Virus record (IMG/VR): IMGVR_UViG_3300007983_000014
Location: 1 to 30,252 of that record
Source: a virus
Lineage: Duplodnaviria; Caudoviricetes
Reading direction: 5' to 3' (one strand)
DNA: 30,252 nucleotides
Part shown: positions 1 to 30,252 of the stretch, piece by piece
Layout of the letters: each line of letters starts with the position of its first letter
Position numbering within the stretch: position 1 is the first letter of the stretch
Notes under the pieces: model-generated
Database searches by the model: none
Seen by the model: the letters and a program-made list of their open reading frames with translations, nothing else
What the model was told of the DNA's origin: nothing
Made by a program: the position numbers and the translations under genes

Positions 1-869
1 ATGCGATGGCTTCTCAGCGTCTGGCTACAGTCAACCGCGAAAGAGAGATCAAAACCGAAACTGAATCAGTCATCGGCAGGCTACTAGGCGGAGAGGATGG
101 TGTCAGCGGAGAGGTTTCACAGCGGGCAATGAATCGAGCAATCGATATTGGTAAGAACGACCCAAATCTAAGCCCTACACAAATTGCGGACAGAGTGGGA
201 AAGACCACGCAAGAGCTGTTTCGTGTACAAACTCAGCTAGAAAGCACAGACGCGCCGAGCAATTGGCTCTATAGCTCTCCAGCTACAGGAATTGCCGCAG
301 GAGGGTTAGCAAGTGGGCTAATCGGAGCCGTCAACAGTTTTGACAAATGGGGTGAGACTGTCGGCAAATATCGACAGCCCTATGCAGAGCTTGGCCTTTT
401 AGAAGAGTTGAAGAATAAGATTGAATCTAAAGGGATGACTCCAGAATTTGCCTCCTATTACGCTTATCCACTGAGCGATGAAGTTTCAAGCGGGCTAGAC
501 TCGTTGCCATCTGTCTCCACAAGGGTGCAGCTTGGGACGCTTGGAAAAGGTGCGCGTCAAAAGGTCATCGATTCATACGCAAAGAAGTTATCCCCCGTTC
601 TTGATTCACTGGGCGCAGAGGATAGCTTGATGAGCATCAAGTATGAGCTATTCAGAAAGGGCGTGCCAATTGAAGCATTGGTTCAAGCAGTCGATCAAAA
701 AATGGTCGATAACCCGGACGCGCTTTCTCCAAGGATGAAGAACAGGGAATACCCTGAACTGTCTACACCCATGCAACCTAGCCTATCTGAAGTGTTCTTC
801 AATACGACAAGCCCTAGGAAGAGCGAATTTCTATCTAGATGGAGAACCGGAGGAGCCAAGAAAAAATGA
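1..869 (+). CDS. C-terminal part of a putative internal virion/DNA-ejection protein (begins at 29673 and wraps the window end; ~482 aa joined)
   Basis: G30252 plus AT(1-2) gives GAT, then GCG and ATG(6), in frame with the open frame from 29673. The position after the tail genes is typical of podovirus ejection proteins. Confidence 0.65.
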   Translation, partial: AMASQRLATVNREREIKTETESVIGRLLGGEDGVSGEVSQRAMNRAIDIGKNDPNLSPTQIADRVGKTTQELFRVQTQLESTDAPSNWLYSSPATGIAAGGLASGLIGAVNSFDKWGETVGKYRQPYAELGLLEELKNKIESKGMTPEFASYYAYPLSDEVSSGLDSLPSVSTRVQLGTLGKGARQKVIDSYAKKLSPVLDSLGAEDSLMSIKYELFRKGVPIEALVQAVDQKMVDNPDALSPRMKNREYPELSTPMQPSLSEVFFNTTSPRKSEFLSRWRTGGAKKK

Positions 870-1711
870 CGGCAGCAGTAATTAACCAGTTGATACGCTC
901 AGGCTTTTCCCTAAAGGCCATGAAGAGCATGGCTGGACCCAATGCGGGTAAGTGGAAGTCCTTTGTTAATAGCGCACTTGGCTATGGGTATGGCGCGGGC
1001 GAGATTATTGACTTCATGCAAGCGAATGAAGACCCAAGCAAGACACGCTTCAGAGAGAAAATAGACGCTCGTCGCTCACGCGGTATGGCTACACCTGAAG
1101 AGGAAGCGGCATATAGTGATGCTCAAGCTAGACCCGGGCAATCACTCTCTCAAGCAGCTACTCGAGCAGCTCCACTTGCTGCAGCAATGAACATACCTGG
1201 TTTATTTGGAGGGCAAGCACAACAGCAGCAGCCCACAGAACCGATAGAGCCGATTGCCCCTCAGTCTGCTAACGCCATCCCGCAAAATGCACAAAACAGA
1301 CTAGCGGGAATGATGAAGGCACATAAGGGAAAAAGCCCTCTCAATATGGAGTCTCTCAAGCAGCAGTCGACACAGCGTAGGCTTGGTGAGATGCAATCTC
1401 GAGCCTCTCAGTCGCTCAGAGAGTCAGTATCTGATATTGCCCCCACTGTATTCGAGCAAGCGCAAGCACTTGTCCAACGCATGTCACCCGAAGAAGCAAG
1501 CCTGCAGATCAGAAAGAGCGCAAAACGCACGCCAGCAATCGCAAAGGAAATATCTAGGCTGCGGCGTGAAAGAGGCTTACGCCTAGAGGACGTTATTGCT
1601 CAGGAATTTCAAGCAGGAGCGCAGGCCGGCACACAAGCAGGAGCGCAGGCCGGCACACAAGGAGTAGATCAGATCTTAGCAGAGCTAAACCAGATCCTAG
1701 GGGAGCTCTAA
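866..1711 (+). CDS. Gln/Ala-rich putative internal virion/ejection protein
   Basis: ATG 866 overlaps the upstream TGA (ATGA) and is preferred over track start 839. Helical Q/A-rich composition; virion-module context. Confidence 0.55.
   Translation: MTAAVINQLIRSGFSLKAMKSMAGPNAGKWKSFVNSALGYGYGAGEIIDFMQANEDPSKTRFREKIDARRSRGMATPEEEAAYSDAQARPGQSLSQAATRAAPLAAAMNIPGLFGGQAQQQQPTEPIEPIAPQSANAIPQNAQNRLAGMMKAHKGKSPLNMESLKQQSTQRRLGEMQSRASQSLRESVSDIAPTVFEQAQALVQRMSPEEASLQIRKSAKRTPAIAKEISRLRRERGLRLEDVIAQEFQAGAQAGTQAGAQAGTQGVDQILAELNQILGEL
1610..1661 (+). repeat. 24-bp perfect tandem duplication encoding QAGAQAGT x2
   Basis: CAAGCAGGAGCGCAGGCCGGCACA at 1610-1633 and 1634-1657, followed by CAAG. Confidence 0.95.
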
Positions 1712-2329
1712 ATGGCTAATGCTGCTGCTGTGAAGAAACTCCAACAGCTTGTTGGACAAATTCAGAATAGCGATCTGAAAAACGATCCGCGCATTCAAGC
1801 AGTGCTAGCTAAGATCATGGAGAAGGTACGCGGAGCAGCAGTTGCACCCACCGATGATCAATCTACCTATGCCAAAGCAAAGTATCTGTGGGACCTTTCA
1901 CAGGGAAATACAAAAGCATTCGTCCAGTACCTGCAGCAAGTCCCCGATCCTCAAATGAACGCTCTTATACAAAATCGAGCACAGCTAAATTCTATTGTAA
2001 AGAAATTAGTTGAAAGCAATGCTTTGAGCAAAACGCAAGCACCGGGTGACGGCATACCCCCTGCGCCTCTCCAGTCGAGTAACATAGCTGGATTCAAATA
2101 TGACAAAAGCAGTGGAGCGCTGTCAGTGAAGTTTCACAGCGGTGCCGTGTATGAATACAGCGGTGTACCCAGATGGGTTTATGATGTCTTCAGTAAGGGA
2201 GCTGTCCCGGCAAAGACTAAAGGAAAGAACAAACACGGATCTTGGTGGAAAGGAAAGTCGCCAAGTTTGGGAAGTTCATTGAATCAAATGATCAAAATCG
2301 CGGGATACCCGTACACAAAAATAGCCTAA
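1712..2329 (+). CDS. KTSC-domain protein with N-terminal helical extension
   Basis: C-terminal SSNIAGFKYD..LSVKFHSGAVYEYSGVP..VYDVF..S.GS matches the KTSC pattern. Confidence 0.8.
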   Translation: MANAAAVKKLQQLVGQIQNSDLKNDPRIQAVLAKIMEKVRGAAVAPTDDQSTYAKAKYLWDLSQGNTKAFVQYLQQVPDPQMNALIQNRAQLNSIVKKLVESNALSKTQAPGDGIPPAPLQSSNIAGFKYDKSSGALSVKFHSGAVYEYSGVPRWVYDVFSKGAVPAKTKGKNKHGSWWKGKSPSLGSSLNQMIKIAGYPYTKIA

Positions 2330-2341
2330 ACAGGGGGCATT

Positions 2342-3106
2342 ATGCCATTCGAAAACTTTTCAGCTCAAAACCCGCTTGGATACCTTGGGATCAATCCAGA
2401 CAAAAACCCTGGGATCATTGAAGCAGACAGGGCTCCTACAACAGCAGACCAGTCTGAGATTGGGACTATCTGGGTAGATAAGCCAAATGATGCGGCCTAT
2501 GTTCTCACGTCAGTTGTGGCGAACTCTGCAAACTGGGAGCTAGCAGGAAGTCCCACCGCGGCGGTCTCCTCTCTTGCGAGCGATAGCGGAAGCGCATCAC
2601 CAGCAGCTGGGATAATCACAATTGCAGGAGGGACGGGACTTGATAGCAGCGCATCAGGGTCCACGCTTACACTAGCAGTGAATGAATCCCTAGTGAATGT
2701 TGCAACTGTCAGCCTTACAAGCGCAGAGGTAAAAGCCCTTGCTGCGACACAGATCACGCTTGTTGCTGCACCGGGCGCGGGTAAGATGATTCAGTTCGAA
2801 AGCGCTTCATTTAAGCTAGTATACGGAGGAACGAATGCATTCACAGAAGCAGGCGACAACCTCTCTATCAAGTATACCGACGACAGCGGCGTAGCTGTTT
2901 CGCAAACAATTGAGACCACCGGCTTCATCGATCAGACAGCAAGCACATATACAAATGCTCAGCCCGTTATTGATGCTATCGTTGCTGCCTCTGCAGCTGA
3001 GAACGCACCGCTTGTTTTAGATAACCTAGGCAGCGAAATTGCAGGGAACGCAGCGAACGACAATACTCTTGAAGTTAGCGTGTCATATAGAGTTGTTGAA
3101 ATTTAA
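2342..3106 (+). CDS. Putative virion structural protein (tail/fibre-associated, beta-rich)
   Basis: A/S/T/G-rich; RAPTTAD..IGTIWVD and ITIAGGTG segments typical of phage fibre/base proteins; SD GGGGG upstream. Confidence 0.55.
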   Translation: MPFENFSAQNPLGYLGINPDKNPGIIEADRAPTTADQSEIGTIWVDKPNDAAYVLTSVVANSANWELAGSPTAAVSSLASDSGSASPAAGIITIAGGTGLDSSASGSTLTLAVNESLVNVATVSLTSAEVKALAATQITLVAAPGAGKMIQFESASFKLVYGGTNAFTEAGDNLSIKYTDDSGVAVSQTIETTGFIDQTASTYTNAQPVIDAIVAASAAENAPLVLDNLGSEIAGNAANDNTLEVSVSYRVVEI

Positions 3107-3441
3107 TGACAATAATACCCTCTCAAATTAGATATGTCTAGGTCTCGATGGACCCGGACGGTGTTATCAACGACCATCGAGCAGTTTCCTCAGTTGTAAA
3201 AAATGGCACGGGAGATTTCACCGTAAACCTTGTCGAGCCAATGATTACGGTTCACTATCATGTGTCTGTCATGGTTTACGATTCTTCTAATGATCCAATC
3301 CTTGTGAAGGTTGTTTCAAAAACAACCTCATCATTCAGGTTTCAGCTTAGAGGGGGAGAGGATTCAATCCTCGGTGTAACAGTCTGTAAAGCGGATCTAT
3401 ACGATCCCGACATAGGAATAAGCGTGTACGCATGCGCGTAG
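3106..3441 (+). pseudogene. Small tail-associated beta-rich protein interrupted by an in-frame TAG at 3139-3141 (track calls 3148..3441)
   Basis: ATG 3106 overlaps the upstream TAA and is in frame: MTIIPSQIRYV*VSMDPDGVINDHRAVSSVVKNGTGDFTVNL. This resembles the fibre-terminal pattern AWVNFDG...VSSV..NGTGDYTVNF with W replaced by a stop. Confidence 0.5.
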
Positions 3442-3460
3442 AATTAAACGGGAGAGAGGA

Positions 3461-3790
3461 ATGTCAAACGAGCTAAAAACTGAGCTGAAGGAATTTGACT
3501 CCTCAACGCTCACAGCTAATAACCAGAATTTCGGAAGCGCACTTGAGGGCGTTGGCATAAAGGTCCAGTTCATCAACCCTTCAGACGTAGACGTGTACAT
3601 CACTGATGGCTCGAGCAATTGGAGAGTTTTTGCGGGCGGCACAGTAACATTTGACGAGCAGACGCAAGACGATCAGCAGCAGGGTTCACGCTTTCACTTG
3701 TCGAAGGGTGCACAGCTGCAGATCAGGCAAGTGACAGGCTCGGGAACGGGAACAGTCGTCGCCCACATCGTTACAGAGGTGAACTTATGA
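3461..3790 (+). CDS. Hypothetical beta-rich virion-module protein
   Basis: 109-aa ORF with GGAGAGAGG SD, in the structural cluster. Confidence 0.65.
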   Translation: MSNELKTELKEFDSSTLTANNQNFGSALEGVGIKVQFINPSDVDVYITDGSSNWRVFAGGTVTFDEQTQDDQQQGSRFHLSKGAQLQIRQVTGSGTGTVVAHIVTEVNL

Positions 3791-3894
3791 GCGATGCAGG
3801 GGCTATATAGTAACCGATGGAAAGTGGGTTAATATAAAAACGAACGATAATAATATTTACGCAACACTTATGGGGTTTTACGTGGAGAGCATAG

Positions 3895-4671
3895 ATGAGT
3901 AATGCGAGTTTAGGTGGTGGTGCAATCTCGTCCGTTATCGGCGGAACTGGAATAACTGTTACCGGAGGGGACACGGTCAACCTCGATACGCCTGTTGATG
4001 AGACCGATGGGGGAACGGGACAGACCGCTTACACGACGGGTGACATACTTTATGCGTCAGCGTCGAATACACTGAGCAAGTTGCCTATAGGCAGTGCGGG
4101 AGAGGTGCTAACTGTTAATACGGGGGTTCCAGCTTGGGACCCAGCAGCCGGCGGCGGATCTTGGAACTATCTAGCCTCGGCCTCGGCTTCGGCAAGCGCA
4201 TCTCTTGATTTTACTAGTGTGATCGACGGGACATACAACCATCACGTGCTAGTGTGGCGTGATGGCGTGCATTCAGCAAGCGGAGGCAACATTATCCGCC
4301 TCGAGCTGAGCACAGACAACGGTTCCTCATGGATCACATCAGGTTATCAATCGGGATACACGTACGACGCTTATAATGCAGCAACGTGGGCTAACAGCAG
4401 TTCTACAGCCGGAATAACTACAACATTTATCACAAATAGCACGGCTGGATCTAACAATTCAGGAATACTACATTTGTATAATTTATATGATTCTGGGAGC
4501 TGGGTTGCGGCCCATGGGCAAGCTGCATTTCTGTTGGGGTCCACATGGCAAAAAGCGGTTATTACGGGTTCATACCAGGCCACATCTCAAGTTGACGCCT
4601 TTCGCGTCATCGCTGGATCTGGAACGATGACCACTGGTGAGTACATCTTATACGGAATTTCTGAGGCATAA
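3895..4671 (+). CDS. Putative tail fibre / receptor-binding protein
   Basis: GGTGQTAYTTGDILYASASNTLSKLPIGSAGEVLTV fibre motif followed by a beta-rich C-terminal domain ending ILYGI. Confidence 0.75.
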   Translation: MSNASLGGGAISSVIGGTGITVTGGDTVNLDTPVDETDGGTGQTAYTTGDILYASASNTLSKLPIGSAGEVLTVNTGVPAWDPAAGGGSWNYLASASASASASLDFTSVIDGTYNHHVLVWRDGVHSASGGNIIRLELSTDNGSSWITSGYQSGYTYDAYNAATWANSSSTAGITTTFITNSTAGSNNSGILHLYNLYDSGSWVAAHGQAAFLLGSTWQKAVITGSYQATSQVDAFRVIAGSGTMTTGEYILYGISEA

Positions 4672-4673
4672 AA

Positions 4674-4904
4674 ATGGCTATGAATAAAGTGATCGCAAGT
4701 AGGGACGGCGGTAAAACGGTCCCACTTTCTGAAGCAGAAGAGGAGGAAATGCTCGCAGCATGGAAGAAAGCTGAGAAAGAAATGAAGGAAGAGGAAAATA
4801 GGTCAGACAAGGAAAAGAAGGATTTTGAGTCAGCTATGGATAAGATCTCTGTGCTTCTAAGCAAGTCAGAGAAAGCTGCATTCGCAAAAAAGTTGGGGGT
4901 CTAG
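4674..4904 (+). CDS. Small charged helical protein (possible fibre-associated chaperone)
   Basis: 76 aa, directly after the fibre gene; VPLSEAEEEE motif. Confidence 0.55.
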   Translation: MAMNKVIASRDGGKTVPLSEAEEEEMLAAWKKAEKEMKEEENRSDKEKKDFESAMDKISVLLSKSEKAAFAKKLGV

Positions 4905-4905
4905 G

Positions 4906-5163
4906 TTGGAGATGCTTATCTACTACGCTAAGCGGTTCATGGCCGAAAAGGGCGCTGTGGCTATTCTGGGGGTGTTTGTCTCAATCGCGATTGGGCTGGG
5001 GCTATTTGCCCAGATCAACCGTAATCTGGGCCTCAAGGACGACAACGTTATTGAATCAAATATTGAGGACATGATAGAATCAAAGTTAGGACTTTCAATA
5101 GACTTGACCCCAGACAGCCCTGATGAAGACGACTACACTCTTGAAATGTGGAGAAAAGATTAG
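4906..5163 (+). CDS. Single-pass membrane protein, holin-like
   Basis: Hydrophobic AVAILGVFVSIAIGLGLFA followed by acidic DDNVIE...IDLTPDSP; lies at the end of the late module. Start may be ATG 4912. Confidence 0.55.
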   Translation: MEMLIYYAKRFMAEKGAVAILGVFVSIAIGLGLFAQINRNLGLKDDNVIESNIEDMIESKLGLSIDLTPDSPDEDDYTLEMWRKD

Positions 5164-5210
5164 TGACTGGACATTACTTAATGTAGACGGGAATCGCCAG
5201 AGGACGAAAA

Positions 5211-5618
5211 ATGAGCATCGGAGTAACCGGGGTCTCAATAGCCCCAGAGCTAAACCTGAGCTTTCACAAGGGATCTCTGAGTTGCTTTGATCGGCTATGC
5301 TGCTGCTCCACTCCAGACGCTAGCTCAGTCACGCTTGACGATCAGCTTTACATAGATCACAAGCTCCGAGTCATACGTTGGCAAGACAAAAAGGAAGTGT
5401 GCGGAATAGACTCGACCCATGCACGCCTCAAGTTAATCGTGGTTGACCGTCTCCATCGTGTCAGCCCTTCTCCATTCATAGATGCGCACGCCGCCTTCGA
5501 AATGTCAAGCATCGAGTGGGACGAGCCGCAGCCCATCAAGGCTTCAGACCTGAAGAGGCTAAGCAAGTGCGTTGCCAAAATCAAAGAGTCAATTTTGCAG
5601 AATTCCACTATTATTTGA
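5211..5618 (+). CDS. Hypothetical protein with a Cys cluster (SCFDRLCCC)
   Basis: 135-aa ORF with GAGG SD. Confidence 0.65.
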   Translation: MSIGVTGVSIAPELNLSFHKGSLSCFDRLCCCSTPDASSVTLDDQLYIDHKLRVIRWQDKKEVCGIDSTHARLKLIVVDRLHRVSPSPFIDAHAAFEMSSIEWDEPQPIKASDLKRLSKCVAKIKESILQNSTII

Positions 5619-5643
5619 TGCTACTGCATGCTATGATTAACGC

Positions 5644-5718
5644 ACTCCTTCAGTCGTGTTGTTACATTTATCGTTGAAGTGAGTAGGGCCGATCGGGTTA
5701 TCCCGGTTGGCCTTTTTT
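5644..5718 (+). ncRNA. Candidate small RNA 1 (antisense-like to the early-operon leader at 9802-9828)
   Basis: Extended -10 TGcTATGAT (5629-5637), no clear -35. 5' hairpin, then terminator GGCCGATCGGG/CCCGGTTGGCC + T6 (5687-5718). The terminator could also serve the upstream gene. Confidence 0.6.
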
Positions 5719-5754
5719 GTTTACAGCTACGCAAGTTGGTGCCATGATGAGTTG

Positions 5755-5838
5755 ATCAGTAACCTGGGTAGTTGTTGACGCATCCCCATCAGTTCGCTGG
5801 TGGGCCGCCACTAAGTCAGTCTTAGTGGCTTTTTTTTT
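5755..5838 (+). ncRNA. Candidate small RNA 2
   Basis: TTTACA(5720)-17 nt-CATGAT(5743) with TG extension. UUCG hairpin 5785-5804. Terminator GCCACTAAG/CTTAGTGGC + T9 (5807-5838). Confidence 0.65.
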
Positions 5839-5850
5839 GTGATCAACTCA

Positions 5851-5961
5851 GAAAATGAGAAAGCCCAGTGCAGCAAACACTGAGCTTCTTAATAGCTGAT
5901 ACTTGGGATATCAGCGGACTGATACTTTGGATATCAGAGGACAGATACTTGACATGTTCTG
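5851..5961 (-). ncRNA. Candidate small RNA 3 with tandem hairpin repeats
   Basis: Minus-strand TTGACT(5995-5990)-17 nt-TATCTT(5972-5967). Repeated hairpins, then terminator-like stem 5861-5887 and a pyrimidine tail. Confidence 0.6.
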
Positions 5962-5963
5962 TC
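5896..5963. repeat. Three 23-nt-period repeats; two are CTGATA-N7-TATCAG palindromes
   Basis: CTGATACTTGGGATATCAG (5896-5914) and CTGATACTTTGGATATCAG (5919-5937). Core GATACTT at 5898, 5921 and 5944. Confidence 0.9.
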
Positions 5964-6069
5964 TTAAAGATATCCAAACGCACGTCTGAAGTCAAGCAGA
6001 AGCAATAAGCGTGCACGATATATGTCAGTTTTTTTTGAATTAAATGACGCGCTTGGATAGAGTGCGGTT

Positions 6070-6149
6070 AGATTTTCCGCTCTCCAAAGTGAAGTGGTTG
6101 ATTGGCCCTGGTGGAAGTTGCGTGAGCCTTGGCGGGCTCACGCTTTTTT
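6070..6149 (+). ncRNA. Candidate small RNA 4
   Basis: TTGAAT(6035)-17 nt-TAGAGT(6058). Terminator GCGTGAGCC/GGCTCACGC + T6 (6120-6149). No ORF inside. Confidence 0.6.
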
Positions 6150-6212
6150 CTCCATCAAAAACAAGTGAATAATTTCATTGGATTTAACGCAAAAGTGTCA
6201 ACTTATAGTTGA

Positions 6213-6240
6213 ATGCAACATAACATGAGTTATCCGACTA
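6213..6240 (-). other. dif-like XerC/XerD recombination site (11-6-11)
   Basis: Minus strand TAGTCGGATAA-CTCATG-TTATGTTGCAT. The right arm is 9/11 identical to the canonical XerD arm TTATGTTAAAT, and the left arm ends in the ATAA core of XerC arms. Confidence 0.7.
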
Positions 6241-6373
6241 AAGTATTATTTTCAAGCGCTATCAACTTAAGTATTCTATTGGCTTCCAATCTAGTAACTT
6301 TTAGTTTACGCATTAAAAAAGAAATACTCAACTTGCCGAACTCAATTGCTAGTTTGCGTGCTTGCTCATCCAT
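6230..6373 (-). CDS. Stand-alone FtsK gamma-domain-like protein (47 aa)
   Basis: EQARKLAIEFGKLSISFLMRKLKVTRLEANRIL aligns without gaps to E. coli FtsK-gamma [33 protein letters not shown] (recalled sequence; 11/33 identical). ATG 6373 preferred over track start 6448. Confidence 0.65.
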   Translation of the reverse strand: MDEQARKLAIEFGKLSISFLMRKLKVTRLEANRILKLIALENNTLVG

Positions 6374-6431
6374 CGTATCCGAGCGCTTAAATTTTGTCAC
6401 TGTCCAGGTCACTCTTGTTATTGCTGAAGGC

Positions 6432-6466
6432 CTACCAATTGCTACCAATATCTACCAAATTGGTAG
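6432..6466. repeat. Phased heptamer array: CTACCAA x3 direct plus one inverted
   Basis: CTACCAA at 6432, 6442 and 6452 (10-bp period); TTGGTAG at 6460-6466. Confidence 0.85.
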
Positions 6467-7114
6467 CTAGTGATTCAGTGACATGTGATAGGCAGTGTCC
6501 ACAATCTGGCCATGATTGACAGATGCATTTAAAGCTGCTGTGTCATTCAACGCGCCGATTGACTCATTGAAGATATGCTTTGCACCATCCATAACAAGGC
6601 CAGTCTTTGCAGCATTGCCGAAGTCACCTGCACCTGTAATGTAGTCAGCAGCAATGGCCGTTACTGTCCCTGTTACATCAGGGTGACACACAGACTCTAC
6701 ACGGGATTGCATGTTATCAAGATTGTTGCACACGGATTGATAGGACGCGTTTCTCTCGTTCTCTATCGTTACACGGTCCCAAGAGACAGAATTGCCGTAT
6801 TCAATAGCCTTCTCCCTTGTCTCCATCACCTCAAGAAATTTGTCTAATGAGCCTGTGGGGTTCTCGGGCTTAGTGCCGGGAACGTACTCAAGGCCTGGAC
6901 GCTTTGCTATTATCCTAAGAGGCATCGTTACGAGAGGATTACCAGCTTTAGCCATCTCACCAAGCGTATGAATTACACCATATGGGCCAGTTTTTCCAAC
7001 AACCATCGCGACGCGAGATACAATATCAGCTAGGACTTTTCCTGGACCCAGGCCGAAGCCTGTATCAATCCCTAAGCCAATCGGGCCCATGAACATCGCC
7101 GCGCAGCACATCAT
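6467..7114 (-). CDS. Hypothetical protein (~215 aa) with a Gly-rich hydrophobic N-terminus
   Basis: GGAG SD precedes ATG 7114. The track extension to 7324 crosses AT-rich, intergenic-looking DNA. Confidence 0.6.
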   Translation of the reverse strand: MMCCAAMFMGPIGLGIDTGFGLGPGKVLADIVSRVAMVVGKTGPYGVIHTLGEMAKAGNPLVTMPLRIIAKRPGLEYVPGTKPENPTGSLDKFLEVMETREKAIEYGNSVSWDRVTIENERNASYQSVCNNLDNMQSRVESVCHPDVTGTVTAIAADYITGAGDFGNAAKTGLVMDGAKHIFNESIGALNDTAALNASVNHGQIVDTAYHMSLNH

Positions 7115-7292
7115 TGACGGCTCCAATAAAAAATAATCAGCGAAAAACAGAACAACCGAAAGAATGACTCCCCCGGAAACAAGAGCCGGTGAAAGAACCA
7201 GACTAAATAAATGTAGGCGATGTAAATTAATAGAGTTTGCATTTTTAAGCACCATGTAAGACACGTCCTTGCTGTTCATAAGATTGTTGAAA

Positions 7293-8066
7293 TTACATGG
7301 CAATCTCAAATTGATCACCATCATGAATCACACGCGGGCGATTCTTTTGCCTATAGTTGTAAACGTCCACTAGCTGTATGACGTACTCACGAGCAGTGCT
7401 ACAGTATTTAATTGTATATGGGGCGTTTTCAATCTGCTTCAGCATTCGACCGTGGGAAATAAATGGGTTGGTGAAGATGTTCTTGCAGGCGCGATGAAAG
7501 GATAGCTGGTTGTAAATCTTGACGGGCTTGTAGTTTCGCGCTCTCATCGAATCCTTCAGGTCTAGAAAGCTTTTGATAGCACGGTTTTTTTCCTCTGAGA
7601 TCTCAAACTTGAAATCCCCGTTTTTAAATGCATGCATATAAGAAACATTTGCGCTATCAATCCAGTACAGCGCATTAACAATTTTCATATTATTGTCGTT
7701 ACAGTATGCCTTGAGAGCGATATAATCTTGCTTCCCATGAGAGACCCAATATTTCAAATAATCAGTTGTTTGCCAGGTCCTTCGTGAAGTGTTGAAGTCG
7801 ATCATCTTTTTCGGGGTGTATGCCTCATCGATGACATACCAGATTGTCTCCCCAAGATTCTTAGCAGCTGCAAGGCGATGCTGGCCATCAACAACTTCCA
7901 TCCTTGGATTAACAATGATGGGATTGATATGAAGATCATTGTAGTCCGCCATCATCATCTCAAGCCGTTTCACGTGTGACTTAGAGACATTCCTATTGTC
8001 ACCGCGCAACTTGAAAATGTCATACTTCCGCGTAGCTAGGATCTGTTTTGAAGTCTGTTCCATCAT
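7293..8066 (-). CDS. ParB/Srx-like N-terminal domain protein
   Basis: NRNVSKSHVKRL...NPIIVN....VVDGQHRLAAA motif. Confidence 0.8.
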   Translation of the reverse strand: MMEQTSKQILATRKYDIFKLRGDNRNVSKSHVKRLEMMMADYNDLHINPIIVNPRMEVVDGQHRLAAAKNLGETIWYVIDEAYTPKKMIDFNTSRRTWQTTDYLKYWVSHGKQDYIALKAYCNDNNMKIVNALYWIDSANVSYMHAFKNGDFKFEISEEKNRAIKSFLDLKDSMRARNYKPVKIYNQLSFHRACKNIFTNPFISHGRMLKQIENAPYTIKYCSTAREYVIQLVDVYNYRQKNRPRVIHDGDQFEIAM

Positions 8067-8074
8067 TCTTCCTG

Positions 8075-8932
8075 TTAGTCTGTAAGTGTTATTCTCCAGC
8101 TCTGAGAGCTTGAGGCTCTATAGTCGTCTAGATTGACGTGCATTAGCTCAGGCACCTTAGAGTAGTCGACAGAGCCCTTGCGGATCACCTTGCGGACTTT
8201 TGTCATTGCTCCCGCGCTGCTGTGTCCATCTGACAGTTTTATTAAATATTTGCGTGCCTCTAACTCCTCGTCTCGAGCCTTCTCCAGTTTCTGTTTTGCT
8301 GAGTAGAACCTTTGTTCAGCCATGAAAAACTCAAGGTCCTTCCTCTGAACATAGTCGCGGTCTGTGAGTTCTGGAGGGACTCCTTCAACCATGGATCTGT
8401 AAAACACTGATTCTCTGTTAATCATTTCCTTGATAAAGTTATCGTCCCTGCAGACTTCAACAAGATGGCGGCTTTGCTCAGAGAAAGACCAGTAATGTAA
8501 CATGTCCAATCCAGTGACTGCAAGTTGATGCTGCAATTGTGGGAAATATTTCTCAGGGACTTTCTTGCGCATAGCAATCGCGTGGTCTTTTTCGCCTGGG
8601 CACTTGATTTCAACAATCATCCTGTTTTTAAGATCGTACCCATCTAGGCTTGCCATCATCCAGGCGTGATGCGGAGAGAAGCAGACGCGGGGAGCCGCGT
8701 TATTGCCCGTGTACTCATTATAAGCTAGCAGCGCAGCCTCTTCTAGATCATGCCCTCTCTGCTGGTAGCGGTTCGTTTTCTCATCCGGAACAATCCCGCT
8801 CTTCAGTTGCCACAGCTCATATGGTGTCTTCCAAGGCGATACCCCCATAATTATGGGAGCATCGCTTGCGCCGATCTTGGTCTTTCGTAGCTCAAGCCAT
8901 TCAGGCGTGTTCTGCTTTACCATCGTTCTCAT
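8075..8932 (-). CDS. YqaJ-like viral recombinase exonuclease (lambda-exonuclease family)
   Basis: QNTPEWLELRKTKIGASDA, RGHDLEE, ASLDG, VEIKCP and YFPQLQHQLAV motifs. Confidence 0.92.
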   Translation of the reverse strand: MRTMVKQNTPEWLELRKTKIGASDAPIIMGVSPWKTPYELWQLKSGIVPDEKTNRYQQRGHDLEEAALLAYNEYTGNNAAPRVCFSPHHAWMMASLDGYDLKNRMIVEIKCPGEKDHAIAMRKKVPEKYFPQLQHQLAVTGLDMLHYWSFSEQSRHLVEVCRDDNFIKEMINRESVFYRSMVEGVPPELTDRDYVQRKDLEFFMAEQRFYSAKQKLEKARDEELEARKYLIKLSDGHSSAGAMTKVRKVIRKGSVDYSKVPELMHVNLDDYRASSSQSWRITLTD

Positions 8933-9494
8933 CCTTAATCAACTGTTCAATCCACTGAATTGCACCATCAAAGCGACTTGCTGGAATTGTTTCAAGAGAA
9001 CCCCCACAGCTCTCGAAAACAAATTTTCGAATACTTTCATGTTGCTTGATCAGGAATTCGATCTGCGCGACTTGATCAGGAGTGATATATTTAGAGGGCT
9101 TTTTGATATCTTTCGTCGCTGCGCTAGCTGCATTGCCGTCGTCGTCTTCAGCAGGGATACCAGCGATTGCCATAAGGCTATATCGCCGATAGTACGTGAT
9201 TGCGCTACCCAGCTTTTGAGGATCTGCAATGTCAGGGAGTACCATCTTGCTCTGAATCGACTCACCCGAGCAGTGTAGAAGAGTCGTCACTAGTGCTTGT
9301 CGGAACCCGTCCAACAGCTCCATTGTCTGAGTGACGGCTAAACCGTTTTCAGCAAAGGGAACGCGGATAGCTTCAAAGACGCTGGCTAGGTCCGCGTAGC
9401 TACTCTTGAAGAATGGGTTCTTCTTATCTTTCTTTGCCCCCTGCATCTTTGACTGTGCTTTACATAGTGCGATTGCTATATTGTCTGCTTCCAC
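8901..9494 (-). CDS. erf: ERF-family single-strand annealing protein
   Basis: KNPFFKSSYADL and GSAITYYRRYSL...EDDDGNAA motifs. GTG 9494 has a well-spaced GGAG SD (track start 9500). Confidence 0.9.
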   Translation of the reverse strand: MEADNIAIALCKAQSKMQGAKKDKKNPFFKSSYADLASVFEAIRVPFAENGLAVTQTMELLDGFRQALVTTLLHCSGESIQSKMVLPDIADPQKLGSAITYYRRYSLMAIAGIPAEDDDGNAASAATKDIKKPSKYITPDQVAQIEFLIKQHESIRKFVFESCGGSLETIPASRFDGAIQWIEQLIKDENDGKAEHA

Positions 9495-9503
9495 CTTCAA
9501 CTC

Positions 9504-9800
9504 CTATGACGTTACTTGTTTGAATTCTGCGTGAAGCACATCATGCACTGGCCTACATAGCGTGTCGATCTTGGCATGCTTCTTGGGAACATTAATTCCG
9601 TACTGGTCTGCTAAGTCTTCTAGCGCCATCTCAAGCACAGAGATGTTTCCAGTTGCGTATACCGCTTCAATCAAATCATAGATTGCGTCGTTGCACTTTC
9701 CAACGTGCGGAACCGAATCTATTGAGACATAACCCCTGTCAAAAAGGATGTCCTCGTTGTCTAGGTCGCTTAATTCGTATCTATCGTGAAATGCTGTCAT
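9504..9800 (-). CDS. Hypothetical acidic protein, first gene of the leftward early operon
   Basis: 98 aa; GGAGG SD at 9810-9806. Confidence 0.75.
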   Translation of the reverse strand: MTAFHDRYELSDLDNEDILFDRGYVSIDSVPHVGKCNDAIYDLIEAVYATGNISVLEMALEDLADQYGINVPKKHAKIDTLCRPVHDVLHAEFKQVTS

Positions 9801-9830
9801 TACTGCCTCCAGTTGCGTGTTGTTGCATAT

Positions 9831-9900
9831 ACAATAACACTTTAGTTATTTATATTGCAACGCATATGGTGTAGAAAAAAACACCAGCGTTGTGCATAAT
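9831..9900. promoter_or_regulatory. Divergent early promoters with a central palindrome (putative operator)
   Basis: Leftward TTGCAA(9860-9855)-18 nt-TATTGT(9836-9831). Rightward -10 CATAAT (9895-9900). Inverted repeat CAACGC..TGGTGT / ACACCA-GCGTTG at 9858-9892. Confidence 0.6.
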
Positions 9901-9925
9901 GTACCTTTAAGCAAGTGAGGACAAT

Positions 9926-10138
9926 ATGAAACTGAAAGATTTTATTAAAATGAACGGCCTCACATACAAGGCGTTCGGCGAAAGCATTGGAGCGACGAAG
10001 GCACAGATTGCGAACTATGTGCGCGATAAGAACGTGACTCTAATGGCTGCTCTTAAGATACAAAAAGCCACCTATGGCAAAGTTGCTCCACTCGATCTAG
10101 TAAGCGATCAGGTGAAGCGCGAGAAGGGACTGATATGA
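9926..10138 (+). CDS. Cro/XRE-like helix-turn-helix regulator
   Basis: MKLKDFIKMNGLTYKAFGESIGATKAQIANYV...ALKIQKATYGKVAPLDL is typical of Cro-like proteins; first gene of the rightward operon. Confidence 0.85.
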   Translation: MKLKDFIKMNGLTYKAFGESIGATKAQIANYVRDKNVTLMAALKIQKATYGKVAPLDLVSDQVKREKGLI

Positions 10139-10449
10139 TGAAATCACAGAATCGATTGCAGTGTTACTATAACCGTCAGTGCAAGCAAATCACTCTTTCA
10201 GAGTTTTGTGATCTTTTTGAAAATAATGAATACAGAAATGTAGCAAAAGATAAATTTGGTAAATTTTGTGTTTCTACAATATGGCTGGGCATAGACCATC
10301 AGTTTTGTGAAGGGCCACCTGTAATTTTTGAGACACTTGTATTTGATGATAGTGGAGATGTTTTATATAAAGAACGACATTCAACAGAGGAAGAGGCTAA
10401 GCATAGGCATGTAATGGTATGTCGCTCCTACAACATCGAAGAGAGCTAA
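10135..10449 (+). CDS. Phage hypothetical protein
   Basis: ATGA-coupled to cro; VSTIWLGIDH...GPPVIFETLVF motif familiar from uncharacterised phage proteins. Confidence 0.7.
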   Translation: MMKSQNRLQCYYNRQCKQITLSEFCDLFENNEYRNVAKDKFGKFCVSTIWLGIDHQFCEGPPVIFETLVFDDSGDVLYKERHSTEEEAKHRHVMVCRSYNIEES

Positions 10450-10467
10450 TTTAGCTCTCTCCTTTTC
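10440..10467 (+). terminator. Probable intrinsic terminator
   Basis: AGAGAGCTAA-T-TTAGCTCTCT inverted repeat followed by CCTTTTC. Confidence 0.6.
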
Positions 10468-10568
10468 GGTACACAGCATTCAATCACTGCTTACAGCAAT
10501 CCTTACAATAATCATCGAAAGGGTGTACGCTTTCTTGCTTTAGCTTAATTCCCGCCTATCGAATCGAG

Positions 10569-10658
10569 ATGGCAACCAAGGTGAAGATGAAGGACCTTGT
10601 CCCTGAAGAGTTCAAGAAATCAATCAATAAAGGCCAAGCCGGCTTGTTTGTGAATTAA
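10569..10658 (+). CDS. 29-aa small ORF not in the track (MATKVKMKDLVPEEFKKSINKGQAGLFVN)
   Basis: Its TAA overlaps the next ATG (TAATG at 10656-10660). Confidence 0.45.
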   Translation: MATKVKMKDLVPEEFKKSINKGQAGLFVN

Positions 10659-10885
10659 TGGAGGATACTATGTACTACGACAAATTAAGGGCGCTTCAGA
10701 CGCTAGTCAAAGAGATTGGCGGATTACAAGAGGGGTTCCGGTCTGATCTGTACGTTTTGACAGATACGGGAGACGTCAACAAGTCAGCTATGCGACGTTG
10801 TCGCAAGCGAACTACGGAACTGGTGCGGATGTATCGCGATTTCCGGCGCAATTCTATAGAGCTAGAGAAGACGCCTAAAGACTAG
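10658..10885 (+). CDS. Histone H1-like Hc1-family core-domain protein
   Basis: NKSAMRRCRKRTTELVRMYRDFRRNSIELEK matches the Hc1 pattern NKAAAQRVRTESIKLEKIAKVYRKESIKAEK (recalled). Alternative start ATG 10670 has a GGAGG SD. Confidence 0.65.
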   Translation: MEDTMYYDKLRALQTLVKEIGGLQEGFRSDLYVLTDTGDVNKSAMRRCRKRTTELVRMYRDFRRNSIELEKTPKD

Positions 10886-10936
10886 ATACTGTCTACTAAT
10901 CGAAGAGCGCAAAAGTCGCTCATGCACAAGAAAAGT

Positions 10937-10996
10937 AAGCTAGAAACAAGAACCCCCGCTAAGTCTCTCGGCGGGGGTTCCAATAGACACGAATAT
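10937..10996 (+). repeat. 60-bp direct repeat, copy 1 (contains a GC-rich hairpin)
   Basis: 54/60 identical to 11464-11523. Confidence 0.95.
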
Positions 10997-11014
10997 TTTA
11001 TAACGGAGATTAAA

Positions 11015-11470
11015 ATGAAAAAATACATAACAATAGTAGCTATGCTATTATCAATGAGCGTATGTGCTTTTGATGGAATTGAACTAACCGACCATGTAAT
11101 TGAAAACAATGTAATTATTGTAAAAGAACCGGTGCAAATTTATTTGGATAGAATAGCCTCTAATGCGGAGGGCTATATGTATTCTGGCTTCTGCGAAAAA
11201 CTTGGCTTCCACATTTTCGTGGACGAGGGCAGGGATGAGGTTTCGTTGGCCATTGGATACAAAAGTTATTGGATCACTCATGAGAAGAAATGGATAGATG
11301 GGGTGTCAAAAAGCCTAGACTGGAGAAATGAGTTGCCGGAAAGCGTAGAGGAGCTTGAGGATAGGACTATATTGACCTTCTTGGGTAAGAGAAAGCCAAC
11401 CATAGAGGTGTTCTTCAAAGATGGTGAGCCACACCATGCGATTATTAGCACTCGATGCAGGCCAAGCTAG
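11015..11470 (+). CDS. Secreted/periplasmic hypothetical protein (151 aa), moron-like
   Basis: GGAG SD, then MKKYITIVAMLLSMSVCA (Sec signal peptide pattern). Track start 10922 reads through the repeat hairpin. Confidence 0.75.
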   Translation: MKKYITIVAMLLSMSVCAFDGIELTDHVIENNVIIVKEPVQIYLDRIASNAEGYMYSGFCEKLGFHIFVDEGRDEVSLAIGYKSYWITHEKKWIDGVSKSLDWRNELPESVEELEDRTILTFLGKRKPTIEVFFKDGEPHHAIISTRCRPS

Positions 11471-11523
11471 AAACAAGAACCCCCGCCAAGAGACTCAGCG
11501 GGGGTTCCAATAGACATGAATAT
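11464..11523 (+). repeat. 60-bp direct repeat, copy 2
   Basis: Matches 10937-10996 and contains the TAG stop of the enclosed gene. Confidence 0.95.
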
Positions 11524-11528
11524 GTCAC
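11466..11528 (-). ncRNA. Candidate small antisense RNA 5 across repeat copy 2
   Basis: Minus-strand TTGCTT(11563-11558)-17 nt-TATCTT(11540-11535). AACCCCCGC/GCGGGGGTT stem followed by CTTGTTT. Confidence 0.55.
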
Positions 11529-11580
11529 ATCTGTAAGATATGACTTTGCCCGGACTTAAGCAAGGTGCTTAGATCAGGGC

Positions 11581-11660
11581 AAAAAGAAACCCCCAAAACG
11601 GTCCACAAATTCTTCCAAGGATTTGACCAAGATGGGGGCGCAAGTACCAAGAGGTTACTT
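11581..11660 (-). ncRNA. Candidate counter-transcribed antisense RNA of the replication-gene leader
   Basis: Minus-strand GTGAAT(11696-11691)-18 nt-TATTCT(11672-11667). Long stem closed by CCCCC/GGGGG (11590-11638), then TTTCTTTTT. Confidence 0.6.
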
Positions 11661-11758
11661 GAGCCTAGAATAGCCGATCGGCCTATTTTAATTCACGCTT
11701 AAGTAACTTCTTGATACTGTCGCTCCCACATAACAGCCCGAATGGGCAGGAGTCGATA
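11633..11758 (+). promoter_or_regulatory. Structured rep leader with mutually exclusive anti-anti-SD and anti-SD pairings
   Basis: 11633-11664 pairs with 11697-11728 (~30 bp including G-U pairs). Alternatively TGTCGCTCC (11718-11726) pairs with GGAGTCGATA (11749-11758). Confidence 0.65.
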
Positions 11759-12831
11759 TGTCACTTTCACCACTAGATCTTTTAGACAGCGGAAATTTTC
11801 AGACATACAACCGTCAAGTAGCGCGGGTTTTGGGAAGTGTGAACGCTGCTATCATGCTCGCGGAGCTAGTTAATAGATATAATTACCACAAGTCCGAGGG
11901 TGAGCTGAAATCTTTCCAAAAGTACGAAGGTGAGTGGTTTTATTATACGGTAGAAAAATGTACCGATAGAACTGTGCTGTCTCGCAAAGAGCAGGAGACA
12001 GCGATAAAAATTATTGAGAGGTTCAAGCTTTTTGAAAAACGGTCGATTGGAATACCTCCTAGGCGCCACTTTCGTCTAGACATAGAAAAAATTATTGAGT
12101 TCATCGGAGGATTAAAAGAACTCTTTATAAAGCCCGAAAAGGGCGCTATGAACGGACCGAAAGTGGCGATATGTAACGACCGAAAGTGGCGCAATAATAA
12201 AGAACCTGTATTAAAGACCCCAATCGAAGAGGACAATGTAGAGACCGTGTCCTCTCCCGTTCGGGAGGTTAATGCAAGCGCCAAGAACGAAAGCAAAAGC
12301 AACGAGTCCCCTAAGCCTACTCAGAAAATAACACCAGCCAGGCAGACAGATCCAAAGTCCAATCCAAAACCCAAATTCGTTGAACTGCTAAACCGAGACC
12401 AACGCATTTTGCACGACGAGATCATCGCTTATAAGCCTCGATGGGGCACAGCTCCAGAGTCCGACGCTGTCTGTGGATGGTTCAACTCAAAAACCACACC
12501 CTTCACGGTTGAGCAAGTTAGATCAGCGCTTGAGGTGTACAAGCAGGATGTGCTCGATGCTATCAAGCGCGATGGGCGGGTTGAATCCATGGGAGGCGCT
12601 ATTCGAGCTGTGTTGAACACGGGACGCAAGCCAAGGAACATTGACGCTGAGTTCAATCATCAGCACGCAGAGAACGCAGCGCGGATCAACCCGTTCATTG
12701 ATGCAACCAAATGCTATGCCAGGTTCAAAATCGGAGCGGGAGCAGAGGAGATAATGTACAACCAGCCAAAAGCCCAGTTTTTGCATCAATTCGAAAGGTA
12801 CAAGAGGCTCGCAGAGGATAATGAGCTTTAG
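11758..12831 (+). CDS. Phage replication initiator (N-terminal winged-helix, lambda O-like layout)
   Basis: GSVNAAIMLAEL...WFYYT....RTVLSRKEQ...IGIPPRRHFRLD N-domain, a central iteron/linker region and a separate C-terminal domain. Confidence 0.75.
   Translation: MSLSPLDLLDSGNFQTYNRQVARVLGSVNAAIMLAELVNRYNYHKSEGELKSFQKYEGEWFYYTVEKCTDRTVLSRKEQETAIKIIERFKLFEKRSIGIPPRRHFRLDIEKIIEFIGGLKELFIKPEKGAMNGPKVAICNDRKWRNNKEPVLKTPIEEDNVETVSSPVREVNASAKNESKSNESPKPTQKITPARQTDPKSNPKPKFVELLNRDQRILHDEIIAYKPRWGTAPESDAVCGWFNSKTTPFTVEQVRSALEVYKQDVLDAIKRDGRVESMGGAIRAVLNTGRKPRNIDAEFNHQHAENAARINPFIDATKCYARFKIGAGAEEIMYNQPKAQFLHQFERYKRLAEDNEL
12134..12202 (+). repeat. Three iteron-like repeats inside the replication gene (putative origin)
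   Basis: CCGAAAAGGGCG at 12134, CCGAAAGTGGCG at 12157 and 12180 (23-bp period), followed by A-rich AATAATAAAG. Confidence 0.75.
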
Positions 12832-13029
12832 CAGCCCAAATAAGCCACCTCAGAGGCCATAACGCAGGTGTCTGGATAATGTTATGAGTTTAATACCGGC
12901 TTACAAGCACAGACTAAGCCGCTAGACTCAATAACTGGCTACTATCTGAAGGCTTTAGAAAACCGATGGTATCAACCGAGGGCATCTTAAATGCTATCAC
13001 TCAACTCAAACCACAACAGGAGAAGATCG

Positions 13030-13410
13030 ATGACGTCAGTCAGTACACCAAAAAATCAATATGAAGAGGCTTTCTTTGATCTCTTGGACGAAGGAGACTA
13101 CCAGACCTATAACAGATCTGTAGCACGAGCAGTTGGGAGCGTTAACGCGGCAATCATGCTTTCAGAGCTTATTAACCGGTATAAGTGCAACCAAGAACGA
13201 GGCGAGCTGGTGACGTTCGACAAAGCGCCTGGCGAATGGTTCTACTACACTCTCGAAAAGTGCGAGGAGAGAACAGTACTTTCACGCAAAGAACAAGACA
13301 GGGCGATTAAATATCTTACGGATCATGGCTTGGTGATCAAGCAGTCCTTCGGCACTCCCGCAAAGCGACACTTCCAGATCAAGTGGAGCAGCATCTGCAC
13401 CACACTTTAA
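13030..13410 (+). CDS. Truncated paralogue of the initiator N-terminal domain (126 aa)
   Basis: Shares QTYNR.VAR..GSVNAAIML.EL.NRY, GEWFYYT.EKC and RTVLSRKEQ with 11758..12831. AGGAG SD precedes ATG 13030. Confidence 0.8.
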   Translation: MTSVSTPKNQYEEAFFDLLDEGDYQTYNRSVARAVGSVNAAIMLSELINRYKCNQERGELVTFDKAPGEWFYYTLEKCEERTVLSRKEQDRAIKYLTDHGLVIKQSFGTPAKRHFQIKWSSICTTL

Positions 13411-13448
13411 GAGCCTTCTGAAGATATGAAGCGCGCTGCATTTTATAG

Positions 13449-13904
13449 TTGTCTTACAACTTCACCTATTGTATACGAAAACATTTACGTTACATACTGA
13501 GGCTAAGCATCGAACAATTCACGCTGACTTTAGACGATGCCATTCCTCTTAACAGGTCACGCGCAGCATGCATCGATGGCAAGCCGCGCTTCTACTGCTC
13601 TCAGAGAAGGCATAAGCAGCGGGCAGGATGTGCGATACGTCAGCAATTGCACGAGATTGGCATTCTAAGCCCGATAGAGAGCATGTTGCATGTTGATCTT
13701 ACGTTTGGCATGGGAACGGCTAAAAAGAGCACAGAGGGCAAGTATAAGATCCACAGGCCAGACATAGACAATATGGTTAAGTTTTATTTGGATTGCATGA
13801 ATGAGCTGGTGTATGCAGACGATCGGCAGGTCGTCGAGCTTTCAGCGCGAAAGGTATACTCGTTTAAAAAATTCACTGTCATTAAAATATCTGTGATTAG
13901 TTGA
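13449..13904 (+). CDS. rusA: RusA-family Holliday junction resolvase (start uncertain)
   Basis: RPDIDNMVKFYLDCMN..VYADDRQVVELSARKVY catalytic motif. Confidence 0.88.
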   Translation: MSYNFTYCIRKHLRYILRLSIEQFTLTLDDAIPLNRSRAACIDGKPRFYCSQRRHKQRAGCAIRQQLHEIGILSPIESMLHVDLTFGMGTAKKSTEGKYKIHRPDIDNMVKFYLDCMNELVYADDRQVVELSARKVYSFKKFTVIKISVIS

Positions 13905-13951
13905 CGTTTGTGCAAAAGTTAATGCAATTATTTTAAATCCAGGGTGGAAAA

Positions 13952-14125
13952 GTGAATATTAAGTTACTACGATTGCTAGAAAAGTTCGAAGCCGATGTAG
14001 TCGCTCTCATGTCCGAGAGCCGCTTGCTATTTACAGAGGGACGAGAGGAAGAAGAGGCTAACTTTCTTATGGATGAAGCGCACGAAATTATAGATGAAGC
14101 GATCGAAAATATTCTCCTAGGGTAG
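13952..14125 (+). CDS. 57-aa acidic small protein not in the track
   Basis: GTG start after GGGTGG; MNIKLLRLLEKFEADVVALMSESRLLFTEGREEEEANFLMDEAHEIIDEAIENILLG; ends 2 nt before the next ATG. Confidence 0.65.
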   Translation: MNIKLLRLLEKFEADVVALMSESRLLFTEGREEEEANFLMDEAHEIIDEAIENILLG

Positions 14126-14127
14126 CG

Positions 14128-14433
14128 ATGAGACTTACAAATAAGAGCAGATCCAAGATGCTTCGCATCGTGCAGGATCGATGGCCGGCTTGCTGTGACG
14201 TGCGTATCGTAGAAGGTCAAATCGAGTTCGCTATCTATAACGCAATGGGCGGGAAGCACTGGGTAAATATCACCATCGTTCCCTATGAAGTTGAACTTGC
14301 GCTTTACAGAAATAGCTATATTGAAACACTAACTCCACTGAAAAAAGGCATGAAGTATGCAGTTCCTGAAGTATCTCCCGATAAACAAAAACAGCACTTT
14401 AGGAGTCGCTTACGTCGTGATTCCACTAGCTGA
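14128..14433 (+). CDS. Hypothetical protein
   Basis: 101-aa ORF in operon context; overlaps the next gene. Confidence 0.55.
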   Translation: MRLTNKSRSKMLRIVQDRWPACCDVRIVEGQIEFAIYNAMGGKHWVNITIVPYEVELALYRNSYIETLTPLKKGMKYAVPEVSPDKQKQHFRSRLRRDSTS

Positions 14434-14731
14434 GCTGGGGCAAATGCTGCTTGGCTTCAAGATCATGGCACGCAAGGACTCTCAAGGGTACTTCGTTAGC
14501 GAACCGTCGTTCTACGTGGAACAGGAAGACAAGTACCACCCATATTTTACGATTGACAGCAACATCGCGAAGGATCAGATCACAGACTTCATCAGGTCTC
14601 ATGTCTCTCCTTTGCTAAATGCTGGAGGGCAACAGGGCGCACCACAGCAGCAGAGCGCACAGACTGGTTACCCGGCTATGGATCGTGGAGCGCAACAACA
14701 GCGGATAGCTCCGGATAACGTGCCATTCTGA
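14357..14731 (+). CDS. Putative ssDNA-binding protein (SpoVG-like core, Q-rich linker, SSB-like tail)
   Basis: LGVAYV...GFKIM...GYFVSEPS...KYHPYF pattern; C-terminal DNVPF resembles the SSB DDIPF tip. Confidence 0.6.
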   Translation: MQFLKYLPINKNSTLGVAYVVIPLAELGQMLLGFKIMARKDSQGYFVSEPSFYVEQEDKYHPYFTIDSNIAKDQITDFIRSHVSPLLNAGGQQGAPQQQSAQTGYPAMDRGAQQQRIAPDNVPF

Positions 14732-14762
14732 TTGATCTTTAAAAAGTAGTGTGGGGGGAACC

Positions 14763-15908
14763 ATGTCTATGAAATGAAGATTCGAGGAGCGTAAAATCAG
14801 CTCTCTCAAGAAGCATCCAAAGAATCCACGCAGGCTTTCAAAGCACGACGCTGAGCACCTAAAGGAGAGCGTCGACAAGTTCGGGCTGTGTGAGCCGATC
14901 ATTGTTTCACCGGAAGGAATGATCATCGGAGGGCACCAGCGATGCCGCATCCTCAAGAAGCTTGGGCACAAGACGGCATGGGTCGCAGTATGCGATGAGA
15001 CGATCACTCAAGAGCAGATCGACGAGCTAAACATCCGGCTCAATCGCAACAGCGGAGAATGGGACGACGACATCCTTGCGAACGAGTGGGAGCTTCGAGA
15101 CCTGATCGAGTGGGGTTTCACTCCAGACGAGCTTTCTGTTGATACCACAGCACTTGATCCAGCTGAAGAAGATGATGACGCACTCAGTTGTGGATCAGAT
15201 AGTGATATCATCACAAAGAAAGGAGACATCTGGAATCTTGGCGTACATACACTCATGTGCTGTGATAGCTCAAGCATGACAGATGCAGTTGCACAAGATT
15301 CAATGGTGATGACTGACCCGCCTTATGAACTCGACGGCAAACAAGTAGCAAAGATCATCGAGGGCCTTTCTGATCATGTTTGCTTGATTACATCAATGCG
15401 GCAGTGCATCGACGTTCTTAACGCTTTAGACTGGAAATTCCATTTTGATTTCGTCATTGATGGGAAAATTCCCAAAAGCATGATGAACCGCAAATGCCCA
15501 TACTACGTACATCAGACGGGTGTTTATCTCTCTCGCGATGGATCATCGTATTTTTCAAATGATCATTCGAAAGGAAGACGGTCAGACGACAAAAGTAACA
15601 CAGGCTATTGGAAGACGATCATTGACAGCCCTAGGAACACACAAGCTGCTCATCCTCATGCAAAAAATCTTCAAGGCATGATAGACGTACTTGCTGGGTT
15701 CGACGTAAACAATCTATTTGATCCGTTTGCAGGATCGGGAACAACTCTTATTGCTGCAGAGAGAACGGAACGCACTGCAACATGTTTCGAGATTGAACCC
15801 AAATATTGCGATTTAATCGTTGATCGGTATGTCAAATATTGCAAAAAAAACAACACCGATTGTGTTCTGTTGAAGAACGGAGAGCCTTTTGATTTTGGTG
15901 ACAAGTAA
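14763..15908 (+). pseudogene. ParB-like domain fused to an N6A/N4C DNA methyltransferase; in-frame TGA at codon 5 (track calls 14919..15908)
   Basis: MSMK*RFEERKISSLKKHPKNPRRL...FGLCEPIIV...IIGGHQR, DPPY, HPHAK and FDPFAGSGTTLIAAE (beta-class motif order). Confidence 0.75.
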
Positions 15909-15950
15909 ATTATTTCTGAGTATGTTACAGAAATAGCTTACAGGTTTGAA

Positions 15951-16361
15951 ATGCAAGATATTTGTCAAAATCATCACGGTAACAATCCAGAGTCAACACT
16001 TGCGTATAGCACGGGTCGGAAGAATTATGCGAGCATACGCCTTCGAGTTTTCGAAGCAATCGAACAACTAGGCGACGCTACCACAGACGAGCTTGAGCAG
16101 TATCTAGTTATTCCCAACCAGACACTTTCGGCAAGGGTCTCAGAGCTGAAAAAGATGGGTCGTATCGTTCCCACTGGTGAAAGACGGCTTACACGACTGG
16201 GACGACCTGCAGCGGTATACAAAGCCAACATGGAGCACAGAGAATGGCAGACGAATTACCTAAGAAGAGAGGGAGACCCCGAAAAAGTCCTGACGCGGAT
16301 ACTGAGAAACCGAAGAAAAAGAGCGCAAAGACCAGCACCGGTACAAAGCCCAAGCGTGTGA
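15951..16361 (+). CDS. Winged-helix DNA-binding protein
   Basis: GDATTDELEQYL..PNQTLSARVSELKKMGRIVPTGERRLTRLGRPAAVY pattern. Confidence 0.75.
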   Translation: MQDICQNHHGNNPESTLAYSTGRKNYASIRLRVFEAIEQLGDATTDELEQYLVIPNQTLSARVSELKKMGRIVPTGERRLTRLGRPAAVYKANMEHREWQTNYLRREGDPEKVLTRILRNRRKRAQRPAPVQSPSV

Positions 16362-16897
16362 TGCCAGTCTCCCCAGGGCGCACAAAAATTGGTGTTGTGT
16401 GGGGAGATGAAGACAAGGCGCGCCACAAGAAGAATTTCGCTAGAATACGTAAAGAAATCAACATGGATCAGGTCATCTACTGGATGGATCTGCAAGCCAC
16501 TGCTGGAGAAATTGCGGGTTGCTTTCATGTCTCTACTGAGACGCTGAAGAGGCGCATCAAGGAAGAGTTTGGCTTGAGCTTCACGCAGCTACGCGACGAA
16601 GTGACTAACAGTGGTGGGCGCTCAAAGTGCTCCCTTCGTCGCTATCAATTCGACTTAGCAAAGAAGAGTAGCGCGATGGCGATATGGCTAGGCAAGCAAT
16701 GGCTAGGACAAAAGGATCACGAAGACAAGAAAGACGAGCTTCCTCCACACCTTGCTAAGCTTATTGAATACTGCTGCAAAGACATGGAAGCACCAAGGCC
16801 CGCAGAGGTAAACATTAGTCCAGCAGACGAGTCTGGCATACCCGCTCCCGCTGATATAGATCTAATGCACCCGGAGAGCGATGAAAGAGGGGCTTAG
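16244..16897 (+). CDS. terS: Putative terminase small subunit
   Basis: Basic N-terminus, HTH (TAGEIAGCFHVSTETLKRR) and LRRYQF...AMAIWLGKQWLGQKD motif; immediately upstream of TerL. Confidence 0.75.
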   Translation: MADELPKKRGRPRKSPDADTEKPKKKSAKTSTGTKPKRVMPVSPGRTKIGVVWGDEDKARHKKNFARIRKEINMDQVIYWMDLQATAGEIAGCFHVSTETLKRRIKEEFGLSFTQLRDEVTNSGGRSKCSLRRYQFDLAKKSSAMAIWLGKQWLGQKDHEDKKDELPPHLAKLIEYCCKDMEAPRPAEVNISPADESGIPAPADIDLMHPESDERGA

Positions 16898-18161
16898 CGA
16901 TAAGCAAAAGCTAGTTGTCCGATCATGCAATGCCAGGATCAATATACTTACAGGCAGCGTAAGAAGCGGAAAGACGCTAATCAGCAACGTAAGATTCGCA
17001 CGTGAGCTAGCTCAAGGCCCACAGGGCGACGTGATGATTATCGGCGTTAGTCGCGAGAGCATCCAGCGGAACGTGATTAACGACCTATGCGCTCTTATGT
17101 CGATTCGCCCACCCGCTTCTAAGACGAACGAGCTGCAGCTAATGAACAGGCGTTGTTACTTGATCGGAGCTAATGACGAAAGCGCTGTAAGACGCATCCA
17201 AGGTTCTACAATCTTATGCGCACTAGTCGACGAAGCTGCAAACATTCCGCGCCCATTCTGGAATATGCTACTTAGCAGACTGTCAATAGCGGGTGCTAAG
17301 TTGTTCGCCACTTGTAACCCTGAAGGCCCCTACCATTGGCTTAAAACCGAGTTTCTAGACCGAGAGGGGGATCTGGATCTTGAATCCCATCACTTCATTC
17401 TAGATGACAACCCTTCACTTGACGAGACCTATAAAGCCAACCTCAAGAAAGAGTACACTGGTCATTGGTACGCGCGATACATCCTAGGGCAATGGGCAGT
17501 CGCGGAGGGTCTGATCTTCGACTCTATCTCAAAGGACCACTTCACAGACGAGCAGTTCCCAGACCCGCAGTACTATATCGCAGGCATCGACTACGGGAGC
17601 ACGAACCCAACAGCATGCCTCCTAGTAGGCATATCCCCGCAGGCATGGCCACAGATTCGCATTGAGAAAGAGTACTATTTCGACAGCTCGAAGGCTCCTA
17701 GGTCAAAGACGGATGCAGAGCTTGCCGACGACATAGAGGGCTTTCTAAAGGGATACAACCTTGAGTCAATTTTCCTCGATCCAAGCGCCAAAAGCCTAAG
17801 GCTTGAGCTTCAATCGAGAGACCTACCCGTTGAAGAGGCAAACAATGACGTGCTTCCAGGGATAAAAACGGTCGGAAAGTTCATCTCTCAAAATAACATT
17901 GTGATACGAGAGAATTGCGTCAATCTAAAAAAAGAATTACATTCATATTCATGGGATAGCAAAGCTGCTCTTAAGGGCAAGGACATTCCTTTGAAGACTA
18001 ATGACCATGCGTGTGACGCCCTTAGATACTGCTTGTATTCAGCATTCCCGGATGGAGAGCTTTACAACCCATCTAACTCTCTGTCAATCGATCAGATCAG
18101 GCAAAGAGCGTATGGAACGAACGACATGTGGAGTAGAAGCACCGTAGGAGGGTACTTTTAA
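16881..18161 (+). CDS. terL: Terminase large subunit, PBSX family
   Basis: Walker A GSVRSGKT, Walker B ALVDEA, ATCNPEGP, nuclease GIDYG and DPSA, C-terminal NDHACDALRY. Confidence 0.95.
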   Translation: MKEGLSDKQKLVVRSCNARINILTGSVRSGKTLISNVRFARELAQGPQGDVMIIGVSRESIQRNVINDLCALMSIRPPASKTNELQLMNRRCYLIGANDESAVRRIQGSTILCALVDEAANIPRPFWNMLLSRLSIAGAKLFATCNPEGPYHWLKTEFLDREGDLDLESHHFILDDNPSLDETYKANLKKEYTGHWYARYILGQWAVAEGLIFDSISKDHFTDEQFPDPQYYIAGIDYGSTNPTACLLVGISPQAWPQIRIEKEYYFDSSKAPRSKTDAELADDIEGFLKGYNLESIFLDPSAKSLRLELQSRDLPVEEANNDVLPGIKTVGKFISQNNIVIRENCVNLKKELHSYSWDSKAALKGKDIPLKTNDHACDALRYCLYSAFPDGELYNPSNSLSIDQIRQRAYGTNDMWSRSTVGGYF

Positions 18162-20176
18162 TGGGTTACGAATACACCGGCGGTGCTGATTATTACGTGG
18201 ATGGCGGTGAAAAAGAGCGCTCTATAAAGAGCATGATGGATCACTACTACAATGAGGCATACACAGCGAATAGTGCCTATTGGAGCCAAGGGCTCATAGA
18301 CAAGCGCTTCAAAGTAGGCGACCAGACGCTTAGCTCCTCTCTCTATGGTCAAGACGACTTCTACGGCAAAAAGCAGTTCTTCTTCAATCGGATCAGAAAG
18401 CATGTGAATATGCTATCGGGTCACCAGCGAAGGAACCGAAAAAGCTTCATGACGGAGCCGCTTGAGTCAGACGACACAGAGCTTAGCGACGACTTCACAA
18501 AGGCTCTACTGTACTGTGAGCGCACAAGCCGATTCCAGGAATCGTTTTCTAAGTCGTGCGAAGGTGCTGCAGATGTTGGCGTAAGCTGGATGCACCTAGA
18601 TATCGACTACCAGCGTGAGCCCGTCAGGGGTGAGCTGATTTGGGACAACGTAGCCTATAACAATTGCCTAGTAGATCCCTACTTCAGAAAGCCGGATCTA
18701 AGCGACTGCAACTTTTGGTGGCGTAGGCAATGGGTCTCTAAAGACTATCTCAAAACGATTATCCCCGAACGCTCTAAGGAGATAAACAGGCTTCGTGCAT
18801 CTGGAAACAAGGACGGCAGGTTTAGCACACAGGTTGAGATGCAGCAACAGAGCTGCAATGACCTATTGCCTCTTGATTACTTCTACTATCTGAGCACGCG
18901 AAAGGCAACGATAGTCATAGATCGTCAGGACGGCCACGTATACGAGATGATGGACAAGGATGCAGAGCTAGCACCCTGGGAAATCAAGAAGGTCGTCGAG
19001 AAGAGTACGGTTAAGATGGCACTCGTTGTGGGTAAAAAAGTGCTATATGACGGACCCAACAGCCTAGGAACAGACCGCTGGCCTATCGTGCCTACACTGT
19101 GTTACTACGAGCCCGACTTACCCAACTTGTCCTACAGAATACAGGGCGTAGTTAGGAATATGCGCGACGCTCAATTTTTGTATAATAGGCGCAAGGTCAT
19201 TGAGCTAGACATACTTGAGAGCGTGGCTAACTCAGGATGGATATATGAGGTTGACGCTGTAACGGATCCAAAGTCCTTCAGACAAACCTCTCAAGGCGTT
19301 TTGATACCCGTCAAAAAGGGAAAAGACATTCGTTCATCTATCGAGCGAATCCAGCCACCTAGCATCCCCGAATCGATGATTGCCCTATCGCGATCCCTTG
19401 CCGAAGATATCACAGACATTAGCGGCGTAAGCGATGAGCTGATGGGAAGCGCAACAGATGATAAGGCAGGCATCCTAAGCATGTTGCGGCAGGGTGCAGG
19501 ACTCACCACCCTTCAGCCGATCTTTGACACGTGGGATTTCGCGCAACAGCTCTGTGGTTCTCTCATGCTAGAAACAGCACAGCGCAACTGGACTGAGGGG
19601 AAAGTGAAGCGGATCTTGAACAAGGATGAAGTCAACCCGCGATTCTTCGACACAGAGCTAAGCAAGTATGAAGTAGTCGTGAAGCCAGGTGTCTACAGCG
19701 TCACACAGCAGCAGATGGAAGCGCAACAGCTAGTCTATGCGCGTAACGAGCTGGGTATCCCAATCCCCGATAAAAGCATCATCCGCTCACTTTCTATTCA
19801 GAATAAGGACGAGCTACTCAAAGACATTCAGGAAGAGAGAGATGCACAGCAGCAGATTCAGCAGCAGGCCCAGCAGATTCAGCAGATGGAAGCGCAGAGT
19901 AAAGCAGCTGTACAGCAGGCTAAAGCTAGTGCTGATACAGCCCTCGCACAGGAGCGACAAGCTAAGATCGTACAGGGCTCAGCTGATATGGCACTCAAAC
20001 TATCTCAGGCAGAGAAAGACGAAGCGGAAGCGGATCTTGCACTTGTCAAGCAGCTTGTTGAGATCGACGGCCTTAGCATGGAAAGACTTGCTCGCTCGAT
20101 GCAGATTGCTGAAATGATCAGGCAAGAAGGAAATCAGAAAGAGTTACCCACAAACCCCTGGGGGGAAATGTTATGA
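18161..20176 (+). CDS. Portal protein, P22-like
   Basis: 671 aa after TerL; FNRIRKHVNMLSGHQRRNR and GVVRNMRDAQFLYNRR motifs; Q-rich C-terminal coiled coil. Confidence 0.88.
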   Translation: MGYEYTGGADYYVDGGEKERSIKSMMDHYYNEAYTANSAYWSQGLIDKRFKVGDQTLSSSLYGQDDFYGKKQFFFNRIRKHVNMLSGHQRRNRKSFMTEPLESDDTELSDDFTKALLYCERTSRFQESFSKSCEGAADVGVSWMHLDIDYQREPVRGELIWDNVAYNNCLVDPYFRKPDLSDCNFWWRRQWVSKDYLKTIIPERSKEINRLRASGNKDGRFSTQVEMQQQSCNDLLPLDYFYYLSTRKATIVIDRQDGHVYEMMDKDAELAPWEIKKVVEKSTVKMALVVGKKVLYDGPNSLGTDRWPIVPTLCYYEPDLPNLSYRIQGVVRNMRDAQFLYNRRKVIELDILESVANSGWIYEVDAVTDPKSFRQTSQGVLIPVKKGKDIRSSIERIQPPSIPESMIALSRSLAEDITDISGVSDELMGSATDDKAGILSMLRQGAGLTTLQPIFDTWDFAQQLCGSLMLETAQRNWTEGKVKRILNKDEVNPRFFDTELSKYEVVVKPGVYSVTQQQMEAQQLVYARNELGIPIPDKSIIRSLSIQNKDELLKDIQEERDAQQQIQQQAQQIQQMEAQSKAAVQQAKASADTALAQERQAKIVQGSADMALKLSQAEKDEAEADLALVKQLVEIDGLSMERLARSMQIAEMIRQEGNQKELPTNPWGEML

Positions 20177-20373
20177 AAATGGACGGAAAATACGATTACG
20201 GTCGCAAAGCCAAGTACAAAGAGCAGAGCGCAAAGCTGCCAAAAGGGTGCTACGAGATGAAGGTAGACATGCCTCGCAACAAAGAGATGCCTTACTCAGA
20301 GGACAACGCAGCTGAGTACAAGCACGACCTTGAAGCGCAAGCACGCTACATGAAGAAAAACAGGATGAAGTAA
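20173..20373 (+). CDS. Small basic hypothetical protein
   Basis: Start and stop overlap both neighbours (ATGA and TAATG). Confidence 0.7.
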   Translation: MKMDGKYDYGRKAKYKEQSAKLPKGCYEMKVDMPRNKEMPYSEDNAAEYKHDLEAQARYMKKNRMK

Positions 20374-21014
20374 TGACGAAGCTCCGGGGAATGACTGCAG
20401 GCGAAGCAGAGGACAAAATTCGCCAGGACCGAACGGTTTACAAGGCCATGGAAGTGGCGGAGGCTGCATGCCATGACATCATGCAGGAAGTGGAGAAGTG
20501 CGCCTCCTCGCATCACGATATCATCGAAGACTCAGAGTTCTTCGTGATCATGCTCATAGGTGATGACAATGTCCTAAAGACGGTGACGCGTCGCAAGTTC
20601 TACGCATATCACTACTTGCCACAGCCTCGGCCGAATCAGTCGGTGTGGATGTACTCAAAGGCTTCAAGGTCTTTGATGTTCCTATGGGCTCTACCTGAGC
20701 CGATGACGATGGCCGCGCTGTCTACGATGATGGCAGTAGATCCAGCATACCAGAATATGAAGATGTGGTCAGATTGGTTCTATAGTGGGAAGTTTTCGCA
20801 ACACGTTCGAAAGCACTTTCAGAAACCGGATTGGTTAACAGAGGGTGAATACCTAGCAGCTAACCGCGCCGAACTCAGTCAAGCGGTCCTTGATAAGGAC
20901 AGCAGACTTGGGACCAATCCCCTTGATAGCACGAATGTCGATGTCCAAAATCTCATAGACGCGTGTAAACCCGGCTCGAGTGAGAACATAGGTGATGCGC
21001 CTAGGCAGGCATAG
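20373..21014 (+). CDS. Hypothetical head-module protein
   Basis: 213 aa, coupled to the upstream gene. Confidence 0.75.
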   Translation: MTKLRGMTAGEAEDKIRQDRTVYKAMEVAEAACHDIMQEVEKCASSHHDIIEDSEFFVIMLIGDDNVLKTVTRRKFYAYHYLPQPRPNQSVWMYSKASRSLMFLWALPEPMTMAALSTMMAVDPAYQNMKMWSDWFYSGKFSQHVRKHFQKPDWLTEGEYLAANRAELSQAVLDKDSRLGTNPLDSTNVDVQNLIDACKPGSSENIGDAPRQA

Positions 21015-21104
21015 AACATCAAGGGAAACGTCGCAGTGCATGCGTAGCAGCGCGTTATGAAAGTGAGCGGCGTCTTTTTTTAAGTCATATTTAGAGTTCT
21101 TCAT
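20853..21104 (-). CDS. RNA polymerase alpha C-terminal-domain-like (HhH) protein, overlapping antisense gene
   Basis: SLDVLCLPRRITYVLTRAGFTRVYEILD...IKGIGPKSAVLIKDRLTEFG fits the alpha-CTD pattern. ATG 21104 preferred over track start 21155. Confidence 0.65.
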   Translation of the reverse strand: MKNSKYDLKKDAAHFHNALLRMHCDVSLDVLCLPRRITYVLTRAGFTRVYEILDIDIRAIKGIGPKSAVLIKDRLTEFGAVSC

Positions 21105-21116
21105 AGGGGGGAGATT

Positions 21117-21941
21117 ATGGAAGAAACAGCAGTAAATCAAGAAAATCTTGAGCAATCAGCAGAAAAACGCATTGAAAATCAAGACCATGTACCAAGTGGT
21201 GATGCTCCCGAGCAAGATTCTCCGCTTGACTCAGCAGAAGCAGTCAATGAAGCAGAGTCAGAGGAAGAGAAGAATTGGCGTGCCTTCAGAGACGGACGCA
21301 AGCGAGACAGGGAGCTGGCGAAAGAGAAGGAACAGGAAGCACGCAGAGCAAACGAGCAAAAAGCACAGCTCCAAGACTTTATCGCGCAGCATCTGGAAAG
21401 CAACGGGCAGCGCGGGAACATGTCACCCGCTCAGCAAGAGCAAGCAGCCATCGACTTGCTTGATAATGAGATCCACACAGGTGGAGAAATTAAGCAGTGG
21501 CTTGAGCAAAAGTTTTCGAAAGATATGGAAACACGCCTCGAGCAGCGTTTCGCAAATTGGCAAAAAGAGCGCGAACGAGAAGAGTTGCCCAAGCGCATTT
21601 CTGAAACCATGCCCGACTATGACGACGTGATGAGTCGTGAGAGTATCGACTATCTCGAATACCGTGCGCCCGCACTCGCTAGAATGATCAGCGGACACCT
21701 TTCAGACCCTGAGAAAATGTCGCTCAACGAAGTCAAAGCAGCTTATGAAGCCGTCAAGTGCATCGTGCCCAATCGCTCATCAAGGCATCGTGAAGACAAA
21801 AAAACGGATGAGATTCACAGTCGCCCACGCAGCGGAGCAGCTTCACAGCAAGCGCGTAGCGATGCGCCGATTCAAATGACTGCTGAGAGTCGCAAAAGAG
21901 CCTATCAAGAGATGATAGCAGCCGAACGCGGACGAGCTTAA
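21117..21941 (+). CDS. Putative capsid scaffolding protein
   Basis: Acidic disordered N-terminus and coiled coil; lies between portal and capsid genes; GGGGAG SD. Confidence 0.7.
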   Translation: MEETAVNQENLEQSAEKRIENQDHVPSGDAPEQDSPLDSAEAVNEAESEEEKNWRAFRDGRKRDRELAKEKEQEARRANEQKAQLQDFIAQHLESNGQRGNMSPAQQEQAAIDLLDNEIHTGGEIKQWLEQKFSKDMETRLEQRFANWQKEREREELPKRISETMPDYDDVMSRESIDYLEYRAPALARMISGHLSDPEKMSLNEVKAAYEAVKCIVPNRSSRHREDKKTDEIHSRPRSGAASQQARSDAPIQMTAESRKRAYQEMIAAERGRA

Positions 21942-22055
21942 AAGACGGCGGGTGCACTCAAAATCCCTTAGGTGAGGGTGCACAGTCTTGCCCATTCACT
22001 TCATAGTTCTAAAACTTTCTTTCATTAAAATATTGCCTTTCATAACATGCCGGAA

Positions 22056-22113
22056 GCGCTGTACATAGAGTTTCGCGCACTCAATCTGGCTGTAAAGACG
22101 ACTCGCCACCGTT
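22056..22113 (+). promoter_or_regulatory. Tandem structured motif in the major capsid leader
   Basis: Two ~31-nt units, each GCTGTA followed by a short stem with TCGC in the loop. Confidence 0.45.
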
Positions 22114-22145
22114 AGGCAATTTTTTAATTTGAAAATGGTTTAACT

Positions 22146-23105
22146 ATGGCTACCGGTATAACAAATATCGGGAACTTGCAGCCAGAAATGCCGATCCAAA
22201 TGGCTGAGCGGCTGCTAAGTACCCCCCAATTTAACTTAATTTACTCCATCGGCGTAGACCTTCACGAAGCAGATGCACATATGAGTTTTACGACCCGCAT
22301 GAGCCGCTTTGAGCGTCTTAGCACAGACGGCGGACAGCTTGACGGCTCGGGACTAGATCCAGCTCCAGAAGTTGTTGTGCGCTCTGATATCGATGCGGAT
22401 ATGGAGATTTTCGCGAAGGCGATCACAGTCAACGAGCAAGTGAGACTGTATGAAGGTGATAAGACTCTCAATAAGTTCACCCGCTTGCTCGGTCAGTGGC
22501 TGAGAGAAAAAGAAGATCTGTTGATGCGAGACCTATGGGCCTCCGCTCCAACAAGCGTAAAAGCACAGGGTGGTGTTAACGGCGACGATCCTACAGAGAT
22601 TACACGTAGTGACGTGAATAACATCGAGCAGCTGCTGTTAAATAACGACGCGCACACTTTGCTAGAGAGCATAGAAGCATCTAATCAGTTTGGAACGGGC
22701 CCTGTACGCGATGCCTTCATTGGCTTGGCGAGCACTCGAATCACGAACGATCTGCAGAACGTCAGCGGCGTACAGCTTAAGAGCCAGTACCCAGGCAATC
22801 CAGATGAGTACATGCCAGAAGAGTATTGTGCCATTAGCCGCTTCCGCATGTTCGTTTCCTCAAAGGGAGCGATTACAGAAAACGCTTCTTTGTTGGGCGC
22901 GAATATCTACGAGATTCCAATGTACGGCGTTGAGGCTGCTGCTAAGATCGAGCAGAACGGCTACAGCTCGGTCATTGGGTATCGCTCTCCTGAGATTGTG
23001 AGCCGCGTTGCTCAAAACTCTGAGCTATACGCAAAGTTTGCAATCGCACGAGCAATCACCAACCAGGCTTGGGTGGTTCGTCTCCAAGTCACCCAAAGAC
23101 TGTAG
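22146..23105 (+). CDS. Major capsid protein, N4-gp56-like family
   Basis: 319 aa; RMSRFERL, NEQV, GGVNGDDPTEITRSD and FGTGPVRDAF segments recognised from N4-gp56-type capsids; follows the scaffold gene. Confidence 0.85.
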   Translation: MATGITNIGNLQPEMPIQMAERLLSTPQFNLIYSIGVDLHEADAHMSFTTRMSRFERLSTDGGQLDGSGLDPAPEVVVRSDIDADMEIFAKAITVNEQVRLYEGDKTLNKFTRLLGQWLREKEDLLMRDLWASAPTSVKAQGGVNGDDPTEITRSDVNNIEQLLLNNDAHTLLESIEASNQFGTGPVRDAFIGLASTRITNDLQNVSGVQLKSQYPGNPDEYMPEEYCAISRFRMFVSSKGAITENASLLGANIYEIPMYGVEAAAKIEQNGYSSVIGYRSPEIVSRVAQNSELYAKFAIARAITNQAWVVRLQVTQRL

Positions 23106-23116
23106 GAGGTTGAATC

Positions 23117-24106
23117 ATGGGACTAACATTACTTGACCAAGGCTCTTTTACGAGCGACGGATCAGCAAAGATTATCAATCTACCGGGTTCATGCGATCAC
23201 TTTGTATGCACCAATTTGACACAGGCAGCTACTACACAGTCTACGGGTCGTGGGGTGAAGTTTGAGTGGTTCCCTAATTTGAGCAATGGCGAAGCGCTCA
23301 AGTACGGAAAGGAAGACTCAGACGACATTCTCAACTATGACCTGGTGACGAGTGGAGGCTTCACTTATTACGAGTCACGTCCTTCACCTGAAGCGGCGGT
23401 GACGGCTACAGCAATCACAGCTGCGGACCCTGCGGTTGTTTCTGCGACAGCTCACGGGTACTCAGTCGGTGACCGAGTGCGTGCTTACGGCACCACTGGA
23501 ATGCTTCAGATTGCAGGAATGGATTTCACAGTGACGGCAGTTGGCAGCGCTAACGCTTTCACACTTGGCTATCTAGATGCGTCTGGTTTTGCTGCAGCTG
23601 CAACAGCGGGTTCATTCCGTAGACTCCCTCTACTAGCTTCAGCTGAGCCGTCCGCACTCTACATCACAGAGATTACCCAGGCAGCGAGTGCCGTTGTGAC
23701 ATTCAGCGTCACGCACCCATATAGCGTGGGCGATCTAGTGTATTTCCGCGTTCCTGCAAGCATGGGAATGGTAGAGATGGACGGACTCACAGGCAAAGTT
23801 ACTGAAATCAGCGCAGCCAACAACACTGTGACAGTAGACATTGATTCACAAGCCTTCACAGCGTTTGCATTCTCTGCGAGTGCAGCCTCTAACAAGGAAT
23901 TTGCTATCGCTGGACCCGCTGGAAAGCGTGGTCTATACGACAACATTTTCTCCAGTGGCCGATCCCTTCTAGATATTGACGGATTCGGATCAGGTCAGTT
24001 CCACCCATACATGCATCTTGCAGCGGGCGCACAGTCCCCAGCAGGAAGCACAAGTGACGTGATCATTTGGCAGGCATGGAAAGCGGAACAGCTTGTGGCT
24101 GAATAA
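23117..24106 (+). CDS. Virion structural protein with two FCCH-like beta modules
   Basis: Repeated IT.A..AVV....H.YSVGD.V....GM module; AGGAGG SD directly after the capsid gene. Confidence 0.7.
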   Translation: MGLTLLDQGSFTSDGSAKIINLPGSCDHFVCTNLTQAATTQSTGRGVKFEWFPNLSNGEALKYGKEDSDDILNYDLVTSGGFTYYESRPSPEAAVTATAITAADPAVVSATAHGYSVGDRVRAYGTTGMLQIAGMDFTVTAVGSANAFTLGYLDASGFAAAATAGSFRRLPLLASAEPSALYITEITQAASAVVTFSVTHPYSVGDLVYFRVPASMGMVEMDGLTGKVTEISAANNTVTVDIDSQAFTAFAFSASAASNKEFAIAGPAGKRGLYDNIFSSGRSLLDIDGFGSGQFHPYMHLAAGAQSPAGSTSDVIIWQAWKAEQLVAE

Positions 24107-24114
24107 TTTTCCCC

Positions 24115-24147
24115 GGAGCTTAGCGCGGCGTAATGTCGCGCGGCTCC
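24115..24147 (+). terminator. GC-rich hairpin after the capsid-associated genes (weak terminator or mRNA-stabilising stem)
   Basis: GGAGCT..GCGCGGCG-TAA-TGTCGCGC-GGCTCC; poor U-tract. Confidence 0.45.
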
Positions 24148-24167
24148 TTCAAAACTGGAGTACATAG

Positions 24168-24575
24168 ATGAGTTTGAAAGCAATTATTAACGGGACAGTT
24201 GTTCCGCATGGTGAGATTTTCCGCATCGCCAACAGTGTGAAGCCAGGCCACACGGAAAACATGTCGTCGAAGGCAAAAGCCGAATACGAGAAAAAGACTA
24301 AGGACGAGCAAAAAGTTGTCCGCGCTAGGTTTTCACTAAAGAAAAAGGCTGAGGTTTACAACGATATTGCACATATCGCGGGACCAGGTGAGCCAGTCAT
24401 TCAGTATCGATTTATTGATGGTCATACGTACGAAATCCCGAAAGGGCTAGCTGAAAAAGTGAACCGTGAAGGGAGACTGCCTAAGCGCGGCCAGCGCCTA
24501 AATGACGACGGCAGCATCACACCTCACGACAGCTACGAGATTGTTCGAGAATTTACACCCGTGGGTTTTGAATAG
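24168..24575 (+). CDS. Hypothetical virion-module protein
   Basis: 135 aa; GGAG SD; stop overlaps the next start. Confidence 0.7.
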   Translation: MSLKAIINGTVVPHGEIFRIANSVKPGHTENMSSKAKAEYEKKTKDEQKVVRARFSLKKKAEVYNDIAHIAGPGEPVIQYRFIDGHTYEIPKGLAEKVNREGRLPKRGQRLNDDGSITPHDSYEIVREFTPVGFE

Positions 24576-25522
24576 TGGTTAGCCCAGCTCCCAACACATT
24601 ACAAGCCGTTAAGAATACTGTGAGGAGAATTACAGCCTCTCCCGACCCTTCACAGCTCAGCGAATCTGATCTTGAGGAGTATATCAACGGCTTCTATGTG
24701 CAGGAGCTACCAGCCTCTATCAAAACCGACCAACTTAGAACGGTGCTGGAGATATTCACCACTCCGAATATCGATACATATGCCGTCGACGTGAACACCT
24801 ATCAGGAGCTTCAAGATCCTATCTTGGTCAATGGACGGATTGGCAATCTATTCAAGGATCGCTCCTCGTTTTATTCGCGTTGGAATCGTCAGAGTGTGCT
24901 CCAAACACCGGCTGTGGGGGATGGGACAACCGGACCCTACAGTTTTACTCTTAGCTCTGTTCCGATCTTACCGAACACACTTGTAATTGGCTCAACGGAC
25001 ACAGCGGGGAACGCGATCAAGATCGAAGATGATGGAGAGGGGAACCTTGTTGATGCAGGAACGACCGCATCCATTGGCTCGATCAACTACGCTACGGGTG
25101 CAGTCTCTGTAACCACTAGCGTTGCTGTCGCCTCTGGATCAAGTATCAACGTGTGGGGGTACTGGTATCAGCCAGGGTATCCCATAGATGTTCTGTACTG
25201 GAATAACGAGATTACCGTCAGGCCCGTTCCAAACGATGTCTATAGAATCGAAATCACCGCGATCCTCACGCCTACCGCATTTGCTGCAAATAGCTCTACA
25301 CCTGTAGTTGATCAGTGGTGGCAGTACGTCGCTCTGGGTGCTGCTGTTAAGATCATGCGAGACCGTCAAGACATGGATGGGGTGGCTAATATTACGCCTC
25401 TGATGGAAGAGCAGCGCGGTTTAATTCTTGAGAGGCAAGCGAATGAAGAGATAGGCCAAAGGAACAGCACGATCTACTCCGGTGAAGCCTCAATGTATAA
25501 CCGAGGCCCATACTGGACATGA
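24575..25522 (+). CDS. Putative head-tail adaptor (tail tubular A-like) with an inserted beta domain
   Basis: [14 protein letters not shown]-terminus, [15 protein letters not shown] and [10 protein letters not shown]; podovirus gene order. Confidence 0.65.
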
Positions 25523-27972
25523 GTTATAAGCCGACTTACATCAAGGCATTTGAAACAGGGCTCATTGAAAAGCGCCCGAATTTCATTTTGCCGCAAGACG
25601 CATTTACGACCCTGTTTAATGCCTACGTGTATAGGCAAACTGTCCGCAGGAAGCTTGGCGTTACCACTGTTGGCCGCCTTCGCAGGCAGTTCACCGAGTT
25701 CACATTTTTAGATTCAGCAGCTAGCGTGTGGTCCTTCAACTTGTTAGCGTCTGCAGACATCATAGACATAGACGTATCAGGCTCCCCCACACTCGTTGTC
25801 ACAACAAACACAGCCCACGGTCTAACAAACGGCGACGAGGTGATCATAAACGATGTTGTGGGGACAGTCTCAGCAGACGTTAACGGGAATACATATACCG
25901 TCGCCAATGTCACTAGCACCACATTCGAAATCACACAGGCTACAGCAAACGCATACACAAGAGCGGGATGGATACAGTCAGATGCAAATTCTAGTTCAAG
26001 GGAGTCTACTGCTACTATTGAGTGTGGCAGCGTTGTCCTTACTTTCGATGGCGTTACTTTTACAGATAACGGACTTGGATCTTTAGTTGCAGACACAGAC
26101 CCAGGAACGAATATCGGGACCATCAACTATGTGACTGGAGCCGTCTCAATCACTCACGGCTTGACAACAGGCGTTGCCTCCACTCTCACATACAATTACT
26201 TCCCCGGCCTTCCCGTGATGGGTATCAAGCTCTATGAGCGTCCCGCAATCAACGTTGAGGAGACAATCGCCTTTGATACGCGCTATGCCTACATATTTCA
26301 AAGCGGGGGCTGGTCAGAGATAGGCGGAGGAGTCTACTGGAATGGCCTAAATAGTGACTTTTTTTGGCACCTAAATTACAGGTCCACACCCAACACCAAT
26401 CTTTTCTTCGCAACAAATTTCAACAAGGGCTCCACGCCAGATAGCATTTACTATTACGATAATTCAAGCTGGACGACCTTTGCGCCGGACATTGACTCAG
26501 GAAGCGCGAATCAGATGCACCAGGCACGTATTATGTTTGCGTGGCGTGGCAGAATGTGGGCGCTCAACACATACGAAGGCGACTCACTAGCTAATGCAAC
26601 CCAATTCCCTCAGCGTATTAGGTTCTCTCAGCTTGGCAACCCTATAGAGAGTGATGCATGGAATGATGATATCCGTGGAAAGGGCGACTTCTTCGACCTA
26701 CCCACATCAGAGCATATCGTGAGCATGGGATTCGTCCGGGATAACGTTGTTATCTATTGCGAGCGAAGCACTTGGCAGCTTAGATATGTGGGGAACAATG
26801 TCACCCCAGCAGTGGAAGAGAAGGTGAATACAGAGCTAGGCAGCGAGAGCACTTTTTCAGCTGTACAGTTCGACACGTCACTTGTCGGAGTGGGCGATAA
26901 AGCAATCGTATCTTGCGATTCCTTTAAATCGGTGCCTATCGACACAAAGATCATCGACTTTCCTTTCGAGATCCATAATGACAATGAAGGACCCAAAAGG
27001 GTCCACGGAATCAGAGACATTGAAAGGCGGCTCGTATACTGGACATATCCCGACCAGCAGGCAAACGGCACATTCCCGAATCGAGTCCTCTGCTACAACT
27101 ATGAGAATGAGAGCTGGGCCAAGTTTGGGGACAGCTTCACAACATACGGCTTCCTTCAGAGGCTCTCAGATGTTCGATGGCAAGATGTTCACATCACGTG
27201 GGAAGAGTATCACTATAGGTGGAACAGCGGACGACAGCAAAGCAGATACCCAAGGATCATCGCAGGCAATCAGCAGGGCTACACGCTTCTTGTTCAAGGC
27301 CAGGTGAGCAATGATAAGTCGCTGTTCATTTATGCGATCACAGGGGGAGCGTCACAAATTAGCCTCGAAGTCCCTTCACATAATTTGGAAAATGGATCCA
27401 TCATACAGATTTGCAATATACCCGCCTCGACTGGTTATGCTAGCGCCCTCAATGACAATTACTACCGGGTCGAAGTTGATGACGATGATAATATACTGCT
27501 AGAGAGCTATGACGCTGAAAACGATCTATGGGAACCCGTCATCGTTTCTAGCGCAACATACATTGGGTGCGGAGAAATACGCGTCCGCGATCAGATGCAA
27601 ATCATCTCGAAGAAGTTCAACCACTTGAACAAGGGTAGGAATATTCAGCTTGGTTACATTGACGTGCTTGCGGATAAAACCTCCGCCGGTGAGGTGACTT
27701 GCAACATCTATGCAGGCTATAGAGACGGCAACCCTGTCAATCAAACAGCCGACAGCATATTCCAAAGAGTGATATCAACGTCCCCCCCTCAGTTTTTCAC
27801 GTCAGATCAAGGCAAATATTGGCACCGCGTCTTCTCTCAGGTACAAGATTCTTTCGTGCAATTTGAAATAACTTATAATGATTCACAGATGGTGGGATCT
27901 GCGTATGCTGCAAACTTTCAGTTTGATTCCATCATCGTTTGGGCACGCCCATCAGGAGACCTAGGACTATGA
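25519..27972 (+). CDS. Putative tail nozzle / tubular B-like protein with FCCH-like insertions
   Basis: 817 aa, beta-rich; [10 protein letters not shown] and [12 protein letters not shown] motifs; follows the adaptor gene. Confidence 0.7.
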
Positions 27973-28568
27973 CTTACACGCCAGGGATACCTTTACCAAC
28001 CGACTACATCGATGAGAGTCAGCCAATCATCAAAGCGAACTTCGACGCGCTTGATTCTGTCTTTGACGTAGACCACTACAAGTTTTCAGATGCTACGGCG
28101 GATCTTGGAAAGCATAAGACGGTGACCACACCGGCAGAGTCAAGCCATCCAAGCACATCGGCAGACGAGCCTGTGTTTTACGCATATGAGGACCTAGCGG
28201 CAATTGGCGTGCTTCAATATAGCCGAGCGGGTTCAGATGCTGTGCCTTCTCCAGTTACTCATCTGCAGGGCACCATAGCATCCCTTGCAGGTGCAACGAA
28301 TGAAACCATACTAGACTTCAGCGGGCTAACCTACGCATCGGGTCATGTATCTGCAAGAAGCGATAAAGCGGCTGAGGAAGGAATATATTATATATTTTCA
28401 TTCAGAAATGGAGCCACCGCAGAGCTTGTGGTCAATGGTGTTGTGACCAGCGGAACATTTTTAGCGATAGCGTCTGGAACTGCTTTACAGTTAAGAAACG
28501 GAGACCCTGGTGCCGCAATTAGCGACGTGCGCTGGACGATAAATTTTGACAGGATCGAGGTGAGCTAG
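27969..28568 (+). CDS. Putative tail-associated protein
   Basis: ATG 27969 overlaps the upstream TGA (track start 27939); MTYTPGIP...[12 protein letters not shown]-terminus. Confidence 0.65.
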
Positions 28569-29095
28569 TGGCAACACCCAACGATACCCTTCAGCAGTTT
28601 GCACCGGTCTACGACTACATTCCTGAGGACTGGCAGGAAGCACGGCGTTTGATCACAAACAGCCTTAGAGTGACGACGGAAGTTGCAAACGACAGTGTAA
28701 AGCCGTTTTACATCGAGCAAGAGGTTTTAGCCGGAAAGCGATGGGAGCCTTCAGCTCGTAGCTCTTTGAACGAGCCGAACACATTCAGAAACGTTTTCCG
28801 TAAGGTCGTTGATCTTGGCGGCCTCAACGACTTCAGCACGACGAGCCCACAAAACGTCGCTCACGGCATTGATACGACAGAGAACACATTTATTACCGCG
28901 CTCTATGGAGCAGCAACAGACCCCGCCGCTTCATCACTCAATTCCGCGTTCCCGCTGCCATACGTCGATACAAGTGCGCTATCGGCGTGCATCGAGCTAA
29001 GGATGGACGACACTAATCTCATTCTAGTGAGCGGGACGGACTACTCAGCCTATACTGAAGCGTGGGTTGTAATCGAATACGTACAGGAGGCCTAG
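28568..29095 (+). CDS. Putative tail-associated protein
   Basis: FRKVVDLGGL...VAHGI...VVIEYV beta domain; coupled start. Confidence 0.65.
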   Translation: MATPNDTLQQFAPVYDYIPEDWQEARRLITNSLRVTTEVANDSVKPFYIEQEVLAGKRWEPSARSSLNEPNTFRNVFRKVVDLGGLNDFSTTSPQNVAHGIDTTENTFITALYGAATDPAASSLNSAFPLPYVDTSALSACIELRMDDTNLILVSGTDYSAYTEAWVVIEYVQEA

Positions 29096-29097
29096 AA

Positions 29098-29670
29098 ATG
29101 GCTAGCTTATTTTCACGACTCTCAGAACTACTATTCGGCCAGCCTAACCAGGTCAAAAATGTAGATACTATGACGGGCCAGCAGCGCGAGGCCATGAACA
29201 GCCTCCTTAGCATGCTTGGGCAAGAAGGCGGTGGATTCTCACAAGCAGCTCAGTATTACCAGGATCTATTGCAGCCGGGTAGCGAAGCCGCAGAGGCATT
29301 TGCAGCGCCTGAGATGAGGCGCTACCAAGAAGAAATCCTTCCAGGGCTTGCAGAAAGGTTCGCAGGGATGGGCTCCGGGGGTGTGCTTGGTGGGTCATCA
29401 TTCCAAAAGTCAGCCCTTCGAGAAGGAAGCAATCTCGCAGAGAGGCTTGCAGCAATTCGCGCAGGAACTCAACAGCAGGGAGCCGCTGGACTAACTGGAC
29501 TTGGTCAACTTGCAGCTCAACCACAGTTCCAGCCTGTCCTACAGCAGGGTACACCAGGAATATTCGGAGGGTTGGCAATGGGCGCGGGACAAGGCATTGG
29601 TTCAGCACTTGGAAATCCTGGAGGCCAATACCTTAGCAGCCTGTTTAAGAATAGCTCACAAGGGATATAG
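29098..29670 (+). CDS. Gly/Gln-rich putative DNA-ejection (pilot) protein
   Basis: AGGAGG SD precedes ATG 29098 (track start 29062); Gly-rich hydrophobic C-terminal segment. Confidence 0.65.
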   Translation: MASLFSRLSELLFGQPNQVKNVDTMTGQQREAMNSLLSMLGQEGGGFSQAAQYYQDLLQPGSEAAEAFAAPEMRRYQEEILPGLAERFAGMGSGGVLGGSSFQKSALREGSNLAERLAAIRAGTQQQGAAGLTGLGQLAAQPQFQPVLQQGTPGIFGGLAMGAGQGIGSALGNPGGQYLSSLFKNSSQGI

Positions 29671-29672
29671 AG

Positions 29673-30252
29673 ATGGTTCAAGTGTTTCAGCCCTTCGACC
29701 TGGGGGGAGAGATTGGAAAAGCAGTCGGAAAAGGATTTGGTGAGCAAGCGCAAAGACAAGTAGGCGCTTCGATGGTCGGCGAGCAGCTAGACGCACTCCG
29801 TGACGCTTACGGCAAAGAGGGAAGCCAGCTAAACACATTCGATGTGCTTAAAGGCATCACTACCGCAGGGATGTTACTCCCACCTGAACAAGCCGCAGCA
29901 TTCCAAAAGACAGCACCCGCATTAATGTCAGAGTTTCAACGTCAGCGTTCAATGCGTGATCTTGATCAACCGACAGGTCAAGGCTCCTCTGTGCAAGACA
30001 CTACACAACTTCGCGACCAGGGACAGCAGGCGCAGCAAGCGCAGCAGATAGGTGATAGGCAGCCTGGACAGCAAGGGCAGCCTAAAAGCTCTACAGAAGA
30101 AAGCTTTGAGTACATCAGCACTCTTCAAGATCCAGAGGCACTGAAAGCTGAGCTTGAAAGGGATTTTGTCTTTCCACAGCAGGAGTATAGCCAGCGCGTT
30201 AATCAGAGAATGGCAACATCTGCTGCAACTCGTCAAGATGCTGAGGAATACG
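29673..30252 (+). CDS. N-terminal part of a putative ejection protein, continuing at position 1 (absent from the track)
   Basis: ATG 29673 (MVQVFQPFDLGGEIGKAVGKGFGEQ...) stays open to the last base. Confidence 0.8.
   Translation, partial: MVQVFQPFDLGGEIGKAVGKGFGEQAQRQVGASMVGEQLDALRDAYGKEGSQLNTFDVLKGITTAGMLLPPEQAAAFQKTAPALMSEFQRQRSMRDLDQPTGQGSSVQDTTQLRDQGQQAQQAQQIGDRQPGQQGQPKSSTEESFEYISTLQDPEALKAELERDFVFPQQEYSQRVNQRMATSAATRQDAEEY

Follow-up and report, generated by a model that had tools for sequence, protein, structure and literature searches.

sRNA1, a predicted phage RNA, as a probable antisense regulator of the first leftward early gene

Results

The window analysed here is a whole virus record of 30,252 bp. 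It encodes a predicted small RNA, sRNA1, which is complementary to the predicted 5′ untranslated region (UTR) and Shine-Dalgarno (SD) sequence of L1, the first leftward early gene (Table 1). We consider, with moderate confidence, that sRNA1 is a trans-acting antisense RNA that docks on the early-left mRNA and blocks the translation of L1. Antisense control of the L1 start appears likely mainly because related phages use a covarying antisense RNA on the same leader box.

Table 1 Features of the RNA array and the early region (positions in the window).
Feature	Position	Strand	Basis
Predicted extended -10 promoter of sRNA1 (TGn-TATGAT), no -35 seen	5629..5637	+	Sequence; not listed by the consensus scan
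sRNA1, predicted 76-nt RNA: 5′ hairpin and intrinsic terminator	5644..5719	+	Fold; terminator listed by program
Antisense segment of sRNA1: anti-SD block and CGTGTTGTT seed	5644..5663	+	Duplex computation
sRNA1 terminator hairpin	5685..5718	+	Terminator scan; comparison with relatives
sRNA2, predicted promoter-hairpin-terminator unit	5755..5838	+	Scan, fold
Third structured non-coding unit, U-tract at end	5845..6037	+	Fold z -4.75, 0/200 shuffles as good
sRNA4, predicted unit	6070..6149	+	Fold, match to L1 leader
dif-like site, likely XerCD attachment site, adjoining the RNA array	6213..6240	-	Counterparts in relatives
Downstream early-left genes: ERF (8901-9500), YqaJ exonuclease (8075-8932), ParB-like (7293-8066)	7293..9500	-	
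L1, first gene of the leftward operon; product acidic and helical with a net charge of -10, family uncharacterised	9504..9800	-	
Target: predicted 5′ UTR and SD of L1, with family ACACG box	9802..9824	-	Duplex computation, leader comparison
Palindrome spanning the start site and -10 of the leftward promoter; may serve as a protein operator	9817..9840	.	Scan
Predicted leftward promoter (TTGCAA, 18 nt, TGn-TATTGT)	9831..9860	-	By eye; not listed by the consensus scan
Cro/YdaS-type HTH, sole HTH_3 match in the genome	9926..10138	+	Profile search

Complementarity between sRNA1 and the L1 leader

The complementarity had been noted in a first-pass annotation of the window. Both stretches read as quoted there, and a second assembly, possibly from the same sample, showed zero differences across sRNA1 or the leader site. 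The duplex computation reproduced the proposed blocks of 3, 8, and 9 bp: in the best duplex, nt 1–20 of sRNA1 (5644–5663) were paired with nt 1–23 of the mRNA (9824–9802) through 20 bp, one of which was G-U. As had been claimed, the duplex covers the GGAGG SD and reaches the predicted transcription start at 9824; indeed, its ends coincide with both predicted transcription starts.

When sRNA1 was ranked by energy against the 42 start regions of its own genome, L1 was the first, with a best-of-42 duplex of -26.8 compared with -18.7 for shuffled sRNA. The advantage over shuffled background was clear in this comparison (0 of 40 shuffles were as good) but not when accessibility was included, where 25 of 200 shuffles equalled sRNA1 (4 of 200 by hybridisation only). 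The L1 leader was also the best of 69 family leaders for sRNA1 (z -5.6), and sRNA1 was second of 277 terminator units scored against the start regions of the same locus. The full cofold of sRNA1 and the L1 leader was more stable than the two monomers by 11.8 kcal/mol. When 12,061 windows across the genome were scanned, a single coding site (around 28521) was slightly better (-29.6 versus -28.5). Taken together, the seed pairing of sRNA1 across the ribosome-binding site of L1 is imperfect and exceeds chance, though less clearly once accessibility is counted. A pattern search for sRNA1 and the leader returned 23 viral contigs, all unrelated or chance matches.

The computed fold of sRNA1 had an energy of -34 kcal/mol (z -6.5), and its 5′ hairpin alone had a z of -2.85. 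The 9-bp block had been placed mostly in the hairpin loop; this was not borne out by the accessibility computation, in which only nt 17–20, four of the nine seed bases, were mostly unpaired. The opening cost was 1.0 kcal/mol for nt 15–20 and 3.6 kcal/mol for the entire 9-mer. In the terminator, the 5′ arm shares 11 identical nt with the family RNA of the related locus L288, and the loop differs from the pairing loop of that family (see below).

sRNA1 is the first unit of a predicted array. No significant target was found for sRNA2, and its pairing with the Hc1-like gene, an IhtA-like idea, was rejected, 25 of 40 shuffles being equally good. sRNA2 is flanked by an 11-bp inverted pair (5748–5758 and 5840–5850), and the following 193-nt unit (5845–6037) contains two tandem 23-nt palindromic repeats at 5896–5941. 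A perfect 9-nt match to the L1 leader occurs in sRNA4 at 6116–6124, in the family seed position and partly buried in the terminator stem. A search started from the gene preceding the array yielded one phage, with a capsid of another family, in which no array was found behind that gene. In L340, also of another capsid family, three consecutive plus-strand terminator units (3010–3340) end the leftward operon, one of them matching the start region of the gene at 2047 over 8 nt; these units are possibly a second sRNA array.

L1 and the genome that carries it

Profile searches identified a P22-like portal, a terminase, and a major head protein in the window. The early region is lambdoid-like, with leftward L1, ERF, YqaJ, and ParB-like genes and rightward genes for a Cro-type HTH protein, an Hc1-like protein, O-like replication proteins, and RusA. 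CheckV gave a completeness of 80%. Both contig ends lie inside one gene, the halves of which correspond to positions 1–167 and 192–419 of a 422-position family profile; because the ends split one gene, the genome is considered complete or nearly so. Six-frame searches of this near-complete genome detected no S24 peptidase (CI) and no integrase, and the Cro-type gene was the only HTH_3 match.

L1 encodes 98 aa; proteins of its family are acidic, have about 100 aa, and are usually encoded first in the leftward operon. Its predicted leader is 24 nt, and the leftward promoter layout is identical in L172 and L173. Searches of Pfam, PHROGs, PDB sequences, Atlas, and folds gave nothing clear on its function; the helical model (pLDDT 79) had a best fold match of Z 5.8 (rmsd 6.6 over 66 residues), which is generic helical. 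In L267 and L304, the L1 domain is apparently fused to the following recombinase-like protein (317–332 aa), and this arrangement hints at a functional link of L1 to recombination. An 11-nt copy of the leader box lies within the L1 coding sequence (around 9649–9659, minus strand) where the conserved YxTG motif is encoded; this copy may be chance or may offer another site for pairing. The terminator scan listed no terminator-like site within L1.

Counterparts of the dif-like site, so named for its dif-type layout, were found in 14 of 80 YqaJ loci, with conserved arms and a variable 6-bp centre. Its sequence suggests that the virus is a temperate phage using the host XerCD. The site overlaps the end of a 72-aa ORF (6230–6448, minus strand) with a weak FtsK-gamma match, and the leftward operon of L175 contains an FtsK-gamma-like ORF with a still weaker match. 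Judging from the sequence, such an ORF may be a phage-encoded XerD activator for integrase-free integration.

The Hc1 (chlamydial histone-like) homologue at 10658–10885 scored above the Pfam cut-off, and no homologue was found in the relatives that were fetched; the Hc1 family also matched 1 of 14 control genomes. The distribution of Hc1 points to Chlamydiota, and the gene suggests a host of this phylum. Two 60-nt direct repeats (10937–10996 and 11464–11523; 90% identical), each a GC-rich hairpin, bracket the gene at 11015–11470 in the fashion of cassette boundaries, and two long inverted repeats with arms of 18 and 32 nt lie just upstream of the O-like replication gene (11545–11728). The phage family is large, with 705 capsid homologues and many records of 35–39 kb; in the capsid, the closest relatives are 78–79% identical to the window.

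A predicted antisense RNA family in related phages

Relatives were examined at 80 viral and 79 metagenome YqaJ loci and in 33 capsid-anchored records; labels such as L173, L221, and L288 denote loci of relatives, and L1 denotes the gene. Single-protein locus scans with the ParB-like protein and YqaJ returned zero relatives. A total of 58 distinct L1 leaders were collected, and a candidate terminator unit was detected in 39 of the 58 loci. In many relatives the interval separating cro from the replication gene contains a small RNA unit, which has the strand of the leftward mRNA and consists of a 5′ hairpin, a seed, and a terminator in this order. Pairing is predicted between the seed and the leader bases immediately 5′ of the L1 SD, and between the terminator loop and the SD-AUG spacer.

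Cognate seed duplexes averaged -15.8 kcal/mol, compared with -11.6 kcal/mol for non-cognate ones, in the 39 loci (0 of 100,000 permutations, which ignore relatedness). Loop and seed each outscored non-cognate pairs (0 of 20,000 permutations, again blind to relatedness), also when each was assessed on the subset that the other site had selected. Seeds of 9 bp or more together with loops of 6 bp or more were present in 12 of 39 cognate pairs versus 43 of 1,482 non-cognate pairs. Furthermore, three loop/target types (GAACCA, GAGCCA, and GCACCA) track three clades of the YqaJ tree, which comprised 27 of the 36 intended rows (the nine dropped include four non-matching homologues), indicating at least two compensatory changes. 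An internal G-U pair extends 11 of 22 seeds, whereas A-C does so in 3, although several of the G-U cases share one event; this fits the strand given by the U-tract. The leader box recurs before the second leftward gene as the best or second-best site in about 10 loci.

A covariance model, R1, built from 18 members matched five held-out L1 loci. Two of them, L221 (11-bp seed with the TCGTGTTGT core, as in sRNA1) and L280, pair fully with their own leaders. In L281 the loop matches the leader and the seed, by eye, matches an upstream gene; L286 is weak with 7 bp only, and L191 has no match. A pattern scan yielded five new homologues among 59 matches. In four of these no matching box was found in the first leftward start region, and the fifth lacked the region. 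The seed is self-folded in these four, and the family RNA can thus persist without an obvious target of its own.

Searches of Rfam gave one spurious snoRNA match (E 0.66) in the window and none in seven relatives. In the literature searched, which did not extend to most subscription papers, no account of the family RNA or of tailed chlamydial phages was found. Plus-strand "seeds" in L239, L214, L232, and L242 were discarded, as they are start regions of leftward genes that are present in duplicate and were seen from the reverse strand. A short hairpin with a GGAAG loop, reminiscent of a boxB-type site, precedes the first leftward gene in L175, L189, L195, L222, L345, L356, and L373, including several phages whose family RNA has no leader match. 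In L173, L175, and L189, the reverse strand of the 3′ end of the last late gene carries an SD, an ATG, and a frame of 6–10 codons before the late terminator.

sRNA1 as a possible replacement of the family RNA

The family box is present in the L1 leader of the window, for which sRNA1 is the best antisense match. The window YqaJ forms a long branch in a supported clade (96/98), the other 11 rows of which all have the family RNA. No family RNA unit was found between cro and rep of the window. sRNA1 lies outside this family position, and its loop does not pair with the SD-AUG spacer; its 9-bp block nevertheless pairs, as a family seed does, with the ACACG box and has the same core as held-out L221. 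sRNA4 (14.2 bits, E 0.23) and sRNA1 (13.8 bits, E 0.29) were the two best matches to model R1 in the window, scores to which any terminator contributes. The covariation concerns the family RNA and the leader box; no relative carrying sRNA1 itself was found among those examined.

The similarity between the two sites is wider than the match of sRNA1 to the 5′ UTR and SD that had been described. It extends beyond both predicted starts (5628–5670 versus 9791–9831), and 12 of 16 bases upstream of the sRNA1 start are identical to the L1 region (P ~1e-4 given the register). The start codon of the copied L1 region reads ATC, and its reverse strand gives the -10 hexamer. The sole substitution inside the duplex is G-U compatible, whereas the differences in the flanks are not. 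sRNA1 is likely, from its sequence, to have originated as a copy of the 5′ end of L1. The simplest history would be a duplicated L1 start region that was later transcribed from the other strand, and sRNA1 would have taken over from the lost family RNA.

The same similarity could be read in another way, namely that the L1 start region was copied, or some leftward start region reused, and the product has decayed beside the late-operon terminator into a non-functional relic, "sRNA1" being late 3′ UTR. The similarity upstream of the predicted sRNA1 start is in line with this, and in L239, L214, L232, and L242 the leader box occurs again behind hairpins, ahead of further leftward genes. The A/C-rich box with an SD is found in unrelated phages as well. 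In addition, the sRNA1 promoter is weak, and since it has no -35, the RNA may be only the 3′ end of a late mRNA. However, the copied SD has no reading frame behind it, the segment forms the hairpin of its own described above, and the differences between the predicted starts are limited to G-U and indel changes. Moreover, the family RNA is lost from the window yet the box is kept: of the 20 leaders with the box, 17 have the family RNA, compared with 4 of 31 leaders without it, a contrast that is partly circular. We regard a relic as unlikely.

Proposed control of the early-left operon

The first-pass annotation had proposed translational repression in trans of the operon, doing the job of a repressor protein. 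Repression in trans is likely at the L1 start, the same box being the covarying target in relatives. Only L1 would be a direct target; ERF, YqaJ, and the ParB-like gene would be affected only by way of coupling or polarity. As for the repressor, the searches for CI and integrase were indeed negative, but the window encodes a Cro-type HTH protein and has a palindrome spanning the leftward promoter; a replacement of a repressor by sRNA1 is possible.

A stronger form of this idea is that constitutive RNAs of the array serve as the main immunity system, silencing early-left translation of the prophage and of superinfecting relatives instead of CI. In its favour, besides the missing S24/CI and integrase genes, the array adjoins the dif-like site, no leftward HTH was found among 86 control-region proteins from 12 RNA-bearing relatives, and the four family homologues that keep a seed without a match in their own first leader would fit foreign targets; RNA-based immunity has a precedent in P4 (PMC4825925). 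A leftward block, however, would leave the rightward cro and replication genes unsilenced, and the Cro-type protein and its possible operator exist. sRNA1 is also far more specific for its own leader than for those of 68 relatives, and sRNA2 has no significant target. Such a role is quite improbable.

It is very improbable that, instead of forming an antisense pair, the shared letters serve the Cro-type protein as a DNA half-site or are recognised by some protein as an RNA box in the same sense: GTGTTGTT is one arm of the 9817–9840 palindrome with 13 of 15 bases matched at 5656–5670, and the family motif precedes the first leftward gene just after cro, as lambda nut sites do, but the sRNA1 copy is non-palindromic, the two boxes of relatives are in opposite order with the U-tract on the antisense strand, their differences favour G-U over A-C (11 versus 3), and comparable palindromes occur in only 4 of 12 relatives.

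Comparison with known antisense RNAs

The c4 RNA has two separate pairing sites and is cut from the operon that it controls. It is described as a phage-encoded trans-acting antisense RNA of P1 repressing antirepressor synthesis, and in a reference title as a processed 77-nt RNA (PMC8546580); its Rfam number is given as RF01695 (PMC2864571). sRNA1 resembles c4 of P1/P7 as a trans antisense RNA on an early gene, and the RNA of the relatives likewise has two pairing sites. In contrast to c4, sRNA1 has a predicted promoter and terminator of its own and lies 4 kb from its target on the opposite strand, an arrangement at odds with c4-type processing from the regulated transcript. L1 is not a known antirepressor either; in comparison with icd-ant, it showed no PHROG, Pfam, PDB-sequence, or fold match. 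No match to RF01695 was obtained in the window up to E 1 or, at the gathering score, in the loci of seven relatives.

The CA RNA of N15 is grouped with the CI RNA of P4. The latter is reported to control early genes by pairing with the leader sequences seqA and seqC (PMC4825925); it is processed from the controlled transcript and causes premature termination. Early-gene control by an RNA that pairs with a leader is common to both systems. However, the pairing of sRNA1 covers the SD, for which a block of translation is predicted, and its gene is unlinked: CI RNA lies inside the leader that it controls, between seqA and seqC, whereas the gene of sRNA1 is far from the L1 leader, which has a predicted length of 24 nt.

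OOP and sar act in cis: they are encoded opposite their targets and are fully complementary to them. These RNAs of lambda and P22 are described as small antisense RNAs tuning early regulators (PMC12197685). The RNA of the relatives has the position and orientation of OOP, between cro and the replication gene, but both this RNA and sRNA1 pair imperfectly with a distant leader; the 20-bp imperfect duplex of sRNA1 with a separate locus is not that of a cis-antisense RNA. Terminator loops of SdsR, RseX, and ArrS regulate fepA, "likely without base-pairing" in the words of the source (PMC11979758). A regulatory terminator loop is shared with the relatives' RNA, whereas the loop of the latter covaries with the SD-AUG spacer and sRNA1 has no such loop match. 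By analogy, sRNA1 would work like P1 c4 or P4 CI RNA while being a member of neither family.

Discussion

In the mechanism that we favour, an exposed UGUU loop of sRNA1 would dock on the single-stranded 5′ end of the leftward early mRNA. The sRNA1 hairpin would then open and the duplex zip over the L1 SD, by which translation of L1 would be blocked. Overlapping genes would hand part of the effect to ERF and YqaJ, and the recombination genes would probably be damped. sRNA1 would most likely act as a second, post-transcriptional layer beside the Cro-type protein. Expression from its own predicted promoter would fit prophage maintenance, and release from the late transcript would fit late shut-off.

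A wider picture can be offered tentatively, and as a whole it remains doubtful: temperate tailed phages that form a large uncultured family, and whose hosts are probably environmental Chlamydiota, would lack CI and keep their early-left operon under a hitherto undescribed two-site antisense RNA acting through seed and terminator loop. In the phage of the window, this RNA would have been replaced by a target-copy RNA in an array beside the attachment site, serving as RNA-based immunity.

A few enterobacterial phages are known to control early genes with RNAs that act in trans, and the present phage family has no cultured member among the records searched. The family RNA is new to Rfam; it shows compensatory changes at the level of clades, and base pairing is predicted for its terminator loop. 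The window would offer a rare view of a regulator whose place has been taken by a new sRNA derived from a duplicated copy of its target. Such an origin would make the emergence of trans-acting sRNAs directly testable with natural cognate and non-cognate pairs.

Follow-up and report, generated by a model that had tools for sequence, protein, structure and literature searches.

Gene content of the window and its probable host

The window, that is the whole stretch of 30,252 nucleotides analysed here, is a linear contig that is about 80% complete. Its genes include those for a P22-like portal, a terminase, ERF, YqaJ, RusA and Hc1. At the end of a leftward run of genes lies a small open reading frame (ORF) whose product resembles the gamma domain of FtsK, and its last codons overlap a dif-like site.

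6213..6240, minus strand: dif-like site of Chlamydiota/Planctomycetota type, likely attP, 28 bp (site pattern and PWM)
6213..6223, minus strand: XerD-side arm TTATGTTGCAT, the same as the chlamydial chromosomal arm (the arm of the search pattern)
6224..6229, minus strand: central hexamer CTCATG
6230..6240, minus strand: XerC-side arm TAGTCGGATAA, which is also the final codons and stop of the gamma gene
6230..6373, minus strand: stand-alone FtsK-gamma-like gene, product P0001, 47 aa (Pfam, host-only profile, PDB profile search, fold)
6374..6448, minus strand: possible 5' extension with a TTG start at 6448, giving a 72-aa form
6467..9800, minus strand: leftward run upstream of the gamma gene, with a 98-aa ORF, ERF annealase, YqaJ exonuclease, a ParB-like gene and a 285-aa ORF
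10658..10885, plus strand: histone H1-like Hc1 gene (PF07432, E=1.2e-6, above cut-off)

The leftward run at 6467..9800, in which no integrase was found, has the gamma gene as its final ORF. Directly upstream of it, the 285-aa ORF (6467-7324) matches no Pfam or PHROG family and starts with a long hydrophobic, glycine-rich N-terminal stretch. On the other side, about 590 bp (5620-6210) carry no convincing gene beyond the site and contain 5 terminator-like hairpins where 0.8 are expected; Rfam returned no match across 5500-6600.

Hc1 is a chlamydial protein, and its gene is a clue to a chlamydial host. A phage-encoded Hc1 could also affect nucleoid condensation in that host. Relatives of the window portal occur in 5 of 400 chlamydial genomes, the Chlamydiota being the only phylum searched. 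An environmental chlamydial host is likely for the window phage and its kin.

A dif-like site of the chlamydial chromosomal type

The original prediction described a 28-bp site of dif geometry, one arm of which would double as the end of an ORF. Both statements were borne out: the site reads TAGTCGGATAA-CTCATG-TTATGTTGCAT at 6240-6213 on the minus strand, in an 11-6-11 layout, and the arm that we take, by analogy with known dif geometry, to be the XerC side supplies the last codons and stop of the ORF. The pattern GTCNGATAA-N6-TTATGTTGCAT has one exact match in the window and none in 100 shuffles. Likewise, the site obtains a PWM score of 26.9 against 9.9 for the runner-up in the window and peak scores of 8.5-18.3 for 30 shuffled windows, and it is by this measure the sole strong dif-like sequence in the window. 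Its D arm shows 0 mismatches to the chlamydial pattern, while the XerC-side arm shows 3 relative to the chlamydial consensus and a single one relative to the host variant of loci L147 and L153. The hexamer differs at one position from another host variant (L150), and as a centre it is absent from 291 chlamydial genomes searched with the pattern GTCNGATAAC-N5-TTATGT.

Among the at least 120 loci listed, the site pattern matches mainly chromosomes of Planctomycetota and Chlamydiota. At 23 chlamydial loci the site takes the form ACGTCTGATAA-Tnnnnn-TTATGTTGCAT, with arms partly dictated by the search pattern and variable centres, and host centres differ widely from one chlamydial locus to another. 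A single chromosomal match was found per searched chromosome set in G287, G254, G304 and G152, and none in G397. A dif site had been predicted in 14 of 14 Chlamydiae (PMC3025954). These data support the assignment of the window site to the chromosomal dif type of Chlamydiota and Planctomycetota; XerC and XerD are predicted to bind it. Most sites of the set pair a canonical arm with a degenerate one. About 1000 viral contig stretches match a relaxed dif pattern, 120 of which were viewed.

A wingless FtsK-gamma miniprotein

The gamma ORF runs from an ATG at 6373 to a TAA at 6230, so that its stop directly precedes the central hexamer. The choice of start codon is not fixed: an in-frame TTG at 6448 gives 72 aa, and the frame measures 73 aa from stop to stop. 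A weak sigma-70-like match is located at 6400-6372, and no clear ribosome-binding site was recognized for the gene.

FtsK_gamma (PF09397) is the single Pfam family matched by P0001 (E=1.8e-4), with a score of 21.6 bits that is below the gathering cut-off of 30.6. A profile built solely from 30 chlamydial FtsK gamma domains put the P0001 frame at the top of the 709 frames of the window (E=8.8e-5, against 0.54 for the runner-up), and a profile built solely from seven phage miniproteins placed FtsK chains at PDB ranks 1-6 (best E=0.0034). The top cluster of P0001 in Atlas stood at 0.90. The likeness to FtsK gamma first read from the letters was recovered by Pfam, by the host-only profile and by the PDB profile search. 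As a single-sequence query the 47-aa protein recovered itself alone and obtained nothing useful from the PDB, the 72-aa form had no match in viral contigs, and PHROGs held no family for the 47-aa protein; the family was reached via the site scan first, then by profile.

Structure prediction and comparison with the PDB, which had been proposed as a check, yielded a three-helix gamma-like model (pLDDT 78; helices 2-12, 17-24 and 28-46; no wing strands) whose best matches are the FtsK gamma chains 5dcf_A (Z 6.3, rmsd 1.7, 43 aligned) and 2ve8_A (Z 5.8, rmsd 2.2, 44 aligned). Generic helix-turn-helix chains tie with these two (Z 5.0-5.7), so the fold of P0001 is by itself not decisive. P0001 stops at position 49 of the 63 of the Pfam gamma profile, and the beta wing that follows helix 3 is missing. 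This missing wing, also part of the original prediction, holds for the P0001 model, but some members of the family have C-terminal extensions that may be wings. No FtsK motor family was found among the window ORFs scanned with Pfam, and P0001 is unattached to a motor. Sequence comparison confirms the 47-aa protein as a wingless FtsK-gamma homolog.

Recurrence of the gene-site pair in diverged phages

The site scan uncovered a locus (L001) with a 50-aa gamma-like gene whose stop is 2 bases short of the site. Profiles then led to 27 small intact proteins of 47-144 aa sharing the core G-x-x-S-x-x-Y-L-M-R-K-L-K. Against the Pfam gamma model, 8 of 29 family members score at E<=0.01, the best of them at 2.7e-5, and no member attains the cut-off. 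The pair of gene and site, the co-occurrence of which in related phages bears directly on the proposed module, recurs at a distance of at most 85 bp in 13 diverged phages beyond the window, duplicates having been merged before counting (L348=L356=L363, L001=L247=L445, L361=L362, L360=L366 and L266=L446=L447).

Ten loci were identified through their protein or terminase and not through the site; in nine of these the top-scoring dif-PWM site of the entire 3-20 kb locus was located within 50 bp of the gamma gene, compared with 7 of 515 other small ORFs. The exception is L367, a weak match (E=1.1e-4) with no site. Two of the nine linked sites score just 14.8 and 15.4, inside the range of the shuffled windows, and are thus counted by position, not by score. 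The computed probability of such linkage, 2e-13, overstates independence because the loci are relatives. Another weak match, L010 (E=1.5e-3), is 861 bp away from its site and was not scored as a pair. As a control, gamma domains were found in 397 cultured-phage records; in the 8 sampled, gamma is embedded in frames of 165-781 aa, several of which are pieces of host ftsK, and no dif core occurs within 600 bp, whereas 12 of 13 gamma loci have a dif core within 100 bp of the gene.

Three geometries were distinguished: the gene ends in the C arm, the gene ends in the D arm, or the site is upstream of the gene. The idea that the XerC arm points toward the gene in every case was rejected. The gamma loci share little DNA, and the module is found among tail genes, between RusA and the terminase, following the portal or as the last part of a leftward operon. 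Together, the three geometries, the differing genome positions and the low DNA likeness argue that gene and site move as a unit. Nearly every gamma gene has a site, while the use of dif extends beyond the carriers of the gamma gene.

Two motif scans yielded nothing beyond L001 anew, a locus identical to L266 and three loci devoid of gamma. In 36 chlamydial genomes a second Pfam-gamma match was present, but these matches were weak and located in unrelated frames or pieces of ftsK, and none of the six such regions inspected was a gamma-plus-site module. Variants of the arrangement were also seen. At one locus (L015:881-1413, genome G410), a pair of gamma-like genes in tandem, both extended at the C-terminus, is separated by 85 bp from a single site. 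At another (L364:740-1312), an ORF with an HNH-like motif, recognized by eye, begins inside the site; a homolog of this ORF adjoins the module at G403:17552-17911. The ORF may help the module move.

Recombinases and integration at dif

The statement that the genome carries no recognisable integrase or resolvase stands for the 43 and 42 ORFs scanned with Pfam and PHROGs and for a search with PF00239, but it concerns a contig that is linear and incomplete. Tyrosine recombinases (PF00589) were detected in none of 19 records, six of which are gamma-bearing genomes with a completeness of 90% or more, against 14 of 14 in the control. Neither the PF00239 resolvase nor ParA (AAA_31) was detected in any of 13 records, and the absence of ParA argues against a plasmid lifestyle. 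The six near-complete gamma-bearing genomes show no match to a tyrosine integrase, the PF00239 resolvase or ParA. Among the plasmids of PLSDB there was no match to P0010 at E<=1.

A contig from a chlamydial MAG (G287:C1) contains a related prophage of 35.7 kb flanked by two dif copies in direct orientation, at 41986 and 77697. Both copies have the centre TGTATG, the left one with a canonical C arm and the right one with a canonical D arm, and host genes are located outside the dif-bounded prophage. Two dif copies of equal centre with host genes outside are the footprint expected of Xer integration, which supports the view that one related tailed phage integrates at dif. The contig has no PF00589 match, and the prophage has no gamma match. 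This prophage (G287:C1:41986-77724; L418-L420) is of the tailed, P22-portal type, with a terminase apparently split by an insertion, and would need FtsK or another, unrecognised activator.

Prophage copies between hybrid dif sites, which the original prediction had suggested looking for, are thus represented by this relative devoid of the gamma gene, but by no gamma-bearing element: in the loci checked, phage genes lie on both sides of the site, and no integrated gamma-bearing prophage was found. Contigs of the source run showed no junction at the window site, and a stand-alone gamma match was obtained in G397 alone of 401 genomes, in both searches. Gamma matches are also absent from the dif-bearing G254:C19, G152:C102, G414 and G415. 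Since several dif-bearing phages, including the integrated G287 prophage, do without it, the gene is not required in the group. G254:C19 and G152:C102 are free phage contigs with centres unlike the chromosomal site of their own MAG. The proviruses of G414 and G415 have a canonical dif, yet they represent a different type of chlamydial provirus; in these (L398-L403), dif is found mid-provirus beside ParA-like and large primase-like genes, labelled by eye. Two dif-like sites in the same orientation about 790 bp apart (L464:1496-1523 and 2289-2316, from the chlamydial G057:C10) possibly form a small dif module.

Proposed mechanism

In E. coli, isolated gamma was reported to activate recombination by XerCD at dif in vivo as well as in vitro, with random-collision products, although free gamma is active only at high concentration (PMC3130261). 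Such random-collision products suit an intermolecular reaction. We consider the chances about even that the free phage gamma activates host XerD and thereby drives XerC/XerD-mediated integration and excision at chromosomal dif, making the septal FtsK motor unneeded. We infer expression, XerD binding and activation, and integration, not monomer resolution, as the purpose. The phage DNA would circularise, and host XerC and XerD would occupy both the phage site and chromosomal dif. Free gamma would then trigger XerD, and the crossover would insert the phage; excision would be the reverse of this reaction. Because most sites have a canonical arm opposite a degenerate one, recombination with host dif would restore a single good dif. 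In the loci examined, the gamma core is located outside the centre and would therefore survive the crossover. As for the origin of the module, the balance is equally poised on the proposal that tailed phages of Chlamydiota captured the gamma domain of host FtsK, trimmed it to an activator of about 50 residues and carry it with a dif mimic as a portable lysogeny module of about 200 bp that replaces an integrase, which would constitute a third kind of Xer activation factor.

The protein might instead activate XerD solely to resolve multimers of circular phage DNA, produced by ERF/YqaJ recombination, at the phage's own site and with no integration. ERF and YqaJ are indeed encoded in the run directly upstream of the gamma gene, the site is intact between phage genes in every gamma-bearing locus checked, and phage and chromosomal centres differ in G254 and G152, just as the window centre is missing from the 291 genomes. 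However, host centres are highly variable and those compared belong to putative hosts, and ParA was detected in none of 13 records. Moreover, free gamma yields catenated products and Xer-gamma fusions fail at chromosome dimer resolution, according to the E. coli work (PMC3130261), and a relative is integrated at dif in G287. We regard multimer resolution as the sole function as unlikely.

Residues at the XerD interface and KOPS positions

In the E. coli XerD-gamma crystal, FtsK is reported to make contact through Q1288, R1289, R1292, I1293, G1294 and N1296, R1289 being foremost, and the nine residues 1289-1297 fused to XerC are enough for activation (PMC5052618). P0001 R22 and K25 align to E. 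coli FtsK R1289 and R1292. The host residue is matched at R1289 in 22, at K1290 in 26, at L1291 in 22 and at K1292 in 21 of the 27 phage proteins, counts that must be read with a host set chosen by means of a motif in which these very residues are fixed (matched by 30 of 34 loci), with 27 proteins that are not independent and with a profile search biased toward the conserved core. Of the contacts G1294 and N1296, the first is kept in 0 and the second in 2 of the 27, G1294 being changed to T or S in 25, and positions 1295-1297, 1299, 1300 and 1303 on the surface of helix 3 vary freely. The family thus appears to keep the basic residues that touch XerD in E. coli while helix 3 varies. According to the same study, the XerD contacts of gamma are a subset of its DNA contacts (PMC5052618), so the kept basic residues are compatible with DNA binding too.

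The chlamydial side of this interface also differs. Chlamydial XerD (L431-L434 comparison) is devoid of E183, E184 and Y187, key contacts in E. coli, and consequently the E. coli interface is not transferable residue by residue. The residues involved in KOPS recognition in E. coli were reported as N1296, R1300 and E1303 (PMC2533119); chlamydial FtsK has A, S and D at these positions. These differences suggest another FtsK-XerD interface and another polar motif in Chlamydiota. The replacement of the GYNRAAR helix by TRLEANR noted in the original prediction is real when compared with E. coli and Pseudomonas, but chlamydial FtsK itself reads GYARAAS, so part of the helix difference is due to host lineage. 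The accompanying argument for loss of KOPS binding is only partly valid, and is weakened by host FtsK that is also without N1296, R1300 and E1303 and by the C-terminal extensions of members that may be winged.

A gamma-derived helix-turn-helix protein could also act at or near the site as a regulator or a site-bending accessory factor, XerD not being activated. The shared surface of gamma for DNA and XerD (PMC5052618) is in keeping with this, as are the tie of generic helix-turn-helix chains in the fold search (Z 5.0-5.7 vs 6.3 and 5.8) and the commonness of phage gamma domains (397 records). Yet the presumed recognition helix is hypervariable although the adjoining site is conserved, and a dif core is near the gene in the gamma loci but not in the sampled controls, where gamma is part of longer frames (12/13 within 100 bp vs 0/8 controls within 600 bp), making such a role rather unlikely.

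As a decoy or directionality factor, the protein would bind XerD and block or bias FtsK-triggered recombination, for example shielding a dif-bounded prophage from excision at division. A prophage between two dif copies, such as that of G287, would be open to FtsK-driven excision, and the family keeps part of the XerD contact patch with G1294 and N1296 changed. Nevertheless, E. coli gamma alone, even as nine residues on XerC, is reported to activate and not to inhibit (PMC5052618, PMC3130261), the known attP-adjacent factors are activators, and the stable G287 prophage is without such a gene; we find the decoy role distinctly unlikely. Finally, it is highly improbable that the gene is a functionless remnant of host ftsK or a chance frame hitchhiking with the site, as its weak scores and want of a clear ribosome-binding site might suggest, given 27 intact small proteins with a conserved core in diverged phages and given that no ftsK-like ORF lies beside the chromosomal dif loci scanned, which makes co-capture from the chromosome unlikely.

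Comparison with known Xer-exploiting elements

Activation of XerD by the free gamma, if it takes place, would show phages using naturally the laboratory shortcut of 2011, in which isolated gamma uncouples XerCD from cell division. The family amounts to a mutagenesis of gamma carried out by nature, in which the activation of XerD may come apart from the reading of DNA although both depend on one surface, and it points to the FtsK-XerD interface of chlamydiae, whose XerD is without the E. coli contact residues. It also hints at how tailed phages of chlamydiae may become lysogenic, and offers a candidate integration module of very small size for a phylum in which genetic tools are poor.

The gene-site module appears to be real, recurrent and undescribed. 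The original prediction knew of no report of this arrangement, and our search of the literature, with most subscription journals outside its coverage, likewise found no description of a stand-alone gamma gene next to a dif mimic. The IMEX phages described in three reports are filamentous, double jelly-roll or microviral (PMC12715192; bioRxiv 10.64898/2026.02.19.706829; PMC9226527).

With FtsK gamma itself (PF09397; 5dcf, 2ve8), the phage protein shares the three-helix core, the S-x-x-x-L-[MQ]-R-K-L-K motif and basic residues equivalent to R1289 and R1292. Unlike it, the phage protein is stand-alone, 47 aa long and motorless, has no wing strands in its model, has the GY[AN]R turn replaced and scores below the cut-off. 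Gamma domains borne by cultured phages, such as RdgC-gamma fusions and the "FtsK-like" genes of mycobacteriophages, have in common with the module that they are phage-borne; their long frames and the lack of a nearby dif core in the 8 sampled set them apart.

Vibrio dif-type double jelly-roll prophages and CTX-I inoviruses carry a lysogeny module made up of a dif-like attP and an adjacent activator gene, which the candidate module of the window phage resembles, and their dif mimics are full-length or one-armed (PMC12715192). These Vibrio prophages, as described there, are non-tailed, encode an XafT/P15-type protein and reside in gammaproteobacterial hosts, unlike the window phage.

Close parallels are TLCphi, with xafT and attP, and VGJphi, with xafV: all are integrase-less phages with a dif-like site, an adjoining small gene of varying orientation and degenerate arms (PMC6744903, PMC9226527). 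The xafT and xafV genes are reported to adjoin attP (bioRxiv 10.64898/2026.06.12.731946), and the gamma gene is immediately beside its putative attP at 9 of the 10 loci found without the site. The orientation of DUF3653 genes relative to dif differs by subclass, and XafT is described as an XRE-type helix-turn-helix joined to DUF3653, without sequence homology to FtsK (PMC6744903). In contrast, the window protein, a candidate activator, is an FtsK-gamma homolog in which Pfam detects no DUF3653, and it is carried by tailed phages of the P22-portal type whose host is likely chlamydial. The mobile-element Xer activators known so far, XafT and XafV, are not FtsK homologs; by analogy, the phage gamma module would act like them without belonging to their family.

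Follow-up and report, generated by a model that had tools for sequence, protein, structure and literature searches.

A predicted two-state leader ahead of an O-like initiator gene in a tailed phage resembles antisense-controlled plasmid leaders

The antisense RNA of plasmid pSK41, RNAI, is described as triggering translational attenuation, in which it induces a stem that sequesters the Shine-Dalgarno sequence (SD) rather than causing termination (PMC5703833). The counter-transcribed RNA (ctRNA) of the repABC plasmid p42d of Rhizobium etli is described as acting through transcription termination (PMC3155836). There, as in pT181/pIP501 attenuation (PMC5703833), the SD stays accessible owing to a large stem-loop in the leader for as long as no antisense RNA is bound. 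Among phages, lambda, which integrates, carries the antisense RNA OOP just upstream of its O-type initiator gene (PMC5869508, PMC3349717). Here we analyze a tailed phage leader that works, in folding models, like pSK41 RNAI and is positioned like lambda OOP. It is a member of neither, because its initiator is not a RepA_N protein and no cII-like gene is overlapped. A literature search, mostly of freely accessible papers and their main texts, found no description of these phages, nor of a comparable switch in any phage.

The analyzed stretch (the window), 30,252 nt long, comprises an entire virus contig (IMGVR_UViG_3300007983_000014), linear and 80% complete according to CheckV. Profile matches identified a terminase, a P22-like portal, a cro-like gene, RusA and a methylase, as well as a ParB-like protein encoded in the left early operon, and the ERF/YqaJ recombination genes are oriented leftward. 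One DNA read run, which may be the one that the contig came from, contained no sequence variants. The initiator is conserved in its N-terminal ~120 aa and variable towards its C-terminus, as judged from an alignment. A RepA_N identity was rejected, since the Pfam profile search returned no match and BLASTP found no similarity to pSK41 Rep (E 4.2). No similarity to lambda O was detectable by BLASTP either. The features of the locus are collected in Table 1.

Table 1. Positions of the leader, counter-transcript and initiator features in the window.
Feature	Coordinates	Strand	Basis or remark
Possible second small counter-transcript unit, TTGCTT-17-TATCTT, ~60 nt	11468..11563	-	7.2 bits; terminator 11508-11476
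Candidate rep-leader promoter, TAGACA-17-TAAGAT	11511..11539	+	Start ~11546; 8.6 bits, consensus match only
Leader 5' hairpin	11545..11583	+	Inverted repeat and fold
Predicted antisense terminator (long interrupted hairpin and U-rich tract)	11581..11638	-	Fold
Predicted ~80-nt antisense RNA, two hairpins	11581..11660	-	Fold; start inferred from chance-level promoter
Element a	11590..11595	+	Pairs with b in OFF fold
5' arm, containing element b (anti-anti-SD, 11633-11640)	11633..11664	+	Predicted target of antisense 5' end
Weak candidate antisense promoter, GTGAAT-18-TATTCT	11667..11696	-	-10 overlaps palindromic inner hairpin
3' arm, containing element c (anti-SD, 11718-11728)	11697..11728	+	Fold and repeat search
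GCCC/GGGC hairpin between anti-SD and SD	11736..11747	+	Paired in both states
Element d, SD GGAG and start codon	11749..11760	+	Sequence
O-like replication initiator, 357 aa	11758..12831	+	PHROG 9773 'replication initiation O-like', E 4e-9
Three 13-nt iteron-like repeats, 23-bp period	12134..12192	+	Inside initiator gene

A sequence-only reading of the locus had proposed that two arms of the leader pair over ~30 bp and thereby hide an anti-SD, which could alternatively cover the SD. The arms (11633-11664 and 11697-11728) do form a 32-bp pair that is 81% complementary, comprising 26 Watson-Crick pairs, three G-U pairs on the plus strand, one A-C and two others. The anti-SD (11718-11726) lies within the 3' arm and is thus paired with the 5' arm in one fold. 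Its alternative helix with 11749-11758, which takes in the SD GGAG (11749-11752) and the A of the ATG (11758), was found as proposed, as was the GCCC/GGGC hairpin (11736-11747) bridging anti-SD and SD. Absent from that reading was element a (11590-11595), which pairs with b (11633-11640). Because of this pairing the free leader is bistable, and this fourth segment sets it apart from the pSK41 leader. The leader structure itself is real. The plus strand of 11581-11775 folds with a z-score of -6.48, with none of 200 shuffles as good, while the minus strand folds more weakly (z -3.49).

We consider it moderately probable, on the strength of the folding models, that the two-state leader and a ~80-nt counter-transcript bring about antisense-triggered translational attenuation of the O-like initiator. 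The four segments a, b, c (the anti-SD) and d (the SD) would compete with one another. During transcription, b:c would form first and leave the SD weakly structured (the ON state). The antisense 5' end would pair with the 5' arm, so that c would be released onto the SD and ATG while a captures b (the OFF state). More genome copies would mean more antisense RNA, and initiator synthesis and the firing of an iteron origin inside the gene would therefore be capped as copies rise. Both transcripts, the repression and the copy feedback are steps that we infer; the complementarities and the model energetics were observed.

In the fold model, the ON (b:c) and OFF (a:b plus c:d) states are 0.3 kcal/mol apart, and b:c stands at 95-97% until the SD has been transcribed. 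The free leader with element a transcribed is 67-87% b:c and 11-31% c:d. Blocking 11645-11661 shifts transcripts that include a to ~100% c:d, and the same block without a yields only 32%. The cost of opening the SD-to-ATG region rises from 2.8-3.2 kcal/mol in the free leader to 8.0 with the 5' arm blocked. Even unblocked, the leader is no clear-cut ON state, the SD being unpaired with a probability of 0.15-0.53. The fold/cofold check with the antisense RNA was run as well, and cofolding yields the OFF fold. A model leader that starts downstream of ~11665 is locked OFF. The candidate plus-strand promoter at 11511-11539 would place the 5' arm in the rep mRNA, while a chance-level plus-strand promoter starting near 11678 would leave it out; sites of at least 8 bits occur at about 1.3 per kb per strand in the window. 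Transcripts of the early operon may also read through into the rep leader.

Shuffled sequences allowed us to weigh whether the leader regulates anything. Its features could be insulating terminators against stray leftward transcription together with stable hairpins and a chance match to the SD, and in keeping with this the longest perfect anti-SD match in the leader is only 4 nt in a strict test and 34 of 300 shuffles have a start region as closed as that of this leader. We find such an absence of regulation very improbable in view of the fold z-score of -6.5, the enrichment over control leaders described below, and the small number of shuffles that equal the switch effect (7/300 with a promoter-guided block, 6/300 with a fixed block).

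The antisense translational-attenuation logic is upheld in the folding models, but the counter-oriented promoter that had been placed within the hairpin is not distinguishable from chance in this genome. On a sigma-70 matrix, the best candidate (GTGAAT-18-TATTCT, -10 at 11672-11667, start ~11660) reached 6.0 bits, which equals the shuffle mean, and 146 of 300 shuffles scored at least as high. Comparable sites occur at 6.5 per kb per strand in the window. The antisense-strand candidates of pSK41 scored 13-15 bits with the same matrix, so that the promoter here is far weaker. For the predicted ~80-nt RNA, a terminator-like minus-strand hairpin (11638-11590) followed by a U-rich tract (11589-11581) is present, and the start depends on the chance-level promoter. 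Neither the terminator scans nor the analysis script called this hairpin and tract; the scans miss the hairpin because it is long and interrupted. Short palindromes, possibly operators, coincide in part with the antisense -10 candidates of the window (11666-11690) and of the leaders L013, L217 and L010.

The same data can be read as a switch that acts in cis only, the leader being bistable on its own (ON first and relaxing to OFF, or set by a protein or by temperature) and the antisense promoter having decayed or never existed. The 0.3 kcal/mol gap between the folds, the chance-level promoter and the stronger folding of the plus strand all agree with it. We nonetheless think it rather unlikely, as relatives retain terminators and also strong promoters on the minus strand, which reach 10-12 bits in L007, L010, L019, L021 and L024, and the minus-strand hairpin with its U-rich tract is retained in this genome.

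With respect to pSK41 RNAI, the antisense-responsive leader that we favor is predicted to have in common a ~80-nt counter-transcript with two hairpins located ~100 nt ahead of the start codon, an antisense-induced SD-sequestering helix (here in folding models) and, judging from the 23-bp-spaced repeats, an origin within the initiator gene. It differs in belonging to a tailed phage, in its unrelated, non-RepA_N initiator and in having no Rfam or sequence match. Rfam covariance models gave no match at the gathering threshold in the window or in 12 related loci; the best sub-threshold matches lay over terminator hairpins. No DNA relatives of the leader were found by blastn in plasmid and phage records, and nhmmer over 419 loci found no homologue of it. 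Six matches from a pattern scan for this leader were rejected, as their flanks were unlike the leader. In repABC and pT181/pIP501 a transcription terminator is formed, whereas the OFF helix of this leader lacks a U-tract behind it on the plus strand and the locus has no repAB/cop module.

The resemblance to lambda pO-oop-tO is one of position: a self-terminating small RNA (predicted here) opposite the region upstream of an O-type gene with iterons inside it. A counter-transcript of the OOP kind could act by duplex-triggered mRNA decay, transcriptional interference or origin silencing, with no refolding of the SD, and many relatives do possess a terminator and promoter without the modelled switch. 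Several differences make this improbable in our judgement, although less so than an absence of regulation. OOP overlaps the end of cII, whereas the predicted RNA overlaps no gene (the nearest upstream gene ends at 11470 and the terminator tract lies at 11581). The OOP promoter overlaps the start of O, whereas the candidate here lies within the leader; the antisense start is 11 nt from the ATG in lambda and would be ~98 nt from it here. No minus-strand promoter candidate whose start is closer than ~40 nt to the ATG scores above 4.2 bits. The lambda leader lacks the remote anti-SD switch in the same model, and a/b/c/d are retained across initiator families. In contrast to lambda, this phage family also shows no CI peptidase or integrase.

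Translation of a leader peptide offers another way to open b:c. In the CopA/tap system of IncFII plasmids, a leader peptide is coupled to the rep start. A 13-codon ORF (11632-11673) spans the 5' arm here, and AGGA precedes its start by about 10 nt, but it is uncoupled from the rep start and the other short ORFs have no SD, which leaves peptide control with hardly any credibility. An arrangement of the IncFII kind is absent: of the ORFs with an SD, none terminates at the initiator start or runs across it.

To place the antisense-responsive leader among its relatives, we compared 22 non-redundant initiator loci with 86 non-initiator leaders from 12 records (95 before removal of nine initiator-like ones), some of which are not real genes because the ORF caller was simple. 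L001, L005, L016, L018, L023, L025, L027-31, L036-37 and L061-71 were dropped as duplicates or near-duplicates, and the comparison also left out the record of the window itself (L011) and L038, which is distant. A minus-strand terminator was present in 13/22 initiator leaders and 11/86 controls (p 2e-5; this and the other p-values for relatives are optimistic because of common ancestry), and a terminator combined with a promoter of at least 7.5 bits in 8/22 and 4/86, respectively. The minus-strand promoter exceeded the plus-strand one in 17 of the 22 initiator leaders as against 49 of the 86 controls, with a slight excess in score (median 8.0 versus 7.1, p 0.02). An anti-SD of at least 6 nt occurred in 6/22 versus 5/86.

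The added opening cost reached at least 3.5 kcal/mol, a cut-off set post hoc, in six relatives with a fixed block and four with a promoter-guided block, compared with none of the 86 controls in either case (rank tests, p 1.5e-5 and 1.4e-4). The remaining 16/22 relatives fall short of this effect. These misses do not refute the switch, because the test is insensitive: pSK41 itself, as positive control, gave +5.0 kcal/mol only with a hand-placed block, the standard blocks yielding +1.7 and -0.2. In L015 and L033, a short ORF lies directly upstream of the initiator, and the terminator and switch signal precede that ORF, with added costs of 3.6/3.9 and 2.7/4.3 that weaken when the window is slightly shifted; this reassignment was made post hoc and stands outside the counts. 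Recurrence in relatives is observed, and we regard a switch at the level of the family as probable. In the relative with the closest initiator (L012:2700-2950), a tandem AT-rich repeat array replaces the 5' arm, and the anti-SD/SD hairpin is retained.

A homologous a/b/c/d leader was found in L003, L013, L217 and L222, where it precedes three initiator families: the Rep family of the window, a Phage_rep_O protein and an HTH_36-like initiator. Scanning with DNA patterns derived from L003, L012 and L013, with segment a and the initiator outside the patterns and with one scan covering 56 of 64 parts of the collection, gave mostly chance matches, six and ten of those listed having an ORF downstream. 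Among the matches listed, two new homologous leaders emerged by DNA pattern alone, L217 (Phage_rep_O) and L137/L222 (HTH_36-like), whose genomes have capsid and portal homologues in common with the window. A further scan, which covered 12 of 64 parts, revealed no extra member among the 121 loci listed. The alignment of the four-member family retains a, b, c and d, with covariation that is not significant (130/500 shuffles). The window leader gave no nhmmer match to this family at E<=5; it has the same a/b/c/d topology with longer loops. A leader that is retained as the initiator behind it changes between three families speaks for a control module that is general and portable.

Truncated initiator N-termini adjoin the full initiator in the window (13030-13410) and in L015:2750-2998, L017:2675-2986 and L034:375-707, some of them belonging to other initiator families. 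They may be leftovers of initiator swapping or origin-binding regulators.

The 13-nt repeat within the initiator gene has five matches in the window, where 0.53 are expected; an inverted copy is located at 12063-12075 and one further perfect copy at 4943-4955. Three copies at exact 23-bp spacing are present in 16/22 relatives with differing letters (one relative has no sequence there). This arrangement suggests an origin inside the initiator gene, like that annotated in lambda O.

An antisense RNA ahead of the initiator does not by itself show plasmid persistence, because the integrating lambda has OOP at the same place. We examined the gene content for signs of lifestyle. A tyrosine integrase (PF00589) was found in none of 16 family records, nor in any of the nine that are at least 90% complete (one of these being the distant G012), and neither a large serine recombinase (PF07508) nor a CI-type S24 peptidase was found in 15 records. 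The sole HTH_3 match in the window is the cro-like gene. Absence of an integrase is also expected of lytic phages, and this gene content fits lytic phages or plasmid-like prophages. No partition (ParA) or multimer-resolution genes were found in this 80%-complete contig. ParA occurs in 1/15 records and a resolvase in 1/13, the resolvase-bearing relative also having transposase-like genes as judged by eye. None of 43 candidates among genome contigs contained a prophage copy, one 20-residue match having been set aside. The missing integrase and CI peptidase, together with the one ParA-bearing and the one resolvase-bearing relative, leave some room for a plasmid-like carrier state served by the replication cap, which we rate as possible but less likely than not; the cap may instead only restrain replication during infection.

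The host is probably a member of the Chlamydiota, a call made because of similarity to plasmid records in two named collections. The small-terminase-like protein of the window has its best match in a Criblamydia plasmid (58% over 89 aa), and taxa in the ESM Atlas gave no information on the host. A phage gene group has been described on the Criblamydia sequanensis plasmid (PMC7846284). This plasmid (NZ_LK031773; L413, L414) carries head, tail, baseplate and terminase genes together with ParA, so that virion genes reside on a plasmid, and it has homologues of the small-terminase-like protein, methylase, DUF1064 protein, recombinase and ParA in common with this phage family. It differs in its virion type (baseplate, DUF2184 capsid) and its helicase-type replication genes, and contains no match to this initiator. 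Relative G004 encodes ParA with an 87-aa partner (L047:15563-16626); the two best plasmid matches of this ParA are Criblamydia and Protochlamydia plasmids, and G004 is a candidate phage-plasmid.

Extrachromosomal prophages with RNA elements are described in mycobacteriophages (PMC7157519). It is conceivable, though we think it unlikely, that ~38-kb podovirus-like phages of environmental chlamydiae without integrase or CI repressor would control their persistence through an antisense-RNA switch that is portable and acts on an exchangeable initiator, remaining as a low-copy plasmid in an intracellular host until override. The mechanism is already known from plasmids. If the antisense-responsive leader operates as proposed, it would place a plasmid-type RNA brake on a lambda-type iteron replicon in phages without the usual lysogeny genes, and would offer such phages one route to limit replication or persist without integration. 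Should the hosts be environmental chlamydiae, the replicon would be a candidate for tool development in bacteria whose genetics is still little developed.

Several further features of these genomes were observed. A 60-nt direct repeat (90% identity) at 10937-10996 and 11464-11523, the only two copies in the window, brackets a 151-aa ORF (11015-11470) with a hydrophobic N-terminus, and the central GC hairpin loop is inverted between the copies; repeat and ORF together look like an inserted cassette. A short gene at 10658-10885 matches Hc1 (PF07432, histone H1-like N-terminal domain, E 1e-6) and lacks a long basic tail. It was not found in 12 related records, and a homologue search listed nothing except the protein itself, which is possibly a nucleoid modulator. 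Between the late and left-early regions, a 135-aa gene of no known family (5211-5618) has a strong plus-strand promoter candidate (11.5 bits) and five homologues at 58-67%. Finally, the terminase gene of relative G003 (L044:10110-11819) seems, by eye, to hold an intein-like insertion.
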